A stretch of DNA of 64,000 nt from Candidatus Woesearchaeota archaeon. Lineage in GTDB: Archaea; Nanobdellota; Nanobdellia; SCGC-AAA011-G17; GW2011-AR20. The DNA lies in contig CAYQPR010000001.1 of NCBI GenBank assembly GCA_964419925.1, positions 34,865 to 98,864 on the forward strand. Direction: 5' to 3'. Under the pieces are notes generated by a model. That model did no database searches, was not told the origin of the DNA, and saw only the letters and a program-made list of their open reading frames with translations. This document shows, piece after piece, positions 1 through 64,000 of this stretch; position 1 is the stretch's first letter, and the number at the start of each line of letters is the position of its first letter. The translations under genes and the position numbers were made by a program.

Positions 1-2
1 CC

Positions 3-584
3 GTAATTGCTAAAGAATATCCTATAAACCCTCTTGATTTAGAAAGTTTAAAAATAGCCGAGGAACAAATTGGATTTTTTGAAAAAAATAGTTTAGAGGA
101 GATTCTTTTAAAAAAAATAATTCCAACAATAAAACAAGATAGAAAAGATTTAATTTATACCTCAAAGTTATATTTGAAACTTGCAAGAAACTTTTCTAAT
201 GATGTTAATTTAGCAATTGAACTTGCGGAAAGATTACCCTTTAAACTTTTAAGTTACGCATTTCAAGAAGTAGAGTTTATCTCAAAAAATGGTGAAAGAA
301 TCTTAAATCATTTAAAATCAAATGGAATTAATGATTCGAATCACCCTTTATATGGAAAAGAATTAAAAGAACTATCTGAAAATGATAAGATTGATCTTTT
401 AATTTATAATTCAAATAAAAAATTTGAGAAAAATAAAAAATTAAGAGAAGAGTCTCAAATATTATTTAAATCTCAAAAACCAGTTGTATATCTTTGTGAG
501 AATTATCGAAAAGATATTCCAGATACGGTTGGGCACAAAATGGGAAGACCAAATCTTGCCGGATTAGAAAAAGATTTTAACTAA
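3..584 (+). CDS. hypothetical protein (5' partial; frame open to window start)
   Basis: Six-frame ORF 174..584, with the same frame free of stops back to position 3. No recognisable motif. Confidence 0.3.
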   Translation, partial: VIAKEYPINPLDLESLKIAEEQIGFFEKNSLEEILLKKIIPTIKQDRKDLIYTSKLYLKLARNFSNDVNLAIELAERLPFKLLSYAFQEVEFISKNGERILNHLKSNGINDSNHPLYGKELKELSENDKIDLLIYNSNKKFEKNKKLREESQILFKSQKPVVYLCENYRKDIPDTVGHKMGRPNLAGLEKDFN

Positions 585-598
585 ATAAAATTACTTGA

Positions 599-1396
599 CT
601 AGTTTATATTTAATGGATATGCAATTGCAGTAACAAGATATAATGGGTCTGTTGTTCTTTCTTTAACTAAACCTATCTTATTTTCTTTTAGTATATATTT
701 GTGATCATTTATTTTTTTAAGTAATCCATTTATTTTGCTACTTCTAGAAGCAATCCCCACTTTTTTTGATAAAGAATCATCTATGAATCTAGTAACCAAC
801 TCTTTTTCTTTATTTTGTAAAAATTCTTTTCTAAAAACATAAGAAAGAATATTTTTAACAAATGGATTATAATTTCCTTCTTCAATATGTATACTTGTTA
901 TTGTTCTTGAGTTTAATTCATTTATCTCTCTTAATCTTTGTTTAATTAAACTGGTTAATTGATTTTTTTCATCTCCGGATATTTTTTTGTTTGAATATTT
1001 TTTATTTAATTCTGTTTCACAATCTTCTATCAATCTTCTATAAGCTATTCTCATGTTTGACAACTCTTTAACAATTGTTTCAGTACTGTAAGTTTCTATT
1101 TCTTCGAATATTTTATTAATTCCGAATGCATAATGAAAGGATTTTTGTAGAACTCTTTCAAGTTTTTCTTTTGGAGAATCTTCTTTTAGGATCAAGTACC
1201 CTATAACCTCTTTTGAGCATATTTGGCAGAAGTTTGTATCCACAATTAATTTTTCGCAACCATTTATTCTTTCCTTTATATTGTTGATAAAATGATCGAC
1301 ATTTATTTCAAGAATTCCTTTTAAATGAGTTTCTGCTCTAGGAAAATTATTTTCTATTCCGTTAAGTCCAATTTCTTTAATGGTTGTTTGATCCAT
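599..1396 (-). CDS. hypothetical protein
   Basis: 265-aa ORF at the head of a co-directional minus-strand gene run; contains a CxxC pair. No family recognised. Confidence 0.35.
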   Translation of the reverse strand: MDQTTIKEIGLNGIENNFPRAETHLKGILEINVDHFINNIKERINGCEKLIVDTNFCQICSKEVIGYLILKEDSPKEKLERVLQKSFHYAFGINKIFEEIETYSTETIVKELSNMRIAYRRLIEDCETELNKKYSNKKISGDEKNQLTSLIKQRLREINELNSRTITSIHIEEGNYNPFVKNILSYVFRKEFLQNKEKELVTRFIDDSLSKKVGIASRSSKINGLLKKINDHKYILKENKIGLVKERTTDPLYLVTAIAYPLNIN

Positions 1397-1827
1397 CTTT
1401 CTTTTGGAACATAGTTAAGTATTTCATTGTCTTTATATTTTCCTGTTCCGAGGAAGTTATCTTTATGCTTAACTATGACAAAACCATTATAAATCTTGTC
1501 ACAAGGAATGTCCTCTCCAGACATCCAAATCTTTACTTCTTCTTTTGATATCTCATGAATATTCTTTCTTGCATTTTTGCCGAAAATCTGACTTCCTTCA
1601 ATGGTTAATCTTAATTCTTTGTCATCTTTTCCAATGTATAAACCTAATTCGTTTATCCTTAATTTTTCAAGGTTTACTTTGCTTAGATCTTTGGTTATTA
1701 AAAACATTTTTCCATCTTTATTTTGAACCATATCTTCTTCAAGAATTATCTCTTTGATATCAAATTGTTCTTTTATTTTATTTAAAATGTTTTCTTTCTC
1801 TTTTTTATTTAAGAATTTATATTCCAT
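1354..1827 (-). CDS. Nip7-like PUA-domain protein (putative ribosome biogenesis factor)
   Basis: The C-terminal half (LGTGKYKDNEILNYVPKERW, GFVIVKHKDNFLG) resembles the PUA domain of archaeal Nip7/UPF0113. The size of 157 aa fits. Confidence 0.5.
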   Translation of the reverse strand: MEYKFLNKKEKENILNKIKEQFDIKEIILEEDMVQNKDGKMFLITKDLSKVNLEKLRINELGLYIGKDDKELRLTIEGSQIFGKNARKNIHEISKEEVKIWMSGEDIPCDKIYNGFVIVKHKDNFLGTGKYKDNEILNYVPKERWIKQPLKKLDLTE

Positions 1828-1828
1828 C

Positions 1829-2179
1829 TCAATTTAGATTAATTGTTTTTAACCTTAAGTTATCTTTTTCTGCAATAATTTTAAGAATTTTTTCATTACT
1901 AATCAGCCTAATGATATTTTCAGGATCATTAGAAGTAATAATTCCATTAATTTTTATTACTCTTTTCTCAAGCTCATTTTTCACTTCATTAAAATATCTT
2001 CCATCAAACATGATATGTGGATTTTCTAAAGAATCATAAACGATATGCATAAAATAATCATCTCTCTTTTGGAAACCATCACTCGCTAATTCTTCTTTGA
2101 TTAATTCATTAAGTTTTATATCTAAATAACCCTCAAGGTGACAATTTTTTGAAAGTAATACTAATGCATAGCTACTCAT
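1829..2179 (-). CDS. hypothetical protein
   Basis: 116-aa ORF separated by 1 nt from the upstream gene, suggesting operon context. Confidence 0.3.
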   Translation of the reverse strand: MSSYALVLLSKNCHLEGYLDIKLNELIKEELASDGFQKRDDYFMHIVYDSLENPHIMFDGRYFNEVKNELEKRVIKINGIITSNDPENIIRLISNEKILKIIAEKDNLRLKTINLN

Positions 2180-2370
2180 TTTCGTTCAACAATAATCTCT
2201 TCTAATGGATTATAATTTAAATTAATTTTTTCTAAATCTTTTTTATTATACTCTTTATTTTTGCTATAACTTTGACAGCCATCGCTTTCGGATAACGCTA
2301 ATAATCCAGTTAAACCTGCAACTATAAAAAAATAATTTAATCCTCTTCCTCTAATTGAATCATATTTCAT
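2176..2370 (-). CDS. small hypothetical membrane/secreted protein
   Basis: 64 aa with a hydrophobic stretch (FFIVAGLTGLLAL). Overlaps its neighbour by 4 nt. Confidence 0.25.
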   Translation of the reverse strand: MKYDSIRGRGLNYFFIVAGLTGLLALSESDGCQSYSKNKEYNKKDLEKINLNYNPLEEIIVERK

Positions 2371-2371
2371 C

Positions 2372-2566
2372 TTAAGCTACCTTCTCATCTAAACTTTTTT
2401 TAGATTTTACTTCTTTTTCTATATCTACACCTAACTCTTTTAAGGCTTTCATATGTGCTTGAATCAAAGTGTTTACAATTGTTAAAATTCTTTCAAATTC
2501 TTGTTTTTCTTTAATTAATGTTGTTAAACTTCCTTTATGAAATCCTACTTGTTCTGAATTTGTCAT
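2372..2566 (-). CDS. small hypothetical protein
   Basis: 64-aa ORF packed between neighbours with 1-nt spacing. Confidence 0.25.
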   Translation of the reverse strand: MTNSEQVGFHKGSLTTLIKEKQEFERILTIVNTLIQAHMKALKELGVDIEKEVKSKKSLDEKVA

Positions 2567-2968
2567 TTAATTTTCCTCCATTGACTCCCTTAATCGTTCT
2601 ATTTCTATCCCTTCTTTAAATATCCTTTTTGTTTGTTCATATGCTATATTAATTAAGGTTTTATATTCTCTTTGATCTTTATGATTATGAATCTCATTAA
2701 ACAAATCAACTAATTTATCTAAACTTTTAATTCGACTATTTACTTCTTTAGAAATGTCATTTGGTTTGAATTGAGGATATTTTTCAAAATATTTTTTCAC
2801 TGGCGAAACTATAAACTTTTTTATTTCTCTTTCTGGATTTTTTCTATCCGTGTCTAACATTATTCCTATAGCACAAAAGGTATTAATATAATCTTGGTAA
2901 AACTCATGATCTCCTTCTTTTAGGATTCCATTTAAATAATATGATTCTTCTACCATTTTAATTACCAC
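2567..2968 (-). CDS. hypothetical protein
   Basis: 133-aa ORF in the same minus-strand run. Confidence 0.3.
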   Translation of the reverse strand: MVIKMVEESYYLNGILKEGDHEFYQDYINTFCAIGIMLDTDRKNPEREIKKFIVSPVKKYFEKYPQFKPNDISKEVNSRIKSLDKLVDLFNEIHNHKDQREYKTLINIAYEQTKRIFKEGIEIERLRESMEEN

Positions 2969-3020
2969 TAGAAAGTCACAAATATTGTTTATAAACCTTT
3001 CTATTTATTAAAAAATTATT

Positions 3021-3368
3021 TTATTGGGTATCTTCTTGAGACTTATCTATCGAAATACTATTTTTTGTTATAAAATATAAATTATTTGTTAAACCAATTA
3101 TTTTAGAATTAGATAATTCGCATGTTTTTTTTAATTCATTTAAAACCTCTTTAAGATCTTCTCTGTTGCCTACGAACCTATGCATTTTAACCAATGCAAT
3201 TGATTTCTCTTTTATTATGTGTTCTGTTATTGAACTCATCTCACTTTTTTTAACAATATCAAATATTTTTAAAATATAATCTGGCTTTATCTCTTGAGCT
3301 TCTTCTGATTTTATTTCCCTTTCTTCAGAAATCTCATTCTCAAAAAATAAATCTTTAAACCATGACAT
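3021..3368 (-). CDS. hypothetical protein
   Basis: 115-aa ORF, acidic N-terminus. Confidence 0.3.
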   Translation of the reverse strand: MSWFKDLFFENEISEEREIKSEEAQEIKPDYILKIFDIVKKSEMSSITEHIIKEKSIALVKMHRFVGNREDLKEVLNELKKTCELSNSKIIGLTNNLYFITKNSISIDKSQEDTQ

Positions 3369-3369
3369 T

Positions 3370-3720
3370 TTAAAGCTTCCTTGATTTTATTGTATTTGTC
3401 ATATTATCTATTCTAATCATTGTTGTTTGAGGAATTTGATAATTTTTTTCTTTTGCTTTTTCAACTTCTTTTAAGAAACTTTGCTCTGCATTTTTTAAAT
3501 CATAATACAAATTGAAATAACTATTACTTCCAGTTTTCATCTTTTTTCTTATTTCTTCAATTTTTTGCATAGAGTTCTCAATGCTTCTTTGAGGTAAGTT
3601 AACAATCTTAACTTCTTCAACTTTTTTAACTTCTTTTCTTTGATAAATTTCAGGAGTAGGTCTATTTTCTTGAGATTTTAACCTTTTTAATACGTCAACT
3701 GTTCTTTCCCTTTCATACAT
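3370..3720 (-). CDS. hypothetical protein
   Basis: 116-aa ORF, 1-nt spacing to the downstream gene. Confidence 0.3.
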   Translation of the reverse strand: MYERERTVDVLKRLKSQENRPTPEIYQRKEVKKVEEVKIVNLPQRSIENSMQKIEEIRKKMKTGSNSYFNLYYDLKNAEQSFLKEVEKAKEKNYQIPQTTMIRIDNMTNTIKSRKL

Positions 3721-3732
3721 ATTATACCTCTT

Positions 3733-4473
3733 TTATGCGTAAAATCTACCAATTTGTTCTGATGAGAAATTCTCTTTTATGAATTGAACCATCATTTTAT
3801 TATCTGCCAACTCATAAATTCTCAATGCACTACCCATTAGCCCTGCTTTAAGTAATACATCTCCCAAGTTAGACAACTTATCTTTGTTTTGACCCAATTC
3901 ATATGCTCTTGCTGCATATCCATATCTATTTTCATTCAAACATTTATCACCTAATCTAATTAGTTTATCACGATTATTAAGTATTGCAAAAACTTCTATT
4001 GCTACATCAACTTTTTCCTTTTCTAAACAAACTTCTCCTAGTTTGATTAATCTAGGTTCATCTTTTAATATTGCAAATGCTCTTAAAGAATCTGAAAGAT
4101 GACCTTCAACGAGGCATTTTTCTCCACATGAAATTAATTTTGTTTTATCTTCTGAAAAGTTATATGCTAAATTATAAATTTCTATTGCTTCGTTAAACTG
4201 ACCACGAGATGCAAATTCATTTCCTATCTCATTTATTTTTAATATATTTTTTGTTAGAACATAAGCCTTTACTGCTTGAGTAAAATCCCCCCTCTTGAAA
4301 AATTCATCACCGGCGGCGTTTAATAATCCTTTTCTAGTGTTATCATCAAACATATCTAAATTAACATTATCGATTCCTTTTTTTACAATACTAGGAACGA
4401 TTTTAGCGTATGAACCTGTTTGTTCATTTTCTTCAACCAATTTTTTTATATTCTTTGTTACATTATCTACCAT
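3733..4473 (-). CDS. TPR/Sel1-like repeat protein
   Basis: Repeating ~34-aa units with A/Y/L/G periodicity (AIEIYNLAYNF, AARAYELGQNKDKL, KLIRLGDKCL). A TATA-rich promoter region lies upstream at 4480-4560. Confidence 0.45.
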   Translation of the reverse strand: MVDNVTKNIKKLVEENEQTGSYAKIVPSIVKKGIDNVNLDMFDDNTRKGLLNAAGDEFFKRGDFTQAVKAYVLTKNILKINEIGNEFASRGQFNEAIEIYNLAYNFSEDKTKLISCGEKCLVEGHLSDSLRAFAILKDEPRLIKLGEVCLEKEKVDVAIEVFAILNNRDKLIRLGDKCLNENRYGYAARAYELGQNKDKLSNLGDVLLKAGLMGSALRIYELADNKMMVQFIKENFSSEQIGRFYA

Positions 4474-4596
4474 AGAATTACGAAAACGAAGGTTATATAT
4501 AAAGATTTTGTTTTATTTAAATATATTTTTTAAAAAATAGATAAATTTATATATCACTAGTTAAGTTTTCTTGAAAAATCTTTTAAGGAGGCAAAA

Positions 4597-4695
4597 ATGC
4601 TTAACGAAAAATTATTTGCTAAATGGGATGAAGCGGACGAAGAAGAGGACGAAAAAAAAGACGATTTTGAAGACGAAGAAGACGAAGAGTGGTAA
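4597..4695 (+). CDS. small highly acidic peptide (32 aa, MLNEKLFAKWDEADEEEDEKKDDFEDEEDEEW)
   Basis: ATG preceded 7 nt upstream by a strong Shine-Dalgarno (AAGGAGG at 4585-4591), clean stop, sits in an intergenic gap. Absent from the ORF track only because it is under 60 aa. Confidence 0.3.
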   Translation: MLNEKLFAKWDEADEEEDEKKDDFEDEEDEEW

Positions 4696-4775
4696 TTTTT
4701 CTTAATTTCTTTTTTTAATTAAGTCTACTCTTAAAAAGGAAAAGGTATTTATATTTATTTGTTTATTAAATAAGT

Positions 4776-5144
4776 ATGGTAACGGTAAATGTTTTGGTAT
4801 TATGTAAGTCATGCAAAGCTAAAGTTCCCGTCGGTGATTTGAAACAGGGAAAGGATGGAAAGTATATTTGTAGTACTTGTTATGAGCATGGTTATGTTTC
4901 TAATGTCATGCAGAATGTTTCTCCAGATAAATTAAAAAAGTTACAGGAGAAACCTCAACAACAAGTTAGTAACATTCAAGATGATAGGGTTTCTTATTTT
5001 TGCAATAATTGTAAGTTTAGTTTTACAAGACCATCCACGTCAGGTTATAGAGGATGTCCTTATTGTAATAAAGAGCATACGGTTCAGAAAAGAGAAAGTG
5101 CTCAAGATTTATTAAAAAATGTTGATGATTTTTTTAATGTTTAA
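4776..5144 (+). CDS. double zinc-ribbon protein
   Basis: Four CxxC pairs arranged as two ribbons (CKSCKA..CSTC and CNNCKF..CPYC). Confidence 0.45.
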   Translation: MVTVNVLVLCKSCKAKVPVGDLKQGKDGKYICSTCYEHGYVSNVMQNVSPDKLKKLQEKPQQQVSNIQDDRVSYFCNNCKFSFTRPSTSGYRGCPYCNKEHTVQKRESAQDLLKNVDDFFNV

Positions 5145-5385
5145 AATGACACTTGAAAATATTTTTTTAAATCCTGTATTTTTGTTTTTGATATTTTGGA
5201 GTTTAGTTTGGAAATATATCGCTTTATGGAAATGTGGAAGAAATAATCAATTAGGTTGGTTTATTGTTTTATGTGTTATTAATACTGCCGGAATTTTAGA
5301 AATTGTCTATTTATTATTTTTTAGAAAAAATATGAATAAGAAAATTGGACCTTTTAAAAAAAGTTCTATAAAAAAGAAAAAGTGA
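5119..5385 (+). CDS. small hypothetical membrane protein
   Basis: Two predicted TM stretches and a Lys-rich C-terminus. Overlaps the end of the upstream gene. Confidence 0.25.
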   Translation: MLMIFLMFKMTLENIFLNPVFLFLIFWSLVWKYIALWKCGRNNQLGWFIVLCVINTAGILEIVYLLFFRKNMNKKIGPFKKSSIKKKK

Positions 5386-5417
5386 ATCTTTAAATAATCA
5401 TTAATTAGTTTATTTTC

Positions 5418-7064
5418 ATGAAAGATTTAATTCTTAAGTATGCTTTGAAGAATGCTTCTGAATATAACGGAAGAGCAAATTTTGGTTCTGTTTTAGGAAA
5501 AGTTTTATCTGAAAATCCCAAATTAAAAGAAAATATTAAAGAATTATCTAAAGAAATTAATGAAATTATTAAAAAAGTTAATTCCATGAAATTTGATGAA
5601 ATAAATAAAAATTTAAATAAATATTCTTTTGAAGAGAAAAAAGAAGAAGTAAAGGGACTTCAGGAACTTTCAAACGTTAGTAATAAAATGGTTTTTAGAC
5701 TTGCACCATATCCTTCTGGAGCTTTACACATTGGAAATGCTAAAACATATTTGTTAAACGCATTGTACGCTGAAAAGTATAAAGGAAAAATACTTCTTAT
5801 AATTGATGATACGATTGGAAGTGAGAAGAAACAGATTGTTGGAGAAGCATATAAATTAATTCCTGATGCATTCGAATGGCTTAATGTTAAATACCAGAAA
5901 CCAATAATATACAAATCTAATCGATTAAAAATTTACTACAAATATGCTGAAGAATTAATAAAAAAAGGTTTTGCGTATGTTTGTTATTGTAATTCTGAAT
6001 TGTTAAGAGAAAATAGAGCAAATGGAGTTGAATGTGAGCACAGAAATAAGAGTTCTGGGGAAGTTTTAAAAGAATGGAAGAATATGTTTAAATTAAAAGA
6101 AGGGGAAGCTTCTTTGAGAATAAAAACTTCAATGCAAGATAAGAATCCTGCTTTTCGTGATAGGGTATTATTTAGAATTTCTGAGAGAAAACATCCAAGG
6201 GTTGGAAATAAATATAAGATTTGGCCGATGTTAGAATTTTCTTGGGCAATTGATGATCATCTGCTTGGAATTACACATGTTATTAGAGGAAAGGATTTAA
6301 TGATGGAAAGTGAAATGGAGAGATTTATTTGGGATATTTTTTATTGGGATAAACCTGAATTAATACACGCCGGGTTAGTTAGAATCGATGGGATAGAAGG
6401 TGTTAAATTATCAAAATCAAAAGCCCAGGATGATGTTAAATCTGGAAAATTTTCTGGATGGGACGATCCGAGAACATTTAGTGTTCAATCTTTGAGAAGA
6501 CGCGGAATTTTACCAGAGTCTGTAAAGAAGTTTATAAAAGAAATTGGTCTAAATGAGAATGATATTCGGGTTCCGATAGAAAACTTATATTCAATAAATA
6601 GAAAATTAATTGATGATAAAACAAAAAGATATTTTGCTGTTTTTAATCCTAAAAAAATTAAAATAAAAAATGCACCTAAATTAAAGATTAAAGCACCTTT
6701 ACACCCAAAATTAAAAAAAGGTTTTAGAAGCTTAGATACTTTTGATGAATTTTATATTCAAGATGATTTAGAAAAAAATGTTAACTATCGATTTATGCAT
6801 TTATTTAATTTTAAAAATAATGAATTTGTTTCTCAAGAGCATGATAAAGAATTAAATGCTAAGATGTTACATTGGCTTCCAGTTTCTAAAGATTTAGTTA
6901 AAATAAAAATTTTAATGGAGAATGGAGAATATTTAGAAGGTTATGGTGAAAAAGATTTGACTAAAGTTAAGTTGAATGAGGTTGTTCAATTTGAGAGAAA
7001 CTTTTTTGCTAAGCTAGATGAGAAAAAAAATAATGAATTAACCTTTTGGTTTACGCATAAATAA
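5418..7064 (+). CDS. gltX: glutamyl-tRNA synthetase, archaeal type
   Basis: Class I aaRS HIGH motif (PSGALHIGNAKT) and KMSKS motif (VKLSKSK). 548 aa is typical for archaeal GluRS. Confidence 0.9.
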   Translation: MKDLILKYALKNASEYNGRANFGSVLGKVLSENPKLKENIKELSKEINEIIKKVNSMKFDEINKNLNKYSFEEKKEEVKGLQELSNVSNKMVFRLAPYPSGALHIGNAKTYLLNALYAEKYKGKILLIIDDTIGSEKKQIVGEAYKLIPDAFEWLNVKYQKPIIYKSNRLKIYYKYAEELIKKGFAYVCYCNSELLRENRANGVECEHRNKSSGEVLKEWKNMFKLKEGEASLRIKTSMQDKNPAFRDRVLFRISERKHPRVGNKYKIWPMLEFSWAIDDHLLGITHVIRGKDLMMESEMERFIWDIFYWDKPELIHAGLVRIDGIEGVKLSKSKAQDDVKSGKFSGWDDPRTFSVQSLRRRGILPESVKKFIKEIGLNENDIRVPIENLYSINRKLIDDKTKRYFAVFNPKKIKIKNAPKLKIKAPLHPKLKKGFRSLDTFDEFYIQDDLEKNVNYRFMHLFNFKNNEFVSQEHDKELNAKMLHWLPVSKDLVKIKILMENGEYLEGYGEKDLTKVKLNEVVQFERNFFAKLDEKKNNELTFWFTHK

Positions 7065-7098
7065 TTCTCTTACTTCAAAGTAAAAACTTTCCAAAAAC

Positions 7099-7112
7099 TT
7101 TATAAATAGTAT
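7099..7112 (+). promoter_or_regulatory. candidate archaeal TATA box/BRE upstream of rpl7ae
   Basis: tttataaatagt lies ~30 bp upstream of the rpl7ae ATG at 7141, consistent with a leaderless or short-leader archaeal promoter. Confidence 0.25.
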
Positions 7113-7140
7113 ATTTACCAATTAAATTGAAGGAAATAAA

Positions 7141-7485
7141 ATGGCAGAGGTAAACAAAGAAATGCAAGAGAAAGCCTATGAAGCTGTTGAAGTAGCTAGG
7201 AAGACAGGCAAATTAAAAAAAGGTGTGAACGAAGTTACTAAGGTTGTTGAGAGAGGTCAAGCTAAATTAGTTGTTATTGCTAAAGATGTTAGTCCTCCTG
7301 AAATAATCATGCATCTACCTGTTTTGTGCGAAGAAAAAGAAATTCCTTACGTTTATGTTTCTAGCAGACAGGAACTAGGAAGTTCTGCAGGGTTAAATGT
7401 TTCTACTGTTGCTATTGCAATTATTAATGAGGGAGATGGAACACATTTGGTTAGAGAGCTAAAAGAAGCCTCTAAACAGAAATAA
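7141..7485 (+). CDS. rpl7ae: ribosomal protein L7Ae (kink-turn binding)
   Basis: Near-canonical L7Ae sequence ([39 protein letters not shown]). Confidence 0.9.
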
Positions 7486-7493
7486 TTCTGAAT

Positions 7494-7805
7494 ATGGGAA
7501 ATCCAAAAGGTAATAATCAGAAGGTTAAGGATACAAAGAATGAGTCTCCTGCGCCTAAAGTTGTTTTGAGTCAATCATCTTCTGGAAATCTTTTTTCATT
7601 GGCTTGGCCATCAACAGTTGAAGAAATTGTTGGACGAACTGGAACAAGAGGAGAGGTTACTCAAGTAAGGTGTAAGGTTTTGGGTGGAAGAGATCAAGGA
7701 AAAATAATAAGAAGGAATGTTAAAGGTCCCATCAGAATTGGAGATACATTAATGTTAAGAGAAACTGAGATTGAAGCAAGAAAATTAATGAGGGGAAGAA
7801 AGTAA
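7494..7805 (+). CDS. rps28e: ribosomal protein S28e (with an N-terminal extension of roughly 30-35 aa, not measured against a reference)
   Basis: Conserved core [45 protein letters not shown]. Confidence 0.85.
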
Positions 7806-7806
7806 A

Positions 7807-8004
7807 ATGGTTAATTGTACTTTTTGTGGATATAATATTGAAAAAGGTACTGGAAAAATTTTTGTTAACGTTAGTGGAAAGATAATCTATTTTTGTTCTA
7901 GAAAATGTGAAAAAAATATGTTAAAATTAAAGAGAACTGCTTCAAAATTAAAGTGGACAAAATTCTACGAAAAAGGTAGATTAAAAAAATCAGTTAAAGA
8001 ATAA
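7807..8004 (+). CDS. rpl24e: ribosomal protein L24e
   Basis: CTFCGYNIEKGTGKIFV...YFCSRKC zinc-binding L24e signature. Confidence 0.85.
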   Translation: MVNCTFCGYNIEKGTGKIFVNVSGKIIYFCSRKCEKNMLKLKRTASKLKWTKFYEKGRLKKSVKE

Positions 8005-8006
8005 AA

Positions 8007-8237
8007 TTATTTTTTTAAAATTAAAGTCGAGGTTATACCAACTTCTTTTAATCTTTTTATATTTTTTTGCATAATATTCTCTAGGGAATTGTTATCTTTC
8101 GAAACAATTTCAGCCACTAAATCGTATTCTCCCTGCACTCTCTCAATATTTCTAATGTTTTTTATTTTTGACAACTTATATATCACTTCCTCGATTTTTC
8201 CCGATTTTGCAGCCACTAAAATGTATGCTTGCTCCAT
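8007..8237 (-). CDS. AsnC/Lrp C-terminal (RAM)-domain-like small regulatory protein
   Basis: 76 aa resembling the effector-binding domain of Lrp/AsnC (ILVAAKSGKIEEVIYKLSKIKNIRNIERVQGEYDLVAEI). Confidence 0.35.
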   Translation of the reverse strand: MEQAYILVAAKSGKIEEVIYKLSKIKNIRNIERVQGEYDLVAEIVSKDNNSLENIMQKNIKRLKEVGITSTLILKK

Positions 8238-8265
8238 TATAAAATTTTTTTAAATTGAACATTAT

Positions 8266-8403
8266 TTATCCCTCATCATATCCCTGCATCCATGCGCCTT
8301 GCCAATCCTCAAGTTCATCATCATCAACTTGTTTGTCTCTTGCTTCTTCACTGTATACATCTCCATCATCCATCTTTTCAATTTCTTCCCATTGATCTGT
8401 CAT
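8266..8403 (-). CDS. small acidic protein (45 aa)
   Basis: Minus-strand ORF MTDQWEEIEKMDDGDVYSEEARDKQVDDDELEDWQGAWMQGYDEG with higher GC than its surroundings. Not in the ORF track because it is under 60 aa. Confidence 0.25.
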   Translation of the reverse strand: MTDQWEEIEKMDDGDVYSEEARDKQVDDDELEDWQGAWMQGYDEG

Positions 8404-8497
8404 TTTTATCACCCCATTTTTTTCGAAATAGTTAGATATATATACTTAAGCAATATACTATATATTTAGTATATACCCAATATGTTGTATTGAAAAA

Positions 8498-9448
8498 ATG
8501 GACTATCGTAAACTAATAAAATTTGGTAATTCATCTCATGTAATCTCGATTCCGAATACTTGGATAAGAAAAAATAAATTAAAAAAAGGTGATTTATTAT
8601 ATTTTACAGAATCTAAAGATGGTGGAATTTATCTTAATCCAAAAGAAATTATTTATGAAAGCAAGGATAAGGAAATTAAAATAGATGTTTATGGGAAAGA
8701 AATTGGATTAATAAGCAAAGAAATTTTAGCAGCATATATTAATAATTATAAAATGATTTATTTATTTGGAAAAGATCTTTTTAAGAAAAATGATGAAATA
8801 AAAAAAAATCTATCTAATCTTATGGGGATGGAAATTATGGAAGAAACTTCTGATCATCTTGTTGTGAAAGATTTTTTAGATATAAATACCATTTCAATCG
8901 AAGATATTATTAAAAAAATAGATATTATTACAAGATCTTTAATTGCAGATTCTAAACTAAGTGTTAATATAAATAATTATGAGAATATTTATCAAAGAGA
9001 TCAGCAAGTTAACAAATTAAGTTTTTTATTATTTAAGGTAATTAAGTTTATGATGAATAATCCAAATTTATTCAAAGATTATAATCAGTTAAATTTATTG
9101 GGATATTGGCAATTAACTAATGCTTTAGAAAATGTTTCTGACGAGGCTAAAAGAATTTCAAGATTTATTACAAAATCAAAACCAAATAAAGAGATGTCAA
9201 AAGAATTAATTCAAATTTATTCAAAAATAGAAAACTATTATATTAATGTTATAAACTGTTTTTATAAAAAAGATAAAAACTTAGCTTTTAAATTATCTTT
9301 AGATAGGGCTCAATATAATGTTGATTATGATAATTATTTAGAAAAATATGGAAATCATAAATGGATCCCAAATTTGGTAGAAAGATCAAAAATTATGTTA
9401 AATGAGATTTATAAGATATTAAAAGTTATTTATGAGACTTATGAATGA
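8498..9448 (+). CDS. AbrB/SpoVT-domain plus PhoU-domain protein (phosphate-uptake-regulator-like)
   Basis: The N-terminal swapped-hairpin motif (LIKFGNSSHVISIPNTWIRKNKLKKGDLLYF) is followed by two helical PhoU-like repeats. This architecture is common in archaea. Confidence 0.55.
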   Translation: MDYRKLIKFGNSSHVISIPNTWIRKNKLKKGDLLYFTESKDGGIYLNPKEIIYESKDKEIKIDVYGKEIGLISKEILAAYINNYKMIYLFGKDLFKKNDEIKKNLSNLMGMEIMEETSDHLVVKDFLDINTISIEDIIKKIDIITRSLIADSKLSVNINNYENIYQRDQQVNKLSFLLFKVIKFMMNNPNLFKDYNQLNLLGYWQLTNALENVSDEAKRISRFITKSKPNKEMSKELIQIYSKIENYYINVINCFYKKDKNLAFKLSLDRAQYNVDYDNYLEKYGNHKWIPNLVERSKIMLNEIYKILKVIYETYE

Positions 9449-9498
9449 AGTTCCAAAATCTTTATAAATTAGATTTTTTTACTACTTGCTGAGGAAAA

Positions 9499-11208
9499 AT
9501 GAAACATACCAGGGGTTTGAATTGTGTATTTGTTGGTCATGTTGATCATGGTAAAACTAGTTTACTAGATAAGATTAGAGGAACTAATGTTGCAAAAAAT
9601 GAACCTGGATTAATTACTCAATCTATTAGTGCATATAATATTTCTTCGAAGATGATTGAAAAATTTGCTTCAAATTTGATTAAAGAAAAATTGAAGATTC
9701 CTGGAATACTTGCTATCGATAGTCCAGGACATGCTGCTTTTACAAATTTAAGAAAGAGAGGAGGAAGTTTAGCAGACATAGCTGTTTTAGTTATAGATAT
9801 TAACGAAGGATTTAAACCACAGAGTTTAGAAGCTTTGGAAATATTAAAACAATATAAAACTCCTTTTGTAGTTGCTTTAAATAAAATTGATTTGATTCCA
9901 GGATGGCAAAATAAGGATAAAATTTTAGTTAAAAGTATAAGTTTACAAAGTGACTCTACAAAGAAGATTTTTGATGAAAAATTATACCAAATTGTTGGAA
10001 GACTTTATGAGCTTGGAATGGCTGCAGAAAGATTTGATAAGATTGAGGATTATGCAAAACAAATTGCAATAATTCCGGTAAGCGCTAAAACTTCTGAAGG
10101 AATTGGAGAATTATTAATGATTATTTCAGGTTTAGCACAGAAATTTCTTGAAGCAAGTTTACAAATTGATACTGATAAACAAGGTAAGGGAACAATTTTA
10201 GAAGTTAAAGAAGATAAAGGAATTGGGAAATATTTGCAAGTTATCCTTTATGATGGAAAGATAAAGGAAGGAGATAAAATTGTTATTGGAAATATTGGTG
10301 AAGCAATTGAAACTAAGGTTAGAGGTTTATGGGTTTTAAGAGAAAATAAAATTGAAAAAACTGAAGAAGTTGAGGCAGCCGCTGCAATCCAAGTAAATTG
10401 TCCTAATCTCGAGGAAGTTTATGCAGGAATGCCATTAAGAGTTGCTAATACTAATTTAGATAAATTAAAAGAAGAAGTTCAAAGGGAAGTTGAAGAAATT
10501 GTTGTTGAAACAGATAAATCTGGAGTTATTGTTAAGGCAGATTCACTTGGTAGCTTAGAAGGACTAGTTTTCTTATTAAAAGAACATGGAATAAAAATAA
10601 AAAAAGCATCTATCGGTGAAATTACTAAAGATGATTTAATAAAAGCTAAAAATGAAAGAGACGAATTAAATCAAGTTGTTTTAGGATTTAATGTAAAGAA
10701 TGTTAAATCAGATGTTAAAGTAATTACGAGTCAAGTTATATACTCTTTACTTGATGATTTGACAAAGTATAGGGAATATAAAAAGAAGGAAATTGATTCT
10801 GGATTATTATCTCACATAATTAAACCCTTTAAGGTAAAATTTCTTCCAGGATATATTTTTAGACAAAGTAATCCTGCTGTTGTTGGTGTTGAGGTTTTAT
10901 TAGGCACTTTAAAAAAAGGAGTTCTTTTGATGAAAGACAATGGAATTGTTTTGGTTGAAGTTAAAGATATTCAAAATGATGGAAAAAGTGTTAATGAAAT
11001 TAAAAAGGGTGCACAAGTTGCAATGTCACTAAATGGGGTTGTTGCCGGGAGACAGATCATTGAAGGAGAAATTTTTTATTCTGAGATGAATGAAGTAAAC
11101 TTTAGAAAATTGAAAGAAATGAAAAAGCTTTTAAATGATGATGAAATCGAATGCTTAAAAGAAATAGCTGAAATAAAGCGTAGAAATAATGCTTTGTGGG
11201 GCGTTTAA
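9499..11208 (+). CDS. infB: translation initiation factor aIF-5B (IF2 homologue)
   Basis: GTPase motifs G1 GHVDHGKTSLLD, G3 DSPGHAAF and G4 NKID. ~570 aa. Confidence 0.9.
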   Translation: MKHTRGLNCVFVGHVDHGKTSLLDKIRGTNVAKNEPGLITQSISAYNISSKMIEKFASNLIKEKLKIPGILAIDSPGHAAFTNLRKRGGSLADIAVLVIDINEGFKPQSLEALEILKQYKTPFVVALNKIDLIPGWQNKDKILVKSISLQSDSTKKIFDEKLYQIVGRLYELGMAAERFDKIEDYAKQIAIIPVSAKTSEGIGELLMIISGLAQKFLEASLQIDTDKQGKGTILEVKEDKGIGKYLQVILYDGKIKEGDKIVIGNIGEAIETKVRGLWVLRENKIEKTEEVEAAAAIQVNCPNLEEVYAGMPLRVANTNLDKLKEEVQREVEEIVVETDKSGVIVKADSLGSLEGLVFLLKEHGIKIKKASIGEITKDDLIKAKNERDELNQVVLGFNVKNVKSDVKVITSQVIYSLLDDLTKYREYKKKEIDSGLLSHIIKPFKVKFLPGYIFRQSNPAVVGVEVLLGTLKKGVLLMKDNGIVLVEVKDIQNDGKSVNEIKKGAQVAMSLNGVVAGRQIIEGEIFYSEMNEVNFRKLKEMKKLLNDDEIECLKEIAEIKRRNNALWGV

Positions 11209-11512
11209 GTTGACAGAATCAAGCGATGAAAACTTATTAAGTAGGGTTAATAAGATTGGTGTTGAGAGTCGTATTTACATTAAATCCGTTTTAAATGGAT
11301 TACCTGCAAAGCTAATTGATGATACCCAAATGCAGCTTATTGCAGTGTTTAAAGAAGATTTAGGTGTTTTGGTTTATCCCGGACAAGGTAGGATTAAAGT
11401 TAATGTTTCGGGTTATGAAATCAAGTCACAAGACGAAAGTGCTATAACCTTTGTTGACACCAAAGGAAATTTAGTCACATTATATAAAACAAATTATTAC
11501 AGTCACGAATAA
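11189..11512 (+). CDS. hypothetical protein
   Basis: ORF between infB and rps6e. Its true start is probably downstream of the listed one. No family recognised. Confidence 0.3.
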   Translation: MLCGAFKLTESSDENLLSRVNKIGVESRIYIKSVLNGLPAKLIDDTQMQLIAVFKEDLGVLVYPGQGRIKVNVSGYEIKSQDESAITFVDTKGNLVTLYKTNYYSHE

Positions 11513-11513
11513 A

Positions 11514-11915
11514 ATGGCAGAGTTTAAAATTGTTATTGGAGAAAAAGGAAAAAGTTACATTAAAACTTTAACTACTGAGGAAAGTAGTAATTTGATTGGG
11601 AAAAAATTAAAAGAAAAAGTTGAAGGTGGACATTTTGGTTTTAAAGGTTATGAGTTTGAGGTTACAGGCGGAAGTGATAAAGAAGGTTTTCCAATGAGGA
11701 GTGATGTTGATGGTATTGGAAGGAAAAAAATATTCTTGACTAAAGGATATGTTGGAACAAGAATTAATAAAAAAGGTTTAAGGATAAGAAAATCTGTTGC
11801 TGGAAATACAATCTCTCAGTTAACTTCTCAAGTTAATTTAAAAGTTGTTAAGGAAGGGAGTAAGGGTTTAGATGAAATCTTAGGTAAAACTCCTAAGGAA
11901 GAAGTTAAAGAATAA
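11514..11915 (+). CDS. rps6e: ribosomal protein S6e
   Basis: MAEFKIVIGEKGKSY...GFPMRSDVDG..RKKIFLTKG is the S6e consensus. Confidence 0.85.
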   Translation: MAEFKIVIGEKGKSYIKTLTTEESSNLIGKKLKEKVEGGHFGFKGYEFEVTGGSDKEGFPMRSDVDGIGRKKIFLTKGYVGTRINKKGLRIRKSVAGNTISQLTSQVNLKVVKEGSKGLDEILGKTPKEEVKE

Positions 11916-11948
11916 ATTTATAAATACAATTTCTCGTCATCATTTTAA

Positions 11949-13187
11949 ATGGTTAAAGTTAAGAAAGAAGATAATAAAGAAGAATTTGTTCAGCCTGAAA
12001 TTAATTTAGGTTTGGTTGGCCATGTTGATCATGGTAAAACTACACTTGTAGAAAGACTTTCTGGAAGATGGACCGATACACATTCTGAAGAGATGAAAAG
12101 AGGAATTACTATAAGATTAGGATATGCAGATTTTTCCGTTTATCATTGTAAAGAACATGGTTATGTCACTAAAAAAGTATGTGATAATTGTAAGTTTGAG
12201 AGAAAAATTTCTTTAGTCGATGCTCCAGGACATGAAACTTTAATGGTTACAATGCTTTCTGGTGCTGCAATAATGGATGGGGCTTTATTATTAGTAGCTG
12301 CAAATGAACAATGTCCTCAACCTCAAACAAAAGAACATTTAATTGCTTTAGGAATAATGGGTGTAAAAAATATTATAATTGTTCAAAATAAAATTGATTT
12401 AGTTACAAACGAACAGGCATTAGAAAACTATAAACAAATTAAAGATTTTGTAAAAGGAACGATAGCTGAAAATGCACCAATAATTCCAATAAGTGCACAA
12501 CATAATGTTAATATTGATTTTTTAGTAAAAATTATACAGGAAAACATAAAATCTTCAGAAAAAAATGAAGAAAAAAATCCTTTGTTTTTTGTTGCAAGAA
12601 GTTTTGATATTAATAAACCTGGTTCTAAGATACAAGATTTAAAAGGTGGAGTTTTAGGTGGTGCTTTAAAAGAAGGATTGCTTAAAGTTGGAGATGAAAT
12701 TGAAATTAAACCTGGATTGAGGAAAGAATTTCAAGGGAGAACAACTTGGGAACCAATAATTACAACTATTGAAAACTTGATGTCTGGTGGAACTTCTGTA
12801 AATGAAATTAAATCTGGTGGAAGTATCGGAATTTTAACTAAATTAGATCCAATGTTAGTAAAAGCTGATACATTAACTGGTAGTTTGGTTGGATTGAAAG
12901 GAAAAGTACCAAACGTTTATTATGAGTTTATTTTAAGGCCAAATCTACTTGAAAGGATAGTTGGAAGTAAAGATGAAATTGTTGTTGACCCAATTAAAAA
13001 AACTGAGTTTCTGATGCTTAATGTTAATTCTGCAGCGACGGTTGGAACGGTTGTTGAACTAAAAAAAGGATTGATTCATGTCAAGTTAAAAGTTCCGGTA
13101 TGCTGTAAGGTAGATGATAGAATCACAATATCAAGAAGATTAGGAACAAGATGGAGATTAATTGGATTTGGAAATATTGTTAAATAG
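11949..13187 (+). CDS. eif2g: translation initiation factor aIF-2 gamma subunit
   Basis: GHVDHGKTTL, DAPGHE and NKID motifs plus the zinc knuckle (CKEHGY..CDNCK) typical of e/aIF2-gamma. Confidence 0.9.
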   Translation: MVKVKKEDNKEEFVQPEINLGLVGHVDHGKTTLVERLSGRWTDTHSEEMKRGITIRLGYADFSVYHCKEHGYVTKKVCDNCKFERKISLVDAPGHETLMVTMLSGAAIMDGALLLVAANEQCPQPQTKEHLIALGIMGVKNIIIVQNKIDLVTNEQALENYKQIKDFVKGTIAENAPIIPISAQHNVNIDFLVKIIQENIKSSEKNEEKNPLFFVARSFDINKPGSKIQDLKGGVLGGALKEGLLKVGDEIEIKPGLRKEFQGRTTWEPIITTIENLMSGGTSVNEIKSGGSIGILTKLDPMLVKADTLTGSLVGLKGKVPNVYYEFILRPNLLERIVGSKDEIVVDPIKKTEFLMLNVNSAATVGTVVELKKGLIHVKLKVPVCCKVDDRITISRRLGTRWRLIGFGNIVK

Positions 13188-13217
13188 GTTTATAATTATT
13201 TCTGTTATTATTTTTTT

Positions 13218-14288
13218 ATGAAAGGGGAGAAAAGTTTTACTGATCAAGATATTCATGAAGTTTATTTGGAAGAAGCATTTCTAAAAAGATTAAATGTTCA
13301 TACTCTGATTGGAGATTCTGCCATGAACTATATAAGAACCTTATTTAATTTAGTTGATAATAGAACTAATGGACATGAAATTGACTTAAGAGATACCCGA
13401 TTTACACCTAATCTTTTTTTTGAAGTCAAAGAGGGGCTTAATCAAGTTAATATAAAAGATTTTCAAATGCATTATCCTATAAAAAATTCAATTTCAAAAA
13501 ATTATTTGGTTGCTGTTGAAAGGGTTGATGATTTAAAAACTTATTATTATGGTAAGAAGAAGGGAAAGAAAGTTAAGTTAATTAAAGAGTTTCACGATGA
13601 AGAAAATTTATTATTTAATTTTGGAAATATTTTTGTTCTTCCTTTTGAAATTATTGAAGAACATTATTTGGTTCAAAGAACAAAAACTTTGATTAAAGAT
13701 AATTTTAATAAAATTGGAAAAAATAGGGAATTTAAAGATGTTCATAGTTTAAATAGTGTGATGAGAAGAAAAGCCAAAAAAGAATTAGAGATTGTTAAGA
13801 AAAAGAGATTTAATGATGAAAGTATAACTCATGAGGATAGATTTAGTGTTGATTTAACCTTTTCTCAAGTCGCACAATTAGTTATTGGTTATGGCCCTCA
13901 TTATGATTTGGTTAGAAGAAGTAAAACTCTTCAAAAAGAGCGTTATTTTACTGTCTTTGATGGACCATTAATATATCCTAACTCAAAAGATAAATCAAAA
14001 ATATTTTTAATGGATTTTGATGAAAAAGTTTTTGATGATTTTTCTTCTTGGTTATTAAATAAATCGGCTTATGATAAGATTAATGAGCTAAAACAACAAA
14101 GATTAAGTCTTTACAATGAAATTAAAAGTTTAGATAAAGAAAACTTTAATTTTAATTTAAATAACTATCCCGATTTAAGAAAGAATTTGGAATCTCTTGT
14201 AAATTGGAAAATTTATAATCCTAATCAATTGGAATTAAGCCTTAGTTCTAAAACCACTTTATTATCTAAGGATGATTTGCCGTTTTAA
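13218..14288 (+). CDS. hypothetical protein with a putative N-terminal PD-(D/E)xK nuclease-fold motif
   Basis: GHEIDLRD...LFFEVKEG has the D-x(n)-E-V-K arrangement. The remaining ~250 aa have no recognisable domain. Confidence 0.35.
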   Translation: MKGEKSFTDQDIHEVYLEEAFLKRLNVHTLIGDSAMNYIRTLFNLVDNRTNGHEIDLRDTRFTPNLFFEVKEGLNQVNIKDFQMHYPIKNSISKNYLVAVERVDDLKTYYYGKKKGKKVKLIKEFHDEENLLFNFGNIFVLPFEIIEEHYLVQRTKTLIKDNFNKIGKNREFKDVHSLNSVMRRKAKKELEIVKKKRFNDESITHEDRFSVDLTFSQVAQLVIGYGPHYDLVRRSKTLQKERYFTVFDGPLIYPNSKDKSKIFLMDFDEKVFDDFSSWLLNKSAYDKINELKQQRLSLYNEIKSLDKENFNFNLNNYPDLRKNLESLVNWKIYNPNQLELSLSSKTTLLSKDDLPF

Positions 14289-14943
14289 TAAAATCACCTT
14301 GTTTATAATTGTTATTTATTATGGAAATTGTTTTGAATTTATTTGTTTTTTCATTTGAAAGAATGTTTTCTCTGAATTCATAGTTTTCTTCGTTTAAACC
14401 TAATGAGGATAAAGAAGTTTTATAATTGTCTAACATTTCTTTGACATTTTTTCTTTTGAATTCAATATGATCTTCCCATTGTGTTTTTGTTCTTATTTCA
14501 TAATTTTTGAACATTGCTTCAACAATATCAAATGAAGTAATGATTAAATAATCTATACTATTTTTTACAGAATCTTCTAGCTCTTGATAATTATCTCCAA
14601 AAGAGTATAATCTTTTGGTTTTATATGAGAAAAACATATGATATAATTCGTATGAAGTTGTATCACCTAAAAATAAATCTATTTGACTATATTTTCCTTT
14701 AACTAAATTTTGCTGCAACTTAAATTGTCTGTGTAATATTACAAATCTATCTTTATGATTACTTGATTTAACTTCTATCAATCTTTTTTTATTTGAATCT
14801 GTAATATCTATTTTACCAACTTCTTTTAAATTTCCAATTCTTGGACGATTATCTGTAATTTCTCCGCCGAAAAGATGGACTGCTAAGTTTTCAAATATTC
14901 TTCCAACGAGAACACTTCTGTCTTGGCCGTTTTTAATCATCAC
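14266..14943 (-). CDS. putative PD-(D/E)xK nuclease-fold protein
   Basis: GGEITD..GKIDITDSNKKRLIEVKSS fits the restriction-endonuclease-like core (D...ExK). Convergent with 13218..14288, with 23-nt overlapping 3' ends. Confidence 0.35.
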   Translation of the reverse strand: MMIKNGQDRSVLVGRIFENLAVHLFGGEITDNRPRIGNLKEVGKIDITDSNKKRLIEVKSSNHKDRFVILHRQFKLQQNLVKGKYSQIDLFLGDTTSYELYHMFFSYKTKRLYSFGDNYQELEDSVKNSIDYLIITSFDIVEAMFKNYEIRTKTQWEDHIEFKRKNVKEMLDNYKTSLSSLGLNEENYEFRENILSNEKTNKFKTISIINNNYKQGDFIKTANHP

Positions 14944-14991
14944 TTTTATCTTTTAGTTAAATTTATAATCCTTTTCTAGTTTATTTTATAT

Positions 14992-15561
14992 ATGCTAATA
15001 GACTTACTTAAAAATAATCCTGAATCTTTTTATGATTCTAAAGTTAATGTTAATATAAATAAACTTGCTGAATCTTTTTATAAATCTTTAAAATCTCTTG
15101 GTTGTACATCTAAATATAACGTTTATGTTGACCCTTCAAATTATAAAACCCATGAAGATCTAACTGGATTTAGTGTTAATATTATCTTTAAGGATTTATT
15201 TGGAGATAAAAGAGATCTAGACTACCTTATCTTTGTTAATTCTAATAAATCATTAATATCTCTTCAAATTAAGGATGATTCTGAATCAGTTTTATCAAAC
15301 GATCAAAGGAGAAATGTTAGATTTATTGAGCCTAGAGATGATTTAGAAAGAGTTATTAGGGTTGTTGGAAATTTTAATTGTAAATTAAACGATTATTTGT
15401 CTAATGAAGCTCGCAAAACTGGATTTAAATATTCAAGTCAATTATTTAATATTGATAGTTCTAAAAAACCTATTAATCAAAATTCTGTTTATCCTGAATT
15501 AGACGAAGAAGTTATTTCTGAAGAGGTTAAACCGTTATTTCTTAGAAAAATAATGGACTAA
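14992..15561 (+). CDS. hypothetical protein
   Basis: 189-aa ORF immediately downstream of the convergent nuclease-like pair. Confidence 0.3.
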   Translation: MLIDLLKNNPESFYDSKVNVNINKLAESFYKSLKSLGCTSKYNVYVDPSNYKTHEDLTGFSVNIIFKDLFGDKRDLDYLIFVNSNKSLISLQIKDDSESVLSNDQRRNVRFIEPRDDLERVIRVVGNFNCKLNDYLSNEARKTGFKYSSQLFNIDSSKKPINQNSVYPELDEEVISEEVKPLFLRKIMD

Positions 15562-15595
15562 AAAGATTTTTAAATTCAGTTTTTAATGTACTATT

Positions 15596-16186
15596 ATGAA
15601 ATTTAAGTTTGAAACTTCAAAAAAAGAAATTATTGATATCTTAAAGGCGTGGATAGTTGTTTCAATTTCATTTGCGGTTATCTTAGGCGATAGAAATATA
15701 CTTTCTTATAAATTTTTAGCTAATCTTTTATTAGCCGCGGTAACTGTTGGGGTTGGATTTTTATTTCATGAATTAAGCCACAAAGTTTTAGCTCAAAAAT
15801 ATGGTGCGATCGCTGAATTTAGAAGCTTTGATGTAATGCTTGTTCTAGCCTTAGTAATGAGTTTTTTTCTGGGAATGGTATTTGCTGCACCTGGTGCGGT
15901 TATGATTGCCGGTGGTAATATTAATATTAAAAAATATGGAAAAATTTCAGCTGCAGGACCAATTATAAATTTAATTTTAGCTTTGATGTTTTTTGCTTTA
16001 AGTCAGCTTAATTTTAGTTCATATTTTAACTTAATGGGAAGTTATGGGTTTTTTGTTAATTCTTGGCTAGCTTTATTTAATATGATTCCGTTCTGGGAGT
16101 TTGATGGAAGAAAAATATTTATGTGGAGTAAAACTGTTTGGGTTATTATTGTTGCTATTGCTTCTGTATTTTTATTTGTTTTTTAG
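15596..16186 (+). CDS. site-2-protease-like (M50 family) membrane metalloprotease
   Basis: HExxH within a TM helix (FLFHELSHKVLAQ) and a later FDG motif. Multi-pass membrane protein. Confidence 0.55.
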   Translation: MKFKFETSKKEIIDILKAWIVVSISFAVILGDRNILSYKFLANLLLAAVTVGVGFLFHELSHKVLAQKYGAIAEFRSFDVMLVLALVMSFFLGMVFAAPGAVMIAGGNINIKKYGKISAAGPIINLILALMFFALSQLNFSSYFNLMGSYGFFVNSWLALFNMIPFWEFDGRKIFMWSKTVWVIIVAIASVFLFVF

Positions 16187-16199
16187 ATTTTGCTAAAAG

Positions 16200-16243
16200 A
16201 AATATTTATAAACAATTTAGAAATATTTATAAACAATTTAGAG
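16200..16243. repeat. perfect 22-bp tandem duplication (aaatatttataaacaatttaga x2)
   Basis: Read directly in the intergenic region upstream of the racemase gene. Confidence 0.6.
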
Positions 16244-16257
16244 ATTATTAATCTTAT

Positions 16258-16950
16258 ATGAATAAAGTAGGAATTATTGGCGGACTTGGACCAGAAACAA
16301 CTTCTGAATTTTACTTAGACATAATTTTTTCTTGTTATCAAAAATCTAAAAGAGAAAGACCTGGAGTTATTATCTCAAGTGTTCCTTTACCTTACCAGAT
16401 TGAAGAAGATTTAATAATGAGTAATAAAGGAAGCGAAAGATATATCGCATTTTTAGTTAATGAGGCTAAAAGGCTAGAGAAAGCTGGTGTCGATTTTATT
16501 GTTATGCCTTGTAATTCGCTTCATGTATTTATTGAAGAAATTAGAAAAGCTGTAAAAATTCCAGTTTTAAGTATTATTGAAGAAACTGTGAAATTTCTTA
16601 AGAAAAATAAGTTTAAAAAAGTTGGAATTGTTTCTTCATCTGCAACAATTCAGAACAAATTATATGAAAATGCTTTTGAGAAGGATAATATTGTGTATGA
16701 AACCCCAAATGATTTTCAACAGGCTAAAATGGGAAAATTTATTATGAATCTTGTTATGGGTCAACAAAATAATAAAGATCGTGAAGAATTAATAAAGATT
16801 ATTGGAGATTTTGAGAATAAACAAGTAGATTGTGTTATTCTTGCATGTACGGATTTACAATTATTAATTCCGAAACACCAGAATTTGAAAATATTTGATA
16901 CAATGAAAATATTTGCTGATGCAACCGTTGATAAGATTTTAGAAGAATAA
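16258..16950 (+). CDS. aspartate/glutamate racemase family protein (aspartate-racemase-like)
   Basis: GIIGGLGPETT, VMPCNSLH and ILACTDL are the two catalytic-Cys motifs of Asp/Glu racemases. Confidence 0.75.
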   Translation: MNKVGIIGGLGPETTSEFYLDIIFSCYQKSKRERPGVIISSVPLPYQIEEDLIMSNKGSERYIAFLVNEAKRLEKAGVDFIVMPCNSLHVFIEEIRKAVKIPVLSIIEETVKFLKKNKFKKVGIVSSSATIQNKLYENAFEKDNIVYETPNDFQQAKMGKFIMNLVMGQQNNKDREELIKIIGDFENKQVDCVILACTDLQLLIPKHQNLKIFDTMKIFADATVDKILEE

Positions 16951-17025
16951 GGTAATTTTAACTTACTAATCAATTAAACTGCAGGTTAGATAAGTTTAAA
17001 TATTTAGTTTGTATCGATTAATTTT

Positions 17026-20000
17026 ATGAAAAAAGGAGTTTATGTTATTGTTTTATTATTGGTTTTATTTTCTGCTTATTTTTTAATTAATGTTTTTAGT
17101 GAAGAGGTTGTTGGAGGAAAGGTTAAAACAAATAATCAAGATTCTCAGCCACAACAAAATATGATTAATTATATACAAAAATCATTAACAAATATTAATT
17201 ATAATAAGATTATAACAACTTCTAATGCAGAACAAGAATTAAGAAATTATATGGGCACTTTAAATATAAATGATGAACATTTTAAGTTAGATAAAATTAC
17301 TCAATTCAAGAATAAATTATTTGTTTATTTTGATCAATATTATAAGAATATTCCAGTTTATAATTCTAAGAACGTATTTTATGTTAATAATGAAAAACTA
17401 AGTTTTACAAAAACAAATTATTATGGTAAAATTAATTTAGATGTTAATCCTAATTTAAAAGAAAACCAAATTGATGATTTAATTAAAAATAAAAATTTTC
17501 TAAACCAATTTGAAAATAAATATTATGATATTATTGGAAATGAGAGAAGGTATGATTTTTCTAAAATTAATTTAGATCAAATCAAAATAGATAAAAAAGA
17601 ATTACTCATTTATCCTAAAAATGATGAATACTACCTAAGTTATAGACTAGTTATTAATCATAAAGATTTTGATTTAACTTATTTTATTGATGCAAATACC
17701 GGGGGGATATTGGATATAAAAGATAATAGAATTTACTATGATGTTTCTGGAACAGTTATAGGGAAGGAATGGGAAGATCCTTTTACAGGGGGAACACAAT
17801 TGGAAAAACCATTTCAACACAACTATATTGGTATTGGTGAAAATCAAATTGAAACTGATGAAAATGGTTATTATTATATATCAGATTTGAATGGATTAAC
17901 TAATCTTGAATCTTATTTATCTGGACCGTGGGTAACTGTTTATAATTCCCAATTAGAAGAATCAAAACATCTTTCTTCCTTTAGTGATAACTCTCAACAT
18001 GATTGGAACTGGGATTTAGATGATAACTCTTATTTAGATGAAGAGAGTAATGTGTTTTACCACATTAATCGAATTCATGATTATGCGGTTTCTATTGGAA
18101 CTGTCGAATTATCTCATTTGCCCGCCACAGTAAATCATGATAATCATTGCAACGCATTTTACTCACGTTACAATAGTTATGGTGTAAATTTTTTTGAAAA
18201 AGGTGATATTCAGGTTGAAGATTTCTTTTTTCCAGAAAATAATTACAATCTTACGTGTGAAAATACCGCATTAATTAATGATGTGGTTTTACATGAATAT
18301 GGACATTACATTATTGATGAATTAGACCCATTACTTTATGATCTTTCAAGTGATTCAAGATTAGATGCAGGGAGAATGCATGAAGGTTTAGCTGATTATT
18401 TTGCATGCGATTTAAATAACAACACAAATTTGGCAGAGGGATTTTATGTAAATGTTACCCGCCCAGTGATTGATATTTCGTTGCCACTTCGAACGTGCAA
18501 TAGTGGAAATCGTTATCCGAAAGATTACGGCAAAGAGATACATTTCGGAGGTAAGATCATATCAAGTTCTGTATTTAGTATAAGGGAAAAAATTGGTAAA
18601 GAGCAATTAGATCCAATTTTGATTAATGCTTTGAGACTCCAACCAACTAATTTTATAGAGTTGTTAGATTCATTAATAATTGCCGACGATGATAATAATA
18701 ACATACTTGATGGGACTCCTCATATAGTAGATATCTGTACTTCTTTCTATGATCATGGGATACTTTCAGATTATTGCATTGGATTTACCAGCAAACCTAT
18801 TGCACATATAGATGAGATTATTCAATCAGTTAATGAAGATCCAAAAATAATATCTGGAAAAATAAATATAAAAGGAACTGTATACCCATCTTATCAATCT
18901 ACATTAGAGAGATACATAATTAGTATTGGAAATTATTCGGTAACATTTCAAAATCCAAATGGTATAAAAAAAGATATTTTAAGTTATAGTTTTGATACCT
19001 TTCATGTAGATGACGGTACCTATAATCTTAGTTTAATCGCAATAGATTCTAACGGTTTTATAGAAAGTGATAACTTCAAGATTTATATTGACAATAAATG
19101 GCCAATAAATTTAACAGTTAGACCAGATTATGGTTTTTCTACTGGTTCTCCTGTGGCATTTAATCTTGATAATGATGCTGAAGATGAAATCTTGATTAGT
19201 GTAGTGAAGACAAATAACCCTGGAGAAAAGCTTAGTTATTATCTTTATGCATTTAAGAGTAATGGGAATCGTCTAGAAGGATGGCCAAAAAGGTATAGTA
19301 ACTTTGAAATAAACCCTCAAACAGCTGGAACGAGTATTAGTAATATACCCGATCCGTCTATTGGTGATTTAGAAAATGATGGCAATAATGAGATTGTGAT
19401 TTCAATCGGTAATTTATTAGCAGTGTTAAATTTAAGTGGAGATGTTAAATGGTCAAAAAGTCTTGATGGATATTCATATGCTAGTCCCGTTTTAGCAGAT
19501 TTGTTTAATGATGGAAAGTTAGAAATTATTATTACCCAAAATTTCTTTGACACTAGGACGGTTCCTCCACTCTTAAATTCGAGCCTTATTGTTTATGATT
19601 CAGAGGGCACAATAAAATGGCAAAAAAAATTTGAAAATTATTTTATTGGAGATAGTTATTCAACGATGGGCGATGTTGATGGAGATGGGCATAAAGAAAT
19701 TGTTGTTGTTATGTATAACATTAATGAGTTTAAAAGCAAAATTTATATCTATAATAAAAATGGCGTTCTATTGGAAGGATGGCCAAAATTGATTGAAGGC
19801 ATAAGTAAGGCTTCGTCCCCAATTTTAGCAGATATTAATCATGAGAATAAATTGAGTATATTTTTTGGTGCATCAAGAAAATCGCATTTGCAAAATAGTT
19901 ATCAATACACAATTTATGGATTTTCTTATAATGGAATTAGTTTAAATAATTGGCCTATAAATTTGTCAAGACCTTCATTCTATAACCGACATATTTTTTC

Positions 20001-20925
20001 TATGAGTGACTTAGATGAAGATGGTTATCCTGAAATTGTTGTACCTCTTGATAAAATTTATATCTTGAACAAAAATGGTACTGTTAGAAGTATTCTAAAT
20101 GATACTAATTCAAGATTGGCATACTCTTTTAATATTGGTTCTGGTGTTTCAGATATAGATGGTAACGGAGATAAGGAAATTGTTATTAATACTGGAGAAG
20201 GATCAAATCTTCGTAGTATTACAATATACAAAGATACCGGTGAGATAATCTCGAGTTGGCCAAAACAATTAAATGGATTTGCCAAATCCAGCCCATTAAT
20301 ATCAGATATCGATAAAGACAAAAAAATAGAAATTATTGTAGCGACAGAATTAGGATCATTATACTTTTTTGAACAAGACACCTCAATTAATGAGTATCAA
20401 TTTGATTGGCAAATGTTCCGACATGATGTTCAACATACAGGACAATTTGATAATAAGGATAAAAACATTAAAATTATTAATCTAGTTAAACCGGGTTCTT
20501 TAAAGGTTGATCAAACAGGAACATTCATATGGTCCTCCATCGCTCAAAGTTTTAAAAATAATACCATTTTGTGGGACATTAAATGGACGGGCCCAATTGG
20601 AATTGGTTCTGGTCTTAAAGGAACATGTCAAGATAGATTTTGTTTTAATTATTCAGCCATTCAAAAATGGACAAAACCAGGAAAATATACGATTACGGCA
20701 AAAGTTTCAAATGGTTTAAACTCGGATACAAATATTGCTGAAATTAATGTTGGAATGTGTTCGGATGGTATGCTCTATGGTTCATGTTCTAAAACAAAAC
20801 CAAATTATTGTAATAGCAATGGAAAAATAATTAATAATTGCCAAAGATGTGGCTGTCCTCGTAATTTATTGTGTCAAAAGAATGGAAGCTGTAAAATCGG
20901 AAATGATTTACCAAAAACTAATTAA
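17026..20925 (+). CDS. large exported zincin (HEYGH gluzincin-like) plus FG-GAP/beta-propeller repeat surface protein with a Cys-rich C-terminus
   Basis: N-terminal signal/anchor, HEYGH...EGLADYF metalloprotease motif, at least 7 repeats of the form D(L/V)D(G/E)DG..EIVV (integrin-alpha/FG-GAP-like), and a C-terminal Cys-rich tail. Confidence 0.6.
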   Translation: MKKGVYVIVLLLVLFSAYFLINVFSEEVVGGKVKTNNQDSQPQQNMINYIQKSLTNINYNKIITTSNAEQELRNYMGTLNINDEHFKLDKITQFKNKLFVYFDQYYKNIPVYNSKNVFYVNNEKLSFTKTNYYGKINLDVNPNLKENQIDDLIKNKNFLNQFENKYYDIIGNERRYDFSKINLDQIKIDKKELLIYPKNDEYYLSYRLVINHKDFDLTYFIDANTGGILDIKDNRIYYDVSGTVIGKEWEDPFTGGTQLEKPFQHNYIGIGENQIETDENGYYYISDLNGLTNLESYLSGPWVTVYNSQLEESKHLSSFSDNSQHDWNWDLDDNSYLDEESNVFYHINRIHDYAVSIGTVELSHLPATVNHDNHCNAFYSRYNSYGVNFFEKGDIQVEDFFFPENNYNLTCENTALINDVVLHEYGHYIIDELDPLLYDLSSDSRLDAGRMHEGLADYFACDLNNNTNLAEGFYVNVTRPVIDISLPLRTCNSGNRYPKDYGKEIHFGGKIISSSVFSIREKIGKEQLDPILINALRLQPTNFIELLDSLIIADDDNNNILDGTPHIVDICTSFYDHGILSDYCIGFTSKPIAHIDEIIQSVNEDPKIISGKINIKGTVYPSYQSTLERYIISIGNYSVTFQNPNGIKKDILSYSFDTFHVDDGTYNLSLIAIDSNGFIESDNFKIYIDNKWPINLTVRPDYGFSTGSPVAFNLDNDAEDEILISVVKTNNPGEKLSYYLYAFKSNGNRLEGWPKRYSNFEINPQTAGTSISNIPDPSIGDLENDGNNEIVISIGNLLAVLNLSGDVKWSKSLDGYSYASPVLADLFNDGKLEIIITQNFFDTRTVPPLLNSSLIVYDSEGTIKWQKKFENYFIGDSYSTMGDVDGDGHKEIVVVMYNINEFKSKIYIYNKNGVLLEGWPKLIEGISKASSPILADINHENKLSIFFGASRKSHLQNSYQYTIYGFSYNGISLNNWPINLSRPSFYNRHIFSMSDLDEDGYPEIVVPLDKIYILNKNGTVRSILNDTNSRLAYSFNIGSGVSDIDGNGDKEIVINTGEGSNLRSITIYKDTGEIISSWPKQLNGFAKSSPLISDIDKDKKIEIIVATELGSLYFFEQDTSINEYQFDWQMFRHDVQHTGQFDNKDKNIKIINLVKPGSLKVDQTGTFIWSSIAQSFKNNTILWDIKWTGPIGIGSGLKGTCQDRFCFNYSAIQKWTKPGKYTITAKVSNGLNSDTNIAEINVGMCSDGMLYGSCSKTKPNYCNSNGKIINNCQRCGCPRNLLCQKNGSCKIGNDLPKTN

Positions 20926-21024
20926 TTTACTTTAGATTTTTTTATTTTTTTAGAAGAATAGAATAACTTCAACTTATTTTAAAACTATAAAAATCTTTAT
21001 AAACAAGCTTAATTTAATATTTCT

Positions 21025-21735
21025 ATGAAAGAAACTAATTTAACAATAATTTTAGTTGCACTTTTACTTGTTGGTGGATTTTTGTATTATACTAATATGA
21101 ATAGCGAAAAAACTACAATAAGCGTTACAGGGCAATCTACAATTAATGCCGTTGCAGATGAAGTTAGTATTTATATTGGAATCGAAACTTTGAAAGATAC
21201 AACTGAAGAATCTAAAGATGCAAATAGCATAATAAGTGATAAAGTTTTACGGTCGTTGTACTTTTTTCTAGATAAAGAAAATGTTGAAACGTCAAGCTAT
21301 AATATTTATCCAGAATATGACTACACAAATAATGGACAAAAAATTAAAGGCTATAAAACCTCAAATATTTTAAAAATTAAGGTTAAAGATTTTAAAAAAA
21401 TTGGAAGAATTGTTGATTCAAGCATAAGTTCTGGAGCAACGAGTATTCAAAGTATTAATTTTGAATTATCTGATGAAAAACAAAATGAAATAAAAAAAGA
21501 AGCAATTGCTAAAGCTTCTGAAGACGCAAGAGTAAAAGGTGAATCTGCTGCTCAAGGGTTAAATGCTAAACTTGGAAAGATAAAAAATGTTGTTTTAAAT
21601 GATTATAATTACTATCCATTACCTTATTATAGAATGGATGGTGATATTGCTTTAGAAAAAGCTGTGAATACGGAAATAATTCCAACTAAATTAGATGTTA
21701 ACGCTAACGTAAATGTTGTTTTTGAAATAAAATAA
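21025..21735 (+). CDS. SIMPL/DUF541 (BP26-like) exported protein
   Basis: N-terminal TM, then TISVTGQSTINAVADEVSIYIGIET...IKGYK architecture of the SIMPL family. Confidence 0.55.
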   Translation: MKETNLTIILVALLLVGGFLYYTNMNSEKTTISVTGQSTINAVADEVSIYIGIETLKDTTEESKDANSIISDKVLRSLYFFLDKENVETSSYNIYPEYDYTNNGQKIKGYKTSNILKIKVKDFKKIGRIVDSSISSGATSIQSINFELSDEKQNEIKKEAIAKASEDARVKGESAAQGLNAKLGKIKNVVLNDYNYYPLPYYRMDGDIALEKAVNTEIIPTKLDVNANVNVVFEIK

Positions 21736-21737
21736 AT

Positions 21738-24146
21738 TTATTCTTTACTTATTTTAGCTAATGAGCTTACTTTATCGTTTTCTAATCTAATAACTCTTAC
21801 ACCAGAAGTAACTCTTCCAACAATGGAAATTTGATTTACAGGAACTCTAATTGTAATTCCCTTTTCTGTGATTAACATTATTTCTTCATCATCATAAACT
21901 GCTTTTATTGAAACAACATCCAAGTTTCTAGAATCTTCTTTTAAATATTTAGTAATTATGTTAGTAACCCCTTTTCCGCCACGTTTTATTAATCTATATT
22001 CATCAATTTTAGTTCTTTTTCCATATCCGTTGCTCGTTATCGTCAATAATGTTGAATTTTCATTGACTTTTTCCATTCCAATGACTTCATCATTTTCATT
22101 TAGTCTAATTCCTCTTACACCAATTGAATTTCTTCCAACAGAGGTTATATCTTTTTCATTAAATCTTGCTGCTAATCCAAACTTTGTTGCGATTATTACT
22201 TCATCATTTCCAGAACTTAAGATAACATTAACTAATTCATCTTTATCAAGTAATTTTATAGCCATTAATCCTGAGCTTCTTGAACTTTCATATTCCTTTA
22301 ATTTTGTTTTTTTAATAATTCCCTTTTTAGTCATGAATATTAGATAACTTTCATCAAATTTAGTTATTGGAAGAATTGCATTTACTTTTTCATTTTCTTC
22401 TAATTTTAATAAATTGATCATTGCTTTTCCTTTTGAATATCTTCCTTCTAACGGAAGTTGATATGTTTTTAACTGGAAGCATTTACCTTTGTTTGTAAAG
22501 AAGAATAAATTGTTTAGATTGCTTGTTACAAATAAATCTCTTACTAGATCTTGTTCTTTTGTTTCTGTTCCAATGAATCCTTTTCCGCCACGTTTTTGTT
22601 GTCTATATTCTACTAACGGTGTTTGTTTTATATAACCTGAATATGTTAAAGTTACAACAACATCATTTTCTTGTATCATACTCTCTTCAACGAATTCATC
22701 ATGATTCTCTTCAACTAATGTTTTTCTTTCATCGCCATATTTATTTTTAATTTCAATTAATTCATTTTTCATTATATCATAAACTTTATTCTCATTTGAT
22801 AATATTTCAATTAACTCCTTAATTAAACTTAATAATCCATTATATTCTTCTTGTAATTTATTTTGTTCTAAAGAGGTTAATCTTTGCAATTTCATATCTA
22901 AAATAGCGAGAGATTGTTCGTTGCTTAATGCGTAATTGTTGATTAAATTATTTTTAGCTTCGTCATTATTTTTTGATTTCTTAATTAATGTAATAACATT
23001 ATCAATATCACTTAAAGCGATTCTTAATCCCTCTAAAATATGAGCACGTTTTTGAGATTTATTTAAATCAAATTTAGCTCTTCTTGTTATAACATTAAAT
23101 CGATGTTTAACAAAAGAGATAATTAATTCTTTTAAGTTCATCACCTTTGGCTTGTTTTCATCTAATGCAAGCATTATAATTCCAAAAGTAGTTTGTAGTT
23201 GTGTATGTGAATATAATTTATTTAGGATAACTTCAGAATTAACATCTTTTTTTAATTCTATTACTAATCTCATTCCTTTTCGATCACTTTCATCTCTGAT
23301 ATCACTTATTCCCTCAATAATTTTATTTTTAACTAAATCGGCTATGTTTTCAATCAATACCGTTTTATTTACTTGATAAGGAATTTCTTCTATTATTATT
23401 TTTCTTGGTTCTGTTTTAGCTTTTCCTCTAACAATAATTTTTCCCCTTCCTGTTTTATATGCTTCAATTATTCCTTGTCTCCCAGAGATTATTCCTCCAG
23501 TTGGAAAATCAGGGCCTTTAATTAAATTTAACATTTCACTTATTGAAACTTCTTTATTTTCTATAACTAAGTTTACAACATCAATGATCTCTGAAATATT
23601 ATGGGGTGGAATATTTGTTGCCATCCCAACTGCAATACCTGAACTTCCATTAATTAATAAATTTGGAATTTTACTTGGAAGAACTAAAGGTTCTTTTAAT
23701 GAGTTATCGTAATTGGGTGTAAAATCAACCGTCTCTTTTTCTATATCTTCTAATATTTCTTCAGATAATTTACTTAATTTTGCTTCTGTGTATCTTGAGG
23801 CTGCTGCAGAATCTCCATCAACGCTTCCAAAATTTCCTTGACCAACTACTAGCGGATATCTCAATGAAAAATCTTGTGCCATTCTAACTAAAGAATCATA
23901 AACTGCGATGTCTCCGTGAGGATGATATTTTCCAAGCACCTCTCCTACGATTCTTGCGGATTTTTTTGTTTGTTTATTACTTTGCAAGCCAAGTTCATTC
24001 ATTGCAAATAAAATTCTTCTGTGAACCGGTTTTAATCCATCTCTTGCGTCAGGTAATGCTCTTGCGGTTATAACAGACATAGCATATTCTATGTAACTTG
24101 ATTTCATCTCTTCTTCAATTAATTTAGTTTGTATTTGCTGTGGCAT
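21738..24146 (-). CDS. gyrA: DNA gyrase subunit A
   Basis: [20 protein letters not shown]-terminus, active-site [12 protein letters not shown]-terminal beta-pinwheel repeats. 802 aa. Confidence 0.92.
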
Positions 24147-24147
24147 T

Positions 24148-24582
24148 TTATAATTCGTTTTGAATGTCTTCTTTGATTTTTAATAATAATTTTTCGCTGA
24201 ATTCTTTCTTTGGTGTTGGAAAAGGAACTTTTCCCCAATTTTCATCTTTAAATTCTTCTCCATGGATAACTCTTGTTTCTGAATATCTCGGAACTAATTG
24301 CATATAGAAATGATATCTATTTTCATTTTGTAATACAATATAATGAATTAAATCCGGTTTGTATAAATTTTGTAGTGTTTTTGTTAGTTTATCACTTATT
24401 TTTTTTAATTCAATCCACTCTTCTTCACTTAGCTCATTTGTTGTTTCTGGGCCATGTCTTCCTAGGATGATTTGAATTCTTCCAGGATAATATTGATTTT
24501 CATGTAAAAATATTTTCCAATTATCAAAATTTTTAATTAATAATTTTTCACTTTCTTTATCACAAAATTTGCAGTTTTCCAT
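24148..24582 (-). CDS. HIT-superfamily-like protein (degenerate histidine triad)
   Basis: CKFC N-terminus and an [13 protein letters not shown] segment aligning with the HIT HxHxHxx region, but with the histidines partly replaced. Confidence 0.4.
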
Positions 24583-24583
24583 T

Positions 24584-26942
<2,359 letters not shown>

Positions 26943-27080
26943 TTAAATTGGTTTAGTATATAAATGTTTTTACGTTAAAAGTGTAAAATTTTAATATTTT
27001 GAAGCTTATAACGATGAAATAAGAAAATTTAATAGAAATGTTTATAAAGAAAAATGTTCTTTTTCAAAATTTCATTTAAA

Positions 27081-27479
27081 TTATTTTAAAATACTTAGCC
27101 CTTCAATTCTTTCAAAATGTTTAATATTATTCGTTTTAATTGAATAATTATTTACCAAAGCAATTACCCCGATGAACAAATCTCTAAATTCTATGATTTT
27201 GCCTTCATTTTCTAATTTTACTAATATTTCACCAGCTTTTTTTGCAGATTCATGAGAGAAATCTAGTGTTTCAATTCGATTTAGAAGGAGAATTACGGCC
27301 CTTATGTTTTCAAGATTTTTGTTTGATTTGTAAACACCATAGTAAAGCTCAAAGACGTTTATGTATGTTGTTGCTAAATCTTTGCTTAATTCATTTTTTT
27401 TGATGAATTCTACTGCATCTTTTTTACCTCTAAGAAAATCAATTAAAAAGTCGGTGTCTAAACAGATTTTATCTTCCAT
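27081..27479 (-). CDS. vapC: PIN-domain protein (VapC-like toxin)
   Basis: LDTDFLIDFL N-terminal acidic motif, ~130 aa. Confidence 0.6.
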   Translation of the reverse strand: MEDKICLDTDFLIDFLRGKKDAVEFIKKNELSKDLATTYINVFELYYGVYKSNKNLENIRAVILLLNRIETLDFSHESAKKAGEILVKLENEGKIIEFRDLFIGVIALVNNYSIKTNNIKHFERIEGLSILK

Positions 27480-27694
27480 TTATTCCAACCCCTCTTCAGA
27501 CCATTCATGAGATTACTAACTTCTTCATCATTCATTTTTAATGATCCGGCCAAATCACTTATTTTTCTTTTTTTATATAAAAAATTTATGGTATCATTTA
27601 TTGAAATTGGCTTGTGCATTTTACTTCTTAGTACTCCTGATAGAGACGATAGTTTTTTATAATTCTCTTCACTTATTTTGATTGATACTGCCAT
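27458..27694 (-). CDS. putative VapB-like antitoxin
   Basis: 78-aa ORF immediately upstream of the PIN gene, overlapping it. Confidence 0.4.
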   Translation of the reverse strand: MAVSIKISEENYKKLSSLSGVLRSKMHKPISINDTINFLYKKRKISDLAGSLKMNDEEVSNLMNGLKRGWNKWKIKSV

Positions 27695-27821
27695 TTTCTT
27701 ATTTGTAATTCGGTGGTATAAGTGGTATTTAAATCTTTTGAGGGTAATGCAATTATTGTAACATCACAATAGAACATAAAACCTATAGAATTTCTTATTA
27801 AATTAATTATCTAACTAATAT

Positions 27822-28433
27822 TTAAGGTAAAATACCATCACCTATTTTAGGTGTTTTTAATGAATCTAATTCTGCTTTATAATAATCTTTTTGACTAAAA
27901 CCATATAAAGAAGCTAAGATATTTCCAGGGAATCTTTTTATTGCAATATTATATTTTTGTGTACTTTCAATGTATCTTGTTCTTGCAGTTGTTATCCTAT
28001 TCTGAGTTCCTGCTAATTCATCCGTCAAAGTAGAATATTGTTTGTTTGCTTGTAATACCGGATAATTTTCAGCTGTTGCAACAGCATTTACTAAAGCAGT
28101 TATTGAGTTGGTCATTTGTGCACCGGCTTGGTCTTTTTCAATTAATGGAGAATTTGAACCTTTTGAAGTCTGCCATCTTGATCTTGATTCGGTTACGTCA
28201 GTTACAAATTTAGTTTCTACTTTAACTGCACTTGCAACTGTTGAAACAATATTTGGAATTAAATCGGCTTGTCTTTGATATTGGTTTTCTACTTCAGACC
28301 ATTTTGAAATTACATCTTGATCTAAAGTTATAAATGTATTATATTTTCCAGTTAAAAATAAGATTAAAATAATTATGATTCCTAAAATGATTAATAATGT
28401 TTTATACTTTGAGAAAAAATTTTCTTTTACCAT
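27822..28433 (-). CDS. LemA family membrane protein
   Basis: N-terminal TM plus NQYQRQADLIPNIV and the conserved LemA core. Confidence 0.75.
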   Translation of the reverse strand: MVKENFFSKYKTLLIILGIIIILILFLTGKYNTFITLDQDVISKWSEVENQYQRQADLIPNIVSTVASAVKVETKFVTDVTESRSRWQTSKGSNSPLIEKDQAGAQMTNSITALVNAVATAENYPVLQANKQYSTLTDELAGTQNRITTARTRYIESTQKYNIAIKRFPGNILASLYGFSQKDYYKAELDSLKTPKIGDGILP

Positions 28434-28463
28434 ATTTCTTTGATAATTTTTGTGTTTAAAAAG

Positions 28464-29291
28464 TTATCTACCTACACCGCCACCACCCGACATTCCACCA
28501 CCAAATCCTCCGAAACCACCTCCAAAACTTCCTCCAGAAAATCCTCCGCCAGAATATCTTCCACCTAAATGTGAATTTGAAAATGTTTTTAGAATTTTTT
28601 CTTCATGACCTTTTGCGCATTTGTAAATATAATAACCTCCGATTAAACCAGCGTAAGTCATAACCATATTATGTTTTTTACATTTCTTTTTTCCGGTGTT
28701 TACTATCTTATAAATTGACATAAAGAATAATACAAAGAATATTAATGGTAAAAGATTAATAATAATCCCTAAGATTTTAAAGTTTAAAGGAATTTTTTTA
28801 TCACTCAAAACTTCATTTTTATTTTCAGTAATTATTTTAGAAACTTCTTTTGTAAATAAAATTATTCCTTTATTAACCTCTTTTTTATCTCGATAAGGAA
28901 CATAATTTTCATCTAATAATCTTCCTAATTTTGAATCTGGAAGAATTCCTTCTAAACCATAACCAGTTTCAACTTCAATTCTATTCTCTTTTAGAGAATA
29001 TAATATTAACAATCCATTATCTTTGTCCTCTTTTCCTATTTTCCATTCGTTAAATAACTTTGTCCTATATTCTTGAGGTGTATAAGGTTCACTTGTAGAA
29101 ACTGTTACTATAGTAACTTCTGCGGTTGTATTTTTTTCTAATTCAATTAAAGTTGTTTTTAATTCATTTATCTCATTATCATTAAAAATTTTAGCAAAAT
29201 CATTTACATTTTTATCATAAGGTTGAGGAAATTCTTGAGCGTAGACACTTGTTATTAAAAGTAAAAATAGTAAGATTAACATTTTTTTCAT
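28464..29291 (-). CDS. TPM-domain (TLP18.3/YgcG-like) protein with a C-terminal TM and Gly-rich tail
   Basis: Signal peptide, TPM core (AEVTIVTV..WKIGKEDKDNGLLIL..RIEVETGYGLEGILPD), TM, then GGGFSGGSFGGGFGG tail. Classic LemA-TPM gene pair. Confidence 0.65.
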   Translation of the reverse strand: MKKMLILLFLLLITSVYAQEFPQPYDKNVNDFAKIFNDNEINELKTTLIELEKNTTAEVTIVTVSTSEPYTPQEYRTKLFNEWKIGKEDKDNGLLILYSLKENRIEVETGYGLEGILPDSKLGRLLDENYVPYRDKKEVNKGIILFTKEVSKIITENKNEVLSDKKIPLNFKILGIIINLLPLIFFVLFFMSIYKIVNTGKKKCKKHNMVMTYAGLIGGYYIYKCAKGHEEKILKTFSNSHLGGRYSGGGFSGGSFGGGFGGFGGGMSGGGGVGR

Positions 29292-29377
29292 AGTTTTATT
29301 AAACTTAATTAAGATTTAAACTTAACCTTTTGCAAAGATTTATATAACTTATTTATATATTCTTTTTAGGTGTTAAA

Positions 29378-29863
29378 ATGCTTTATGAACTCTTATTGGC
29401 AAATTTACTTTATGGAAGTCCAAATATTGATAGTCTTTATTATCGTAAGGCATTTGATTCTTTAACTAAGAAAATAGAAATAATTGATTTTTTTTACTGT
29501 AATGATGATACTGTAAATGTTGATTCTTTGTCTGAAGAAGAAGATAGTAGATTTGCTAGACGAGGGATAATCCTTTGTGGTACTAGTAATCTAGGGTTTT
29601 GGGATCAAGCTGTTGTTGACGAAGGTAAACCAACTGAGCGAACAGTATATGAGATTGAAGTTGATGGGTCGGGGGTTTATGGAACACTTAAATCACTAAA
29701 TTATTCTTTAGAAAGAGATGGATTTAAGACCGCAACCTTAGAGAAACTTATTGAACATAATAAAAACGTATTACCCAAAGATTTAAAGAAAATTCCAAAG
29801 GGAACAAAGATACACTGGTCTGGACAACCATTAATCAGGTTTGATAATATCATTGACCCATAA
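29378..29863 (+). CDS. hypothetical protein
   Basis: 161-aa ORF, no motif recognised. Confidence 0.3.
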   Translation: MLYELLLANLLYGSPNIDSLYYRKAFDSLTKKIEIIDFFYCNDDTVNVDSLSEEEDSRFARRGIILCGTSNLGFWDQAVVDEGKPTERTVYEIEVDGSGVYGTLKSLNYSLERDGFKTATLEKLIEHNKNVLPKDLKKIPKGTKIHWSGQPLIRFDNIIDP

Positions 29864-29894
29864 ACTATTTAAATAACTAATTTTATTTTAATTT

Positions 29895-30419
29895 ATGAAA
29901 AATTTAATTAAAGTTATTCTTTTAGCTTTAATTTTAATTATTTCAGGATGTAGCATGAAAGAAAATACAAAAGTTTTAATTGAAACAAATCAAGGAAATA
30001 TAACATTAGAGCTTTATTCTAAAGACATGCCTATTACTGCTGGAAATTTTGAGAAATTGGTTAAAAAAGAATATTACGATGGAATCATTTTTCACAGGAT
30101 TATTGATGGTTTTATGATTCAAGGTGGAGATCCAACTGGAACTGGGATGGGTGGTCCTGGTTATGAAATAAAAGATGAGTTTACAAAAAATAATAAAAAT
30201 GATAGGGGGACTATATCAATGGCAAATTCAGGTCCTAATACTGGTGGAAGTCAGTTTTTTATTAATTTAGTAAATAATAATTTTTTAGATACTAAACACC
30301 CTGCTTTTGGAAAAGTTGTAGAAGGAATGGATATTGTTGATAAAATAGGAAAAACTAAAACTGATCAAAATGATAGACCATTAAAAGAAATTAAAATAAT
30401 TAAAGCTAAAATATTATAA
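29895..30419 (+). CDS. cyclophilin-type peptidyl-prolyl cis-trans isomerase (lipoprotein-like N-terminus)
   Basis: FHRIIDGFMIQGGDP..GTGMGGPGY, the cyclophilin signature. N-terminal TM followed by Cys. Confidence 0.85.
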   Translation: MKNLIKVILLALILIISGCSMKENTKVLIETNQGNITLELYSKDMPITAGNFEKLVKKEYYDGIIFHRIIDGFMIQGGDPTGTGMGGPGYEIKDEFTKNNKNDRGTISMANSGPNTGGSQFFINLVNNNFLDTKHPAFGKVVEGMDIVDKIGKTKTDQNDRPLKEIKIIKAKIL

Positions 30420-30776
30420 ACTATCCATCCAATTTCTCGCATATTTCAAGTGCAAATCTGGATTAAAATTTTTAAGATTCGTTGATGGATATTCTATTAA
30501 AATGCTTTCTCCCGAAACATAAGTTAATAAATCCATTTGGTGATTACCTCTCTTTAAATAAGCTGTAATCATTGGAGAAGATCTTGGGTTACTCGCACCC
30601 CCATTAAGTAAGTTAATTCTAAATTCTAGAGTCTCATTCTCTTTTAAATTATTTGATAAACTTGCACAAGCTTCTGAGAACTCACTTATTTCTGGAAATA
30701 ATTTTCTAAAAAAATCTGTTTCAGAGAATAATTTACGGATATTATACTCAACATTTTCCTCGGACCCTCTATACAT
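30414..30776 (-). CDS. hypothetical protein
   Basis: 120-aa ORF. Confidence 0.3.
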   Translation of the reverse strand: MYRGSEENVEYNIRKLFSETDFFRKLFPEISEFSEACASLSNNLKENETLEFRINLLNGGASNPRSSPMITAYLKRGNHQMDLLTYVSGESILIEYPSTNLKNFNPDLHLKYARNWMDSL

Positions 30777-30820
30777 AATATAAAATATATAAAAAGCTAT
30801 TTAAATCTTTTGTTAAAATT

Positions 30821-31420
30821 TTACTCGTAACATTTATAACAATTTGATTTATACTCTTTTTCTCCACCAACTAAAACTTGTTTTTTTGATTCGGTTTTTC
30901 TTTTTGTATAAATTGCAGGGTTTCCACAATCTGTGCAAAATGCAGTTTTATGTATTGGATAATCAACATGCGCTAATAGGTTACACATTGTTTTTTCTGA
31001 ATTTTTAAAATTAAATGGATTACTTTTATAATCAAACACTAATCCTTCTAAAATTATTTTTCTTCCATTTTGTCTTTGTTCTAAACAAAAATCAATTATT
31101 CTATCATCTAGAAATTGAGTTTCAGAAATTCCGATTAAATTAACAAATTTTACTTGATCTTTTTCTTTTAAAATTTTTTCAATCTCTTTTACATCTCTAA
31201 CATTATAAGCTGGGTATTTTGATTCAAGATGGGAAGTAATAACATCGGTTCCATATCTCTTATCTCTTTTTGGCTTGAATGCTCTTACATTTAACTTTCC
31301 ATATTTTTCTGCATTATTTAATAATTGTACAAATTCTTCGGTTTTTCCAGAAAACATTGAGCCCCAGAATAATGCAATCCACCCATATGGTAATGTTAAT
31401 TCAGTTTTTAATGAATCCAT
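30821..31420 (-). CDS. tdk: thymidine kinase
   Basis: P-loop FWGSMFSGKTEE plus C-terminal zinc ribbon (CTDCG...CYKC). Confidence 0.8.
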   Translation of the reverse strand: MDSLKTELTLPYGWIALFWGSMFSGKTEEFVQLLNNAEKYGKLNVRAFKPKRDKRYGTDVITSHLESKYPAYNVRDVKEIEKILKEKDQVKFVNLIGISETQFLDDRIIDFCLEQRQNGRKIILEGLVFDYKSNPFNFKNSEKTMCNLLAHVDYPIHKTAFCTDCGNPAIYTKRKTESKKQVLVGGEKEYKSNCYKCYE

Positions 31421-31470
31421 ACTTTGTATTTATTAAAAAGTTTTAAATACTTTTCTTTATTTGTTTAATT

Positions 31471-31686
31471 ATGGTTAAGAAGACTAAATCAAAAAAGAAA
31501 GTTAATTTGAAAGCACCATCTAGATTAGAATTAGATGTTGGACCAAGGGTTGAGAAAATAAGTAAGAAGGTTTATCCTCAATTTTTTAAAGCTTGGTGGG
31601 CAATTTTTATATTGATATTAGTTTTAGGAATTTTAGGGTTTTTTGTAGTATTTTTTGTTTTTAATAAATTTTTAAGTTTATTTTAA
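31471..31686 (+). CDS. small tail-anchored membrane protein
   Basis: Basic N-terminus and a single C-terminal TM. Confidence 0.3.
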   Translation: MVKKTKSKKKVNLKAPSRLELDVGPRVEKISKKVYPQFFKAWWAIFILILVLGILGFFVVFFVFNKFLSLF

Positions 31687-31722
31687 TTAATTAACCAAAC
31701 CTTTTTAAGTTCTTTTATTATT

Positions 31723-32169
31723 ATGTCTCTTAAGATGAACTCAATTTTATTATGTGAATCAAATATGCAAAGAAATAAGTCAATGACTGAAATTTTAATG
31801 AAGAATTTTCCAGATTGTAATATTATTTCCACATCAATTTTTGGTAAAGCAATTGATGAAACAAAATTAAATTTTAATGAAATAAGTGTTATTCTAATAT
31901 CTGACGAGTTAAGCTATCGCGTGGTTCATGATGATAGAAAGGATGTTTATAGTTATAATTTTTTTATTAATGACTATAGCTTTTTTCCTAATCGTGCTTG
32001 GGAACTTGCTGAAAACCTTAGAATTATAAAAGGTTTTAATTCAAAGATAATTTATTGCGGGTCTAAAAAAATTATTCCTTCTATTAAAGAATATGTGTTT
32101 AATGAAATTTTTTATGACCCTCATTTAAATAATATGGAAGGAATAATAAAAAGTATAAAAAACCTTTAG
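31723..32169 (+). CDS. hypothetical protein
   Basis: 148-aa ORF. Confidence 0.3.
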   Translation: MSLKMNSILLCESNMQRNKSMTEILMKNFPDCNIISTSIFGKAIDETKLNFNEISVILISDELSYRVVHDDRKDVYSYNFFINDYSFFPNRAWELAENLRIIKGFNSKIIYCGSKKIIPSIKEYVFNEIFYDPHLNNMEGIIKSIKNL

Positions 32170-32170
32170 A

Positions 32171-32599
32171 TTAATTTTTTAATTTATACTTCTTTCTTAA
32201 ATCCATTAACAAATTTGGCAGAACTAACAAATCAATTAATTCTTCACTTCTCGAATAATCAATTTGCCCTAAATATCCGAGGTTCATTCCTTTTGGATTA
32301 ATCCATAAAGTTGTTCCTTTTTTGCTTAGTTGTTTTCCCTGTTCTAAAATTAAATTTAAACTTTCATATAAGATTTTTCCTAAACCATTTTGATCTAAAG
32401 AATTTGCTTTAATATAATAATCTAATTTATGTTTTACTCTTGGCTGATCTTGTATATTATATTCCAACAAATGAGAAACATCATAACCGGATTTGTTAAA
32501 TTTTGATTTCATCTCTTGTTTTATTTTTAAAATTAGTTCTTCTTGTTTTAGAGAGATTAATCTATTTGTTAAATCATTAAAAGAATTCATTTTAATCAC
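32171..32599 (-). CDS. hypothetical protein co-transcribed downstream of fusA
   Basis: Start overlaps the aEF-2 stop (ATGA-type overlap). Confidence 0.3.
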   Translation of the reverse strand: MIKMNSFNDLTNRLISLKQEELILKIKQEMKSKFNKSGYDVSHLLEYNIQDQPRVKHKLDYYIKANSLDQNGLGKILYESLNLILEQGKQLSKKGTTLWINPKGMNLGYLGQIDYSRSEELIDLLVLPNLLMDLRKKYKLKN

Positions 32600-34761
32600 A
32601 TATTTTCAGTTAAGCCTTTTCTCTTTCTAATTTGCGTAACTACTTTTTGCTGTAAATCAAATGGAAGCCTTTCAAATACTTGATCAACAACATAATGACT
32701 TCCTCTTCCGCCTGTTGCACTTCTTAAATCAGAAGTTAATCCAAACATTTCTGCGACAGGTAATTTTGCTTTGACTTTTATATAAGCTTCAGTTTGCTCT
32801 ACTTCTAACATTTGTCCACGTTTATTGCTTACTAGCTTACTAATTTCGCCTAAATACTGAGAAGGTGCATCAATTTCAAGAACTTGTAATGGTTCATACA
32901 TGGATGCTTGCGCTTTTAACATTCCTTCTCTTATAGCATCCCTTATTGCTGGAAGAACTTGTGCAGGCCCTCTATGGATTGCATCTTCATGTAATTTTGT
33001 ATCGGTTAAGGTAACTTTTAGTTTCATACACGGTTCTCTCGCTAATGGACCTTCATTCATAATTTGTTCAAAACCTTCGATGACTAATTCAATAACTTCA
33101 CCGATATGAACTTCTCCTTTTGTTCCATCAATTAAAACATTTCCTTTGAAAATATCACGATATTGTTTTGCAGATTTACTATCTAACCCTAATTTAACTA
33201 AGGTTTCCCATAAAGTTTTATCTTTTTTCTTAATTCCACCATCAGGTAATTCTCCGCTTCTTATTGCTTCAAAAATATTTTCTTCTAAAGGTTCAACTTT
33301 CATAAAGAATAAATTATGTTTATTTGGAGTTTTTCCCTCAACTTCCGGAGATTCTTTTTGTACAGTTTCTCTGTAAACAACAATAGGTGGACCAGTAACA
33401 ACATCTAATCCTTTTTCACTTTTAATTCTGTTTTCAATAACTTCTAAATGTAATTCTCCCATTCCTGACATTAAATTTTCTCCAGTCTCTTGATTTATTT
33501 CAATTTTTATACTAGGATCTTCTTTTGAAACTTGTTTTAAAACTTCAACCAGCTTTGGTAAATCTGAAGGTTTTTTAGCATCTATAGATTTTGTAACAAC
33601 AGGATCAAAAATGTGTTTTATGGCTTCGAAAGGAGTTATTATTCTGCTTGCAATTGTTTCTCCAGCATAAGCATCTTTTAATCCAACTAATCCAATAATA
33701 TTCCCGGCTACGGCCGAATCAACTTGCATCCTTGTTGGTCCTTTGTAAATATTAACTTGTTGAATTCTTACCTTTCTTTTAGCTAATATCATATCTACTT
33801 CATCACCTTGTCTTACAGTTCCAGAAAATAATCTTCCAGCTGAAATTTCACCAGCGTGTTTATCAATAACAATTTTAGTAACAATAAAAGCTACAGGACC
33901 ATTTGGATCGCAATTGATTAATGATTGTCCTTCTTCTGAATCTATATCACCATGCCAAATTTTTGGAATTCTATATGCTTGTGCTTGTTTTGGATTTGGA
34001 TGATGTTTTACAACTGTATTTAAAACAACTTTATGTAATGGTGCTTTATGTGCCATTTCATTTGGATCATCTTTCGCATACGCATCTAAAACATCTTTAA
34101 AACTAACATTATGTTTTTGCATGTAAGGAACACTTAATGCCCATTTATGAAATGCAGAACCGAAACAAACACTTCCGTCTTGAACACTTAAAGACCATTT
34201 ATCTTTAAACTCTTCTGGTGCAATATTACTTATAAAACGATTAACTTCAGTAATAACTTGTGTTAATCTTTCTTGGATTTTTTCAGGGGTTAGTTTAACT
34301 TCCCTTACCAAACGATCTACTTTATTTATGAATAAAACTGGCTTGACCCTTTCTCTTAGAGCTTGTTTGACAACTGTTTCTGTTTGAGGCATTATTCCTT
34401 CAACGGCATCAACTAAAATTATTGTTCCATCTACTGCCCTCATTGCTCTTGTAACATCTCCACCAAAATCAACATGTCCGGGTGTATCAATTAAATTAAT
34501 TAAATATTTATCACCATCAACATCATGAATCATAGAAACGTTAGCAGCATCTATTGTAATTCCTCTTTCTTTTTCATCTTCATGAAAATCTAAAGTTAAT
34601 TGTTTACCCGCTAATTCTTCTGAGATCATTCCCGCTCCAAGAAGTAGATTATCTGAAAATGTTGTTTTTCCGTGATCAATATGTGCAGCTATCGCAATAT
34701 TTCTAATCTTTTCTTGGTTATTCATTAATTCACGAATTTGTTCTGCTACTGTTTCAACCAT
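32596..34761 (-). CDS. fusA: elongation factor 2 (aEF-2)
   Basis: AHIDHGKTT and DTPGHVDF motifs, plus the diphthamide-region motif DAIHRGPAQV. Confidence 0.92.
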   Translation of the reverse strand: MVETVAEQIRELMNNQEKIRNIAIAAHIDHGKTTFSDNLLLGAGMISEELAGKQLTLDFHEDEKERGITIDAANVSMIHDVDGDKYLINLIDTPGHVDFGGDVTRAMRAVDGTIILVDAVEGIMPQTETVVKQALRERVKPVLFINKVDRLVREVKLTPEKIQERLTQVITEVNRFISNIAPEEFKDKWSLSVQDGSVCFGSAFHKWALSVPYMQKHNVSFKDVLDAYAKDDPNEMAHKAPLHKVVLNTVVKHHPNPKQAQAYRIPKIWHGDIDSEEGQSLINCDPNGPVAFIVTKIVIDKHAGEISAGRLFSGTVRQGDEVDMILAKRKVRIQQVNIYKGPTRMQVDSAVAGNIIGLVGLKDAYAGETIASRIITPFEAIKHIFDPVVTKSIDAKKPSDLPKLVEVLKQVSKEDPSIKIEINQETGENLMSGMGELHLEVIENRIKSEKGLDVVTGPPIVVYRETVQKESPEVEGKTPNKHNLFFMKVEPLEENIFEAIRSGELPDGGIKKKDKTLWETLVKLGLDSKSAKQYRDIFKGNVLIDGTKGEVHIGEVIELVIEGFEQIMNEGPLAREPCMKLKVTLTDTKLHEDAIHRGPAQVLPAIRDAIREGMLKAQASMYEPLQVLEIDAPSQYLGEISKLVSNKRGQMLEVEQTEAYIKVKAKLPVAEMFGLTSDLRSATGGRGSHYVVDQVFERLPFDLQQKVVTQIRKRKGLTENM

Positions 34762-34837
34762 TGAATTTTTGTAATTATTGGATTTTTAAAGCTTTTGTTA
34801 GAGAAAACTTTATAATCATAAAAACAATTACCGTTTT

Positions 34838-35713
34838 ATGGAATTTAATCTTGGAATTTTATTTGCGTTAGGTGCTTTAATCTGTTGGGGGTTTGGTGAT
34901 TTTAATTTACAAAAATTAATTAGAAAACTTGGAGATTGGGAAACATTATTAATAATCACTTTATTTGGATGGGTTGTTTTAACACCTTTTGTATATAAAG
35001 ACTTAAGTTTTTTATTTTCATTTCAAGATAATAGTTTTTTGATATTAATGATTGCAGCTATTGTAATCTCTATTGCGGCTTTATTAGATTTTGAAGCTTT
35101 AAAACAAGGAAAACTTGCAATTGTTGAACCAGTTTTAGCTTTAGAAGTCCCCGTTTCACTTGTTTTGTCTATATTTATTATAAAAGAAACAATTGGGATT
35201 TTACAATTAATCTTAATTTTTGTTTTGATATTAGGATTGATTTTAGTTTCATTAAAATCTAAACATCTTCTAAGAAAAAACTGGATTGAAAGGGGAGTTC
35301 TGGTTGCATTATTAGGGGCATTATTTATGGGCAGTTCAAATTTTTTAGTTGGATTTGCTTCTAGAGTTACAAATCCATTATTGACAAATTGGTTTATTAA
35401 CATGTTTATGGCATTACTGTCATTGTCTTATTTGATTCTTAATAGAAGATTTAAAAAAATTATTAGAGATGTTAATAAAAATAAGAAATTAACTTTTTCT
35501 GTATGTTTTTTAGATAATGGCGCGTGGATATTATTTGCATTTTCAATGTCATTGATCCCGATTGCAATTGCCGTTGCAGTTTCTGAAAGTTATATTGCTT
35601 TAGCGGCTTTATTAGGATTAGTAATAAATAAAGAATATTTAATGAGGCATCAGAAAATTGGTTTGTTTATTTCTTTAGTTTCTGCTATTGTATTAGCTGT
35701 TATATCAAGTTAA
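34838..35713 (+). CDS. EamA/DMT-family transporter
   Basis: ~10 TM helices arranged as two duplicated halves. Confidence 0.6.
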   Translation: MEFNLGILFALGALICWGFGDFNLQKLIRKLGDWETLLIITLFGWVVLTPFVYKDLSFLFSFQDNSFLILMIAAIVISIAALLDFEALKQGKLAIVEPVLALEVPVSLVLSIFIIKETIGILQLILIFVLILGLILVSLKSKHLLRKNWIERGVLVALLGALFMGSSNFLVGFASRVTNPLLTNWFINMFMALLSLSYLILNRRFKKIIRDVNKNKKLTFSVCFLDNGAWILFAFSMSLIPIAIAVAVSESYIALAALLGLVINKEYLMRHQKIGLFISLVSAIVLAVISS

Positions 35714-35793
35714 TATAAATAAAATTTTATAAAACTTTTCTATTACCATATGGTAACCAAATAGTTCAATTGAACTTTTTTGGAACTATAGCC

Positions 35794-36381
35794 CTATCTT
35801 AAATCTAACTCATTATTTACAATCGTAATACATTGAGAAGCATGATATTCAATTTTTCCTAAAGAAACCCTCTCCGCATTCAATCTATCCAATAGAAATT
35901 CTGTTTTTCTCGGCATTCCAATATAATCTCCAAAAATAACTAAAATATTTTCTTTAAAATTAAATTCTCTAATATTTTTTCCTTTTTTATGCAAATAAAT
36001 TAATTGATAATCTTTTGATTTTTCTTTGACAATTGATTCAAAACTTCTTTTACTAACAACAACGCCTGGAAATACTTCTAATGATTCATTTAATTTTAGA
36101 TCTTCACCTTTTTCTAAAGAAAATTTAATAAATTTTGCAATTCCTTTTTCATCGAATGCAAATCCCTTTAATTTTTCTCCGTAGAAAGAGATTGTTTTTG
36201 GAGGGTTTTTTGGGCCCTCTAAATTAACATGTATGATTGTATCGGGTCTTAATCCTTTAGCAACCCATAAAGCATTGCTTATACAATGACAGACAATGTC
36301 CATTTTTCCAGCTTCTGGAAGGTTATCTACATCAAAACTCGATGTATGTGCTTTTAATGCTCTTAGTAAGAATTCTCTCAT
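35794..36381 (-). CDS. trmY: tRNA (pseudouridine54-N1)-methyltransferase TrmY-like (SPOUT, COG1901)
   Basis: Strong resemblance to the Mja TrmY family: DLPEAGKMDIVCHCISNAL, LEGPKNPPKTISF, GDYIGM, HASQCITIVNNELD. Confidence 0.65.
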   Translation of the reverse strand: MREFLLRALKAHTSSFDVDNLPEAGKMDIVCHCISNALWVAKGLRPDTIIHVNLEGPKNPPKTISFYGEKLKGFAFDEKGIAKFIKFSLEKGEDLKLNESLEVFPGVVVSKRSFESIVKEKSKDYQLIYLHKKGKNIREFNFKENILVIFGDYIGMPRKTEFLLDRLNAERVSLGKIEYHASQCITIVNNELDLR

Positions 36382-36631
36382 GGATATACCAATTTTCTTT
36401 GTATTAAAAATCTATTTATTGTACTTTAAATTTCTTTGATTTACATAAACAAACTAATTCTTGTGGAATTTCATTTGCTACATAAACCGATTCGCATTCT
36501 TGACAAACTATGTTCATTTTGTTTAACTCCTTTAATATATGGTTATTAGGCTTAGGTGGTTTATAAATGTTACTATTTTAGGATGGTTATTAATTAGAAA
36601 GATTTAAAAACTTATTTTTTGTTTTGAGAAT

Positions 36632-37336
36632 ATGCTAAGCGAAACATTATTAAGAATCAGTGAGAGAACAAAGAAGCTTAATCTTGAAACTTATTTGTTT
36701 GATAATCTGACTAATGATTCTCCTGGAATCAGAATGAAGGAAGATGAATCTTCAATATTAAAATTTTTAGATGATACCCATAAAAATAGATATTATCTTT
36801 TTGGTTTAGGAAAACATAATTCTTGGAAAAAAGTTCAAAGTCTATTAAGAACTGAGCGTAATGGTGTTATTTCTTCATTTATCTCTACATTATCTCCATC
36901 TCCTCGATTAAATCTATTTTTGCTTAGAAATATCGGAGTAAATATCGAGAAGCCTTATTTAGGTAATTATGAAAAAGGGGATTTAGAAGTTTCTGTTGCA
37001 ACACACTGCACGTTTGATTATTTTTTTCCTGAATTAATTTCTGTTGGTTATGGAACACATTTTGGATTGCAATGCATTGTTGCTACACATGCAAATCAAA
37101 TTGATTATTGGGCGATTGGAACTGTTGATATCGGAAGAAATGTTTTTATTGGAGCAAGATCGATAATTGGTCCTGGTGCAATAATTGGCGATAATGCTAA
37201 AATTAATGTTGGCTCCGTAGTTTACGATGAGGTTCCAGAAGGACGTATCTTTGAAGGCAACCCGGCTAAAGATAAGGGACAAAGAAAATTTAGAGATGTT
37301 AAAATTTATAAAGGAATTCCGAAAATTGAAAGTTAA
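36632..37336 (+). CDS. hexapeptide-repeat (left-handed beta-helix) acyl/acetyltransferase
   Basis: IGRNVFIGARSIIGPGAIIGDNAKINVGSVV hexapeptide repeats. Confidence 0.55.
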   Translation: MLSETLLRISERTKKLNLETYLFDNLTNDSPGIRMKEDESSILKFLDDTHKNRYYLFGLGKHNSWKKVQSLLRTERNGVISSFISTLSPSPRLNLFLLRNIGVNIEKPYLGNYEKGDLEVSVATHCTFDYFFPELISVGYGTHFGLQCIVATHANQIDYWAIGTVDIGRNVFIGARSIIGPGAIIGDNAKINVGSVVYDEVPEGRIFEGNPAKDKGQRKFRDVKIYKGIPKIES

Positions 37337-37347
37337 AATTATTAAAA

Positions 37348-37821
37348 ATGGTACTCGATAAAAATATTATAGAAACGTGGAATGCTTTTGATGAAGTTGC
37401 TAACTATTATTTTAAGGGATTTGGTAATATAATTGCTGGAATAAACACAAGGATTCATAATTATTGTGAAGGGATTTCAAATAAAGAAAAAGTTAAATCT
37501 TCTTATGAGCAATTTGATAAAATTCAAGAATTTTACTCAAAAATTAAATTTGATGAACTAAAAGGAAAGAAAGATTTTTATCCTTTATTTGTTGTAGATA
37601 ATTTATTAAAAAAATATAAATTTAGTTTAGATGAAGTTATAACTGAAGATAAACTTGATTATTCTAGGGATATTGAAAGAATAGGTTCAGCTATCGTTGA
37701 GGTTGGAAGACTTTATCAAGATAATTTTGACATTTTATTAAATAAATTAAGAAAGCATAATTCGTTTAAAGATTTTAAAGTTGAGATTATAGATTATAAT
37801 GGGTTGAAATGGGATTTTTAA
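37348..37821 (+). CDS. hypothetical protein
   Basis: 157-aa ORF. Confidence 0.3.
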   Translation: MVLDKNIIETWNAFDEVANYYFKGFGNIIAGINTRIHNYCEGISNKEKVKSSYEQFDKIQEFYSKIKFDELKGKKDFYPLFVVDNLLKKYKFSLDEVITEDKLDYSRDIERIGSAIVEVGRLYQDNFDILLNKLRKHNSFKDFKVEIIDYNGLKWDF

Positions 37822-37831
37822 AAATTTAATT

Positions 37832-38449
37832 TTATCTACTCGCATCAGCTTGTCTTTCTAATTCTAATTTTTTAGATATTGCTGTGCTTCCTTGATCAAA
37901 GTTATATGCTTTTATGATTTCATCTGCCAAAGCATCAACGACATTAATTTTTTTATTGAAAGATTTTTGATAACTTCCTTGAACCATTTGCCTTAATGCT
38001 ATATCAATTCTTCTTTGAGGTGCACATTCTACTGATTGAGGATATCTTGCTCCACCATATTCTATTGTCGTAATTTCTTCTCTAGGTGCACAATTTTCAA
38101 GAGCCTTAACAAACACTTCTACAGGATTTTTTTTAGTTTTTTCTTCAATTATTTTAAATACATTTTCAACTATTTGTGAAGCCTTTGTCCATTTTCCTGC
38201 AAATCTTCCAGAAGTTGTTTTATGTTTTTTACCTTTATGTCCTGGAATCATTATTTTTCCGATTAATCTTTCAACAATATTTTCTTTATTTTTCCAAAAT
38301 CTTGTTTTAGCATATTTTCCAGAACTTTTTGGAACTAATATTGGTTTAACTGAGATGTATCCTTTTAATCCAGGGTCATTAACCTGGACTTCAGAAATTT
38401 CCCATTGATTAAATATTTTAAAATTCATTTTATCTTCTACCCTTCTCAA
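37832..38449 (-). CDS. rps7: ribosomal protein S7
   Basis: S7 consensus including the C-terminal ...[16 protein letters not shown]. The start may be the internal Met at ~38428. Confidence 0.88.
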
Positions 38450-38867
38450 TTCTTCCTTTTAATAGAGCATCTAGGCTCTGATCATTAACTTTTATTACTT
38501 GCCATCTAATACCTGGAATATCTCCCTTAGCTCTTCCCTGTTTTCCACCTATTGCTTCAATTATAACCTCATCGTGTTCGTTAATAAACTTTATTGCATT
38601 ATAACCTGGAACAAACGCAGTTACTTTTCTACCATTTTTAACGAGTTGAGCTACAACACATTTTCTCATTCCTGAGTTTGGCTGTTTAGCCTCTCTCTGT
38701 GTTTTTTCAAGGACAATTGCTTTTGCAATCGGACTTCCCCTTAATGGATCTGAACGTGCTTTTAAATTTAATGTTCTTCTAACAAATTTTTTATCGTGCC
38801 ATCTATCTCTTTTTCTTCTATTCTTTATTTTTCTTCCTGCTCCCAAACCGCTTGATTTGTGACTCAT
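38430..38867 (-). CDS. rps12: ribosomal protein S12
   Basis: [26 protein letters not shown]...[13 protein letters not shown]. Confidence 0.9.
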
Positions 38868-38868
38868 T

Positions 38869-39276
38869 TTATAGCACCTTTGCCTGTAAATTATAATAAC
38901 TTTTTAAAAGATTATTAAGTTCTTCTAAGTTTTTCCCTTCTCTTCCTATTAATAAACCTTTACTTTTTCTATCTTCAGCTTTAATTTCTATTAAATTATC
39001 TTTCAATTCAATATTTAAAGGTTTTACTGGATAAATAAAGTTCTTTATAAATCTCAACGGATCTTTACTAAACTCAACTATCCTTATTCTTTTATGTGTT
39101 AAATTTTCAATCATTTTTATATTTTTTCCTTTTATTCCAAGAGCCTTATTAAGATCGCCTTCATCAACAATGAATACATTTTTATCTTCTTTTTCTATAA
39201 TTTCTTTTACCTTTGCTTTTGTGAGGTTTTCAAAAAAATTTAGTTTTTCTATAGTTTCTTTATTCAATAACATCAT
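38869..39276 (-). CDS. nusA: archaeal NusA-like KH-domain protein
   Basis: KH motifs LGIKGKNIK and IGREGKNL, ~135 aa, located between rpl30e and rps12 as in other archaea. Confidence 0.8.
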
Positions 39277-39277
39277 T

Positions 39278-39526
39278 TTAATATCCTAAAACAGAAATAG
39301 AAAATGGTTTTTTGCAAATTGTTCCTAATTGTTCGTTATCTTCCTTCATACTTATAACACTTATTTTATGTAGCTTTGCTAAATGTTCAATATCCTCTTT
39401 CATTCTCATTGGGCAGTTTGAAGATAAATAAACTTTTTCTAATTTTCCAACTCTTAATTTTTTTAAAACTCTATCTGCCCCAATTATAATTTTATTCTCT
39501 TGCAATGCTTTTTTTAGGTCTTCCAT
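39278..39526 (-). CDS. rpl30e: ribosomal protein L30e (short form)
   Basis: KIIIGADRVLKKLRVGKLEKVYLSSNCP... Confidence 0.75.
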   Translation of the reverse strand: MEDLKKALQENKIIIGADRVLKKLRVGKLEKVYLSSNCPMRMKEDIEHLAKLHKISVISMKEDNEQLGTICKKPFSISVLGY

Positions 39527-39551
39527 TTTAAGTTATTATAATCAACCCTTT

Positions 39552-40703
39552 TTATTCTTTTTTATCCTTTCCTTTGGATTTGCTTCTCATTCTTGCAATC
39601 AAATCTGGTAATCCAGTTCCTAGGGGAACGGCTTGATTAACCATAACGTTTTCGATTACAGAGTTTAATCTATCAACTTCTCCAATTAACGATGCGTTAA
39701 CGATATGTTTTATAGGTGTTTCGAAACTTGCTCTTGCTAAAACACTTTCTTTTTCTGAGGTTATTCCGCTTCTCGTAACTCCCTTTATTTTTCCCGAATT
39801 CGTCATTGCATCTCCAAGTAACATCATATGTCTTATGTTAATATCTAAACCTTGTTGCTGTACAACATTTATCGCTTCATTCATTATATTCTGTCTTGCT
39901 GCTTCAATGCCTAAAACTTCGGCCATCATAAATATATCATTTGTTGTTGTTCTAGCTGCATCTACCCCTTCAACTTTTAAAACTTCTTTTAAATTTGCTC
40001 CTGAGCTTAAAATTACAAATTCTGTTCCATTAAATAATGGAGAAACTTGTTTTATTCCTTTTATTCCTTTTATATGCACTTCTTTTGATTTTTCTTTTAA
40101 TTGAAATAAATCTTTTAATCCATGATCTTCTTTTTTTGGTTTTAGTACAATTTTATCTCCGGAAAGACTAACTTTTATCTTTTTTAATTCTTCAGTAACT
40201 GTTTTTTCAACTTGTGATTCAGTTATCTTTAAATCCTTCATTTTTTTCTTGTCTAATTGAACTTCAACACGAACTTGACTTAAGTTTAAAGAAAATTCTG
40301 AAGAAATGTCTTGCAACTTTGTTTCAACCAATTGAGAAGCAACTAATTTTACTTTATCTTTATCTTTTGTGTAACCATGTTTTAAATAGATATCCATTCT
40401 TGGAGTGCTTGGTTCTTTTCTAGCATCAAAAATTTCTATTAATCTTGGAAGTCCTAAACTTACCTCTGCTTCCGCGACTCCTGCAAAGTGGAATGTTCTC
40501 AAGATCATTTGTGTTCCAGGTTCTCCAAAACTTTCAGCAGTGATAATTCCTATACTTTCACCTGGATTTATTTTTGCATTTTCATATTCAATTTTTACTC
40601 TTTTAATTACTTCTTTCTTTTTCTCTCCAATTCTTGCTTCTTTACTTAATTCTATTGCTTCTTCTTCTAATTTTTTTGGAAGTTCTTCATTATACATTTG
40701 CAC
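39552..40703 (-). CDS. rpoA2: DNA-directed RNA polymerase subunit A''
   Basis: Position and size match, and it carries the conserved trigger-loop region. Confidence 0.9.
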   Translation of the reverse strand: MQMYNEELPKKLEEEAIELSKEARIGEKKKEVIKRVKIEYENAKINPGESIGIITAESFGEPGTQMILRTFHFAGVAEAEVSLGLPRLIEIFDARKEPSTPRMDIYLKHGYTKDKDKVKLVASQLVETKLQDISSEFSLNLSQVRVEVQLDKKKMKDLKITESQVEKTVTEELKKIKVSLSGDKIVLKPKKEDHGLKDLFQLKEKSKEVHIKGIKGIKQVSPLFNGTEFVILSSGANLKEVLKVEGVDAARTTTNDIFMMAEVLGIEAARQNIMNEAINVVQQQGLDINIRHMMLLGDAMTNSGKIKGVTRSGITSEKESVLARASFETPIKHIVNASLIGEVDRLNSVIENVMVNQAVPLGTGLPDLIARMRSKSKGKDKKE

Positions 40704-43215
40704 TTACCTCTTTGACGATTCTTTTAACGTTAATAACTCCACCTTCTGTTTTGCTTACATCTAACCCATCATCACCATATATAAATTGAATTATTTTTCT
40801 ATTGGCATCTCTTACAGTTCCATCATATTCTACCCTTATGTCCTGAAGAGCGTTTGCTAATCTTCTATATAAATAACCAGACTTTGGAGTTCTTAATGCA
40901 GTGTCCATCAGCGAATCTCTTCCTGTCATTGCATGGAAGAAATATTCTGCAGGATTCATTCCACTTCTATACGAATTTTTAACAAATCCTCTAGATTCTG
41001 CTCCTAAATCATTTTTGTTAAATAAACTTAAAGTTCTTTTTCTGTAACCAACGTTTACTCTTGATCCTCTTAATACTTGCTGCCCTATTAATGCACCCAT
41101 CTGTGCAATATTTAAGAAATTTCCCTGTCCTCCACTTCTTACCATTAAGACAGTTGAATTTTCATCAGAAACGGTTTCATAAACCCCTTCTCCAATTTTA
41201 TCCCTTAGTTTTCCTAATAATTGTAAAATTAAATTTTCTAAAGTTATTTCTAAACTCATTCCAGGAAGTGATTCTAGTTCATTATTTTTATATTTTTTTA
41301 TTAATTCATTAATCTCTTCAATTGTTGAATCAATTTTTTCTTTGTTTTTCTTTGCTAGTTCATCACTTATATCGGTATCTTTTATTCCGGTTGTGAACCC
41401 TCTTTTCAAAAGAACTTGAATTCCTAACTTGAAGATTTTTCCCATAATTTCTAATCCAATATCTTCCCCATATTTTTTATATATTGCTCTAATTAATGTT
41501 CCATTATCTTCCCCAATTGTGGCTTTATCAATAAACCCTTCAGTTAATTTTCCATTTTTGATTATTACCTCTTCGTCCTTTTTTGTATTTCCAATGAAAT
41601 CGAAATCATTCGGAAGAAGACATGAAAATATATCTTTTCCAGAAACATTTTTTCCGCTTAATTTTTTAAAATCACTTACGCCTATACTATAAAGAATTTG
41701 TATTGCATCTTCTTTTTTAAATGTTGATTCTTTTGTTAAAATATAATTTCCAGTTACTGCATCTAATAAAGTTCCTACTACATTTAATCCATTTTTTGGA
41801 GTGATAATATGTGATTGGACTTGCATTAATATTTCTGCTTCTGCTCTTGATTCTTCTGTTTGTGGAATGTGAAGATTCATTTCATCTCCATCAAAATCAG
41901 CGTTATAAGGTGTACATGTTGCCGGATTTAATCTAAATGATTTTCCTGGCATGACTTTTATTTTATGGGCCATGATACTCATTCTGTGCAAACTTGGTTG
42001 TCTATTAAATACACAAATATCTCCATCCATAAGATGTCTTTCAACAATGTAACCTGGTTTTAATTCTTCTAAAATTTGTTTTTTTGTATCATCAGTTATT
42101 TTCTTTTTTCTACCTTCATCTGTTAAAACATAATTTGCACCTGGATAAACTGTTGGACCATTTTCGATGAATTTTTTTAGCCAATTAGCATTCCATTCTG
42201 TAACTTTTTCAGGAATCGTTAAATCAACTGCGACAACATAAGGAACACCAACTTCGTTAAATTCTATTTTTGGATCTGGACTAATAACTGTACGTGCAGC
42301 AAAGTTAACTCTTTTTCCAACTAGATTATGTCTGAATCTTCCCTCTTTACTTTTAATTCTTTCAGTTAAAGTTTTTAAAGGTTGTCCGCTTCTATGACGT
42401 GCTGGTGGGATTTGTGTTGTTTCATTATCAAAATAAGTTGTTATATGGTATTGCAATAAATCCCATAAATCTTCTACAATAACTTCTGGAGCTCCGGCAT
42501 TTATATTTTCAAATAGTCTTTGATTTATCCTTACAATGTCTCCTAGTTTATGTGTTAAATCATCTTCACTTCTTTCTCCAGTTTCTAGTGTTATACTTGG
42601 ACGAGTAGTTACCGGTGGAATTGGAAGCATAGATAATATCATCCATTCAGGTCTTGCATATCTTGGATCCATTCCTAAAGTTTCAACTTCTTCGTCTGTT
42701 AATTTTTCAAATCTTGCAATTATTTCAATTGGAGTTAATCTTCTATCTTCTTCTAAAAAACTGGTTGGCTTTTCAATTTTAATTGGAAGTTGTTTAGCAC
42801 TGCAATGAGGACAGGTTTTTACGGTTCTTAAATATTTTAATAATGCTAGTCCTCTTAGATTTTTATCTAACATATCTTTTTCTAAAATAAGGAGGTGACC
42901 ACATTCTCTGCAAGTACTTTTTAAAATAACTAAAACCTTTCTTACATATTTAACGTGCATTACTGGACGAGCTAATTCAACATACCCAAAGTGTCCAGGA
43001 CATTCTTTTAATTTTCCTGAACAAGTTTTACATCTTAATCCCGGATCAATAACTCCAAGATGGATATCCATCAATCCGCCATCTACAGGGTAACCTTCTT
43101 TATCATATAATTCTGCAGTTACTATTTTTGTTGAAGCTACTTTCTTTATTATTTTTGGAGACATTAATCCAAATATAATTTTTCCTATTCTCTTATGAAC
43201 ATATTCTTGATTCAT
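40690..43215 (-). CDS. rpoA1: DNA-directed RNA polymerase subunit A'
   Basis: NADFDGDEMN catalytic Mg motif and N-terminal zinc clamp. Confidence 0.92.
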   Translation of the reverse strand: MNQEYVHKRIGKIIFGLMSPKIIKKVASTKIVTAELYDKEGYPVDGGLMDIHLGVIDPGLRCKTCSGKLKECPGHFGYVELARPVMHVKYVRKVLVILKSTCRECGHLLILEKDMLDKNLRGLALLKYLRTVKTCPHCSAKQLPIKIEKPTSFLEEDRRLTPIEIIARFEKLTDEEVETLGMDPRYARPEWMILSMLPIPPVTTRPSITLETGERSEDDLTHKLGDIVRINQRLFENINAGAPEVIVEDLWDLLQYHITTYFDNETTQIPPARHRSGQPLKTLTERIKSKEGRFRHNLVGKRVNFAARTVISPDPKIEFNEVGVPYVVAVDLTIPEKVTEWNANWLKKFIENGPTVYPGANYVLTDEGRKKKITDDTKKQILEELKPGYIVERHLMDGDICVFNRQPSLHRMSIMAHKIKVMPGKSFRLNPATCTPYNADFDGDEMNLHIPQTEESRAEAEILMQVQSHIITPKNGLNVVGTLLDAVTGNYILTKESTFKKEDAIQILYSIGVSDFKKLSGKNVSGKDIFSCLLPNDFDFIGNTKKDEEVIIKNGKLTEGFIDKATIGEDNGTLIRAIYKKYGEDIGLEIMGKIFKLGIQVLLKRGFTTGIKDTDISDELAKKNKEKIDSTIEEINELIKKYKNNELESLPGMSLEITLENLILQLLGKLRDKIGEGVYETVSDENSTVLMVRSGGQGNFLNIAQMGALIGQQVLRGSRVNVGYRKRTLSLFNKNDLGAESRGFVKNSYRSGMNPAEYFFHAMTGRDSLMDTALRTPKSGYLYRRLANALQDIRVEYDGTVRDANRKIIQFIYGDDGLDVSKTEGGVINVKRIVKEVSANV

Positions 43216-43216
43216 T

Positions 43217-45019
43217 TTAGTATTTGCTCTCCAGTTCTAATTTTGGATATATACATAAAGATCTTAATTCATTTAATAATAAATTAAATGCATAACTCAT
43301 TTCTACAGGTGTAATCTCTACATTCCCTCCACATTTTGTACAAAATTCTTTTCCCTTATTTATATCATGAATTGCAGTCATTCCACAACTCTCACAAACA
43401 TGGACTACAGTTTTATCTGAGTCAAATCTTTCTTTTAATAATAAGCTTGCACCATGAGCTACGAAACAGTCTTTTTCCATCTCTCCAACTCTTAATCCTC
43501 CGCCTTGTGATCTTCCTTCGATTGGTTGTCTTGTTAATAATTGGATTCTTCCTGATGCTCTTGAATGTAATTTATTTGCTACCATGTGTTTAAGCTTTAG
43601 ATAGTACATATTTCCCACATATATTTTTGCTTTAAATTGTTCTCCAGTCATACCATTATACATTATTTCGGTTCCATCTTCTCTAAATCCAAATTCAGAT
43701 AATACTTTTCTCAATTCAGTATCTGATGTTACACTGAATGTTGTAGCATCAATGTATTTTCCGGAAAGCGCTCCAACTTTTCCAGCTAGAACTTCTAGAA
43801 CATGACTTATTGTCATTCTACTTGGAATTCCATGAGGACTAAAAATAATATCTGGAACAACTCCTTTGCTTGTAAATGGCATATTTTCATATGGAACTAC
43901 CATCCCAATAACTCCCTTTTGACCATGACGTGACGCAAATTTATCCCCTATTTCAGGAATTCTTTGTTCTCTTACTTTAACTTGAACAATTTTATTTCCT
44001 TCTTCGTTTTCAGTTATAGTAACCATATCTACAATTCCGGATTGTCCATGATCTATTGAAGTTGAACTTTCTCTTCTTGTCGATGCGGTGATACTAAATT
44101 CTTCTAAACTTGATAAAAATCTTGGAGGACTTGTTTTTCCTACGATAACGTCTTCGGCATTTACACTTGCACCAGAGTAAACAACTCCATCTTTTTCTAA
44201 AAGTCTATAATCTTTTTCTGATTTGTATCCTTTAACTTCTTTATCCGGAACACAAATTTCATCAATTAAACCGCCAGCATATCTTAACTCTTCTCCCTCA
44301 TATGGACGGAAATAAGTTGAACGTGCTAAACCCCTTTGGATACTTCCTTTATTTATAATTATAGAATCCTGCATGTTATAACCTTCAAAACTCATAAATG
44401 CAATAACAACATTTTGTCCAGATGGATGTTTATCATAATTTAATAAATCATGCATGTATGTTTTGACAATTGGTTTTTGAGGATAGTGTAAAAAACTAAC
44501 GTCTGTATCATGTCTAATATGAAAATTACTTGCATATAATCCTAATGATTGTTTTTGAATTTTACTTCCCCTGATTAATCTTGATGAACCTCCATAATTT
44601 GAATATGGAATAATTGAAGTTACTAATCCTAAAATTGTTGTTGGTTCTATTTCTAGATGAGTATGTTTTTCAGTCAAATCGTTTTCATATAAAGCAACTA
44701 AAGAATCTTCTTCCTCTAAAGAATCAAGGTATTCAATTACACCTAATCTTATCAATTGATCCCATGTTATTTCATTGTTAACTAATTTATCAATATGTTC
44801 TTTTGTAAGCAAAGATTTTCCATTTTGTACAATTATTAAAGGTCTTCTAACTCGTCCTTGTCCTGTTTCAAGATATACCTCATTATACTCTCTATCATAA
44901 AAAACATTAATTGTTGTTGGGAGTTTTCCTGATCTTCTTTTCTCTCTAACTTCCTTTACAAATTCATCCGGATTCTTCGTTTTTCCAATATATTTTTCAT
45001 TTAAGTAAACATCAACCAT
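43217..45019 (-). CDS. rpoB1: DNA-directed RNA polymerase subunit B' (C-terminal portion of a split B)
   Basis: C-terminal CESCG...CTKCGG zinc ribbon and the conserved GEMEKD region. Confidence 0.92.
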   Translation of the reverse strand: MVDVYLNEKYIGKTKNPDEFVKEVREKRRSGKLPTTINVFYDREYNEVYLETGQGRVRRPLIIVQNGKSLLTKEHIDKLVNNEITWDQLIRLGVIEYLDSLEEEDSLVALYENDLTEKHTHLEIEPTTILGLVTSIIPYSNYGGSSRLIRGSKIQKQSLGLYASNFHIRHDTDVSFLHYPQKPIVKTYMHDLLNYDKHPSGQNVVIAFMSFEGYNMQDSIIINKGSIQRGLARSTYFRPYEGEELRYAGGLIDEICVPDKEVKGYKSEKDYRLLEKDGVVYSGASVNAEDVIVGKTSPPRFLSSLEEFSITASTRRESSTSIDHGQSGIVDMVTITENEEGNKIVQVKVREQRIPEIGDKFASRHGQKGVIGMVVPYENMPFTSKGVVPDIIFSPHGIPSRMTISHVLEVLAGKVGALSGKYIDATTFSVTSDTELRKVLSEFGFREDGTEIMYNGMTGEQFKAKIYVGNMYYLKLKHMVANKLHSRASGRIQLLTRQPIEGRSQGGGLRVGEMEKDCFVAHGASLLLKERFDSDKTVVHVCESCGMTAIHDINKGKEFCTKCGGNVEITPVEMSYAFNLLLNELRSLCIYPKLELESKY

Positions 45020-46496
45020 TTTCGATTCCTAAAGGTTCTAATAATTTTTTTATTTTATCATCAGACATTTCTTCTTGTGAAATCTTAGCTAACATTGCTA
45101 AATTTTTTCTTAATCCAATTGGAGTTCCTTCTGGTGTCTCAATTGGACATAATCTTCCCCAGTGTGTTGGGTGCAGTGATCTCGCCTCAAAATTTTCTTG
45201 TGAGGTGGATAATAATGAAACAACTCTTTGAAGATGAGAGGTTGTTGCAAGGAAATTTGTTCTATCAATATTTTGACTTACTCCTTTTCTTCCGCCTACC
45301 CATGATCCTGTTGCCATCGCGCTTTTTATTCTTGAAGTTAATAATTGATCTCTAATAATAATTCTTGTACTTTGGAATTTTCCTCTCTTAACCAATCTTT
45401 GAAAATTATATAATACATCTTGTACTAATGCTCTTAAATTTACTCTGAATAAATCTGCTAATAAATCTCCGCTTAATTTTAATCTTTTATTCATGTAATG
45501 ATCTTTTTCTAAAACTGGAAGACCATCTCGGGCTACCATTAAGAACTTTTTAATATATTTACACAAATTATAAGCTTTTGACATTCTATCTTGAGGTGTA
45601 ATTCCTAAATGAGGAAGCAAGTATTTATCTATTAAATCAGTTATTTCTTCAGTTTGATCTTCTCTTACTTGACTCAATCCTATTTTTTTTGATAAAAATT
45701 CTAAAGCCTGATTTTGTGTTTTCAAATCAATTGTTTCATATAAATTAATAAAAACATCATCATATTGTTTGTCTTCAGAAATATTATTTGCAATATCTTG
45801 GTCTTTTACAATTCCAAGTGCTTTTATTAATGAAATTATTGGAACCCTTTTAAATCGTGTAAATGTTAAATAAATAACTCCATCTTTCATCTGCTCAATT
45901 AAATGAGGAATTCTATATGCTGCTCTTTCAGAATAAATTTGTCCTGTAAATTTGCTTGGACCTGTTGAATTTTTTTCAATGAATAATCTATTTGTAACTA
46001 AATCCTCAACCATTATAAGAACACGCTCGTTTCCGTTTAATATAAAATATCCTCCCAAGTCTTCAGGATCTTCATTTTTTGAAATTAAACTTTCTTTGCT
46101 TAAACCATTTAGATGACAGTATTTTGATTTTAACATTACTGGAACTTTTCCAATAAGGGCTGTAAACTGTTCTCTTTCAACGCCGTCTATATATGCTGAA
46201 ATGTTTAAATAAACTGGAGCAGAATAAGTTAATTTTCTTAACCTTGCTTCCATTGGATAAATATCTCTCTTGCTTCCGTCGGCTTCAACTAATATTGGTT
46301 TTTCTAAAGTTATTTTTCCTAATTTTATTTTAAAATCTTTTACTTCTGATGGAATTATTGTTGGAATTATTTCTTGTGTTTCATTAATTATTTCTTGTAT
46401 TCCTTTATCCATAAAATTATTGAAACTTTCAATATTACTCTCGACTATAGAGTGCTTGTTAAAATAATCCTTAATTAGACTTCTTGAGTTGTTCAT
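45012..46496 (-). CDS. rpoB2: DNA-directed RNA polymerase subunit B'' (N-terminal portion of a split B)
   Basis: RpoB N-terminal lobe/protrusion sequence. 8-nt overlap with rpoB1. Confidence 0.92.
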   Translation of the reverse strand: MNNSRSLIKDYFNKHSIVESNIESFNNFMDKGIQEIINETQEIIPTIIPSEVKDFKIKLGKITLEKPILVEADGSKRDIYPMEARLRKLTYSAPVYLNISAYIDGVEREQFTALIGKVPVMLKSKYCHLNGLSKESLISKNEDPEDLGGYFILNGNERVLIMVEDLVTNRLFIEKNSTGPSKFTGQIYSERAAYRIPHLIEQMKDGVIYLTFTRFKRVPIISLIKALGIVKDQDIANNISEDKQYDDVFINLYETIDLKTQNQALEFLSKKIGLSQVREDQTEEITDLIDKYLLPHLGITPQDRMSKAYNLCKYIKKFLMVARDGLPVLEKDHYMNKRLKLSGDLLADLFRVNLRALVQDVLYNFQRLVKRGKFQSTRIIIRDQLLTSRIKSAMATGSWVGGRKGVSQNIDRTNFLATTSHLQRVVSLLSTSQENFEARSLHPTHWGRLCPIETPEGTPIGLRKNLAMLAKISQEEMSDDKIKKLLEPLGIENG

Positions 46497-46765
46497 ATTA
46501 CCATCCTGTAGAACTCAGATTCCCCGATAGTTGGACTTTTTCTAATTATTTTTATTATGTCACCTTTTTTTACATCTAAATTTATAACCGCTGGATCTTC
46601 TTTTAGAATTCTTGGAAGCTGTTTTTTTGATACGTTTAATTTTTTTACCAATTCGTCAGCCTCCTCTTCACTCAATTTTATGTGCTTAGGTACAAAGTTA
46701 TGTTTCTCAACGTTGATTTCTTGTTCCATTTTTTTTGGTATGAACGGGCCGGATGGGACTTTCAC
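46493..46765 (-). CDS. rpoH: RNA polymerase subunit H (Rpb5-like)
   Basis: HNFVPKH..LSEEEADEL..PAV..KGDIIKIIRKSPTIGESEFYRMVI. The true start is probably the internal Met at ~46729, because the first ~13 codons overlap the tRNA-Lys gene. Confidence 0.8.
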   Translation of the reverse strand: MKVPSGPFIPKKMEQEINVEKHNFVPKHIKLSEEEADELVKKLNVSKKQLPRILKEDPAVINLDVKKGDIIKIIRKSPTIGESEFYRMVI

Positions 46766-46841
46766 ATCGTTTTGAACCCACGACCACCTGCTTTCTTCTT
46801 TGCTTAAAAGGCAGGTGCTCTACCAAGCTGAGCTACCGGCC
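46744..46841 (-). tRNA. tRNA-Lys (anticodon UUU) carrying two ~12-nt insertions (putative introns) in the anticodon loop and T-loop
   Basis: Hand fold: GGGCCGG-TA-GCTC-AGCTTGGTA-GAGC-A-CCTGC-[CTTTTAA+GCAAAGAAGAAA]-GCAGG-TGGTC-GTGGG-[TTCAAA+ACGATGTGAAAG+T]-CCCAT-CCGGCCC-G. Removing the two inserts gives a canonical 74-nt tRNA. Confidence 0.55.
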
Positions 46842-47057
46842 CATCATCGTCGATATTTTTGAACAATCTTGCTATTTTTTAGTTTTAGCTGAAGTTATTT
46901 ATAGTTCTTACGGGCATAAATTTGTATCTGAAAACGTTTTTTGAACTTTTAGTCATTTTTTAGAAAGATTGTCCTTTTATCGATGATTTTTTTGCATTTT
47001 ATTGGTTTATAAAACTTTCTCTTCTTTTGATGTGCAAACAGGTTATATATAAAGGTT

Positions 47058-47090
47058 ACGGGCAAGTTGTATTGTTGCGTTAAAGGGATC
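47058..47090. repeat. copy A of a 27-33-bp repeat (acgggcaagttgtattgttgcgttaaagggatc)
   Basis: Identical 27-mer recurs at 51061-51087. Positions 47069-47090 recur reverse-complemented at 51039-51060. Confidence 0.6.
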
Positions 47091-47240
47091 TATTTATATA
47101 TCAAACATAATTTTTAATTTATATGGGTAGTGGAAAACGAAAATATAACCATCGAGTAAAATATATTCCAAAAGAGAAAAAATTAACTATGCCTAAAAAA
47201 GAAAATAAAGATCCACCAAATAAAGAAGATGTTGAAAAAC

Positions 47241-48113
47241 TTATAGCTTTGTTTGGAAAAAAGTAGGTTTATAGTTTGTTACAACAATCTCGTTAATTTT
47301 GCCTCTATCATTCCCATTACTATTAATCATCCTATTTGCCCTAACAATTTCAATATTATGCTCATTATACAAATTTTTAATAAATTCAGTGTCGCTATTG
47401 CTTAACATAACATTACAACCTTTTTTATGTAACTTCTTAAAGACTTGTGCTAATTGCTTTTGTTCATCTTCTAGAAAGTTATCCTTTGTATATGTAGTAA
47501 AGCTTTCTTTCTTTAAAGGCATATAAGGTGGATCAAAATAAATAAAATCTTTCTTTTTAGCATATTCTAAAACTTTTTCAAAAGACATATTTTTAATTTC
47601 AACATTCTTTAATAATTGAGATAATCGTCTTAACTCTGTTTCATTATATATCGATGGATTAACATAACTACCAATAGGGACATTAAAACCACCCTTTGAA
47701 TTAACACGATATAAACCATTAAAACAAGTCTTATTTAGATAAATAGTTCTTGACGCTCTTTCTATTTTATTTAATTCTTTAGGATTTAAATCTCTTATTT
47801 TATAGTAATATTCTGTATTATGTGCTTGTTTATGTTCCTTTAAGCTTAAAATTAATTCCTCAACATTATTTTTAATAACCTCATAACAATTCATTAACTC
47901 CTCATTTGTATCAGAAATTAAAACTTTCTTGGGATTATAAGTTTGTAATATATAAAACAAGACAGCTCCACCACCAACAAATGGTTCATAATAATTTTCT
48001 ATTTTTCTAGGAAAGAATTTTTGAAACTGTTTCAATAATTGCTTTTTACCACCAGCCCATTTTACAATAGTAGGAATTTCTACCCTTACCATATTTTTAT
48101 TAATAATTTTCAT
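47241..48113 (-). CDS. dam: Dam-type N6-adenine DNA methyltransferase (D12 class)
   Basis: Motif I VKWAGGKKQLL...EPFVGGGAV and motif IV IYFDPPYMP. No adjacent restriction endonuclease was recognised. Confidence 0.8.
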   Translation of the reverse strand: MKIINKNMVRVEIPTIVKWAGGKKQLLKQFQKFFPRKIENYYEPFVGGGAVLFYILQTYNPKKVLISDTNEELMNCYEVIKNNVEELILSLKEHKQAHNTEYYYKIRDLNPKELNKIERASRTIYLNKTCFNGLYRVNSKGGFNVPIGSYVNPSIYNETELRRLSQLLKNVEIKNMSFEKVLEYAKKKDFIYFDPPYMPLKKESFTTYTKDNFLEDEQKQLAQVFKKLHKKGCNVMLSNSDTEFIKNLYNEHNIEIVRANRMINSNGNDRGKINEIVVTNYKPTFFQTKL

Positions 48114-49090
48114 TTTTTTAAACCTTTTGATAATAAGATTAATTCAAGCCATCTATTATTATCTTCTAATTTTAATGTAGGAATTGCCAATTCATAAGGG
48201 CATTTATTTATTGCTTGATGAACCCTAATAAAATTATAATAAATTTCCCAACCTTTCATTATGCTTTGGGCAGAATACAAAGAGCCGTGAAATCCACGAA
48301 ATACTTTTGTTCTTGCTCTTACGTTGTTGTGCAATCTCTCTATTTTATGATTAAAACCTCTTTCATCAGCGATTACAATATTGTGAACTATTTTTGTTTT
48401 AGCTTCTCTTTTATGTAATCCAAAAGATTTGTTTAATGCTTTTCTATAAGCTTGTAAACCATCTGTTGTAACTACATTAACTTGTTCGCCTGTCTTTTGT
48501 TTTGCTACTTTTAAAACATTAGCCATATTCTCAATAGTTCTACTTTGTAAATAATCTGAAGCTACAATAAACCTTGTTTTTGTATCCATAACATCTACAA
48601 ACCAATTCTGTTCTACACCTAATTTTGCTTTATGACTTTTACGTCTTCTATATTCTACCTCATCACTCATTAACTCTTTACCAGCCTGAACATTTAATTT
48701 ATTTGTATAATCATTAATTAGATTAGAATATTTAACAACCCACCTATAAATTGTTGAGTTATTAGAATTGTGAGGATAAAAAGCTTGTAAATGTTTTTGT
48801 ATACTTCTTGTTGAAATACCTCTAAAAAATAGATCAAGACATAAAGTAATTTTGTTTTTTGAATTTTTCATTCGGCAGAATCCATCATCTAAAATGAAAT
48901 TCTTTCTGCAATTCTTACAGAAATATCTTTGTATATTACCTCTATTCTTGGTATACCTTAATCCTCTCTTCTTAGTATTTCGAGAATTACAATAAATACA
49001 GGAAACATTTTTATACTTGTTTTGATTATCCTTTGTAGGATCGATTTGTTCTTGACGGGACATTTTGATTCCTGTGGGCTTCACGCCCAC
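48110..49090 (-). CDS. IS6-family DDE transposase with an N-terminal zinc finger
   Basis: N-terminal CIYC..CKNC finger, and a C-terminal region (GFNHKIERLHNNVRARTKVFRGFHGSLYSAQSIMKGWEIYYNFIRVHQAI) that closely resembles the IS6/IS26/ISH14 transposase core. Confidence 0.75.
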   Translation of the reverse strand: MGVKPTGIKMSRQEQIDPTKDNQNKYKNVSCIYCNSRNTKKRGLRYTKNRGNIQRYFCKNCRKNFILDDGFCRMKNSKNKITLCLDLFFRGISTRSIQKHLQAFYPHNSNNSTIYRWVVKYSNLINDYTNKLNVQAGKELMSDEVEYRRRKSHKAKLGVEQNWFVDVMDTKTRFIVASDYLQSRTIENMANVLKVAKQKTGEQVNVVTTDGLQAYRKALNKSFGLHKREAKTKIVHNIVIADERGFNHKIERLHNNVRARTKVFRGFHGSLYSAQSIMKGWEIYYNFIRVHQAINKCPYELAIPTLKLEDNNRWLELILLSKGLKK

Positions 49091-49121
49091 TATTTATTTT
49101 TATTATTATTTTGAAAAGGTT
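48121..49121 (-). mobile_element. IS6-like insertion sequence (boundaries tentative)
   Basis: Imperfect 10-11-bp inverted termini, AACCTTTTGA at 48121-48130 and TTGAAAAGGTT at 49111-49121. ~1.0 kb fits the IS6 family. Boundaries are not firmly established. Confidence 0.35.
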
Positions 49122-49369
49122 GTTTCTATTGTTCCAGTATGCTTTATGTTATCTGTTCTTATCATTCCACAATTACCACATCTTTGAATAACTTTAATTT
49201 TGAAATTATCTGTTTCTTTAGTTACCAATTCAAATTTATGATTACAACTTTTAGCATTCTTTACTATTTCTTTAACTGCACTTTCTTTAGTTAATAATCT
49301 CTTCTTTATTTTAAATATTTCTACAATTTCGTTCTCTTCTTCACTTAAATCTATTTGTAATTGAACCAT
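49106..49369 (-). CDS. small C4 zinc-ribbon protein
   Basis: CNHKF...CGNCGM. Directly upstream of, and co-oriented with, the transposase. Confidence 0.3.
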   Translation of the reverse strand: MVQLQIDLSEEENEIVEIFKIKKRLLTKESAVKEIVKNAKSCNHKFELVTKETDNFKIKVIQRCGNCGMIRTDNIKHTGTIETTFSK

Positions 49370-49549
49370 ATATTATCACAATATATTGCAATATACACTA
49401 GTATATAAAGATTGTGGTAACTCATAATATATACCGTATAATAGGTGTATTAATATAATGTTGAAGAAAACAATCTTTGACTCAGAAATTTAGGTTTTAA
49501 TCAAACAAAACATTTATAAATACATATTATTAATAGAATTGATATTAAA

Positions 49550-49963
49550 ATGGTAAAAACCAAAATTAAAACAAAGTGGGGAAGCATAATTACAATAGAT
49601 GGATTACCAGAAGAAGTAAATGAAGTTTTAAGTCATTTTCAGCGACGAGAAATTTTTTTAAATGAAAGAATGAGTAGGGGGGCGGTTGTGCCATCTTATT
49701 CTTTACACGGACAAACTTTACTAAAAAATATCAGTCCGAAGATAGAAGTTGAAAAATTAATTGAAGAAAAATTTTTGGATGAATCTCGAACACTTCAAGA
49801 AATTAGAAATAAAATTTATTCTAAAACAGGGGGAATGATTCCAAATTCATCTTTACACCCAACATTAATGTATTTGATCAATAAAGATAAATTAATCAGA
49901 GAAAGATTAGAAAGCGGTTTATGGGGATACAAAAGATTAGAAAATAAAAATGTGGGCGAGTAG
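49550..49963 (+). CDS. hypothetical protein
   Basis: 137-aa ORF ending 9 nt before a tRNA-like gene. Confidence 0.3.
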   Translation: MVKTKIKTKWGSIITIDGLPEEVNEVLSHFQRREIFLNERMSRGAVVPSYSLHGQTLLKNISPKIEVEKLIEEKFLDESRTLQEIRNKIYSKTGGMIPNSSLHPTLMYLINKDKLIRERLESGLWGYKRLENKNVGE

Positions 49964-50028
49964 TTTAGCATGGATAGAATGTGACCCTGCTAAGGTTAAG
50001 ATCGGGGGTTCAAATCCCCTCTCGCCCG
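49954..50028 (+). tRNA. tRNA-like gene, class-I cloverleaf with apparent anticodon GCU (isotype uncertain)
   Basis: Hand fold: GGGCGAG-TA-GTTT-AGCATGGATA-GAAT-G-TGACC-CTGCTAA-GGTTA-AGATC-GGGGG-TTCAAAT-CCCCT-CTCGCCC-G. A short variable arm is atypical for a Ser(GCU) tRNA. Confidence 0.5.
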
Positions 50029-50189
50029 AATTTATTTCACTTATGTGACCAAGTGAATGTGTTGTTATTTTTAAGTTAATAAAGGTATTTAAATCTTTTC
50101 TATTTAAATCAAAATAAGAATCATCATAAAAAATACCAACATCCCCTCTTTTAAACATATCATTTATAATCATAGGTAGTATATAAATT

Positions 50190-50366
50190 TTATTCATTTT
50201 TCTTTTTTAGTTTTTTTAATCCAACCCTTAAGAAAGCATTCTCGTCGAGTTCTAAATATTCGGCTTCATCTTTCGGTATCCATATTACAAAACTATTCCG
50301 AGATAATACAACCTTTTTTATGAAAACAGAATCAAATTCAGCCGTTACATTCTCTCTATCTTGCAT
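50190..50366 (-). CDS. small AbrB/MazE-like swapped-hairpin protein (possible antitoxin remnant)
   Basis: 58-aa ORF MQDRENVTAEFDSVFIKKVVLSRNSFVIWIPKDEAEYLELDENAFLRV... in a region with no annotated ORF. Confidence 0.25.
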   Translation of the reverse strand: MQDRENVTAEFDSVFIKKVVLSRNSFVIWIPKDEAEYLELDENAFLRVGLKKLKKKNE

Positions 50367-50452
50367 AGTATTGCTATGTATAGCATAGTATTTAAATCTT
50401 TCGTTGTTTTATTTTCTATGTAAGTAAACTTACAAACGACAAAATAATTTCT

Positions 50453-51001
50453 TTATCCACCAATCTGCGTTGCTTTGCTTACAATAACAAAAATTTCTTT
50501 TTCCTGAATCATTGCATCAATTAATTCTTTAAAAACGTATGCTGGTTTATCTGGTGGCATATTCTTTTCCATTTTAATCATTAGTTCTATTAAATGCCCA
50601 ATAAACTCTACTTTATATTCTCCGTATTTGTTAAGTTCTTCGAATGGTTTTAATTTTTCTTGAGTCGTTTCTTTCAATACAAAATTAGCTCTATTTTCTT
50701 TACTTTTGAATGCATCAACTTTATCATACATCTCTCTTAAATATTTCATAAATTTTATGGTTAATTCTGGGCTGTGCTGTTTTTTAATTAATAAATCAAT
50801 AACCCAATGAATATGTTTAGGAGTTCTAACCAATTTTCCTTTTTCTTTATATTTTATTATAATGTCGTGATCTTTAATAAATCCTCGATTACCCTCAAAA
50901 ACACCTATAATTGTTCCATCACTTAAAGGAATCTCTTTTATAGAATATTTTCTCGCTGGTTTCGTTGTTTCTCCTTTTTTCTTTCTAGGTTGAAATTCCA
51001 T
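50453..51001 (-). CDS. hypothetical protein
   Basis: 182-aa ORF, basic N-terminus. Confidence 0.3.
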   Translation of the reverse strand: MEFQPRKKKGETTKPARKYSIKEIPLSDGTIIGVFEGNRGFIKDHDIIIKYKEKGKLVRTPKHIHWVIDLLIKKQHSPELTIKFMKYLREMYDKVDAFKSKENRANFVLKETTQEKLKPFEELNKYGEYKVEFIGHLIELMIKMEKNMPPDKPAYVFKELIDAMIQEKEIFVIVSKATQIGG

Positions 51002-51038
51002 GAAATCAATAGGAAAGAATACTTTTTAAGGTTTTTTA

Positions 51039-51087
51039 GATCCCTTTAACGCAACAATACACGGGCAAGTTGTATTGTTGCGTTAAA
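51039..51087. repeat. copy B of the repeat, here a complete palindrome (16-bp arms, 11-nt loop)
   Basis: gatccctttaacgcaacaatac / acgggcaagtt / gtattgttgcgttaaa. The right arm plus loop equals 47058-47084. Confidence 0.6.
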
Positions 51088-51124
51088 TCTATTATTATGT
51101 GATTTTATGTATTAATTATTTAAT

Positions 51125-51499
51125 TTAGAACTTTTGATCTCCACAAAAATACAATTTTTCACTTATTATTTTGTTATTCTTCCAATGTTGAACGTTTACC
51201 CTATAAATTACCTTTTTAATTCCTTTTTTATTTTCAATTTTTATGGCCCACTCCGTTATTGAAACATTATCATCTATACCTCCAAAGGTTACCGATTTTA
51301 TTTCAGCACTGTTTAATTTTTCTATCTCTTGTAGAAATATTATCTCTCTTTTTCTATTCGCATTTTTTCCATTTACTGGAGCATTACCATTAACTTGTAT
51401 AACTACATCATCCCCATAATATTTTTCAAAGGCCTCCATAATTTTTCCTTTTTGAATTAATTCATTCAATTTTTTTACATTATTTTTTAGTTTAATCAT
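51125..51499 (-). CDS. hypothetical protein
   Basis: 124-aa ORF. Confidence 0.3.
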   Translation of the reverse strand: MIKLKNNVKKLNELIQKGKIMEAFEKYYGDDVVIQVNGNAPVNGKNANRKREIIFLQEIEKLNSAEIKSVTFGGIDDNVSITEWAIKIENKKGIKKVIYRVNVQHWKNNKIISEKLYFCGDQKF

Positions 51500-51501
51500 T
51501 T

Positions 51502-52164
51502 TTAGTTCATTAACAAAAATTTTTCTAATAATCTAAATCCAGTTAATCCCTTGAATTTACCTCCTGGAATTTTTACACACAACTCTAATTCAGAATGTGA
51601 GATTTTGTCTACAATAATATTTATAGCATTATTAAGGTGTTGCCCTCCTTTAAAACCTGAAAATAGAAATGTCATCTTTTTAACAAAATCATCTGATCTA
51701 GAATAAATATTTACGACTTTTATTTTTTTTGGAAATTCTATCTTTTTGTTTGCATTGATGGAGCTAACAAGAATTAATTTTTCTGGAAAATTTTTTATTT
51801 TTTTCTCGCTAAAAACTTTTTGTATTAGATGTCCTCCAAAACTAAAACAGATTATATCATATGGTTTATTTAATGTTTTTAAAGTTTTTTCTATAACTTT
51901 TGTGTTGGATGGCTCAAGAATATTAATAATCCTTCTTCGATATTTAATAAAATAAATATTATCATAATGTTTCGATAATCTGTCGATAAGAATCTTATAG
52001 CCACTATCTGGGTTTGATTTTAAACCAAAATAACTACGTAAAGAATTATATATTTTTCTCAGTATAACATTTTTTAAATTTAAATGTCTTGCTCCAGGTA
52101 TAATAACGAGATCTTTATTTTTTGAATTAGTTTTTATCATTTTAGATAAAAATAAAGTAGGCAC
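51502..52164 (-). CDS. alpha/beta-hydrolase-like protein
   Basis: GxSxG nucleophile elbow (ICFSFGGHL). Confidence 0.4.
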   Translation of the reverse strand: MPTLFLSKMIKTNSKNKDLVIIPGARHLNLKNVILRKIYNSLRSYFGLKSNPDSGYKILIDRLSKHYDNIYFIKYRRRIINILEPSNTKVIEKTLKTLNKPYDIICFSFGGHLIQKVFSEKKIKNFPEKLILVSSINANKKIEFPKKIKVVNIYSRSDDFVKKMTFLFSGFKGGQHLNNAINIIVDKISHSELELCVKIPGGKFKGLTGFRLLEKFLLMN

Positions 52165-52417
52165 TTACCACTAAAATTACTAGTACCAGTAAGAATATTG
52201 TTAAAGCTCTATTTGAATCCCAATCTTTTACGTCTCTTCTCTCAGAAGTTAATTCATCATTTCTTGTTCTATTTTCATCAGTTGTTTTATCGGCTCTAGA
52301 TCTTCTCTCAGAAGTTAATTCATCGTTTCTCGTCCGATTGTCTTTTGTTATTTTGTCTATCGTCTCTCTTCTTTCCATTGTTGCTAGGTCATTTTTCATT
52401 CTTTGATTGTTTGTCAT
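52142..52417 (-). CDS. small repeat-containing protein with a C-terminal TM anchor
   Basis: Internal tandem repeat (DNRTRNDELTSERRSRADKTT / DENRTRNDELTSERRDVKDW), then the TM segment IFLLVLVILVVSAYFIFI. Confidence 0.3.
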   Translation of the reverse strand: MTNNQRMKNDLATMERRETIDKITKDNRTRNDELTSERRSRADKTTDENRTRNDELTSERRDVKDWDSNRALTIFLLVLVILVVSAYFIFI

Positions 52418-52517
52418 TGTTTTTGTTTATCCCCCAACGTATACCGGTCAATTAACTATATATAATCGCGTAGTAGTTAGATATAATTGTTGTACGATAA
52501 AATACTTTACTTGAATA

Positions 52518-52832
52518 TTAAATTACTTTTTTAGAATAAACCCAAAGGGTGTTATAAAGATCAAGATATTCTCTTGCAATAATATCATTTTCGATTACAA
52601 TTGTGTGAATTGGATCAATCCAAAGAGTAATGTAGACACATTCCCCACATACAATTTGGGTTATTTGGGAAACCTTTGATTGTTGATTCTTAGGAAGAAG
52701 TCTCGCTTCTGTAAATTTTAGTTTACTCAGCATTTTAATCTCTTCTTCAGGAACTTTATAAAAAAGTAATTTAAGCTCGATGCTTTTTTTTATTCTTTCA
52801 AGGTGAAAGGAATGCATTAATCTATCATTCAA
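52518..52832 (-). CDS. hypothetical protein
   Basis: 104-aa ORF. Confidence 0.3.
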   Translation of the reverse strand: MNDRLMHSFHLERIKKSIELKLLFYKVPEEEIKMLSKLKFTEARLLPKNQQSKVSQITQIVCGECVYITLWIDPIHTIVIENDIIAREYLDLYNTLWVYSKKVI

Positions 52833-52871
52833 TATATTAATTATATTTTCGTTTTCTGCAAGACCATATAT

Positions 52872-53273
52872 TCAAATTTCTGAATTTTTTTCTAGTAGAC
52901 CAAATAAAATGCCCTTTACTACATTTAATCCTTCAAGCGTATAAACTTTTGGAGTTTTGCCCGATACATAAGTTTTTTTAATATAATTCATTGCTGATTT
53001 TAAGTTTTCTAGTTTATCTTTTTCTTCATTAAAAATTAAATCAGGTTGTAGTGCAACAAATATTTGTTTTCCGTCTTTATTCGAGAGATAAATAAGATTT
53101 TTTTCTTTAAGTTTTGTTAAAATATCATATACATTAGTCCTATGCATTTTTGTTCTTTTTGAAACTTGTGTTGCATTGGAATTTTTATTTTTTAGAATAT
53201 CAAGATAAACAATCGTCTGCATTTTTGGTATGCCTATCGATTCAAAAGCCTTTAAGATATTTTCATCAGTCAT
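52872..53273 (-). CDS. TrmB/MarR-like winged-helix transcriptional regulator
   Basis: N-terminal HTH (IVYLDILKNKNSNATQVSKRTKMHRTNVYDILTKLKEKNLI). Confidence 0.45.
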   Translation of the reverse strand: MTDENILKAFESIGIPKMQTIVYLDILKNKNSNATQVSKRTKMHRTNVYDILTKLKEKNLIYLSNKDGKQIFVALQPDLIFNEEKDKLENLKSAMNYIKKTYVSGKTPKVYTLEGLNVVKGILFGLLEKNSEI

Positions 53274-53361
53274 AATAACTCTAAAATATTGTGTTATATA
53301 GGCTTTTCTATTTGAACTTTCATTAAGATTTATATATTATAAAATTTTATTTATTTTGAAA

Positions 53362-53433
53362 CGCCCTGACCGGGATTCGAACCCGGGTTGCTACCGTGAC
53401 AGGGTAGAGTCCTAACCACTAGACTATCAAGGC
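53362..53433 (-). tRNA. tRNA-Asp (GUC)
   Basis: Hand fold: GCCTTGA-TA-GTCT-AGTGGTTA-GGAC-T-CTACC-CTGTCAC-GGTAG-CAAC-CCGGG-TTCGAAT-CCCGG-TCAGGGC-G. Confidence 0.8.
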
Positions 53434-53459
53434 CTACTGATGAGAAATTTGGTTTATTT

Positions 53460-54107
53460 TTAAAGTTTGTTATTTAAACCCTGGATGAGTTTTTCTTGTT
53501 TTCTTTTAAGATTAAATCCAATAAGTTTACTAAACTTTTTAACTTCCTTTTTTCTATTTACAACGATTGCAAAGACGTTTCTTTTTAAACCATATCCTTT
53601 AGCTAGTCTGGAATAAATACCAAATTTTTCTAATAAACTTTTTAGCTGTAAAAGACCTTTTTTATTTATAGAATATAACCTAATTTCAATACTATTTGTT
53701 TTATTATTACAAATTACCGAACCTTCGTCGTCATAAAATGCCCTTAGGAATTCTGTTTTAATTTTATTACTTGACTTTTTTATTTGATTTGGTAAACTCC
53801 AATTATAGGATCTATAATTTCCATATCTTAGTAAGTCTTCATAAACTTTTTTTGAATATAAATTAACAAATGGTATCCATTCATTTGTTTTTCCAGAAGG
53901 ATTTAATCCTCTTGTCATTTTTAGCCCATATACTAAATAAATATCTTTTTCAAAATTTTTTAACGATTCTTCGTCTTTGACTTCGTATCTTATGCGATAA
54001 TTATGTCTGCTTTTATTTATCGAACCATCTGCCATAAGTCTTGCGATTATTCTTGCTTTTGGAATTGAAAGCATAAAACTATTTTGACGAATAAGATTTA
54101 TTCTCAT
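53460..54107 (-). CDS. free-standing LAGLIDADG-type homing-endonuclease-like protein (two motifs)
   Basis: IIARLMADGSI and LRAFYDDEGSV match the two LAGLIDADG motifs at ~100-aa spacing. Confidence 0.5.
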   Translation of the reverse strand: MRINLIRQNSFMLSIPKARIIARLMADGSINKSRHNYRIRYEVKDEESLKNFEKDIYLVYGLKMTRGLNPSGKTNEWIPFVNLYSKKVYEDLLRYGNYRSYNWSLPNQIKKSSNKIKTEFLRAFYDDEGSVICNNKTNSIEIRLYSINKKGLLQLKSLLEKFGIYSRLAKGYGLKRNVFAIVVNRKKEVKKFSKLIGFNLKRKQEKLIQGLNNKL

Positions 54108-54199
54108 TATCTAATAAAACAAATTTTTATTTATAAATCCGACCCGCGAGGTTGTCACTTGGACAGTTGGGAAATAAAGTGTATTTTAGAGAATATAAA

Positions 54200-54351
54200 T
54201 CCCCACAGCCGGATTTGAACCAGCGACCTCACGGGATCTGCTGTCTGTTTTTCATTCCTGGTCAAAAACCTTAGGTCAAACAGCGCTCTTTTAAGCTACA
54301 GCCATCTAAGCCATATTTTATATGTGTGCTCTACCGCTGAGCTATGTGGGG
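54200..54351 (-). tRNA. intron-containing tRNA (~80-nt insertion between D-arm and variable region); anticodon not resolved by eye
   Basis: Perfect 5' CCCCACA-TA-GCTC-AGCGGTA-GAGC ... and 3' AGGTC-GCTGG-TTCAAAT-CCGGC-TGTGGGG-A halves, with the acceptor stem pairing across 152 nt. Unusual C1-G72 pair. Confidence 0.5.
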
Positions 54352-54392
54352 AATAGTAAGTTACAAATAAATTTATTTATAAATCTAACTTT

Positions 54393-55004
54393 TTAGAGAC
54401 AAACTCTATTTTCACTGCAGCCATTACAATAATCTTCAAAAACAAAAACTCTATTTTCACATTTTAATAAACAACCTTTATTTTCACAATTTTCCAAAGG
54501 ATATTGAAGTGAACATACTTCTTCATCATTTATAGGATCACATGTTTTATCAATGTAAACTTTATTGTTTATTTTTGTTATAAATATCTCATTACCTGGA
54601 GAAAAATATAAACTATCTCCGTTTTTATCTACATTTACATTTGTTGCCATTAATTTTGCATAATCAACTTTATTAAAGTTTATGCTTAACTCTCGATTAC
54701 CTGTCCCTTTTAGATTCAAAGAATATTCTTGTTTATTTATTTTATTTGGCAATGTTAATATTTTAGTGTATCCATTTTCAACTCTTGAAGCAATGTTTAT
54801 CTCATTTCTTAAACTTTCTAATAAATCGGTTCCTGCAATAGTATCCCTTCTTTTAAAAGTTAAGTTGAAATAATTATATGAAATTACTAAATAAACCGTT
54901 AATAAAATAAAGGCAGCTGCGACAAAAAATATAAATTCAGTTGATACCTGGCCTTTTTTCATTTTAAGTACATTCACAGTTTGCATCACTGCATGTTTTT
55001 TCAA
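54393..55004 (-). CDS. archaeal type IV pilin-like protein (class III signal peptide) with a Cys-rich C-terminal domain
   Basis: KKGQVSTEF followed by a hydrophobic helix matches the euryarchaeal prepilin peptidase site (KGQ|xSxEF). The probable start is the Met 14 codons in. Eight Cys in the last 50 aa. Confidence 0.55.
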   Translation of the reverse strand: MKKHAVMQTVNVLKMKKGQVSTEFIFFVAAAFILLTVYLVISYNYFNLTFKRRDTIAGTDLLESLRNEINIASRVENGYTKILTLPNKINKQEYSLNLKGTGNRELSINFNKVDYAKLMATNVNVDKNGDSLYFSPGNEIFITKINNKVYIDKTCDPINDEEVCSLQYPLENCENKGCLLKCENRVFVFEDYCNGCSENRVCL

Positions 55005-55512
55005 TTATCCATACACTATTTTCACATTTTAATTGGCATGAACTTCCTTTGCAAGCTTTATAACTTTCTGGAGTTTTACATTCTAAATTGTTATCTTCAC
55101 ATGGAATTTGAACTAAAACACTATCGCCTAAAGATTTTACAACTATTTTTTTCTTGCCTTGTGTTAATGGAATTTCCCCATATGAGAATAAATTTACCTC
55201 GGCTTGCTTTACAATGTCTATAATTTTTCCTTCTTTATTTCTAATTTTAAAAATAACTTCTTTATTGTTAAAACTTATACTTTCAATATTTTCTGGAAAA
55301 TTAGTATCAATCACTAATTGATTACCTTCTCCATAAACATAAACCTCATTTGCTTTTTTGCTTATTTCGTTTGCTATTGACGAAACTTTTGCTGTTGTAA
55401 TTGAATAATCACTTTCGTTTGAATATTTTACATAGATGTAGGTTATTGGAATCATAATGAGAATAACTAGTCCTGCAACAACTAAATATTCTGTAGCAAC
55501 TTGCGCTTTCAA
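54964..55512 (-). CDS. archaeal type IV pilin-like protein, paralogue, with a Cys-rich C-terminal domain
   Basis: MKAQVATEY plus hydrophobic helix. Its C-terminus shares the C(Q/L)LKCEN(S/R)V(W/F) motif with the neighbouring pilin. Confidence 0.55.
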   Translation of the reverse strand: MKAQVATEYLVVAGLVILIMIPITYIYVKYSNESDYSITTAKVSSIANEISKKANEVYVYGEGNQLVIDTNFPENIESISFNNKEVIFKIRNKEGKIIDIVKQAEVNLFSYGEIPLTQGKKKIVVKSLGDSVLVQIPCEDNNLECKTPESYKACKGSSCQLKCENSVWIIEKTCSDANCECT

Positions 55513-55565
55513 GATATCACCTCTTAAATATTAATTAAAATTAGTATATAAAACTAATCTTTTAT

Positions 55566-55919
55566 TTAAATGAGATTTCTTTCTTCTCTCCATTCGTTTA
55601 CTTTTAATTTGCAATACTCTTTGAAATTTGGATGATCATCTAAACCCAACCCATAATATTTCCAAACAATTTTTTTATTTTCAAAAGTTAGAACCTCAAC
55701 TCTTTCTAAGTCATTTACAGGAATATTAAAATAATCATCTAGAAATCTTATTATTGCTTCTGTGAAACCATTTTTATAACTAAATCTATTTTCTTTTGCT
55801 ATATTTTTAAAATTTTCAAAGTAATGCGATAAGGCTAACTTTTCACCCCATGTTAATTGGAAACCATAAATGTCCTCTATCCATCTTTCCCCCGCTTTTA
55901 ATTCCTTAAAATTAGTCAT
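55566..55919 (-). CDS. hypothetical cytoplasmic protein in the pilin/ABC operon
   Basis: 117-aa ORF, 1-nt spacing to the upstream gene. Confidence 0.3.
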   Translation of the reverse strand: MTNFKELKAGERWIEDIYGFQLTWGEKLALSHYFENFKNIAKENRFSYKNGFTEAIIRFLDDYFNIPVNDLERVEVLTFENKKIVWKYYGLGLDDHPNFKEYCKLKVNEWREERNLI

Positions 55920-55920
55920 T

Positions 55921-56634
55921 TTATATATCTTTAAAAAAATTATGAAATTTAATCAAATCATCAATTAAATTAGTTTCTTCTAAATTTTTAGTAATTTTTC
56001 TTAAACCTATTTTACTTCCGGTGTAAATTGGAGATTGATTAAATTGAGTTGTTAAAACCGTTTCAAATTCATGTATTAATCTTGGAAACGCGTTATAGTA
56101 TTCACCCTCGTGTTTTATATTTCTAATATCTATTTCTCTGAATGGTTTATTTATTATTGATTTGGCTAATTTTCTTGATAAATCTAAAACTTCATTTGCA
56201 GTGAATACCGTTATTTCATCTTTAATTGCATCTATCTTCCATTCATCTCCCTCTTGAACGTCTAAATATTTTAATAATAATTCTTTTGTAGAAAATATCC
56301 CTCCAAGATAAAATTCTTTTTTTATAATATAATGTCCATCTACCTTATTCAAATTTATTGATCCAATACCTAGAATTGGCGGAAATAAATTTTTATATTT
56401 ACTGTCTCCTAAACTTTTGCTTCCAATTAAAGTAAACAATCTATGAATATCACTTTTATCTTTTTTGAATCCATATTTTGTTATGAATGAATTATCATTA
56501 TTTTCTGATTCTTTGTAATTAATATTAATTCCATGAGTTAATAAATTTAATTTTACTGAAATTAAGCAAGATTCTAAATCTTTTATTTCTTCCTTTGTAA
56601 ATGCTTGATAAATTGTTTTTGCCATTTTATTCAT
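55921..56634 (-). CDS. hypothetical cytoplasmic protein in the pilin/ABC operon
   Basis: 237-aa ORF overlapping the permease gene by 8 nt. Confidence 0.3.
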   Translation of the reverse strand: MNKMAKTIYQAFTKEEIKDLESCLISVKLNLLTHGININYKESENNDNSFITKYGFKKDKSDIHRLFTLIGSKSLGDSKYKNLFPPILGIGSINLNKVDGHYIIKKEFYLGGIFSTKELLLKYLDVQEGDEWKIDAIKDEITVFTANEVLDLSRKLAKSIINKPFREIDIRNIKHEGEYYNAFPRLIHEFETVLTTQFNQSPIYTGSKIGLRKITKNLEETNLIDDLIKFHNFFKDI

Positions 56635-57811
56635 ACCTTAATGCATCAACTGGTTTTAATTTTGAAGCTTGATATGCCGGCAAAAATCCCGAAAGCATTC
56701 CGATAACAAATGCAAAAAATAATCCAAACAACAATAAAGGAAGTTCTAATTTAACACTTAATAAAAATCCAGCACTTTTAGCAATTGTTTGCGTTGAAAA
56801 AGCAATTATAACTCCCAAAGAGGTTCCAAAAAATCCACCAACTAAACCCATTAAACCAGATTCGATTAAAAATATTTGTAAAATGTCTGAATTTCTTGCA
56901 CCAATCGCCTTCATTACTCCAATATCTTTAGTTCTTTCTAAAACGCTTGTGTACATTGAATTCATAATTCCTATTGCTCCGACAACTAATGAAATTAAAG
57001 CTATTCCAACTAAGACCACTTGCATTATACCCAAGACCTGATTTATTTGTTCTAAGATTTGTGTTGCTGTTAATACTTGAAAATTAGTATCATTTCTTTT
57101 TCTTTCCAATTCTTTTTCTATTTTCTTTTGTAATTCAGGTATATCTGAAGCAGATTTAACTTGAGCTAAAATTGTATCAACTTTATCTTTTTCATTAAAA
57201 ATATCCCTCGCATCTTCTAAAGAAATTCCAATTTGATTATCATCTTGGCTACTTCCTGTTTCTTTCCAGATTCCTATAATTTTAAATTCTTTTTTATTTA
57301 TCTCTATTTTATCCCCAATTCTTAATTCTTTTTTGAACATTTCTTTTGAAACCCTTGAACCAATTACCGCAGAATATTTATCATGTTCTTTAATCATTCT
57401 TCCTTGTTCCAACTCTCCACCAGAATCTTTTATGAACTGCTCATAACCTTTTGAGGGGATTGCATTAATTAAGGTAAATCCCGTTTCTTTATTTTTTTTA
57501 ACTTCAGATGATCTAAACAATGCAGGAGTCACATATTTAAAACCCGAAATTTTTTCTATGGTCTCTACATCTTCTTGTGTTAATCCTTGTGAGGCCGATC
57601 CTGGACCCTGAAATCCTTTTGCTGAGATTATAATTCTATTTGCACCAAATGTTTCAAATTGTTCTTTAATTGAGTTTTCTAAACCTCTAGAAATCATCAT
57701 TAAAGAAATGATTGAAGCTACCCCAATAATTATTCCAATTATTGTAAGCCATGATCTTAGTTTTCTATGTATTATGCTATTTACAGCAAAAGCAAAATAA
57801 TCTCTAATCAT
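56627..57811 (-). CDS. ABC transporter permease, MacB/FtsX type
   Basis: N-terminal TM, large extracytoplasmic domain, C-terminal 3-TM FtsX bundle (MKAIGARNSDILQIFLIESGLMGLVGG). Confidence 0.8.
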   Translation of the reverse strand: MIRDYFAFAVNSIIHRKLRSWLTIIGIIIGVASIISLMMISRGLENSIKEQFETFGANRIIISAKGFQGPGSASQGLTQEDVETIEKISGFKYVTPALFRSSEVKKNKETGFTLINAIPSKGYEQFIKDSGGELEQGRMIKEHDKYSAVIGSRVSKEMFKKELRIGDKIEINKKEFKIIGIWKETGSSQDDNQIGISLEDARDIFNEKDKVDTILAQVKSASDIPELQKKIEKELERKRNDTNFQVLTATQILEQINQVLGIMQVVLVGIALISLVVGAIGIMNSMYTSVLERTKDIGVMKAIGARNSDILQIFLIESGLMGLVGGFFGTSLGVIIAFSTQTIAKSAGFLLSVKLELPLLLFGLFFAFVIGMLSGFLPAYQASKLKPVDALRYE

Positions 57812-58631
57812 GTTTTTTCTTTTTTAATTTTTTGTAAATGAAGAAAATTAATATGATGATTAATATTGGAATTAAGATTGTTAAAAGACTACTTTGTTTT
57901 ACTAATCCTAATTGTTTTGCTTCTTCTTCACTGTAAACTTTTAGTGTTAAATATTTGTTTTCTGTAAACTCGTTGTTATTAGAATCTTTGTAATTAATCA
58001 TTAAGTTTAACTGAGGATTCTTAATCTTTGGAATTATGTTGTATTCTGCAGTTTCAAAATCATCTACATCAATCTGTCCGATATAAATTGAATTTGGAGA
58101 TAATGATTCGTAAGCTTGACTATCCTGCAATGTTATCTTTAGGAACTTTATTTGACTTAATCCATTATTAATTAATTTTAATGTTACTTTTCCGTTATCA
58201 TTTATTTTTACTAATGTTGATTCTTCTAAAATTAAATCTAATTTTGCTTTTGCATTTACTTCCAAGCTAATTAATGAATCTTTTGTGATGTTATCGTATG
58301 ATATCTTTATTGGAATTTTATATATTTGTGATTCTGCACTTGGTAAAGCAACTAAATCAAAATAGATTATAACTTGGTCTTCATCATTGATCTCATCAAT
58401 TATTTTTTCTGTTGAAGATCTTAATGGTGCAAAAGGAACTTGTGATAAATCCAATTTGACTAAGACATTTTTAATGTCTTGATCTCCAACATTTTCTAAT
58501 ACCACTTTTAATTGAATTGATTCTCCTGGTGAAACTTGACTAGGAAATGTTTCAAACGAACTGATTGCTATTTGTGCATTTACAAATGGCATTAATAACA
58601 ATGCTAATATTATTGTGATTATTTTTTTCAT
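57804..58631 (-). CDS. exported beta-rich protein with a C-terminal TM anchor (COG1361/CARDB-like partner of the FtsX permease)
   Basis: Signal peptide, ~230-aa beta-strand-rich ectodomain, C-terminal TM followed by KKLKKKKHD. Confidence 0.45.
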   Translation of the reverse strand: MKKIITIILALLLMPFVNAQIAISSFETFPSQVSPGESIQLKVVLENVGDQDIKNVLVKLDLSQVPFAPLRSSTEKIIDEINDEDQVIIYFDLVALPSAESQIYKIPIKISYDNITKDSLISLEVNAKAKLDLILEESTLVKINDNGKVTLKLINNGLSQIKFLKITLQDSQAYESLSPNSIYIGQIDVDDFETAEYNIIPKIKNPQLNLMINYKDSNNNEFTENKYLTLKVYSEEEAKQLGLVKQSSLLTILIPILIIILIFFIYKKLKKKKHD

Positions 58632-58873
58632 ATTTCTTCCTCCATTGCTTCCGGGTCTAGAAAAAATTCTAAACTTTTTGGAAACTCTTCATTGCTAGTA
58701 TTTAATTTCCATAATAATAATTCGACATTTCTATCAATATATTCTTTGTTTTTTTCAGAAAATGTCATAAATTGATTATCATTTTTTAATTCTTCAAATA
58801 ATTTATAATTTTCTGATTTGTATACTGATTCATATAGATTTTCTTTATTTTTATAAAACAAAACTGCATCCAT
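58628..58873 (-). CDS. small hypothetical protein
   Basis: 81 aa, between the ATPase and the exported protein, with overlapping stop and start. Confidence 0.3.
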   Translation of the reverse strand: MDAVLFYKNKENLYESVYKSENYKLFEELKNDNQFMTFSEKNKEYIDRNVELLLWKLNTSNEEFPKSLEFFLDPEAMEEEI

Positions 58874-58874
58874 T

Positions 58875-59546
58875 TTAACTCGCGATCCTCCCGTCTCTTA
58901 ATTTTATGATTTTATTTCCTAATTTTGTTAATTCAGGATTATGTGTAACTAAGATTATTGTTTTTCCTTTTTTATTTAAATTTTTCAATAAAGCCATGAT
59001 TTCATCTCCGGTTTTAGTATCTAAGTTTCCTGTTGGTTCATCAGCTAAAATTATTTCTGGATCATTTACTAAGGCTCTTGCAATCGCAACTCTTTGTCTT
59101 TGTCCGCCGGATAATTGACTTGGTAAATGATTGGTTCTATTTCCTAAACCAACTAGTTCTAAAACATCTTTGGCTTTTCTTAATTTAATATTTCTTGGAA
59201 CATTTTGAAATGTCATAGGTAAAATTACATTTTCTAATGCAGTTAAACTTGGAATGAGGTTAAATGTCTGAAATATAAAACCAATTTTCTTTCCCCTTAT
59301 TTGAGCTAAATCACTTTCGTGTAAATGAGCAATATTATCTTTTTCTAAATAAATTTCACCTTTTGTTGCAGTGTCTAGACATCCAACCATGTTCATTGCT
59401 GTACTTTTTCCAGAGCCTGAAGGACCCATTATAATTGCAAAGTCTCCTTTATTGATATTTAATGAAATTCCATTTAAAGCAGGAACTTCAACTTCGTCTA
59501 ATTTGTATATTTTATATACTTCGTCTAATTTGATTAATGTAGTCAT
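58875..59546 (-). CDS. ABC transporter ATP-binding protein (MacB/LolD-like)
   Basis: Walker A GPSGSGKST, signature LSGGQRQRVAIARAL, Walker B ILADEPTGNLD. Confidence 0.9.
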   Translation of the reverse strand: MTTLIKLDEVYKIYKLDEVEVPALNGISLNINKGDFAIIMGPSGSGKSTAMNMVGCLDTATKGEIYLEKDNIAHLHESDLAQIRGKKIGFIFQTFNLIPSLTALENVILPMTFQNVPRNIKLRKAKDVLELVGLGNRTNHLPSQLSGGQRQRVAIARALVNDPEIILADEPTGNLDTKTGDEIMALLKNLNKKGKTIILVTHNPELTKLGNKIIKLRDGRIAS

Positions 59547-59628
59547 GATTTTAGTGTTACATAGAGATTTATAAAGGTTTTGGTGTAATCTTTATTATAA
59601 AGTGGTAACATAACGAAAAGTTTAAATA

Positions 59629-60204
59629 TTGGTTAATTTAAGATTTTTTATGGCCGAATTGAATAAAAATAAATTAAGCGTAAAAGAGCAAATTGAATCT
59701 TTTTCAGATATTGGAAGGCTGGAGTTAGCTTTAGTTAAGGAACCTAGGTGTTTGATTGAGGATAATACCTTTGAAAGAGGTTCTGATTTTGTAACTCCAT
59801 GTAATCGGCAAGGTCATTTTAGAATTCATACACATACACCTGAAGGGGATGGATCTTTTTTGAATTTTAATCATGTTCCTAGCATTCCAGACCTTGTTGG
59901 AGACTTTTCTGAATCTAAGCTATATAACGGAAAAAAATTTGTTATTGTTGCTACAAACGTTGATGATAAGGTTATTGGTTATTTTGTTTATTCACCTAAA
60001 TTTAAAAAGGATTTATACTTAAAAATAACTAACCCAATAAGGAGACTATTTCCTCATTCGAAATATTCTTTAAATTCGTACGAATCTTATTATAAAAAAG
60101 AATTGAAACGATTAGGAATCTCTTATAATTCAAGAGCATTTGCTATGCCGGGTTATTTATGGGATGATAATAAAAAAATATTTAGAGAAAAAAAACTAAA
60201 ATGA
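59629..60204 (+). CDS. hypothetical protein
   Basis: 191-aa ORF. Confidence 0.3.
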   Translation: MVNLRFFMAELNKNKLSVKEQIESFSDIGRLELALVKEPRCLIEDNTFERGSDFVTPCNRQGHFRIHTHTPEGDGSFLNFNHVPSIPDLVGDFSESKLYNGKKFVIVATNVDDKVIGYFVYSPKFKKDLYLKITNPIRRLFPHSKYSLNSYESYYKKELKRLGISYNSRAFAMPGYLWDDNKKIFREKKLK

Positions 60205-61025
60205 GTGACTTAATTGTAAATGGAACTAGAACTGCAAGAGAGATTATAATAGAAGATTTAATTAGAAAGGAAGAAGAAGCTATTAGAAATAAGAATAATC
60301 CTGTTGTAATTCCACCAGTAAATTCACCAACTTTTGTTCCAGATGTTCAAGGTACTAAAGATTTTTCATTCCAGGATATGAATGATTTCTGGAGAGTTAA
60401 CGGAGTAAGTTATCAAAATGGAATTTATCAAGTTGATTTATTAAAAACATGCTTAGAAAATAATGCGAGCAAGACACAAGACCAATGGGCGGAATATTCA
60501 AACAATGCAATTAGTAAAAATGAATTTTACGTTGGAAATGCACAATTATATCATTCTTTATTCAGCTCTTTATTTAGGAATAAAGATTCAACTTTTAAAG
60601 ATAGCATAGAAGAAGCAAGAGCTTTTTTACAAAAATCATTCAATGATTATTTGTTAATGACTTTGACAAGAATTAATTATAAGAAAAGTGGAAAGGATGA
60701 AGTAATTCACGATTACAATCTCCCAACACAATTTTCTATTTTAGAAGATATTGTTGGAGCGGATGGATTTGTAACTCAAACTAATCCTCAAAAGGAATTA
60801 AAATCAATTTTAGATTCTAATGATATTGATGAAGTTAATTCTGTTTATAATTGGATAACTAATCAAAATTTATATTTGTGGAGAGTAAACAGCAAGCCAA
60901 AGAAAGATGATACTCGCGTTGTGAGGCTCTACTCTAGCTCGGATGGGGCTGGGCTCAACTGCGTCAGGAATCCCTCTGTCTCGAATCTGGCTCTCGGGGT
61001 GCGTCGTGCAAAAATTTTTCCATAG
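60201..61025 (+). CDS. hypothetical protein whose last ~35 codons lie in an anomalously GC-rich patch
   Basis: ORF is continuous, but 60900-61010 is ~58% GC in a ~28% GC genome. Confidence 0.3.
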   Translation: MSDLIVNGTRTAREIIIEDLIRKEEEAIRNKNNPVVIPPVNSPTFVPDVQGTKDFSFQDMNDFWRVNGVSYQNGIYQVDLLKTCLENNASKTQDQWAEYSNNAISKNEFYVGNAQLYHSLFSSLFRNKDSTFKDSIEEARAFLQKSFNDYLLMTLTRINYKKSGKDEVIHDYNLPTQFSILEDIVGADGFVTQTNPQKELKSILDSNDIDEVNSVYNWITNQNLYLWRVNSKPKKDDTRVVRLYSSSDGAGLNCVRNPSVSNLALGVRRAKIFP

Positions 61026-61032
61026 GAAATAA

Positions 61033-61797
61033 TTAATTCAAAACTAATGAAGCTTTTTTAATATAATTCTCTACTTTTTCTAAATCTAATTTATTATTTT
61101 CTCTTAACGAATCTTCAGCATCAATTGAAACTTGGCTTAGTAAATTTTCATCTACAAGAATTTTAAGTTTATCTACTAAATTATCTCCATTAAATCCGCC
61201 TGCGAATCCAATTGTTAAATATTTAAAATTAGATTTTAATTTTTTATATAATTGTAAATAATCTTCTATTAAAATATCAATGCCCCTTCCCATTGACGGA
61301 TCAATCAATAAATATTCAATATTTTCTTCATATTCTTTAAATCTTGAAACAATTTCATTATGATTCATTTGCAATACTTTTGGAGATGCTTGAAAGATTA
61401 TATTTAGATTTTCAAATCTTTCTTTTATTTTTCTTATTACTTTTGATTCTGGCCAGACAATATTTAATTGTAAGGTATTACATGCTTCGTCTTTATACAA
61501 ATTATAAAATAGTTCTTCAATTTGATCATGTAAACTTTCTGTTTCATTTGTGTGATAATGTATTACATTTATTGCTTTATTTTTTGATTCATTAAATAAA
61601 TGCCTTAAATTTCTTAAATCAGGATATTTTTTATTTAAATTTTCATTTTTTAAGGTTTTATCTGAAACTAAATATCCTAAAAATGGAAGATGATTTGATT
61701 CTAAATTGAATTTATTCTGATTAAATATTTCTATGACTTTAGTTGCTTCTTCTATTGTAGAAATTCCACTAACTCCGATATAAGGTTTATTTTTCAT
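61033..61797 (-). CDS. hypothetical protein
   Basis: 254-aa ORF. Confidence 0.3.
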   Translation of the reverse strand: MKNKPYIGVSGISTIEEATKVIEIFNQNKFNLESNHLPFLGYLVSDKTLKNENLNKKYPDLRNLRHLFNESKNKAINVIHYHTNETESLHDQIEELFYNLYKDEACNTLQLNIVWPESKVIRKIKERFENLNIIFQASPKVLQMNHNEIVSRFKEYEENIEYLLIDPSMGRGIDILIEDYLQLYKKLKSNFKYLTIGFAGGFNGDNLVDKLKILVDENLLSQVSIDAEDSLRENNKLDLEKVENYIKKASLVLN

Positions 61798-61827
61798 ATA
61801 AGTGATATATTGGGAAATATTAAAAAC

Positions 61828-62700
61828 CTATTTAATTAAACCTAGAAGATAAGCTAAGGCATGACTTGCTCTTAATGGTTTTTTTGTTTCTTGTGTTAAT
61901 CTGAAGCTATAATCTAAATTGTTTCTTTGGTCTTGACTTAATCCGAATTTTTCATTACCAAAAATTAAATTTATTTTATTATTTTTGTTTTTATTATAAA
62001 ACTCTTTGAAATTATTTTCATCTAATCTTGAATTTATTGAAAATCCAACTTTAATTCCTTCTATTCTTTTATTTATATTTAAGCTAAAATTTTCATAAGG
62101 AATTCCTTTTGCTTCTTGTTTTGCTTTTTCAACTAAACCTATATTTTTTGTTAAGATATTTAATGATAAATTGAAAACATAACATAATCTTAGAAAATCT
62201 TTTATTTCTTCTTTGTCTTGAGGATTCTCTAATACAATTTCTATGTTTGACTTATTTTTATCCATTTTAAATTTTTCATAATAATTTATTGGAGCTATAA
62301 ATATTCTGTAATTTGGAATGTTTTGCTTCTTAATAAACTCTATGTAAATTATATTTTCTGGATTTTTTTCATTATGATTTTTTAAAACTGAATTTATCTT
62401 TTTTATTAATGATTTACTTGAAATAGGCATTTTATTTATGAATTTTATTTTAACTAGGTAATCTTTAATATTTATGTTAAAATTATTCTTAAAATTGTTA
62501 AAATTGAACTTTTGCCAATCTTTATACGTTGGAAGTATTTTTTCTATTTCCTCAAAATATAAAATTTTTTCTATATCTTCTTTTGTTTCTAAAATTAAAC
62601 CATTATTTTCATAAAACTCTGCTTGAATAACTTTTTTTATTTTATTTTTTAAGATTTCTTCATCTAATTCGAATTTGTTTAAGATTAGGAGGTATTTCAT
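61828..62700 (-). CDS. hypothetical protein
   Basis: 290-aa ORF overlapping the HEPN gene by 4 nt. Confidence 0.3.
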   Translation of the reverse strand: MKYLLILNKFELDEEILKNKIKKVIQAEFYENNGLILETKEDIEKILYFEEIEKILPTYKDWQKFNFNNFKNNFNINIKDYLVKIKFINKMPISSKSLIKKINSVLKNHNEKNPENIIYIEFIKKQNIPNYRIFIAPINYYEKFKMDKNKSNIEIVLENPQDKEEIKDFLRLCYVFNLSLNILTKNIGLVEKAKQEAKGIPYENFSLNINKRIEGIKVGFSINSRLDENNFKEFYNKNKNNKINLIFGNEKFGLSQDQRNNLDYSFRLTQETKKPLRASHALAYLLGLIK

Positions 62701-63104
62701 AACTTGTCCTTAATTATAGTTTGTAACTTGATTATTAAACTATTAATTTCTTTTAATTTTCTTTCTAAGTAGTCTGTTTTAATAAAAAATCCATCATAAG
62801 CTACCTTATTTCTAGTTACCCTTAGGTCATTGATTAAAGAAATTTCATAACTACTAAACTGTTTGTAATTTGAGCTTAGATATTCTATAGATATTTTATG
62901 CGCTTCTTCACCGTAAGTTTTATAGCCATCTAACAATAGAATAATACTTATTAGCTCCCTAAGAACATCGTAATACTCTTTTAATAAGTTAGAAGGGAAT
63001 TTTTTAATATCAACTTCTTTAATCATTTCCAAAGTTATATCAACCATTTTTAAAATTGAGGCTGCTTTTTCTTTGTTTGGGGTTATTCTTATTAAATTAT
63101 CCAT
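62697..63104 (-). CDS. HEPN-domain protein (partner of the adjacent nucleotidyltransferase)
   Basis: ~135-aa helical protein immediately downstream of, and overlapping, the MNT gene, with an R-x(4-6)-x motif region (RVTRNKVAY). Confidence 0.4.
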   Translation of the reverse strand: MDNLIRITPNKEKAASILKMVDITLEMIKEVDIKKFPSNLLKEYYDVLRELISIILLLDGYKTYGEEAHKISIEYLSSNYKQFSSYEISLINDLRVTRNKVAYDGFFIKTDYLERKLKEINSLIIKLQTIIKDKL

Positions 63105-63644
63105 TTAGAACACCTTCAAATAACCTTTTAGTATTGTTCCATTTATAATATTATTCTTTAATTCTTTACTTAAAATATTAAAATCATTACTAAAAAATAT
63201 ATTTATTTTTCTATTTATTAATTTTTCAAATTTTTTCAAATTGATTTCAGATTTTTTGCATAAAACAAATAAATCAACATCACTATCTTTAAGATCTTCC
63301 CCTTTTGACATCGATCCGAATAGAATTATTACGTCAGGCATTAATTCTTCATTAATAAACTCGATTAATCCAATTTCGTTTAGAAGTGAAATACTATACT
63401 CTTTTTTTTGAAATTTAAAATTTTCATTATCTCTGTTTGCATAATAAACTGGATAGTTATGTATCCTATGTCTTGATCTTAAAATTAGATTCTCTTTTTC
63501 AAATTCTTTTAAATAATTTTTAACTGATGTTGGTGCAAGTTTTATTTTTCTACTTAACTCTCTAAGCTGAAATCCAATCCCTTCTGGTTTTGGATCATCA
63601 AAAAAAATACTCATCAATTTGTATCTGTTATTTTTTTGTAACAT
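63105..63644 (-). CDS. minimal nucleotidyltransferase (MNT) with an N-terminal winged-helix domain
   Basis: ILFGSMSKGEDLKDSDVDLFVL is the GS-x(n)-DxD NTase motif. Confidence 0.6.
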   Translation of the reverse strand: MLQKNNRYKLMSIFFDDPKPEGIGFQLRELSRKIKLAPTSVKNYLKEFEKENLILRSRHRIHNYPVYYANRDNENFKFQKKEYSISLLNEIGLIEFINEELMPDVIILFGSMSKGEDLKDSDVDLFVLCKKSEINLKKFEKLINRKINIFFSNDFNILSKELKNNIINGTILKGYLKVF

Positions 63645-63740
63645 ATGTAATATTATTATAACACTTAATATATAAATGTTGTTGTTTATAGCAATTAATT
63701 CAATAGAAAGGTTTTTATTTAAGCTTTTTGTTGTAAATTT

Positions 63741-64000
63741 ATGGTTTTATCTAATGCTGAAGAAAAAATCTTAAGATCAATAAGAATTGCTTCTGAAAAT
63801 AATCCTAACAAACCTGAATTTCCTCCTGATTCTCCAAAATTTCCTGCTACACCAACTTATCAAATTAAAATTCCTGGTTTTAGTAATGTTTGGCTTAAGG
63901 ATGAAAGTGTAAATCCAACTGGAACCCACAAAGATAGAATGGCTTGGGAGATTGTTGTTACTTATAGAGATTTTTTATTAGCTAAGAAGAATAACCAAAT
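63741..64000 (+). CDS. PLP-dependent fold-type II enzyme (threonine synthase/cysteine synthase-like), 3' partial
   Basis: ESVNPTGTHKDR matches the PLP-lysine motif (NPTGS[FV]KDR). The ORF runs off the window end. Confidence 0.55.
   Translation, partial: MVLSNAEEKILRSIRIASENNPNKPEFPPDSPKFPATPTYQIKIPGFSNVWLKDESVNPTGTHKDRMAWEIVVTYRDFLLAKKNNQ

Follow-up and report, generated by a model that had tools for sequence, protein, structure and literature searches.

The locus holds a single open reading frame at 17026..20925 on the forward strand of the window, the whole 64,000-nt stretch of DNA that was analyzed. The frame starts with ATG and encodes 1299 aa, exactly as the first-pass annotation had called it, and the identical protein is present in public data as P0001, an unnamed entry. 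From the N to the C terminus, the protein is composed of a signal peptide or anchor, an FTP/PepSY propeptide, a thermolysin-fold protease, an Ig-like spacer, a propeller, a PKD-like domain, and an 8-Cys module (Table 1), which is an unusual arrangement of already known parts. The architecture first proposed, an exported gluzincin protease with an FG-GAP-type propeller and a Cys-rich tail, is supported by motifs, profiles, and models; its three elements stand, neither of the two outcomes that would have overturned it was seen, and what it had missed are the FTP/PepSY propeptide and the two Ig/PKD-like domains.

The gene is surrounded by housekeeping genes, with an Asp/Glu racemase gene upstream of it. 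The window has a GC content of ~28% and encodes eIF2-gamma, aIF5B, EF2, and split RpoA/RpoB, which identifies it as archaeal and agrees with the AT-rich archaeal genome that had been claimed. The closest named relatives of its eIF2-gamma are from Nanoarchaeota/Woesearchaeota, with 65-75% identity. Judged by its genes, the genome of origin is archaeal and DPANN-like, and the source archaeon is probably symbiotic. The TATA-box-like element TTTAAATA could possibly be a promoter element for an mRNA with a short leader or none, a weak indication given how often such strings occur at 28% GC.

Table 1. Features of the protease-propeller gene and its upstream region (window positions).
Feature	Residues (aa)	Position	Strand	Evidence
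TATA-box-like element TTTAAATA		16995..17002	+	~27 nt upstream of ATG, read off the sequence
Putative Sec-type signal peptide or signal anchor	1-27	17026..17106	+	Hydropathy scan
FTP + PepSY-like propeptide	~45-232	17158..17721	+	Profiles and AF2 model
Tract DNA-identical (100%) to the paralogous P0002 gene (L022)		17219..17450	+	Strain and paralog comparison
Thermolysin-fold zinc endopeptidase catalytic domain	~233-590	17722..18795	+	AF2, Foldseek, profiles
HEYGH, two zinc-ligand His and catalytic Glu	423-427	18292..18306	+	Alignment, invariance
EGLAD, third zinc-ligand Glu and Asp of ExxxD	453-457	18382..18396	+	Alignment, invariance
His506, thermolysin His231 equivalent	506	18541..18543	+	Invariant; aligned to the His of 'GGVHTNSGI' in aureolysin
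Ig/PKD-like beta-sandwich spacer	~591-690	18796..19095	+	AF2 strands, Foldseek
Eight-bladed FG-GAP-type beta-propeller	~691-1128	19096..20409	+	Pfam, profile, AF2, Foldseek
W-x-M-F-x-H-D-x-Q-x-T-G motif closing the propeller	1127-1140	20404..20445	+	Conservation in relatives
PKD-like domain, sub-threshold	~1150-1243	20473..20754	+	Pfam, scanned alone
8-Cys module CSDGMLYGSCSKTKPNYCNSNGKIINNCQRCGCPRNLLCQKNGSC	1245-1289	20758..20892	+	Cys spacing, phmmer

The N terminus consists of MKK followed by a 20-residue hydrophobic core, and a hydropathy scan found VYVIVLLLVLFSAYFLINVF (aa 5-27) to be the only strongly hydrophobic stretch of the 1299-aa protein, in accordance with the signal or anchor that had been read there; signal cleavage after VFS (aa 25) is possible. 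At the equivalent position, P0003 and P0005 carry a lipobox-like ISGC, and P0006, P0008, and P0009 carry a Lys-rich tail plus a TM anchor. FTP/PepSY regions are the inhibitory/chaperone prodomain of M4/M36 zymogens, and since the protein has such a propeptide, it is probably a zymogen. Pfam FTP and PepSY are sub-threshold in this protein, and FTP matches 6 of 10 relatives. The NCBIfam T9SS M36 equivalog, T9SSA_dep_M36, matches the propeptide only (aa 58-236, E=1.5e-9), and its 36.6 bits are below the cut-off of 885. Profile matches to the thermolysin and MCP-02 propeptides (5a3y, 2.9e-8; 3nqy, 1.7e-4) were accompanied by structural ones, as Foldseek placed the AF2 model of the propeptide near that of MCP-02 (3nqz_A, TMt 0.60) and the YpeB PepSY domain.

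The region around HEYGH models as a thermolysin fold, with a pLDDT mostly >90 in the catalytic domain and a mean of 85 over the protease model. In Foldseek, the catalytic domain matched aureolysin (7.8e-9, TMt 0.63), LasB (TMt 0.67), and vibriolysin, within a TMt range of 0.60-0.67, and the M36 fungalysins at ~2e-6 with TM-scores of 0.45-0.50, below those to M4 enzymes. Profile comparison against PDB gave aureolysin (1e-12), neutral protease (2.9e-10), M36 (8.7e-9), and thermolysin (~1e-6), and sequence identity to the M4 structures is 10-16%. The HEYGH...EGLADYF gluzincin site that had been proposed is found at aa 423-427 and aa 453-459: HEYGH aligns with HEITH/HELTH of aureolysin and neutral protease, EGLAD aligns with the NESFSD/NEAISD motif of M4 enzymes, and all of the 10 full-length and 25 catalytic-domain relatives keep H423, E424, H427, E453, and D457. 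The thermolysin-type residues that can be aligned are all kept, namely the Asn-Ala pair, HExxH, ExxxD, Arg489 ('LRxxN'), and His506 ('vHsg'), and in the profile alignment to aureolysin/neutral protease the Asn-Ala, HExxH, Glu, Asp, Arg, and His residues fall on invariant columns. From established M4 enzymology, we take His506 to be the equivalent of the transition-state-stabilising His231.

The family assignment is less simple. M36 (PF02128) is the only Pfam catalytic-domain model that matches this protein, at 15.6 bits (E=0.0099, aa 336-465), below its gathering score of 23.3; it matches 6 of 10 relatives at E<=0.01, with 9.8e-7 as the best value. The Pfam M4 models (PF01447/PF02868) gave no match in this protein at E<=1, and PF01447 matches one of the 10 full-length relatives (E=0.0042). 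The catalytic domain is intermediate between M4 and M36 and reaches neither curated Pfam cut-off, so the family-specific properties are not simply transferable to this protein. An M6/immune-inhibitor-A identity was rejected, as no M6 model is among the 10 Pfam families listed at E<=1, and so was the Asp-zincin type HExxHxxGxxD, as the motif reads HEYGHYIIDELD and the downstream ligand is Glu, as in gluzincins. The earlier wording, "thermolysin-like or immune-inhibitor-A-like", therefore holds as thermolysin/fungalysin-like (M4/M36) and fails in its InhA/M6 part. PF20773, presumably the InhA-like MAM insert, is carried by distant Methanosarcina-type relatives only.

After the protease, the spacer (strands at model residues 563-659 in AF2) resembles the PKD domains of PrtV (4l9d, TMt 0.77) and ColG in Foldseek, with TMt values of 0.70-0.77; aa 591-690 had no Pfam match, and some relatives have a second spacer copy at the equivalent position. 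The propeller itself is composed of eight repeats anchored at aa 713, 781, 825, 883, 936, 995, 1043, and 1094, with the calcium-loop-like motif D-x-[DN]-x-[DN]-G-x-x-E. At least seven DxDxDG repeats had been read from the sequence; the repeats are there, but the strict DxDxDG is present in only three of the eight loops, and ligand-type residues occupy loop positions 1, 3, 5, and 9 in five to six of them. Six of the putative calcium loops are complete or nearly so, and the two at aa 825 and 936 are degenerate. Pfam FG-GAP_3 (70.8 bits vs a cut-off of 26.9, E=1.4e-19) is far above chance, FG-GAP also exceeds its cut-off (25.2 vs 22.1 bits, E=1.5e-5), and Beta-prop_CGLA matches at E=6.6e-9 and is found in 3 of 10 relatives.

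The AF2 model (pLDDT 70-95) gives a closed propeller, and the top Foldseek TM-scores are to eight-bladed propellers (Cake8, TMt 0.79; Scone-E, 0.78; BamB, 0.70), with Bap1 at 2.5e-12. Profile matches were obtained to Bap1 (6mlt, 2.4e-15), PL11 lyases (1.8e-11), and integrin alpha-V (~7e-7). A seven-bladed head of integrin-alpha type was rejected on the basis of the eight repeats and the eight-bladed best structural matches, and of the "integrin-alpha/FG-GAP" propeller that had been named, the FG-GAP part is the one that survives. In the motif that closes the propeller, W1128 and D1134 are invariant and P1129, M1130, and G1139 are nearly so, and the motif is also present in a 1271-aa paralog.

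The C-terminal PKD candidate was matched by Pfam PF00801 with 19.8 bits (E=7.8e-4), short of the gathering score of 23.5, and AF2 confidence is <50 for the PKD-like domain and tail because the tail is absent from most relatives. The terminal Cys-rich segment that had been reported is confirmed as eight Cys with a spacing of 8,7,9,2,1,5,5, and Cys 1201 and 1206 lie inside the preceding PKD-like domain. A phmmer search (E<=1e-3) recovered the module in 902 representative proteins, where it is repeated in tandem as many as 34 times, and neither Pfam, NCBIfam, nor the PDB sequences gave a match to it. The tail is not idiosyncratic, as the 45-aa module of which it is a single copy is widespread, and the module is probably disulfide-knotted and extracellular. 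It is also found at the C termini of P0002 and the L003 homolog, and in other secreted proteins it is accompanied by Laminin_G_3, beta-helix, and dockerin-like domains.

Full-length relatives are rare, with ~10 among 5.8 billion clusters, from DPANN-type metagenome assemblies, and catalytic-domain relatives also occur in free-living Methanosarcina and Methanoperedens. One relative's genome has a tandem array of P0008, P0009, an S8 subtilase-propeller protein, P0006, and the 1271-aa paralog, in which the propeller of the subtilisin-headed protein is homologous (BLASTP 9e-20). This context suggests that the protein is a member of a family of paralogs that is expanding in tandem among DPANN-type archaea and whose homologous propeller body would bear either a metalloprotease of this kind or a subtilisin head. 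When two copies from one sample were compared, the propeller diverged fastest, with 20-34% identity vs 42-80% in the protease. Compared with the strain variant L023 (99.72% identical), the window has nine differences in the gene, all at 17289-17383, and at all nine positions it matches the paralog P0002, so the identical tract in Table 1 would be either a gene-conversion patch or an assembly chimera. The gene neighborhood differs across the relatives' loci: P0002 is flanked by amino-acid permease and M42 aminopeptidase genes, an M17 aminopeptidase gene divergently adjoins P0004, and P0005 is located in a ribosomal-protein cluster.

Taken together, we think it probable that the protein is a secreted multi-domain zinc endopeptidase precursor for targeted extracellular proteolysis. 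Following M4/M36 enzymology, it would be exported as an inactive zymogen, whose propeptide would fold and inhibit the catalytic domain and then be removed autocatalytically. Since the only membrane-anchoring element precedes the propeptide, the protease-propeller-tail body would be released on maturation; the propeller and C-terminal modules would then tether it to a polymeric or cell-surface ligand, and this tethering would set the site of proteolysis. Degraded extracellular protein would provide a metabolically reduced cell with peptides and amino acids. The aminopeptidase and amino-acid permease neighbors of relatives favor targeted proteolysis for amino-acid scavenging, as does the Asp/Glu racemase gene upstream in the window, and from this context targeted extracellular protein degradation with amino-acid scavenging is the most likely job, but because the neighborhood is not conserved, the adjacency at two loci may be a coincidence. 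A role in host or prey surface interaction, as first suggested, is plausible, and the neighbor genes point as much to nutrient scavenging as to such an interaction; a substrate located on the surface of a host is quite conceivable.

A possible, if rather unlikely, reading is that the propeller and Cys-rich tail attach to the outside of a host cell, archaeal or bacterial (S-layer, glycan), where the protease would degrade the envelope locally to start or keep up the episymbiotic contact. The DPANN-type genome, the tandem paralogs with swapped protease heads, the company that the 8-Cys module keeps with Laminin_G_3, beta-helix, and dockerin-like domains, and the precedent of protease-adhesion proteins in DPANN (PMC6642349) are consistent with it, as are the fast divergence of the propeller and the gene-conversion-like patch, both typical of surface-interaction genes. 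However, relatives of the catalytic domain exist in free-living Methanosarcina and Methanoperedens, the neighbors at two loci suggest peptide or amino-acid use, and the propeller may diverge faster simply because repeat scaffolds are less constrained; this reading also overlaps with the nutritional one, and the two are not mutually exclusive. A bolder version, speculative and unlikely, would see a DPANN-specific "protease-on-a-propeller" toolkit, with a fast-diversifying eight-bladed recognition body and interchangeable M4/M36-like or subtilisin heads, shuffled by gene conversion among paralogs and used to recognize and open specific host envelopes, and with the 8-Cys tail as a new, widespread extracellular surface-attachment domain family of uncultivated archaea.

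The propeller could also be catalytic or carbohydrate-specific itself, like PL11 rhamnogalacturonan lyases or the exopolysaccharide-binding Bap1, making a bifunctional enzyme that attacks glycoprotein/polysaccharide matrices. Its profile does match the PL11 lyases 4cag, 2zuy, and 2z8r (1.8e-11 to 4e-9) as well as Bap1, and Pfam RGL11_C is found in 2 of 10 relatives, next to Beta-prop_CGLA in three, but the likeness is carried by generic FG-GAP calcium-loop repeats, RGL11_C did not match this protein in the Pfam scan, and the top Foldseek matches are generic or designed eight-blade scaffolds; we regard such a function as very unlikely. Least probable is that the protein acts on its own cell, as an envelope maturation protease or structural surface component processing its own S-layer or pilin precursors. 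The N-terminal anchors or lipoboxes of relatives, the housekeeping-gene setting in the window, and the place of P0005 among ribosomal-protein genes would suit this role; M4/M36-type zymogens, however, are typically secreted endopeptidases of broad specificity, a multi-copy tandem expansion is unusual for a dedicated maturation protease, and the patchy, rare distribution fits poorly with an essential envelope function.

In design logic, as a DPANN protein that combines a protease with adhesion domains, it is similar to the SPEARE proteins of Nanohaloarchaeota, which are large extracytoplasmic protease and adhesion proteins proposed to act in host interaction, with a serine protease, laminin-G, a TM anchor, and a cytoplasmic restriction-endonuclease domain in 3,000-8,500 aa (PMC6642349). 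In contrast, our protein has 1299 aa and a metalloprotease with an FG-GAP propeller; the Pfam scan found none of the SPEARE-defining domains in it, and homology to SPEARE was not detected.

With the M36 fungalysins (Aspergillus fumigatus Mep 4K90, Cryptococcus Mpr1), the protein has in common an FTP-containing propeptide and, by prediction, a signal peptide. The active site of Mpr1 is H586ExxH590...E616xxxD620 (PMC6117016), and both proteins have HEY-x-H and ExxxD with 26 residues from the second His to the Glu (H427...E453 vs H590...E616), so that HExxH and ExxxD at M36 spacing are found together with the FTP-containing propeptide. The C-terminal DGTP..IC..F..HGI helices of the protease also align with the M36 C terminus. 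Unlike fungalysins, the protein is archaeal instead of fungal or bacterial and continues after the protease for ~700 aa, with propeller, PKD-like, and Cys-rich modules that fungalysins lack. In both fold and profile, it matches M4 enzymes best (aureolysin 1BQB, vibriolysin MCP-02 3NQZ, B. cereus neutral protease 1NPC, LasB), and the MCP-02 propeptide is similar to the FTP/PepSY propeptide. The two-lobed thermolysin fold is present with its conserved active-site residues, as the equivalents of Asn112-Ala113, His142/Glu143/His146, Glu166/Asp170, Arg203, and His231 are all kept. In thermolysin, the spacing from HExxH to the Glu is 20, vs 26 here, and M4 enzymes usually carry a C-terminal PPC or PKD domain, whereas this protein carries a propeller.

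The integrin alpha head has the repeat family and the D-x-D-x-D-G-x-x-D/E calcium hairpins in common with this propeller (~7e-7), but it has seven blades and pairs with a beta subunit, compared with eight repeats here. Closer in form are the extracellular Bap1/RbmC (6MLT) and the PL11 lyases YesW/YesX, with eight blades and calcium-loop repeats; Bap1, the eight-bladed matrix adhesin of Vibrio cholerae (PMC8295476), is the best sequence-profile match of the propeller (2.4e-15). Compared with these eight-bladed proteins, ours lacks a beta-prism insert and has its propeller fused to a protease.

Computational follow-up established how the domains of the 1299-aa protein are ordered. It showed that the thermolysin-type active site is complete, that a propeptide is present and that the propeller has eight blades with calcium-loop motifs; it also brought out a predicted export signal and a paralog expansion. 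The structural reading of the first-pass annotation was essentially correct and needed several refinements, namely an eighth blade, the propeptide, which it had missed, and the removal of the M6 family. The ORF starts with ATG at exactly the position reported before, 17026..20925 (+), and is by far the longest of its neighbourhood; stop codons are frequent at the ~28% GC of the window, so chance would not produce so long an open frame. The motifs quoted from the translation are present (hydrophobic N-terminus at aa 5-27, HEYGH at aa 423-427, EGLADYF at aa 453-459), as is the C-terminal cluster of eight Cys.

Features of the 1299-aa protease-propeller protein
Feature	Window position	Residues (aa)	Description
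Signal/anchor		1-27	MKK, then 20-residue hydrophobic core; Sec signal peptide or signal anchor
Propeptide		~45-232	FTP/PepSY type
Catalytic domain		~233-590	AF2 pLDDT mostly >90
Ig/PKD-like beta-sandwich		~591-690	Fold like PKD of PrtV and ColG (Foldseek TM-score 0.70-0.77)
Propeller		~691-1128	Eight repeats; loops at aa 713, 781, 825, 883, 936, 995, 1043, 1094
W-P-M-F-x-H-D-x-Q-x-T-G motif		after last blade	Conserved
PKD-like domain		~1150-1243	Sub-threshold, 19.8 vs 23.5 bits
8-Cys module	20758-20892	1245-1289	One copy of a widespread ~45-aa module

An identical protein (P0001) is already public, unnamed, on a 101-kb NCBI contig, and a strain variant (P0034, at locus L023) is on record at 99.7% identity; this near-identical locus was used in place of P0001 for genomic context. 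The window itself is archaeal core chromosome, with eIF2-gamma, aIF5B, EF2, GluRS, gyrase A/B, and split RpoB and RpoA subunits, and its eIF2-gamma matches, at 65-75% identity, proteins named Nanoarchaeota, Nanoarchaeia or Woesearchaeota by NCBI, which supports the setting of an AT-rich, DPANN-type archaeon. Elsewhere in the window, a 98-nt tRNA at 46745-46842 (-) is detected by Rfam (51.4 bits) and missed by ARAGORN, as would fit an archaeal tRNA with an intron, and a 326-aa ORF at 48110-49090 (-) with a borderline DDE_Tnp_IS240 transposase match (27.2 bits vs a cut-off of 27) may be an insertion-sequence remnant within an otherwise housekeeping region.

The top Foldseek matches of the catalytic domain were thermolysin-clan enzymes without exception, with M4 enzymes foremost (aureolysin at 7.8e-9, vibriolysin, PlM4P and LasB; TM-scores 0.60-0.67) and M36 fungalysins next (~2-4e-6, TM-scores 0.45-0.50). 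A profile built from the catalytic domains of the relatives matched aureolysin (1e-12), the B. cereus neutral protease (2.9e-10), M36 enzymes (~1e-8) and thermolysin (~1e-6) in the PDB; PDB matches came from profiles, not from the single sequence, as a search with the whole protein returned nothing significant. In these profile alignments, the M4 active-site residues coincide with invariant columns of the family: C375-N376-A377 aligns to the M4 Asn-Ala pair, H423/E424/H427 to HExxH, E453/D457 to the Glu ligand and its Asp, R489 to the Arg of 'ALRSMS', and H506 to the His of 'GGVHTNSG', giving the domain everything that a working gluzincin would need. An immune-inhibitor-A-like (InhA/M6) enzyme, which the first-pass annotation had offered as an alternative, was rejected, as the Pfam families listed at E<=1 include no M6 model and the third zinc ligand is Glu, as in gluzincins.

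The choice between M4 and M36 is ambiguous. Pfam M36 was the only catalytic model to match, below its cut-off (15.6 vs 23.3 bits), and Pfam M4 did not match the protein at all. At the motif level the protein is M36-like, with HEY-x-H and an ExxxD 26 residues after the second His, a spacing identical to that of Cryptococcus Mpr1, an M36 enzyme (H590...E616; PMC6117016), and its C-terminal catalytic-domain helices align to the M36 C-terminus, whereas its fold and profile E-values place it a little closer to M4. The protein has the motifs and fold of the M4/M36 group but is not a member certified by the curated models, and NCBI names one of its relatives merely 'FG-GAP-like repeat-containing protein'. 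A catalytic domain lying between the two families and short of both curated Pfam cut-offs is of specialist interest.

The propeptide was recognized from several directions. The NCBIfam model for T9SS-dependent M36 proteases matched this part only (1.5e-9), the family profile matched pro-thermolysin (5a3y, 2.9e-8) and vibriolysin MCP-02 (3nqy) in their propeptides, and the structure predicted by AF2 could be superposed on that of the MCP-02 propeptide (TM-score 0.60) and on the YpeB PepSY domain. Pfam FTP and PepSY stayed below threshold in the window protein; FTP matches 6 of 10 relatives. The family as a whole appears to be exported, because at the position of the signal/anchor two relatives (P0003, P0005) carry a lipobox-like ISGC and three others (P0006, P0008, P0009) a Lys-rich tail with a TM segment.

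No sequence model matched the beta-sandwich that follows the protease (aa ~591-690). The next domain is an FG-GAP-type propeller, as first described, although with eight repeats where at least seven had been reported. Pfam FG-GAP_3 matched far over threshold (70.8 bits, 1.4e-19), and the AF2 model is closed (pLDDT 70-95), with its best TM-scores against eight-bladed scaffolds (Cake8 0.79, Scone-E 0.78, BamB 0.70) and a Foldseek match to Bap1 at 2.5e-12. A seven-bladed integrin-type propeller is ruled out by the eight repeats together with these structural matches. The literal DxDxDG occurs in only three of the eight loops, while the ligand pattern D/N-x-D/N/E-x-D/N-[G]-x-x-E is kept in six, the loops at aa 825 and 936 being degenerate in the window protein. 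For aa 1128-1299, AF2 gave pLDDT <50 and no usable model of the PKD-like domain and the 8-Cys module, because most relatives have other tails and this one is common only to a paralog (P0002) and the homolog at L003.

The 8-Cys module reaches well beyond this family. An exhaustive phmmer search with aa 1241-1299 retrieved 902 representative proteins at E<=1e-3, of which 203 also reached E<=1e-10, and a single protein can have as many as 34 copies in tandem. Among the fetched matches we counted 489 modules in 127 proteins. The main spacing is C-x8-C-x7-C-x8/9-C-x2-C-x-C-x5-C-x5/6-C and the consensus CSDGTlYGQCSxTKPKYC...LidnCxxCGCPsG. An N-terminal hydrophobic segment is found in 135 of 171 module proteins, and the partner domains include Laminin_G_3, beta-helix/NosD, NHL/SGL propellers and dockerin-like segments. 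Proteins built almost wholly of the repeat had no Pfam, NCBIfam or PDB sequence match, a literature search on cysteine-rich DPANN adhesion modules returned nothing relevant, and the sole named module protein is a hypothetical protein of a Candidatus Altiarchaeales MAG. The module looks like an uncurated extracellular domain of uncultivated archaea, which would make it a candidate for a new family, and it may serve as a marker for their secretome; a role in disulfide-stabilised binding or as a spacer is only a guess. Proteins P0155-P0303 are examples that carry it.

The complete protease-propeller architecture is rare: a search of 5.8 billion clusters yielded only ~10 proteins that have it, at 25-41% identity, and the named full-length relatives come from Candidatus Aenigmatarchaeota MAGs and SAGs. 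Two relatives lie in records labelled 'Patescibacteria group bacterium' (L002, JBHPFX010000003.1; L004, JAHIVO010000030.1). L002 is a SAG of the AM-311 series, the same series as an Aenigmatarchaeota SAG with a homolog, and the flanks of both loci are uninformative on taxonomy (only MFS, Band_7, dockerin and Big_7). The labels would reflect mislabelling, contamination or real CPR-DPANN transfer. Taken by itself, the catalytic domain has a wider circle of relatives, in Nanoarchaeota, Woesearchaeota, Methanosarcina and Methanoperedens, often with PF20773, which we take to be an InhA-like MAM insert/domain, and other C-terminal modules. In Methanosarcina-type proteins (P0016-P0027), the N-terminal lobe of this domain is interrupted by an insert of ~140 aa, which coincides with the PF20773 match; the window protein has no such insert.

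On a 277-kb contig, five genes of ~1300-1470 aa form a tandem array of P0008, P0009, a 1465-aa subtilase protein, P0006 and a 1271-aa full-length paralog. Four of the five heads are M4/M36-like, and the 1465-aa protein combines an I9 inhibitor domain and an S8 subtilase with FG-GAP repeats. Its propeller is homologous to that of the window protein (BLASTP 9e-20), and a propeller body of common descent thus bears interchangeable protease heads, suggesting modular evolution of targeted proteases. The array was seen at L026 and L027 (contigs ERZ24794654 NODE_1443 and ERZ24794656 NODE_16).

The gene has another copy in the sample from which the window comes: P0002 (1397 aa), encoded on a different contig (L022) of equal GC content. 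Identity between the two proteins is 96% over aa 51-100, 42-80% in the protease, 20-34% in the propeller and 53% in the 8-Cys tail, and 232 nt of the window (17219-17450) are 100% identical to the paralog (L022 8001-8425 region compared). Within the gene, the window differs from the strain variant L023 at nine sites, all of them at 17289-17383; at each it has the base of the paralog, and the tract reflects either gene conversion between paralogs or a metagenome-assembly chimera. The other 15 differences from L023 (8661 nt compared, 99.72% identical) are packed into 108 nt of gyrA (-), at 22440-22547, which suggests that this segment, too, recombined or that the assembly is faulty there.

By M4/M36 enzymology, the protein would be exported as a zymogen whose propeptide helps folding, blocks the active site and is then removed autocatalytically. 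Maturation would release the protease-Ig-propeller-PKD-Cys body, because the sole hydrophobic anchor lies N-terminal to the propeptide and the C-terminus has none. A C-terminal membrane or PGF-CTERM anchor was ruled out, as no hydrophobic segment is found there. Retention and targeting of the released body would then rest on ligand binding by the propeller and tail.

DPANN archaea lack most biosynthetic pathways, and the role of the protein is most likely to degrade chosen proteins outside the cell so as to scavenge peptides and amino acids, a reading we hold to be probable. The window neighbours include an M50-like membrane peptidase, an Asp/Glu racemase, a SIMPL/DUF541 protein and gyrA/gyrB. 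The M50-like and racemase arrangement is kept in L023 and not beside more distant relatives, and tblastn of ten window neighbours against 21 related loci gave no match at 1e-5, so no conserved operon accompanies the gene. Beside P0002 lie an amino-acid permease gene in divergent orientation and, downstream, one for an M42 aminopeptidase; P0004 adjoins a divergent M17 aminopeptidase, and P0005 lies within a ribosomal-protein cluster. With peptide and amino-acid genes beside two relatives, the context is a weak signal and, where there is any, it points to amino-acid acquisition. Directly upstream of the protease, on the same strand, window 15596-16950 (+) holds the 196-aa M50-family membrane metallopeptidase-like gene and the racemase.

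The host- or prey-surface interaction proposed in the first-pass annotation is plausible, and host-envelope attack or adhesion overlaps with scavenging; as the role itself we consider it rather unlikely. The propeller belongs to the FG-GAP repeat family but is of the eight-bladed Bap1/PL11 type and differs from the integrin type: in the comparison of sequence profiles Bap1 (2.4e-15), described as an adhesin whose propeller has eight blades (PMC8295476), and the eight-bladed PL11 lyases came closest, with integrin alpha after these (~7e-7). A carbohydrate-active or carbohydrate-binding propeller and processing of the cell's own envelope are minor rivals that we regard as improbable. To our knowledge, the routes by which DPANN archaea obtain amino acids or engage hosts are largely uncharted. 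Whether in scavenging or in host engagement, this predicted secreted zymogen, with an intact thermolysin-type active site and a putative binding propeller, is a candidate for such a function.

Searches of the literature on DPANN with FG-GAP and protease, or on FG-GAP with archaea and metallopeptidase, returned no paper on this architecture. The protein resembles the M4/M36 secreted zymogens with accessory binding domains, such as vibriolysins with PPC/PKD domains and PrtV. A similar design logic is seen in the SPEARE proteins of Nanohaloarchaeota, in which protease domains are joined to adhesion domains and for which a part in host interaction has been proposed (PMC6642349); no homology between them and the window protein was detected. 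All components of the window protein are of known kinds and current understanding is not overturned; what sets it apart is how the domains are combined, a catalytic domain intermediate between M4 and M36, paralog arrays in which the heads are swapped, and a Cys module that is uncurated.

Follow-up and report, generated by a model that had tools for sequence, protein, structure and literature searches.

This locus raises the question of why a segment of about 4 kb in a woesearchaeal genome should be bracketed by an exact direct repeat close to a tRNA gene. The window, meaning the whole 64-kb stretch of DNA that was analyzed, contains exactly two copies of the 27-mer ACGGGCAAGTTGTATTGTTGCGTTAAA, at 47058-47084 and 51061-51087, as the preliminary description had reported. 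That description took the arrangement for an integrated element, or for the scar of a recombination event, with att-like repeats beside a tRNA. Our analysis suggests a different answer: the segment is very probably a 3,994-bp unit transposon, which belongs to a promoter-targeting family of DPANN archaea and probably re-used the site of an older element.

The boundaries are marked by a perfect 25-bp inverted repeat. Its transposase-distal arm, TGTATTGTTGCGTTAAAGGGATCTA, lies at 47068-47092 on the plus strand (scored at 32.3 by the PWM of the family's ends), and the complementary, transposase-proximal arm lies at 51037-51061 on the minus strand; both contain GATC. An inverted arm had been noted before and is real, but it is slightly longer than was stated. 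A 9-bp target-site duplication, CGGGCAAGT, brackets the element between these ends (47068-51061), with identical copies at 47059-47067 and 51062-51070. The 27-mer is a composite. Its first base is the last one of the flank or of the right end, the next nine are the duplication, and the remaining 17 nt come from a relic third end. At the second site a local hairpin is present, with 17-bp rather than 16-bp arms (51045-51061 and 51071-51087) and a 9-nt loop. An independent Logan assembly of run SRR8863434 also contains site 1 (L001), and a different contig from that run contains site 2 (L097). An empty site for the window locus was sought but not recovered, so the mobility of the window copy rests on its perfect ends, its duplication and the behavior of its family.

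The 17-bp stem possible at site 2 would also suit a dispersed REP-like element or an intrinsic terminator hairpin, a reading that we regard as having practically no probability. No further copy of the 27-mer with up to three mismatches was present in the window, nor in any of 100 shuffles, and the repeat had no match in Rfam. Elsewhere the motif forms inward-facing pairs around a transposase gene, and in DPANN it is dispersed only as transposon ends. The repeat itself is GC-richer than its surroundings, as had been observed, but the block is not: the GC content inside it (26-28%) is no different from that around it.

The whole 4 kb, including a methyltransferase, a tRNA and several unknown ORFs, is a transposon with its own cargo of about eight genes. 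The transposase is a DDE enzyme of 317 aa (48110-49063, minus strand), in which an N-terminal zinc ribbon with an invariant four-cysteine motif precedes a DDE core whose residues D134, D201 and E242 were invariant in the alignment. Its stop codon overlaps the start codon of a gene for a Dam-family N6-adenine DNA methyltransferase (47241-48113, minus strand; PF02086, E=6e-69; TIGR00571, 306 bits with a cutoff of 115), which is 66% identical to the Dam cargo of another element (L057). A basic 47-aa ORF from the ORF list (47123-47266, plus strand) has its own TATA (TTTATATA, 47092-47099) 23 nt upstream and no match in a Pfam search. The 87-aa ORF (49106-49369, minus strand) contains a CxxH...CxxC motif and weakly matches cargo of L074; its zinc-ribbon matches in Pfam were all below threshold. 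Three further cargo genes come from the ORF list: a 137-aa ORF (49550-49963, plus strand) with no family match in Pfam or NCBIfam, a 58-aa ORF (50190-50366, minus strand) that looks AbrB-like by eye only and has no Pfam match, and a 182-aa ORF adjoining the right end (50453-51001, minus strand), which is 68% identical to a 177-aa cargo ORF of element L067 and found no match in Pfam or NCBIfam. The Dam, DDE transposase and tRNA-like genes of the preliminary description were recovered, whereas its "AbrB-like" remnant and "zinc-ribbon companion" had no significant Pfam support. The cargo tRNA gene (49954-50028, plus strand; ARAGORN; Rfam tRNA, 61 bits) has the anticodon GCU and a short variable arm. 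Its body is nearest to a tRNA-Arg, with 72% identity to the tRNA-Arg(TCG) of L065, and no other element carried a tRNA (54 loci checked).

On the host side, a gene for tRNA-Lys(UUU) with two 12-nt introns (46745-46842, minus strand; Rfam tRNA, 51 bits, the alignment having two 13-nt insertions; missed by ARAGORN) lies directly upstream of rpoH. It is 216 bp from site 1, in agreement with the earlier figure of about 220 bp. A direct repeat bracketing accessory genes at this distance from a tRNA is what spoke for site-specific integration, which now appears very improbable. No recombinase of the tyrosine or serine type turned up when the ORFs of the block and its neighbours were searched against Pfam and NCBIfam, and the repeat neither overlaps the tRNA-Lys gene nor shares sequence with it. 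Moreover, the repeat splits into a 9-bp duplication and transposon ends, and in 48 members of the family the 9-bp duplication differs from one unrelated locus to the next. What survives of the original idea is a mobile element with the repeats marking its boundaries; it has neither an integrase nor an att site, and its target was not the tRNA but a BRE/TATA promoter, which 5 bp separate from the left duplication.

The transposase has more than 1,400 homologues in DPANN archaea. For a census we took about 80 related loci from different DPANN MAGs and scored them with a PWM of the 24-nt end. Essentially one inward-facing match was found on each side of the transposase at these loci, giving 58 pairs of ends. 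Perfect 9-bp duplications flanked 48 of the 55 testable pairs, with 8 of 9 positions matching in four more, and the duplications all differed between elements and lay at unrelated loci. An identical transposase (P0093) was present in two different contexts (L102 and L106). Element sizes ranged from 1,890 to 8,521 bp, always with extra ORFs. The transposase alone was universal (52/52 elements); methyltransferases were found in 12 of the 52, and other cargo included R-M systems, NUDIX, TrmB, ParE and toxin genes. The family thus has the general hallmarks of DDE transposons, namely terminal repeats, a duplication of fixed length, an intact DDE triad and multiple independent sites, as well as that of unit transposons, with non-transposition genes that lie between one pair of ends and differ between copies. 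In the literature searched we found no earlier description of such a family, which is widespread in DPANN archaea and apparently undescribed so far.

The transposase had been assigned to the IS6 family. IS6 is indeed its best family model, but the score was below the cutoff, as it was for every IS-family model (IS6 model NF033587, 69.1 bits, cutoff 125; IS1 model NF033558, 38 bits, cutoff 100). The match to PF13610 was borderline (27.2 bits, gathering score 27), and that to the IS1/IS1595 zinc-binding domain NF050000 fell just under its cutoff (25.6 versus 28 bits). Judged by sequence, the transposase is distantly IS6/IS1-like, and the genes around it, listed separately before, are all part of one cargo transposon.

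Like IS6/IS26, the family has a single DDE transposase and short terminal inverted repeats, and it duplicates a small, fixed number of target bases. The TTGTTGC core of its ends may also resemble the IS6 consensus (CTGTTGCAAA-like). Unlike IS6/IS26, it has an additional N-terminal zinc ribbon, ends that do not begin with GG and a promoter-specific target. Its ends are 24-25 bp long and start with TGY/TAC; IS6 repeats are short (14-20 bp) and start with GG, and a single ORF fills the compact IS6 element. IS6 elements typically duplicate 8 bp and are 0.7-0.9 kb in size (PMC7986276), whereas the window family duplicates 9 bp and spans 1.9-8.5 kb with internal cargo. The archaeal IS6 clades compared were those of halophiles, Sulfolobus and Pyrococcus, and Harmer and Hall (PMC6807381) argue against placing even the known archaeal ISs in IS6. 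With IS1, including its single-ORF archaeal members, the family shares an N-terminal IS1/IS1595-type zinc-binding domain, a DDE core and a 9-bp duplication. IS1 target duplications are 8-9 bp. In contrast to IS1, there is no InsA/InsB frameshift in the window transposase (the 317-aa ORF is uninterrupted), the ends are unrelated, and the family carries cargo and targets promoters. Cargo inside one repeat pair and a single transposase are also features of bacterial tIS and Tn3-like unit transposons, which differ in host domain, transposase lineage and the presence of a resolvase, absent from the window family. According to Krupovic et al. 2019 (PMC6563490), no transposons with passenger genes had been detected in archaea.

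The sequence next to the left duplication contains a host promoter on the minus strand (P1, 47046-47058), with the TATA TATATAAA at 47046-47053 and the 5-nt BRE-side spacer GGTTA at 47054-47058. The TATA reads TTTATATA in the leftward direction, and the promoter faces tRNA-Lys/rpoH, with the element behind it. Taken along the promoter, the BRE pattern (G-T-A-A-C-C-TTTATATA) fits the target logo of the family. Exactly 14 nt separate this TATA 8-mer from the tip of the element's end, and the left duplication is 5 bp away. P1 is conserved at two orthologous loci (L002 and L004). No protein gene starts 21-22 nt downstream of the targeted TATA in the window, L002 or L004; P1 might produce a small RNA or a leader for tRNA-Lys/rpoH.

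This spacing was found throughout the family. Among 102 flanks, 51 had a TATA-like 8-mer ending at this exact offset of 14 nt from the end tip, with 0-6 flanks at nearly all other offsets and 13 at offset 16; the TATA patterns for this count were picked after the data had been seen, and a pattern-free, position-by-position base profile gave the same signal. At least one side had the offset-14 TATA in 45 of 52 elements, and both sides in six. A further independent site (L094) has identical TATA spacing. At 28 of 50 TATA flanks, versus 3 of 51 non-TATA flanks, a long ORF directed away from the element started at a distance of 20-45 nt, counted from the TATA at the TATA flanks, and in 18 of the 28 the start was at exactly 21-22 nt. 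By their N-terminal sequences, the genes behind targeted promoters are unrelated host genes (SerRS, TFB, ribosomal proteins, glycosyltransferases). The spacer BRE signature (A at -3 and -4) is shared with 298 untargeted leaderless promoters, and frequencies at targeted promoters exceeded the average for G at -6 (0.60 versus 0.27) and A at -4 (0.87 versus 0.62). Judging from these flanks, the family appears almost always to insert directly upstream of BRE/TATA promoters, with the TATA and the start of the duplicated 9-mer 5 bp apart. Part of the promoter bias is probably due to survivorship, since genic insertions are lost, but survivorship cannot account for the exact 5-bp spacing.

Family members insert through cuts staggered by 9 bp, and the duplicated 9-mer occupies a constant position, roughly -36 to -44 relative to the transcription start; the promoter stays intact and faces away from the inserted element. 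In the mechanism that we propose, the transposase would find the site either by reading BRE/TATA directly or by docking on promoter-bound TBP/TFB. Docking has a parallel in mode only: the yeast element Ty3 and the Dictyostelium elements TRE5-A and DGLT-A use TFIIIB (TBP plus the TFIIB-like Brf1) to integrate at a set distance from Pol III promoters. The likeness lies in a nucleotide-precise distance from a basal promoter element, which spares genes, keeps the promoter usable and lets the same promoter be hit repeatedly. These are eukaryotic retroelements, using integrase or LINE machinery, for which tethering to the factors has been demonstrated, whereas the window family is a prokaryotic DDE DNA transposon. 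By analogy, we hypothesize that its transposase might be tethered to TBP/TFB.

The other route to the same offset would combine a preference of the transposase for DNA around a GWAAGN-TTTATAAA-proximal motif with purifying selection against genic insertions, and it would involve no contact with the transcription machinery. We give this explanation slightly less than an even chance. Targeted promoters are more consensus-like than average, which agrees with direct recognition, but a strong BRE/TATA consensus is also the best recruiter of TFB/TBP. About 13-17 TATA flanks lack a nearby gene start and would fit motif recognition at non-promoter sites, and the six elements with the motif on both sides are what a two-fold symmetric transpososome predicts. 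Direct recognition is an alternative for the recognition step and leaves the identity of the element untouched.

Orientation relative to the promoter bears on yet another possibility, that the 25-bp inverted repeats bound an invertible segment, a recombinational switch. The perfect identity of the two arms in the window would suit this, and inversion would account for the opposite direction of the transposase relative to rpoH in the window and L002; more generally, gene order relative to the flanking promoter is opposite between the window and L002, L004 and L010. We nevertheless judge a switch highly improbable. No invertase is present, and both orientations occur with fresh duplications at unrelated loci (TATA on the transposase-upstream side in 30 cases and on the downstream side in 20), as expected for orientation-independent insertion.

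The transposon reading leaves the second site to be explained, where the right duplication is followed by a relic third end, TGTATTGTTGCGTTAA[4-bp deletion]ATCTA (51071-51091, plus strand; PWM score 10.9, background p about 1e-4). Aligned with the left end, it is the full 25-bp repeat minus AGGG, and homology stops there. The 27-mer repeat and the site-2 hairpin exist because this relic end abuts the right duplication. Junctions of the type "end-9 bp-end" were found at three loci (window, L004 and L088), all on the TATA-distal side, and the orthologous promoter is occupied by a different member of the family in each of the window, L002 and L004. To the right of the stump, we found neither a second copy of CGGGCAAGT nor the far end of an older element. 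An older element at the same target, known from the 21-bp stump alone, appears to have inserted first and the present element second. The promoter, the 5-bp spacer and one copy of the 9-mer survive an insertion, which leaves the same site open to another hit. The present element would then have landed between the older one and the promoter, giving the order promoter, 5 bp, duplication, element, duplication, old end, and the older element would have decayed to its stump. The "end-9 bp-end" junction would thus arise because the same promoter was re-used.

Alternatively, the junction may be the remnant of a head-to-tail tandem duplication of one element, with most of the second copy later deleted. 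Such a tandem could have formed in one of two ways: unequal exchange at the 9-bp duplication, or an intermediate resembling an IS dimer or a circle junction. IS30, IS911 and IS21 are known to pass through intermediates with abutted ends. The stump in the window is identical to the element's own end over all 21 retained bases, and the abutting end in L088, which belongs to the "left-end" subtype, shares 23 of 24 positions with the left end of the L088 element itself. In L004, however, the abutting end (TACACTGGTGCGTAAGAGGGTGTT) is of a subtype unlike both ends of the adjacent element, which means that there at least two different elements are involved. In addition, the promoter-distal polarity of all three junctions is predicted by re-targeting but not by dimerization. 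Tandem duplication therefore seems unlikely, though it carries some weight, and we favor re-use of the promoter.

Among 57 elements, GATC occurred in the ends of only the two that carry Dam. GATC inside transposon ends is also a feature of IS10/Tn10, IS50/Tn5 and IS903, where these sites couple transposition to the methylation state. The window element differs in encoding its own Dam-family enzyme.

A final observation concerns the region beyond the stump. The 2.2 kb from the relic end to a tRNA-Asp are missing at the orthologous locus L002. This region contains a split TrmB-like regulator (133 aa and 104 aa; 52518-53273, minus strand; PF01978, E=2e-11), which is 30-36% identical to TrmB-like cargo in L048, L033 and L022 and may, tentatively, be decayed cargo of the older element.

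The AT-rich window (GC about 28%) comes from an archaeon, as indicated by the split rpoB gene, rpoH and a tRNA-Lys(UUU) gene with two introns at 46745-46842. The preliminary description had noted a 27-bp direct repeat with an inverted arm around a segment of about 4 kb. Both features are real. The 27-mer is present in exact copies at 47058-47084 (site 1) and 51061-51087 (site 2), without any other copy in the window when up to 3 mismatches are allowed, and a repeat finder identified a perfect 25-bp inverted repeat at 47068-47092 and 51037-51061. Site 1 has the layout A-CGGGCAAGT-[TGTATTGTTGCGTTAAAGGGATCTA>, and site 2 the layout <TAGATCCCTTTAACGCAACAATACA]-CGGGCAAGT-[TGTATTGTTGCGTTAA....ATCTA>. 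The segment thus measures 3,994 bp, with 25-bp terminal inverted repeats (TIRs) and a 9-bp direct repeat on either side. The right 9-bp repeat is followed by a third copy of the end (51071-51091), the 25-mer minus 4 bp (AGGG), after which homology stops. According to this layout, the 27-mer consists of 1 + 9 + 17 bases of three different things, and the hairpin at site 2 is the succession of right end, 9 bp and relic end. The proposal of an integrated element with att-like repeats next to a tRNA gene therefore gives way to TIRs, a target-site duplication (TSD) and a relic end. In base composition, the block is indistinguishable from its surroundings.

Contigs of the Logan collection (run SRR8863434) independently contained site 1 (L001) and, in a different contig, site 2 (L097). 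Exact look-ups of RpoH and of a 124-aa protein in the right flank, made in search of an empty site, returned the same strain only. A metagenome scan with the end sequence gave 3 matches, with no empty site and no second copy of the exact window element, and a scan of viral contigs gave 0 matches. Rfam searches of the 44-55 kb region at a permissive threshold found nothing beyond three tRNAs.

The sole mobility gene of the block (48110-49063) encodes a 317-aa DDE transposase with an N-terminal four-cysteine zinc ribbon and an intact triad (D134/D201/E242) that is invariant among its homologues. More than 1,400 homologues were found in Woesearchaeota, Pacearchaeota, Nanoarchaeota, Aenigmarchaeota and Parvarchaeota, the nearest being annotated as Woesearchaeota, Pacearchaeota and Nanoarchaeota, all DPANN lineages. 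In close relatives, the same end motif flanks the transposase gene on both sides. For a census, the transposase alignment was scanned against one genome per species, which yielded 80 more loci, and the end motif was searched as a 24-nt position weight matrix. Nearly every locus had one inward-facing match upstream and one downstream of the transposase gene, and almost none besides. Altogether 58 end pairs were obtained, spanning elements of 1,890-8,521 bp. A perfect 9-bp direct repeat flanks 48 of the 55 testable pairs, and 8 of 9 positions match in 4 more; the 9-mers all differ from one another. An identical transposase (P0093) was present at two different sites, L102 and L106. Together, the end pairs, the varied 9-mers and the two sites of P0093 identify a classical DDE transposon with TIRs and a 9-bp TSD, and we consider the identity and anatomy of the window element (47068-51061) very probable. 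The likeness of the window 9-mer CGGGCAAGT to CGGCGAGGT of locus L004 was considered as a conserved feature of the element and rejected, because these two are orthologous host sites and duplications elsewhere are unrelated.

Across the family, the two ends of an element differ consistently between the transposase-proximal side (usually ...TAAGCGGG or ...TCTACGGG) and the distal side (...TTAAAGGG or ...TTGTCGGG), suggesting that left and right ends differ in function. The window element has two identical ends, both belonging to the distal type.

The IS6 label given to the transposase in the preliminary description did not hold well. IS6 was the best model, at 69 bits versus a cutoff of 125, and IS481 (43 bits), IS1 (38 bits) and IS256 (34 bits) were likewise sub-threshold. 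A PDB sequence search with the family profile gave only a marginal match, to the IS256-family ISCth4 transposase. IS6 elements are normally 0.7-0.9 kb long, with 8-bp duplications and without internal cargo (PMC7986276). The known archaeal "IS6" elements are small insertion sequences of halophiles, Sulfolobus and Pyrococcus, whose IS6 membership has already been questioned (PMC6807381). A compact IS6 with ends close to the transposase gene was also considered, based on a 22-nt imperfect inverted repeat (48121-48142 and 49100-49121). This repeat is AT-rich and without a duplication, and 47068 and 51061 are the termini indicated by the family-wide end motif and the duplications. By the tests applied, the window element lies outside both IS6 and IS1, and represents a DDE unit transposon of a distinct lineage.

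In the first four loci inspected, one flank has a TATA-like box that stops exactly 14 nt (5 nt plus the 9-mer) short of the element end. A tally over 52 elements (102 flanks) puts the end of a TATA-like 8-mer at offset 14 in 51 flanks and at any other offset in 0-6, except for offset 16, where we attribute a count of 13 to TATATA periodicity. At least one side has the box in 45 of 52 elements, and both sides in 6. An unbiased per-position base profile gave the same TATA pattern. Since TTTATAAA is nearly palindromic, both promoter orientations were tested. No gene enrichment was detected beyond the far end of the element in this orientation test. On the near side, a long ORF starts 20-45 nt past the box and reads away from the element in 28 of 50 TATA flanks, versus 3 of 51 flanks without TATA, and in 18 of the 28 the start lies exactly 21 or 22 nt past the box. 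This is the spacing expected of leaderless archaeal mRNAs. Judged by their N-terminal sequences, the ORFs appear to be unrelated host genes (for seryl-tRNA synthetase, TFB, ribosomal proteins and glycosyltransferases, among others), and at L083 the targeted promoter serves a tRNA-Val gene. In the direction of the promoter, the TATA box is preceded by the pattern G-W-A-A-G-N, made up of the 5-nt spacer and the adjoining first bases of the 9-mer; 298 untargeted promoters of the same type from the same loci have the same A-rich BRE positions, in weaker form.

The fixed offset, the outward host ORFs and the BRE pattern together indicate that BRE/TATA promoters are the targets of the family and that insertion takes place immediately upstream of them. 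The 9-bp duplication covers positions -6 to -14 from the TATA box, or about -36 to -44 from the start site. After insertion the promoter is intact and points away from the element, which may lie in either orientation (30 versus 20). A captured promoter driving inward genes would be an alternative explanation for the flanking TATA boxes. It was rejected, as the host ORFs start 21-22 nt beyond the box and read away, and terminal cargo genes have TATA boxes of their own just inside the ends. Survivorship adds to the intergenic bias, but the exact 5-bp spacing is beyond its reach. As a statistical fact, we regard promoter-adjacent targeting as highly probable.

In the window, the targeted promoter (P1) is TATATAAA at 47046-47053, directed leftwards to tRNA-Lys and rpoH. 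At loci L002 and L004, the orthologous promoter holds different family members with different cargo, so that insertion has recurred at one host promoter. This bears on the third end. A first insertion would leave the promoter joined, through the 5-bp spacer, to one copy of the 9-mer. A site set by its distance from TATA would thus be reusable, a second insertion giving the order promoter, 5 bp, 9-mer, new element, 9-mer, old element. An empty site would read TATATAAAGGTTACGGGCAAGT and continue without a break into the relic end or the downstream DNA. Each element was checked, outward of both duplications, for an end-like sequence that begins exactly where the duplication stops. Three abutting ends were found (window, L004 and L088; background probability of each at most 1e-4), all on the promoter-distal side. 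The abutting end at L004 is of a subtype unlike the adjacent element's own ends, indicating that it derives from a different element. Given the promoter-distal junctions and this two-element case, we take 51071-51091 to be a stump left by an older element, and its origin by re-targeting of the same promoter is the explanation that we moderately favor. A tandem dimer followed by a deletion could also leave a third end in the window and at L088, but appears rather unlikely. A search to the right of 51091 for the far end of the older element or a third CGGGCAAGT found none. The 2.2 kb from the stump to tRNA-Asp are absent in L002, and they include a split TrmB-like gene (52518-53273) similar to TrmB genes carried by three other elements; this DNA may be what remains of the older element's cargo after decay.

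Mechanistically, the zinc-ribbon/HTH/DDE transposase would bind the 24-25-bp ends and make 9-bp staggered joins, and would choose its target either by direct reading of the BRE/TATA sequence or by docking on TBP/TFB. The targeted promoters are unusually consensus-like, and symmetric sites with two TATA boxes exist. The TBP/TFB footprint extends to about -42, which would place the insertion point at its upstream edge. The basal machinery (TBP/TFB at BRE/TATA), or its DNA signature, may be the ruler for integration of the family, a possibility that we put forward tentatively and at somewhat less than even chances. The same reservation applies to the idea that leaderless genes receive the elements precisely at the upstream border of their pre-initiation complex, and targeting by tethering to the factors, the strongest version, is also plausible without being the likelier case. 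The closest analogues in mode of action, without implied family membership, are the eukaryotic elements Ty3 and Dictyostelium TRE5-A, which TFIIIB directs to sites at a fixed distance from Pol III promoters. If the ruler reading is true, the family would be a prokaryotic counterpart of Ty3/TFIIIB targeting, and harmless build-up in gene-dense, reduced DPANN genomes, including repeated stacking at one promoter, would be understandable.

Only the transposase is universal (52/52 elements), and family members always carry variable cargo. In 38 of 52 elements, a conserved four-cysteine zinc-ribbon ORF of about 48 aa lies beside the transposase-proximal end, some 40 nt inward and divergent from the transposase (e.g., in the L047 element, L004 1730-1873 and L010 5733-5870). 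Its product may have an accessory or regulatory role in the family; the window copy lacks this ORF. N6/N4 DNA methyltransferases occur in 12 of 52 elements, and further cargo includes MvaI/BcnI- or BsaWI-type restriction enzymes, an Mrr fusion, and ParE, NUDIX, TrmB-like and AbrB-like genes. At L098 (276-1901) and L102 (5438-6758), the cargo comprises complete type II restriction-modification systems (an MvaI/BcnI- or BsaWI-type endonuclease with an N6/N4 methylase) and a ParE toxin, and the family thus spreads defence/addiction modules among DPANN archaea. The 182-aa ORF of the window, for which a look-up gave no record, is 68% identical to cargo of L067, and its Dam methylase 66% identical to cargo of L057. 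Because of this recurrence, the 4 kb are not an IS6 with neighbouring genes but the element's own payload.

Both window ends contain GATC (47087-47090 and 51039-51042), at the same position as in the ends of L057. GATC is present in both ends of 2/2 Dam-carrying elements (the window and L057) versus 0/55 others. The Dam genes of these two elements lie at different positions relative to the transposase, and the transposases are about 54% identical. Judged from sequence, the pairing suggests self-encoded methylation control of the ends, and some members may control their own ends in this way; alternatively, the two elements may share ancestry.

The tRNA-like cargo gene at 49954-50028 (+) has the anticodon GCU (Ser AGY codons), a 5-nt variable arm and discriminator G. 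tRNA-Ser has a long variable arm. The nearest match to the D-arm, variable loop and T-arm of the cargo gene (72%) is a tRNA-Arg(TCG) of L065. The gene may be a tRNA-Arg with a mutated anticodon, a recoding tRNA or a pseudogene. Scanning of 54 other loci found no tRNA inside an element.

Taken singly, the window element is an ordinary kind of thing, a transposon, for which precise anatomy (ends, duplication, cargo, relic) replaces a speculative att/tRNA story. The family consists of cargo transposons of archaea that insert with nucleotide precision upstream of BRE/TATA and can stack at a single promoter, three features in an apparently undescribed combination. As far as we found, nucleotide-precise placement 5 bp upstream of TATA is undescribed for any prokaryotic transposon. 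The open-access literature searched yielded no description of the family or of TATA-directed archaeal transposition, although such absence is not proof. According to a 2019 survey (Krupovic et al., 2019; PMC6563490), no archaeal transposon carrying passenger genes had been detected, and this class is now found in many DPANN lineages, with cargo spanning DNA methyltransferases, complete restriction-modification systems, toxins, regulators and, in the window, a tRNA. A 2026 survey of insertion sequences in 17,237 archaeal genomes mentions neither TATA boxes, promoters nor passenger genes. The placement offers a testable case of safe-haven targeting in tiny-genome organisms. Each insertion marks a BRE/TATA and may serve as a natural probe of promoter and pre-initiation-complex architecture in uncultivated archaeal lineages, and the placement is also a candidate tool for promoter-proximal DNA insertion.

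Several observations concern the surroundings. The tRNA-Lys(UUU) gene (minus strand), missed by ARAGORN, has two 12-nt introns, at the canonical 37/38 position and in the T-loop, and its L002 orthologue has the same structure. A second perfect BRE/TATA, GAAAGT-TTTATAAA, lies 40 nt downstream of P1 (about 47006-47019, minus strand). Neither promoter has a protein ORF downstream, the distance to tRNA-Lys being about 140-180 nt, and the two-promoter layout is conserved in L002 and L004. The interval 46843-47045, without an Rfam match, may belong to the tRNA-Lys/rpoH operon as a long leader, or encode a small RNA that is not annotated. Within it, TTACGGGCA (the end of the spacer together with bases 1-6 of the 9-mer; expected count 0.11) recurs at 46908-46916, 150 bp to the left, followed by TTGTAT; either chance or the very old trace of another insertion could account for this second copy. 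To the right, a 91-aa ORF (52142-52417, minus strand) has 33-nt periodic repeats (52235-52357) encoding ...TSERR...DENRTRNDEL..., followed by a hydrophobic C-terminal helix.

L086, a 7.4-kb contig with a family transposon at 2065-5289, has a 134-bp terminal inverted repeat (3-136 and 7258-7391; 132/134 identical) that is GC-richer than its surroundings and could reflect either a fold-back during assembly or the two ends of a linear element. A free-standing gene resembling those of LAGLIDADG homing endonucleases adjoins tRNA-Asp both in the window (53460-54107, minus strand) and in L002 (7517-8329), where it also has an HNH repeat. The rpoB'' gene of L002 (990 aa) contains an intein, and that of the window (494 aa) does not.

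Follow-up and report, generated by a model that had tools for sequence, protein, structure and literature searches.

Membrane extraction is established in the MacB family for LolCDE, which extracts lipoproteins, and LolCDE belongs together with MacAB-TolC, FtsEX, the Gram-positive Spr0693-0695 and the YtrF-type systems to the MacB or type VII ABC transporters. In type IV pilins a glutamate is typically found at position 5 of the mature protein, and a tandem pair of pilin genes is the usual arrangement of pilin sets. Among archaea, the Sulfolobales bindosome has proteins with class III signal peptides whose genes neighbor those of ABC transporters (10.64898/2026.04.22.720090; PMC3047682). In the window, i.e. 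the entire 64-kb stretch of DNA analyzed here, eight minus-strand open reading frames between positions 54393 and 59546 place two pilin-like proteins next to a MacB-type transporter. An ORF check recovered all eight with the coordinates and in the order given by the initial annotation, namely an ABC ATPase, an 81-aa protein, an exported Ig-like protein, an FtsX permease, 237-aa and 117-aa proteins, and the pilin-like proteins A and B. The overlapping or 1-nt junctions described there hold for most of the boundaries (spacers of 1 nt or overlaps of 4-8 nt), but a 53-nt gap containing a TATA box and a Shine-Dalgarno site separates the 117-aa gene from that of pilin A. We consider, with a probability of roughly two in three, that the region comprises three things lying side by side, a MacB-type transporter, a two-gene insert and a pilin cassette with its own promoter, and that transporter and cassette are adjacent through inherited gene order; the tools used show directly which genes are there, to which families they belong, that the promoter motif is conserved and that each of the two modules also occurs by itself.

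The transporter unit begins with the ABC ATPase (58875-59546, minus strand; 223 aa), a protein of the MacB/LolD/FtsE type that matches Pfam ABC_tran (E=5.8e-33) and retains 70-83% identity across all related loci. Its best NCBIfam matches are DarD, MacB, LolD and FtsE (E=1e-74 to 1e-66), every one of them falling under the equivalog cutoff. The permease (56627-57811, minus strand; 394 aa) displays four hydrophobic segments, starting at residues 17, 255, 310 and 347, with the predicted periplasmic core domain between TM1 and TM2, and it matches MacB_PCD (PF12704, E=1.9e-33, residues 20-233) as well as FtsX (PF02687, E=9.7e-20, exceeding the cutoff). In addition, its full length aligns to residues 272-663 of MacB in the solved structure 5lil (E=1.8e-44), further matches being 5xu1, YtrF, LolC, LolE and LolF. 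Three features of type VII ABC transporters, an FtsX-type permease with four TM helices, a MacB core domain and a cognate MacB/LolD/FtsE-type ATPase encoded alongside, are thus present. Between the ATPase and permease genes, here as in every trio locus examined, lies the gene of the exported Ig-like protein (57804-58631, minus strand; 275 aa), a protein that starts with a predicted Sec signal peptide and has a TM anchor and a basic tail at its C-terminal end. This protein scores 20.3 bits against Pfam CARDB (PF07705, E=6.4e-4), below the gathering cutoff of 22.7 bits, whereas the family is precomputed for many of its homologs (50-64% identity). Identity is at least 48% among the 120 homologs listed, the named ones belonging to Woesearchaeota, Nanoarchaeota or AR20. 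From these family matches, the ATPase, the permease and the Ig-like protein read as a MacB-type (type VII) ABC transporter trio, and the proposal that such a trio with a COG1361-like exported protein is conserved was borne out by the Pfam and NCBIfam matches and by the related loci. No gene encoding a MacA/HlyD-type membrane-fusion adaptor is found in the cluster, the third conserved gene being that of the anchored CARDB-like Ig protein.

The small ORF that follows the ATPase gene (58628-58873, minus strand; 81 aa), predicted to be a soluble accessory protein, found no match in family profile searches. At the same position, ORFs of 79-134 aa with the common motifs IYK..LN..LDPEA.EE occur in loci L001, L005, L013, L015 and L035, and a gap of 12-52 nt takes their place in L002, L009-L011 and L029-L032, the pattern of a fast-evolving gene present in only part of the relatives. 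Upstream of the ATPase gene a putative TATA box, TTTATAAA (59568..59575, minus strand), can be read from the sequence. Because it lies only 21 nt from the ATG, the transporter mRNA is suggested to be leaderless or near-leaderless, and a TTTAWAWA-like box is found at a comparable distance from the transporter unit in L001, L010, L031 and L032. The unit comprises the ATPase, a small soluble protein that is optional, an Ig-like surface protein anchored at its C-terminus and a permease with four TM helices. By analogy with MacB, LolCDE and FtsEX, we infer that the cytoplasmic ATPase cycle may be passed on mechanically to the extracytoplasmic domain, and that this domain probably acts at the cell envelope, with the Ig-like partner as its target or its companion.

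Downstream of the permease gene, the ORFs of 237 aa (55921-56634, minus strand) and 117 aa (55566-55919, minus strand) found no match in Pfam, NCBIfam, PHROG or PADLOC, and tblastn homologs of both are absent from 36 of 36 related loci, which marks them as a genome-specific insert. The ATG of the 237-aa ORF sits within the conserved end of FtsX, and the two orphan, putatively cytoplasmic genes are inserted precisely at the boundary following the FtsX stop codon. Across loci the interval between FtsX and pilin A ranges from about 35 bp to about 2.4 kb, with 0 to about 2.4 kb of unrelated genes in it, the upper value being that of L015. No genes are found in it in L001, L014, L030 and L036, while it contains ORFs of 41 and 96 aa in L009, PspC and a 155-aa ORF in L005, and AraC-HTH, MscL and PspC in L002. 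This space is a hot spot for the insertion of unrelated genes. These comparisons lend little support to the eight-gene operon of the initial annotation, as neither the 237-aa nor the 117-aa gene recurs in any related locus and only some of the loci carry the 81-aa gene.

The region preceding pilin A (55516..55552, minus strand) contains a predicted TATA box, TTTATATA (55545-55552), followed after 21 nt by a Shine-Dalgarno site, GAGGTGAT (55516-55523), and TTTATATA has a single occurrence on the minus strand within 54393-59546. The corresponding TTTAWATA box is invariant upstream of pilin A in 15 of 15 aligned loci, regardless of the preceding gene, and the GGTGAT Shine-Dalgarno site is kept in 14 of 15, the exception being L033, a locus with no transporter nearby in which the TATA box is still found. 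As both elements are independent of the upstream gene, the pilin pair is predicted to have its own promoter, and the single transcription unit initially assumed is disfavored. Nevertheless, an internal promoter is compatible with transcripts that start at the transporter promoter and read through into the pilin genes. The cassette is read as self-contained, with a TATA promoter, a strong Shine-Dalgarno site and an optional disulfide-rich C-terminal module on each protein.

In order to judge whether transporter and pilins belong together, the related loci were compared. In searches with pilin A, every homolog whose upstream DNA was long enough to judge follows the trio and has its orientation, an adjacency that extends over about 13 distinct lineages with pilin A identities of 43-63%. 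The order and strand are thus kept despite heavy turnover between and around both units, an observation that counts against regarding them as separate. On it one may build the view that transporter and pilins are parts of a single functional system at the cell surface. The pilin-like proteins would then be handled by the MacB-type machine and its Ig-like partner, which might, for instance, draw the hydrophobic N-terminal helix of each from the membrane, much as LolCDE does with lipoproteins, or might export or anchor a filament for adhesion. This view would be in keeping with the membrane extractors known in the MacB family, the permease matching LolC, LolE and LolF besides MacB, and with the fact that canonical pilus machinery is not found in the 64-kb window; moreover, the link persists in AR20-like loci though the RNA polymerase flank is displaced. 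However, the conserved promoter of the pilin pair and the unrelated genes inserted ahead of it speak against a single system, and so does the occurrence of each module by itself. The trio is found with no pilins in L010, L011, L029, L031 and L032, which represent three kinds of genomic surroundings, and the pilin pair with no trio within 7-8 kb in L033/L034, a single lineage. In a neighbor-joining tree built on the concatenated ABC, CARDB and FtsX sequences, trios with and without pilins intermingle, a clean split of the two being recovered in 0 of 100 bootstraps. A point on the other side is that the trios lacking pilins may be paralogs, with a further, pilin-linked copy elsewhere in their genomes.

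Each complete locus with both modules is flanked by an SpoU methylase gene upstream, RNA polymerase genes downstream, or both. In the AR20-like contig L009, the 4.4 kb that follow pilin B contain no RNA polymerase genes; the full AR20 genome (L027), however, has rpoB at a distance of about 4.7 kb on that side, and this flank has therefore been stretched rather than lost. Given that co-occurrence is confined to this syntenic block with housekeeping genes, it is indistinguishable from inherited gene order and suggests one evolutionary event; besides, the words ABC and permease do not occur in a census of archaeal pili (PMC4858521). The conserved gene neighborhood, with the pilins adjoining the trio, extends to about 13 lineages, but it is restricted to one block and its modules are separable, and we interpret it as the inherited gene order of two separable units in one Woesearchaeales clade. 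The dedicated combined pilin-transporter system put forward initially sits poorly with a trio that stands alone in five loci and a pilin pair that does so in one lineage, and one functional system appears to us improbable. Still more doubtful, to the point of being a long shot, is its most specific form, according to which the Woesearchaeales machine with its Ig-like partner would be a LolCDE-like extractor of class III-signal pilin-like proteins that builds or anchors an adhesive structure, removing their hydrophobic N-terminal helices from the membrane either in place of, or alongside, the canonical type IV pilus ATPase and platform.

Returning to the self-promoted cassette, pilin-like A (54964-55512, minus strand; 182 aa) begins at a TTG with MKAQVATEY, the putative leader being MKA and the mature protein QVATEY..., and is predicted to consist of a long N-terminal helix, a beta head and a C-terminal module with eight cysteines. 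Pilin-like B (54393-54962, minus strand; 189 aa) has a putative MKKG leader, a mature QVSTEF... terminus, a DUF7266-related core and likewise an 8-Cys module; it truly begins with the ATG at 54962 (MKKGQVSTEF), although the ORF as called mechanically reaches 55004. Across loci, pilin A starts with ATT or TTG, with an in-frame stop shortly upstream in several of them. Both proteins have a K-[A/G]-Q-x-x-x-E class III-like N-terminus, and a FlaFind-like scan (regex and hydropathy) of the window, covering every ORF that reaches 50 aa, returned these two only, from which it follows that the signal is specific; class III signal peptides had been read by the initial annotation in the same two terminal genes, whose pilin-like nature is supported. 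The motif K-[A/G/S]-Q-x-x-x-E-[FY] followed by about 20 hydrophobic residues, including the glutamate at mature position 5, is strictly conserved in both families. In a structure prediction, a 58-residue helix is followed by a beta head, resembling the 'lollipop' shape of pilins, in which an extended N-terminal alpha-helix packs on a beta-sheet head. Profile searches gave a divided answer, given that the window proteins remain under the curated cutoffs and their relatives match DUF7266 and Class_IIIsignal. For PF04021 (Class_IIIsignal), pilin B scores 14 bits against a gathering score of 23.7 (E=0.05), pilin A has no match, and 4 of 16 pilin A relatives match below threshold (best E=0.002). 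As for DUF7266 (PF23928; gathering cutoff 27.6 bits), pilin B of the window is not among the listed matches, 5 of 11 close relatives match below threshold, P0168 scores 26.3 and P0173 25.6 bits, and all 10 sampled distant relatives match, P0223 reaching 27.9 bits; Class_IIIsignal is also matched among the pilin relatives.

These scores, together with a leader of only 3-4 residues (M-K-A before Q in pilin A), the ATT/TTG starts with their upstream stops and the negative outcome of the search of the window for a type IV pilus ATPase, a TadC platform and a prepilin peptidase, would suit a different explanation, namely that the 'pilins' are unprocessed surface proteins held by an N-terminal signal anchor, which display a Cys-rich binding module independently of pilus machinery and transporter. 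Yet the strict conservation of the motif and its hydrophobic stretch in both families, the predicted pilin shape, the relatives that reach the DUF7266 cutoff or match Class_IIIsignal, and the tandem gene pair all point to pilins, and we find unprocessed anchors unlikely. According to a groundwater study, DPANN genomes lack type IV pilus components (10.1101/2020.05.14.094862); other work reports such components for some DPANN (PMC6393860; 10.64898/2026.04.22.720090). We hypothesize that the most likely role of A and B is that of modular or minor pilins in adhesion. A prepilin peptidase would cleave them, a type IV pilus machinery with genes outside the window would assemble them, and the Cys-rich module would be exposed for attachment. 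Both 8-Cys tails contain a common C-x3-KCEN-x-V-[WF] motif (BLASTP E=2e-7) and have no Pfam match; in pilin A as in pilin B the tail is present or missing depending on the locus, and that of L015 holds an insert of about 170 aa. The pilin B family is DUF7266-like and counts 1,717 cluster representatives, and in its distant members cohesin domains replace the Cys-rich module. The C-terminal modules thus look interchangeable, either a Cys-rich knot or cohesin, as in modular adhesive pilins, a reading that fits a host- or surface-attached DPANN archaeon.

If transporter and pilins were one system, a new way of handling pilin-like proteins and a function for the archaeal ATPase/FtsX/Ig-protein trio would be at hand. 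As mostly inherited gene order with a genome-specific insert, the attractive 'operon' is of more modest value. Nonetheless, a compact, separately promoted pilin A/B cassette with a lineage-variable Cys-rich module offers candidate host- or surface-attachment proteins, and the MacB-type transporter with an anchored Ig-like partner, strongly conserved in Woesearchaeales, is likewise of interest for DPANN surface biology.

Compared with the described MacB or type VII transporters, the locus is alike in its permease with four TM helices and a large MacB core between TM1 and TM2, and its ATPase is closest, as a matter of likeness with all equivalog cutoffs missed, to DarD, MacB, LolD and FtsE. It differs from MacB in having ATPase and permease on separate polypeptides, from MacAB in that a C-terminally anchored CARDB-like Ig protein stands in place of the MacA-type adaptor, and from MacB systems in its host, an archaeon with no outer membrane. 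With archaeal class III signal pilins (PF04021; DUF7266-like) the pilin-like proteins share a short basic leader ending in G/A, the Q-x-x-x-E motif, a hydrophobic helix, a predicted helix with beta head and tandem genes, and they depart from them in scoring under both curated cutoffs, in a leader of just 3-4 residues, in the ATT/TTG starts of pilin A, in the 8-Cys module and in having no pilus genes adjacent within 64 kb. As in the bindosome, class III signal-peptide genes adjoin ABC transporter genes and not pilus machinery; however, bindosome proteins are solute-binding proteins of importers, whereas the transporter of the window is MacB-type, a kind that uses no binding protein, the pilin heads have no SBP domain, and the linkage between transporter and pilins is here separable. 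A further parallel is offered by modular (bimodular) pilins such as PilB of Streptococcus sanguinis (PDB 7b7p), a comparison by architecture and not by sequence homology: although the window proteins are archaeal rather than bacterial and have another module, they likewise combine a pilin core with an optional, interchangeable C-terminal module.

Every part of the cluster described in the initial annotation was recovered, but neither the operon of eight genes nor the coupling of pilins to the transporter proposed there was sustained by comparison of the window with related loci (L001-L036). The eight minus-strand ORFs at 54393-59546 are present in the order originally read, namely an ABC ATPase, an 81-aa ORF, a 275-aa CARDB-like (Ig-like) exported anchored protein, an FtsX/MacB permease, ORFs of 237 and 117 aa, pilin A (54964-55512, minus strand, 182 aa) and pilin B (54393-54962, minus strand, 189 aa). 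Adjacent ORFs are separated by 1 nt or overlap by 4-8 nt, the sole exception being a 53-nt gap before pilin A; the true start of pilin B is the ATG at 54962 (MKKGQVSTEF), 1 base past the pilin A stop. The identities given to the ATPase and the permease were borne out by family matches: the former matches ABC_tran, with DarD, MacB, LolD and FtsE as the nearest NCBIfam models, and the latter, which has four hydrophobic segments, matches MacB_PCD and FtsX (Pfam) and aligns over its full length with the solved MacB structure 5lil (E=1.8e-44). For the 275-aa protein a PDB sequence search gave nothing better than E ~0.2. The 81-, 237- and 117-aa ORFs have no match in Pfam, NCBIfam, PHROGs or PADLOC, and the PHROG and PADLOC scans returned nothing useful for the two upstream divergent ORFs and no support for a phage or defence origin of the 237/117-aa insert. 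The G+C content of the window is ~28%, and named homologs come from 'Nanoarchaeota archaeon', 'Candidatus Woesearchaeota archaeon' and 'archaeon GW2011_AR20', which indicates a DPANN (Woesearchaeales-like) archaeon as the source. The cluster is made up of a MacB-type transporter and archaeal modular pilin-like proteins, both new members of kinds already known, plus an orphan insert specific to this genome.

Among all ORFs in the window that reach 50 aa, a FlaFind-like scan for motif and hydropathy picked the two terminal genes and no other, in line with the class III signals attributed to them. Both pilin families conserve K-[A/G/S], then Q-x-x-x-E-[FY], then ~20 hydrophobic residues, a pattern that identifies the N-terminus as class III-type, with Glu at the predicted mature position 5. 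In the AlphaFold models of pilin A (pLDDT 80.5) and pilin B (pLDDT 92, pTM 0.78) a helix over residues 3-60 is followed by a beta head; Foldseek found no match in the PDB for the pilin A model at E<=0.001, and the pilin B profile, searched against PDB sequences, likewise retrieved nothing. The families expected from the first reading, archaeal pilin for the two terminal genes and CARDB for the 275-aa protein, were found in part: Class_IIIsignal and DUF7266 matches recur among the pilin proteins, yet below cutoffs, and the 275-aa protein itself matches CARDB below threshold, with PF07705 on record for many homologs of it. From a set of 1.84 billion proteins the pilin B profile retrieved 1,717 cluster representatives, of which 394 score E<=1e-10. 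Ten of these relatives were sampled: all match DUF7266 (one above cutoff), four match Class_IIIsignal below its cutoff, and three long ones carry a C-terminal cohesin domain. When GTDB species-representative genomes were scanned with the pilin A profile, one locus came up, which duplicates a member of the compared set.

The start codon of pilin A is non-ATG in nearly all loci (window, L002, L005, L009, L012, L015-L018, L020 and L030), being TTG in the window (55510-55512) and in L024, and ATT elsewhere. In several loci there is an in-frame stop just 5' of this start, and a strong GGTGAT Shine-Dalgarno motif stands 6-7 nt ahead of it, so that the predicted pilin A leader peptide is only M-K-A.

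An 8-Cys C-terminal tail is optional in both pilins. Pilin A of L030 and L036 lacks it, as does pilin B of L001, L005, L009, L014, L020 and L030, whereas pilin B of the window, L002, L012, L016, L017 and L019 has it. Such variation is the architecture of putative modular pilins displaying a grafted binding module. Metal binding by the tail was considered, but its even number of Cys (8), its position outside the cytoplasm and its beta-rich model make disulfides the likelier role. In L015/L026 (8593-9654) pilin B reaches 353 aa, with a ~170-aa domain of no family match inserted within the Cys-rich module.

Some of the evidence from gene neighbourhoods speaks for a link between transporter and pilins. 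Wherever a pilin A search retrieved a homolog with sufficient sequence 5' of it, that homolog lies downstream of the ABC-CARDB-FtsX trio on the same strand, an order kept in ~13 distinct lineages (L001, L002, L005, L009/L027, L013, L014, L015, L016, L018, L020, L030, L035/36 and the window), and this placement is in favour of an association. The modules are nevertheless also found apart. Five loci (L010, L011, L029, L031 and L032) carry the trio but no pilins, and do so in three other genomic contexts; their FtsX proteins share 68-71% identity with that of the window, just a little less than in pilin-bearing loci, where the range is 68% (partial L012 fragment) to 78%. When the concatenated trio was used for a neighbour-joining tree, the pilin-less loci were interspersed among the pilin-bearing ones, with a clean split in 0/100 bootstraps, which points to several separations or to paralogy. 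Conversely, the most distant pilin B relative looked up (38% identity, L033/L034) is accompanied by a pilin A homolog (224 aa, Cys-rich tail), and no ABC, CARDB or FtsX gene is found within 7-8 kb on either side of the pair. Every complete locus with both modules has a SpoU methylase upstream, or Rpb5/RpoB downstream, or both, so the association appears to trace to one inherited syntenic block, and on these grounds coupling of the two modules is not supported.

The single operon fares no better, since its composition is not conserved and the pilins have a predicted promoter of their own. No homolog of the 237- and 117-aa genes was found at any related locus compared, and the fast-evolving 81-aa gene has counterparts at only some; the conserved core is therefore ABC-CARDB-FtsX. 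The interval between FtsX and pilin A ranges from ~35 bp to ~2.4 kb and holds, depending on the lineage, nothing, small ORFs, PspC, PspC with a 155-aa ORF, or AraC-HTH, MscL and PspC, a variability typical of what would be a boundary between transcription units. A TTTAWATA box immediately 5' of pilin A is invariant in 15/15 aligned loci, and a Shine-Dalgarno site, GAGGTGAT, ~21 nt past the box and ahead of pilin A, is conserved in 14 of these loci. The box is retained whatever gene lies ahead of it: in L001 and L014 it comes right after the FtsX stop, and L033, which has no transporter there, carries it too; on the minus strand within 54393-59546 it is the only occurrence of TTTATATA. The transporter has a putative TATA-like box of its own, 21 nt ahead of the ABC ATG.

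The commonest gene just 5' of the pilin A promoter encodes a PspC-domain membrane protein (67-69 aa, ending ...VPRNPDKNK), found in the interval in L002, L005, L012, L013, L017, L018 and L020; in L002 it is accompanied by MscL and an AraC-type HTH protein, and the window has none of the three. In one metagenomic variant (L006, 3161-4497) the FtsX gene is split, with an opposite-strand 283-aa ORF over the break, and the downstream pilin pair is intact.

Directly downstream of pilin B lies a tRNA-like gene (54195-54352, minus strand) with a clean acceptor and D-arm, CCCCACATAGCTCAGCGGTAGAGCAC, and, ~85-95 nt from these, a clean T-arm and acceptor, GCTGGTTCAAATCCGGCTGTGGGGA. It was missed by default ARAGORN and, even with E<=1 allowed, by the tRNA model of Rfam; with introns forced, the outcome was a tRNA-Leu(cag) that does not convince, its intron being 59 nt long. 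The gene is probably a tRNA interrupted by at least one large or non-canonical intron. Between it and a tRNA-Asp (53362-53433) sits a stand-alone ORF resembling LAGLIDADG_3 homing endonucleases (53460-54107, minus strand, Pfam E=8.5e-15); L002-L004, which come from Hainich H51 groundwater samples, have a homolog with 68% identity in the equivalent position downstream of pilin B, and a LAGLIDADG_3 ORF is likewise annotated there in L035. Between the pilin pair and the RNA polymerase operon the window holds ~7 kb, including a TrmB-type regulator (52872-53273), tRNAs and, at 47241-49090 (minus strand), a Dam-type D12 N6-adenine methyltransferase (E=6e-69) adjoining an ORF that carries an IS240-like DDE domain; this distance is 0.5-3 kb in most related loci and ~4.5-4.7 kb in L015 and L027. 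A 98-nt tRNA (46745-46842, minus strand, Rfam 51.4 bits), missed by ARAGORN, probably contains an intron. Elsewhere in the window, a 1,299-aa protein with FG-GAP/VCBS-type repeats (17026-20925, plus strand) is likely a large surface adhesin and a further candidate attachment factor of the same genome.

Judging from its family, the transporter unit would most likely be a type VII ABC mechanotransmission machine, with an extracytoplasmic domain that would cooperate with the anchored Ig-like protein. The pilin pair is most likely transcribed separately, as a cassette for modular pilins with an adhesive role. The 64-kb window encodes neither a pilus ATPase or platform nor a prepilin peptidase, and the literature disagrees on the frequency of pilus machinery in DPANN (10.1101/2020.05.14.094862 versus PMC6393860 and 10.64898/2026.04.22.720090); we infer that processing and assembly of pilins A and B would depend on machinery from outside this region. 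Literature searches returned no described link of MacB/FtsX transporters to archaeal pilins, nor any publication dealing with the ATPase/FtsX/COG1361 trio or with DUF7266, and the words ABC and permease are absent throughout a census of archaeal type IV pili (PMC4858521). By analogy with LolCDE, which handles lipoproteins, the MacB-type machine might extract or handle the pilin-like proteins, a role that we consider very improbable. In a 2026 survey of archaeal type IV filaments (TFF), class III signal proteins are tied only to binding-protein-dependent ABC importers, as the bindosome (10.64898/2026.04.22.720090). An analogy with the bindosome was considered and rejected: in contrast to the bindosome and its binding-protein-dependent importers, the cluster described here combines a MacB-type transporter with pilin heads devoid of an SBP domain.

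Follow-up and report, generated by a model that had tools for sequence, protein, structure and literature searches.

The gene pair and its putative expression signals

The 64-kb stretch of DNA that was analysed, hereafter the window, comes from an AT-rich DPANN archaeon (carried at NCBI under the label 'Nanoarchaeota') and contains two adjacent genes on the minus strand. Gene A (54964-55512) encodes a pilin-like protein of 182 aa composed of a leader, an alpha-1 helix, a beta domain and a Cys module, and gene B (54393-54962) encodes its 189-aa paralogue. An earlier note on this DNA had described the two as tandem pilin-like paralogues, each ending in about 8 Cys per about 50 residues; both ORFs were confirmed, with 8 Cys in each.

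The start codon of gene A is TTG. A Shine-Dalgarno-like ribosome-binding site, GAGGTGAT (55516-55523, minus strand), lies 3 nt ahead of it and is kept before the start codon in all A orthologues inspected, at least 8 A orthologues being initiated at ATT instead. These non-standard starts (TTG or ATT) hint that protein A may be made at low stoichiometry. Because gene callers overlook ATT and TTG starts, they trim off the signal peptide that marks such proteins as pilins, and genes of the A/B type are thereby systematically mis-annotated. For gene B, the preferred start is the ATG at 54962, which gives the 189-aa product; an alternative TTG start would yield a 203-aa form overlapping gene A. Since only 1 nt separates the stop codon of A from the ATG of B, the two genes are probably co-transcribed. 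A TATA-box-like sequence, TTTATATA, can be read at 55545-55552 (minus strand), some 33-40 nt ahead of the start codon of gene A, and a TTTATATACTAA element is found at an equal distance upstream of A orthologues in at least eight loci. It seems probable that TTTATATA serves as the A-B operon's own promoter.

The pilin-like core

Both proteins possess the [KR]-[GAS] cleavage site and the hydrophobic segment of about 20 residues by which archaeal class III pilins are recognized, a combination that we take to be the FlaFind-type motif. Specifically, protein A begins with MKA/QVATEYLVVAGLVILIMIPITYIYV (MKA/QVATEY, where the slash marks the predicted cleavage site) and has a Glu at +5, and protein B begins with MKKG/QVSTEFIFFVAAAFILLTVYLVISY (MKKG/QVSTEF). 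The predicted leader is just 3-4 residues long, which counts against a pilin reading. The motif K-[AGS]-Q-[VI]-[SA]-T-E-[FY], together with a hydrophobic stretch of about 20 residues, occurs in all A and B homologues, including the true N-termini of those initiated at ATT.

In protein A, the class-III-signal-like N-terminus, the hydrophobic segment and the long alpha-1 helix occupy residues 1-60 (55333-55512, minus strand), and the AF2 model places a predicted helix at residues 3-60 (58 residues; pLDDT 80.7). Residues 61-136 (55105-55332, minus strand) form a Cys-free globular domain, the putative pilin head, with AF2 strands at residues 65-72, 76-91, 97-109, 119-127 and 132-135. This predicted architecture conforms to the long N-terminal helix and beta-rich globular domain expected of a pilin. 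Across the A family, the mean column identity of the beta domain is 0.68, and the Cys tail was present in 18/18 members of the initial set of gene A homologues (n = 18). The A and B families align along their full length (hhalign probability 98%, E 2e-13), and by this measure A and B are full-length paralogues.

The Pfam gathering score for PF04021 (Class_IIIsignal), 23.7 bits, was not reached by either protein: B scored 14.1 bits (E 0.047) and A gave no match. Sub-threshold matches to the same family were seen in 3 of the 18 A-family members (best E 0.0075), and weak Pfam matches to DUF7266 and DUF4320 also occur among family members. When the full-length A model was compared with the PDB by Foldseek, the best E was 0.1, and neither a solved pilin or archaellin nor any other structure resembled it; profile searches of PDB sequences with the whole proteins or families returned nothing relevant to pilins. 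The proposed pilin identity of A and B is based on the N-terminal motif and on the predicted helix-plus-beta architecture.

Genes for a pilus ATPase, a TadC-like platform protein or a prepilin peptidase are missing from the 64-kb window, and in the related loci no pilus assembly genes were found in the flanks examined, about 8 kb on either side of the pair. This absence would fit an alternative in which A and B are membrane-anchored surface proteins that never polymerise, with a class-III-type or uncleaved signal-anchor N-terminus and with the module as a cell-surface stalk or binding tip. Sulfolobus has sugar-binding proteins with class III signals, and non-polymerised A and B would resemble these. 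The negative Foldseek result for pilins, the pair's own promoter and its usual neighbours, a cluster of a MacB-type ABC transporter and a CARDB-like protein, point the same way. However, this cluster is missing around the pair in two of the loci, L007 and L031, and the N-terminal helix of 58 residues and the presence of Glu5 are hallmarks of pilins that assemble into filaments. Moreover, it is established that archaea commonly have stand-alone pilin genes distant from the machinery (PMC4858521). Surface proteins that never polymerise are, on this evidence, an unlikely identity for A and B. A functional tie to the upstream MacB/ABC/CARDB-like cluster, which the shared synteny had suggested, was set aside in view of the pair's own conserved promoter and the two cluster-free loci.

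The eight-cysteine module

Each of the two proteins has exactly eight Cys, all within its last 45-49 residues and none elsewhere, in a window whose ORFs have a background Cys frequency of 0.87%. These Cys define a module of 46-50 residues with the pattern C-x5-8-C-x6-13-C-x3-8-C-x3-C-x4-W-x5-C-x2-8-C-x1-11-C. Module A comprises residues 137-182 (PCEDNNLECKTPESYKACKGSSCQLKCENSVWIIEKTCSDANCECT, 8 Cys; 54967-55104, minus strand), as supported by alignment, profile and a module-only AF2 model, and module B comprises residues 140-189 (TCDPINDEEVCSLQYPLENCENKGCLLKCENRVFVFEDYCNGCSENRVCL, 8 Cys; 54396-54545, minus strand), as supported by alignment and profile. The near-identical segments that had been pointed out in the pair, CQLKCENSVW and CLLKCENRVF, are present and agree at 7 of 10 positions. 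The conservation extends beyond this short motif: the spacing C2-x8-C3-x4-C4-x3-C5-x10-C6 is the same in A and B, and in 32 aligned modules of relatives the framework is conserved, with 7 Cys columns invariant and a Trp conserved at 90% or more. Against a six-frame translation of the window, the module profile recovered the A and B ORFs only (E 4e-13 and 1e-11; next 0.5). The module-only AF2 model (pLDDT 87.2) predicts three strands.

A similar tail had also been noticed on a 1299-aa protein encoded at 17026-20925. This protein does carry 8 Cys in its last 50 aa, but the tail is a different module. Its spacing is C-x8-C-x8-C-x9-C-x2-C-x-C-x6-C-x6-C ('CxxCGCP'), the module profile gives it a score of -1.1 bits even at Z=1, and it is absent from the six-frame matches; it was therefore rejected as a third module copy. 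A comparison of this tail with the PDB found nothing.

The earlier note had proposed a disulfide-stabilised or metal-binding, adhesin-like module. Of the two chemistries, disulfides are favoured over metal ligation, because the predicted site is extracellular, the number of Cys is even in all 31 Cys-bearing tails (4, 6, 8, 10, 14, 28 or 32, with 0 in tailless proteins), CxxC or CPxCG knuckles and a conserved His are not found in the module, and the inter-Cys loops vary in length (5-8, 6-13, 3-8, 2-8 and 1-11). Eight Cys would admittedly suit two tetrahedral sites; with a pair of Zn(Cys)4 sites, or with an Fe-S centre, the extracellular module would depend on metal or be redox-active. Anoxic conditions prevail in many DPANN habitats, and in a 2026 survey some small 8-Cys archaeal 'dark' domains were read as metal binders (PMC13607799). 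However, besides the lack of knuckles and His, the variable spacing and the predicted location, the natural variants with 6, 10 and 14 Cys are not multiples of four, and a confident AF2 fold is obtained for the module in the absence of metal. Metal binding fits the module poorly and appears very improbable, and a zinc-ribbon or treble-clef cluster was rejected on the missing CxxC, the variable spacing and the same 6-, 10- and 14-Cys variants. In the natural 6-Cys form, exactly C7 and C8 are missing, which suggests that these two residues pair with each other.

Searches for relatives of the module

The module lies outside the described extracellular Cys-rich families and belongs to a domain family described in none of Pfam, NCBIfam and the PDB. 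Pfam gave scattered matches to one member each (best E 0.04-2.7), and NCBIfam gave no match. With the module profile, the best E among PDB sequences was 0.84, to a Sushi hairpin only, and with the module model the best Foldseek E values against PDB and BFVD were above 1. A word-index homology search with the 32-module alignment produced 13 candidates, none of which scored. The scattered, sub-threshold matches to KIAA0319_N, Meleagrin, Dickkopf_N, CBM_19, Bubble and ArlG that arose when modules, whole proteins, families and variants were compared with Pfam, NCBIfam and PDB sequences were rejected. Membership in the EGF, knottin, Sushi, TSP1, CBM14/18/19, WAP and PSI families was rejected as well, as there was no significant HMM or fold match and no family Cys spacing. 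The knottin- or EGF-like pattern that had been raised for the module did not appear in the Foldseek, Pfam or PDB searches.

The module is also rare. It was looked for in other proteins, as had been recommended, by a profile scan of 1.84 billion representative proteins, and it was found solely on this pilin pair. The profile weakly matches Sushi and TSP1 repeat proteins; these eukaryotic matches (P0040 and P0043) were dismissed as compositional or hairpin-motif likeness and not homology. The module hairpin C-x4-W-x5-C has the spacing of Sushi/CCP (PF00084) Cys III-Trp-Cys IV, and like Sushi, EGF, knottin and TSP1 domains the module would be a small, beta-rich, disulfide-stabilised extracellular unit that can be repeated in tandem. 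It differs from them in having eight Cys with a C-x3-C pair, whereas those domains have 4 or 6 with their family spacing.

Two sets of uncharacterised bacterial Cys-rich repeats, P0041 and P0042, were matched at E 1.7e-5 and 2.5e-5 (module profile against the 1.84e9 proteins). They share with the module the core L-x-C-x-[DN]-G-x-W-x5-C-x-G-x-x-G-C and occur as tandem repeats on exported proteins of GC-rich bacteria. In contrast to the module, the repeat has only six Cys, with no counterparts of C1 and C4 (hhalign probability 46%), and it is carried by secreted proteins or lipoproteins without pilin-like N-termini; it likewise falls outside any Pfam family. If these repeats are homologous at all, their lack of C1 and C4 suggests that C1 pairs with C4 in the module.

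Distribution and modularity

Related loci were sought in metagenomes with the B-family alignment as the query, and the relatives derive from 0.1-um groundwater fractions, as judged from their record names. An A-B tandem is present in every locus recovered (30 or more), including L007 and L031, where the genomic context is different. In A orthologues the number of tandem modules is 0, 1 or 4, and some end in other Cys-rich tails; a single A orthologue is tailless. The B tail is missing in 13 of 22 distinct B orthologues, which stop directly after the beta domain, and in the B proteins of L017 and L018 a domain of about 175 aa is inserted between C3 and C4. A and B combine a pilin-like moiety with an extra, separable C-terminal module, the arrangement that defines modular pilins, and on this distribution the tail is a separable domain on two pilin-like paralogues. 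Since many B orthologues and one A orthologue are tailless, the tail appears to be dispensable for the core function.

Diversification between strains

The module is hypervariable and forms a discrete cassette. When close strains are compared, the A core is 0.9-0.98 identical at the nucleotide level; the figure drops to 0.43-0.75 over the module and rises again in gene B. The non-Cys positions of the module have a column identity of 0.25-0.36, as compared with 0.68 for the core, and in all 276 A pairs compared, conservation was lower in the module than in the core. In three close strains, dN was 0.02-0.03 and dS 0.23-0.28 in the core, and the corresponding module values were 0.18-0.72 and 0.9-2.4 (Fisher p 1e-3 to 4e-20 vs core). 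In the B modules, pN was 4-5 times that of the core and pS was similar.

Because the overall omega of the module is below 1 (0.17-0.59), positive selection is not demonstrated, and relaxed constraint plus recombination would yield similar numbers. The elevated dS of the module and its sharp boundaries suggest that cassettes are exchanged between strains. Neither the window nor the flanking regions of related loci yielded silent module cassettes, and the only repeat of module DNA in the window is a segment of 34 nt, 79% identical, common to the A and B modules.

Diversity-generating retroelements (DGRs) are common in DPANN archaea, and hypervariability restricted to the 3'-terminal part of a gene for a surface protein is what might be seen if the module were the variable region of a DGR target. 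However, the window holds no template-repeat-like copy, the annotated flanks of L002-L005 contain no reverse transcriptase, and the alleles differ by indels and at positions that break the invariant length, which are not products of DGR mutagenesis. The probability of this origin is close to negligible, and for the DNA at hand it is effectively refuted.

The omega below 1 and the dispensability of the tail would also be compatible with a purely structural C-terminal cap, similar to the D-region of bacterial pilins, in which case the variability would reflect relaxed constraint and not ligand recognition. Four tandem copies and a 175-aa insertion, however, are not expected of a mere cap. Nor does such a role account well for 7 Cys columns and a Trp that are invariant or nearly so over 32 modules, or for a divergent cassette whose borders are sharp and whose dS is elevated, inside genes that are otherwise 90-98% identical. 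A cap with no part in recognition is thus quite unlikely.

Comparison with known pilins

The premise of the earlier note that pilins normally lack Cys clusters was too broad, given the D-region loop of type IVa pilins and the Cys-rich components of the Thermoproteales. Bacterial type IVa pilins have a C-terminal disulfide loop, the D-region, consisting of two Cys and one loop, and in Neisseria PilE this region is varied through recombination with pilS cassettes. As in the pilin-like A and B, variability is highest in a C-terminal, Cys-framed, exposed segment, and the rest of the protein is conserved. The difference is that A and B would carry an autonomous domain with eight Cys in place of two Cys and one loop, and there is no sequence relationship. 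In the type IV pilus loci of Thermoproteales, components with multiple conserved Cys have been described, for which stabilising disulfides were proposed (Makarova et al., 2016, PMC4858521). These are likewise archaeal pilus-type proteins with multiple conserved Cys, but their Cys are spread through proteins of hyperthermophiles encoded in pilus loci, whereas those of A and B are gathered in a discrete terminal domain in a mesophilic DPANN archaeon with no pilus locus nearby.

The closest parallel in design may be found in bacteria, where modular type IV pilins are known. Streptococcus sanguinis PilB carries a vWA module and PilC a lectin module (Raynaud et al., 2021, PMC8179133; PMC9934059), and the published census of modular pilins was based on the bacterial IPR012902 signature (PMC8179133). 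As in PilB and PilC, an unrelated module that is separable and multipliable is grafted at the C-terminus of a pilin moiety, and A and B would likewise be partner minor pilins, probably low-abundance or tip subunits. In contrast, A and B are archaeal, and their module is tiny, probably disulfide-rich, hypervariable and without a library match, whereas the bacterial modules are large known folds.

Proposed function and implications

Overall, the evidence leans somewhat toward A and B being a modular, minor-pilin-like pair that displays a disulfide-framed, fast-diversifying binding cassette. The N-terminal hydrophobic helix would insert both proteins into the membrane, and a prepilin-type peptidase would probably cut after K-A in A or K-G in B, leaving Gln1 and Glu5. 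The alpha-1 helix would then anchor or pack the subunit, most likely within a low-abundance minor or tip pair of a pilus-like filament whose machinery would be encoded elsewhere in the genome. Beyond the small Cys-free beta domain that follows the helix, the module (46-50 residues) would be grafted on the last beta strand and held rigid by four disulfides, forming a three-stranded mini-sheet around the hairpin C-x-L-x-C-x-N-x-x-W-x5-C. With the Cys framework invariant, the loops between the Cys would perform the function, most likely by recognising or adhering to a host-cell or environmental ligand. Rapid change in these loops would come from substitution, indels, exchange of whole cassettes between strains, domain insertion and tandem multiplication from one to four copies. 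A role in adhesion, as the earlier note had envisaged, or in recognition receives indirect support from the hypervariable non-Cys positions, the discrete divergent cassette, the occurrence of 0 to 4 copies and the inserted domain.

Host recognition and attachment in DPANN archaea are largely obscure, and no recognition determinant has been defined. Pili-like appendages join ultrasmall groundwater cells to their hosts (PMC7906910). The locus described here offers a concrete candidate: a conserved pilin-like pair in which rapid evolution is confined to a compact terminal cassette, probably framed by disulfides, that may be exchanged, multiplied or made to accommodate an inserted domain. In addition, the locus would extend the idea of the modular pilin to the Archaea. 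A more ambitious and rather doubtful reading is that the module represents a new disulfide-rich fold through which the pili of ultrasmall DPANN episymbionts recognise a host or ligand, and that it is diversified by the exchange of entire Cys-framed cassettes between co-existing strains, by copy-number change and by domain insertion. If the module were merely a stabilising cap, it would add little to the known range of archaeal surface proteins. If the recognition reading is true, it would be the archaeal equivalent of receptor or antigenic variation in pilins and would offer a way into how DPANN archaea choose their hosts.

The cysteine-rich module

The eight cysteines of each protein encoded by genes A and B are confined to the last 45-49 residues, with none elsewhere; the cysteine frequency across the window is 0.87%. 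The segments CQLKCENSVW and CLLKCENRVF occur in A and B as the earlier note stated, and its observation of a conserved Cys-rich tail was confirmed well beyond this short motif. The spacing C-x8-C-x4-C-x3-C-x10-C is the same in both proteins, and in an alignment of 32 modules seven Cys columns are invariant and a Trp is at least 90% conserved, giving the consensus C1-x5-8-C2-x6-13-C3-x3-8-C4-x3-C5-x4-W-x5-C6-x2-8-C7-x1-11-C8. A and B also align end to end by BLASTP (E 2e-7). Each has about 18 homologues in a 5.8-billion-protein collection, and hhalign pairs the two family profiles along their entire length (probability 98%, E 2e-13).

The tail (20760-20925) of an exported 1299-aa protein (17026-20925, plus strand) had been likened to the module. 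It was rejected as the same module on its different Cys spacing and its score of -1.1 bits against the module profile, which in a six-frame translation of the window matches the A and B ORFs only. This protein possesses its own eight-Cys tail, C-x8-C-x8-C-x9-C-x2-C-x-C-x6-C-x6-C, including 'CQRCGCP', which has no Pfam or PDB match. Elsewhere it contains a HEYGH (HExxH) zincin motif and FG-GAP/beta-propeller repeats (E 1.4e-19), and it weakly matches PKD and M36/FTP/PepSY.

Separability of the module

The tail is a separable domain. More than 30 related loci were gathered by a metagenome scan and contig look-ups; profiles of the core and of the module, applied to them, place A and B in tandem at every locus, with Cys-free cores. 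Gene A carries a single module in most loci, four tandem modules in L007 (P0039) and L033, at least 3.5 in the A fragment of L009 (P0038), Cys-rich but divergent tails in L025, L031 and L029, and no module in L032. In B, the module is absent from 13 of 22 distinct sequences and others carry one; among the B-family homologues, eight possess the tail and 11 end directly after the beta domain. The B protein of L025 has a divergent tail with 14 Cys. In the B-type pilin of L017/L018 (8016-9086; 356 aa), an insertion of about 175 aa splits the module between C3 and C4, revealing this loop as an exposed site that accepts insertions. The inserted domain is unannotated, with a weak VIT match (E 0.012).

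Distant A/B pairs with longer tails (14-28 Cys) were also observed in L025 (2604-3677 and 4888-5673) and L031 (171-845). These tails are not recognized by the module profile and terminate in a second motif, ...[GL]-x-x-C-C-D, which may be another small Cys-rich unit.

Probable disulfides and predicted structure

The number of Cys per tail is 0, 4, 6, 8, 10, 14, 28 or 32, always even and often not a multiple of four, and the module lacks CxxC or His knuckles. These sequence features fit a fully disulfide-bonded extracellular domain better than metal sites, and the probability that the cysteines bind metal is slim. The interpretation in the earlier note was partly supported; disulfide stabilization is favored over the metal binding it had also proposed. 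A natural B variant (L010/P0021) ends after C6, which suggests that C7 may be paired with C8. AlphaFold2 gave models of reasonable confidence. In that of full-length A (pLDDT 80.7), residues 3-60 form a predicted helix, followed by five strands and the module, while the module alone (pLDDT 87.2) is predicted to form three strands, the last two being the C-x-L-x-C-x-N-x-x-W-x5-C hairpin. That the module serves purely as a stabilizing cap is considered rather unlikely.

Evolution of the module

The module is a discrete hypervariable cassette within conserved DNA. Column identity is 0.68 for the beta-domain cores and 0.25 (A) and 0.36 (B) for the non-Cys positions of the module, which is less conserved than the adjoining core in all 276 of 276 A protein pairs. 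In sliding windows, nucleotide identity is 0.90-0.98 in the A core, falls abruptly to 0.43-0.75 exactly over the A module, and is back at 0.9-0.98 once gene B is reached. For the close A genes of L002, L034 and L035, dS is 0.23-0.28 and dN 0.02-0.03 in the core, compared with 0.9-2.4 and 0.18-0.72 in the module (Fisher p 1e-3 to 4e-7 at synonymous sites, 1e-6 to 4e-20 at non-synonymous sites). The synonymous excess goes beyond quicker amino acid substitution and suggests that divergent module alleles have been exchanged or have persisted for a long time. In B modules, pN is 4-5 times the core value and pS is similar. Positive selection on the module is suggested but not proven, omega being below 1 overall.

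The C-terminus of bacterial type IVa pilins is hypervariable and disulfide-bounded, and this is the closest evolutionary analogy to the module. Hypervariability could also mark the module as a DGR target. However, the window holds no template repeat, the annotated flanks of L002-L005 show no reverse transcriptase, and indels separate the module alleles, making this mechanism very improbable.

Genes A and B and their surroundings

With about 28% GC, the window is AT-rich, and it includes archaeal housekeeping genes such as a split RNA polymerase B, EF-2 and gyrase. Gene A (54964-55512, minus strand; 182 aa) is an ORF whose TTG start (55510-55512) lies three bases downstream of the ribosome-binding site GAGGTGAT, with a TTTATATA box about 35 nt upstream. 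The two ORFs are tightly packed, the best start of gene B (minus strand; 189 aa) being the ATG at 54962, one base past the gene A stop. Both possess a class-III-signal-like N-terminal motif (MKA|QVATEY in A, MKKG|QVSTEF in B) followed by a hydrophobic stretch of about 20 residues. In eight related loci, the A start is an ATT right after an in-frame stop and the conserved GAGGTGAT site (L002 5543, L006 6001, L024 7460, L026 7668, L017 7433, L011 1459, L030 544, L032 391); TTG replaces it in the window copy. Because of these starts, gene callers choose internal ones and remove the signal peptide, as in P0012-P0015 with N-termini 'MVILIAIPL' or 'MLYIKY', and this miscalling keeps the family from being recognized as pilin-like in databases. 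Such a weak start codon may, in addition, hold the A protein at low abundance.

Pilus ATPase, platform protein and prepilin peptidase genes were found neither in the window nor, at any of the loci, in the vicinity of the pair. In archaea, pilin genes often stand alone (PMC4858521). Surface anchoring without a filament is unlikely, if somewhat less so than a purely stabilizing role.

The pair is usually flanked by a MacB-type ABC transporter cluster on one side and by the RNA polymerase operon on the other. The four-gene cluster (56627-59546, minus strand) encodes an ABC ATPase, an 81-aa protein, a 275-aa CARDB-like protein with a signal peptide and C-terminal TM helix, and a MacB_PCD+FtsX permease. 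It is kept upstream of the pair in most related loci (L002-L006, L012, L017, L024 and L026); the intervening ORFs (55566-55919 and 55921-56634) are not conserved. Since the pair is located elsewhere in L007 and L031 and retains a conserved TATA box and ribosome-binding site of its own, this synteny probably reflects lineage history rather than function.

Just downstream of gene B is a tRNA-like gene (54199-54352, minus strand) with a CCCCACA/TGTGGGG acceptor stem, canonical D and T arms and about 60-75 extra bases. It was missed by default ARAGORN and Rfam; with introns allowed, ARAGORN called a putative tRNA-Leu(CAG) with a 59-nt intron and a weak anticodon stem. A free-standing LAGLIDADG_3 homing-endonuclease-like ORF (53460-54107, minus strand; Pfam E 8.5e-15) lies between this gene and tRNA-Asp (53362-53433), and a related MAG contig has a homologue at the equivalent position behind its pilin pair (L006, 7305-8063).

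Distribution and novelty

The module lies outside known families. Searches of Pfam-A, NCBIfam and PDB sequences with modules, whole proteins and variants gave nothing significant, and Foldseek found no relative of the full-length A model in the PDB or of the module model in the PDB and BFVD. When the module profile was run exhaustively with HMMER against 1.84 billion cluster representatives, only eight proteins reached E<=1e-3. Four belong to this pilin family, including multi-module forms, and two are eukaryotic TSP1-repeat and Sushi-repeat proteins with the Cys/Trp hairpin alone in common. The remaining two (P0041 and P0042) are GC-rich bacterial exported proteins, one a lipoprotein, with a similar hairpin in 3-4 tandem six-Cys repeats of about 50 aa (C-x7-C-x9-C-x-DG-x-W-x5-C-x-G-x-x-G-C-x8-C-D). 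They match no Pfam or NCBIfam family, and their repeats differ from the module in lacking C1 and C4 (hhalign 46%); the two proteins could represent a remote counterpart in bacteria. The A-family pattern matched in one of 185,579 GTDB species representatives which, with the few scan matches, indicates that the module is rare. As far as the searches reach, it is restricted to the A-B pair of a 'Nanoarchaeota' (DPANN) clade of narrow breadth, which was in large part sampled from 0.1-um groundwater fractions, judging by record names. It represents a new domain family, borne on a new archaeal version of an already familiar architecture.

Possible function

On balance, A and B are probably a pair of modular type-IV-pilin-like subunits, likely minor or tip subunits. 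Each would consist of a pilin moiety bearing a grafted, disulfide-framed, fast-diversifying display module; among published concepts, the 'modular pilin' of bacteria comes nearest (PMC8179133). Ultrasmall groundwater DPANN cells attach to hosts through pili-like appendages (PMC7906910), and in this ecological setting the most attractive candidate function is recognition of a host or substrate. If the cassette were indeed a determinant of host recognition, the finding would be of greater interest.
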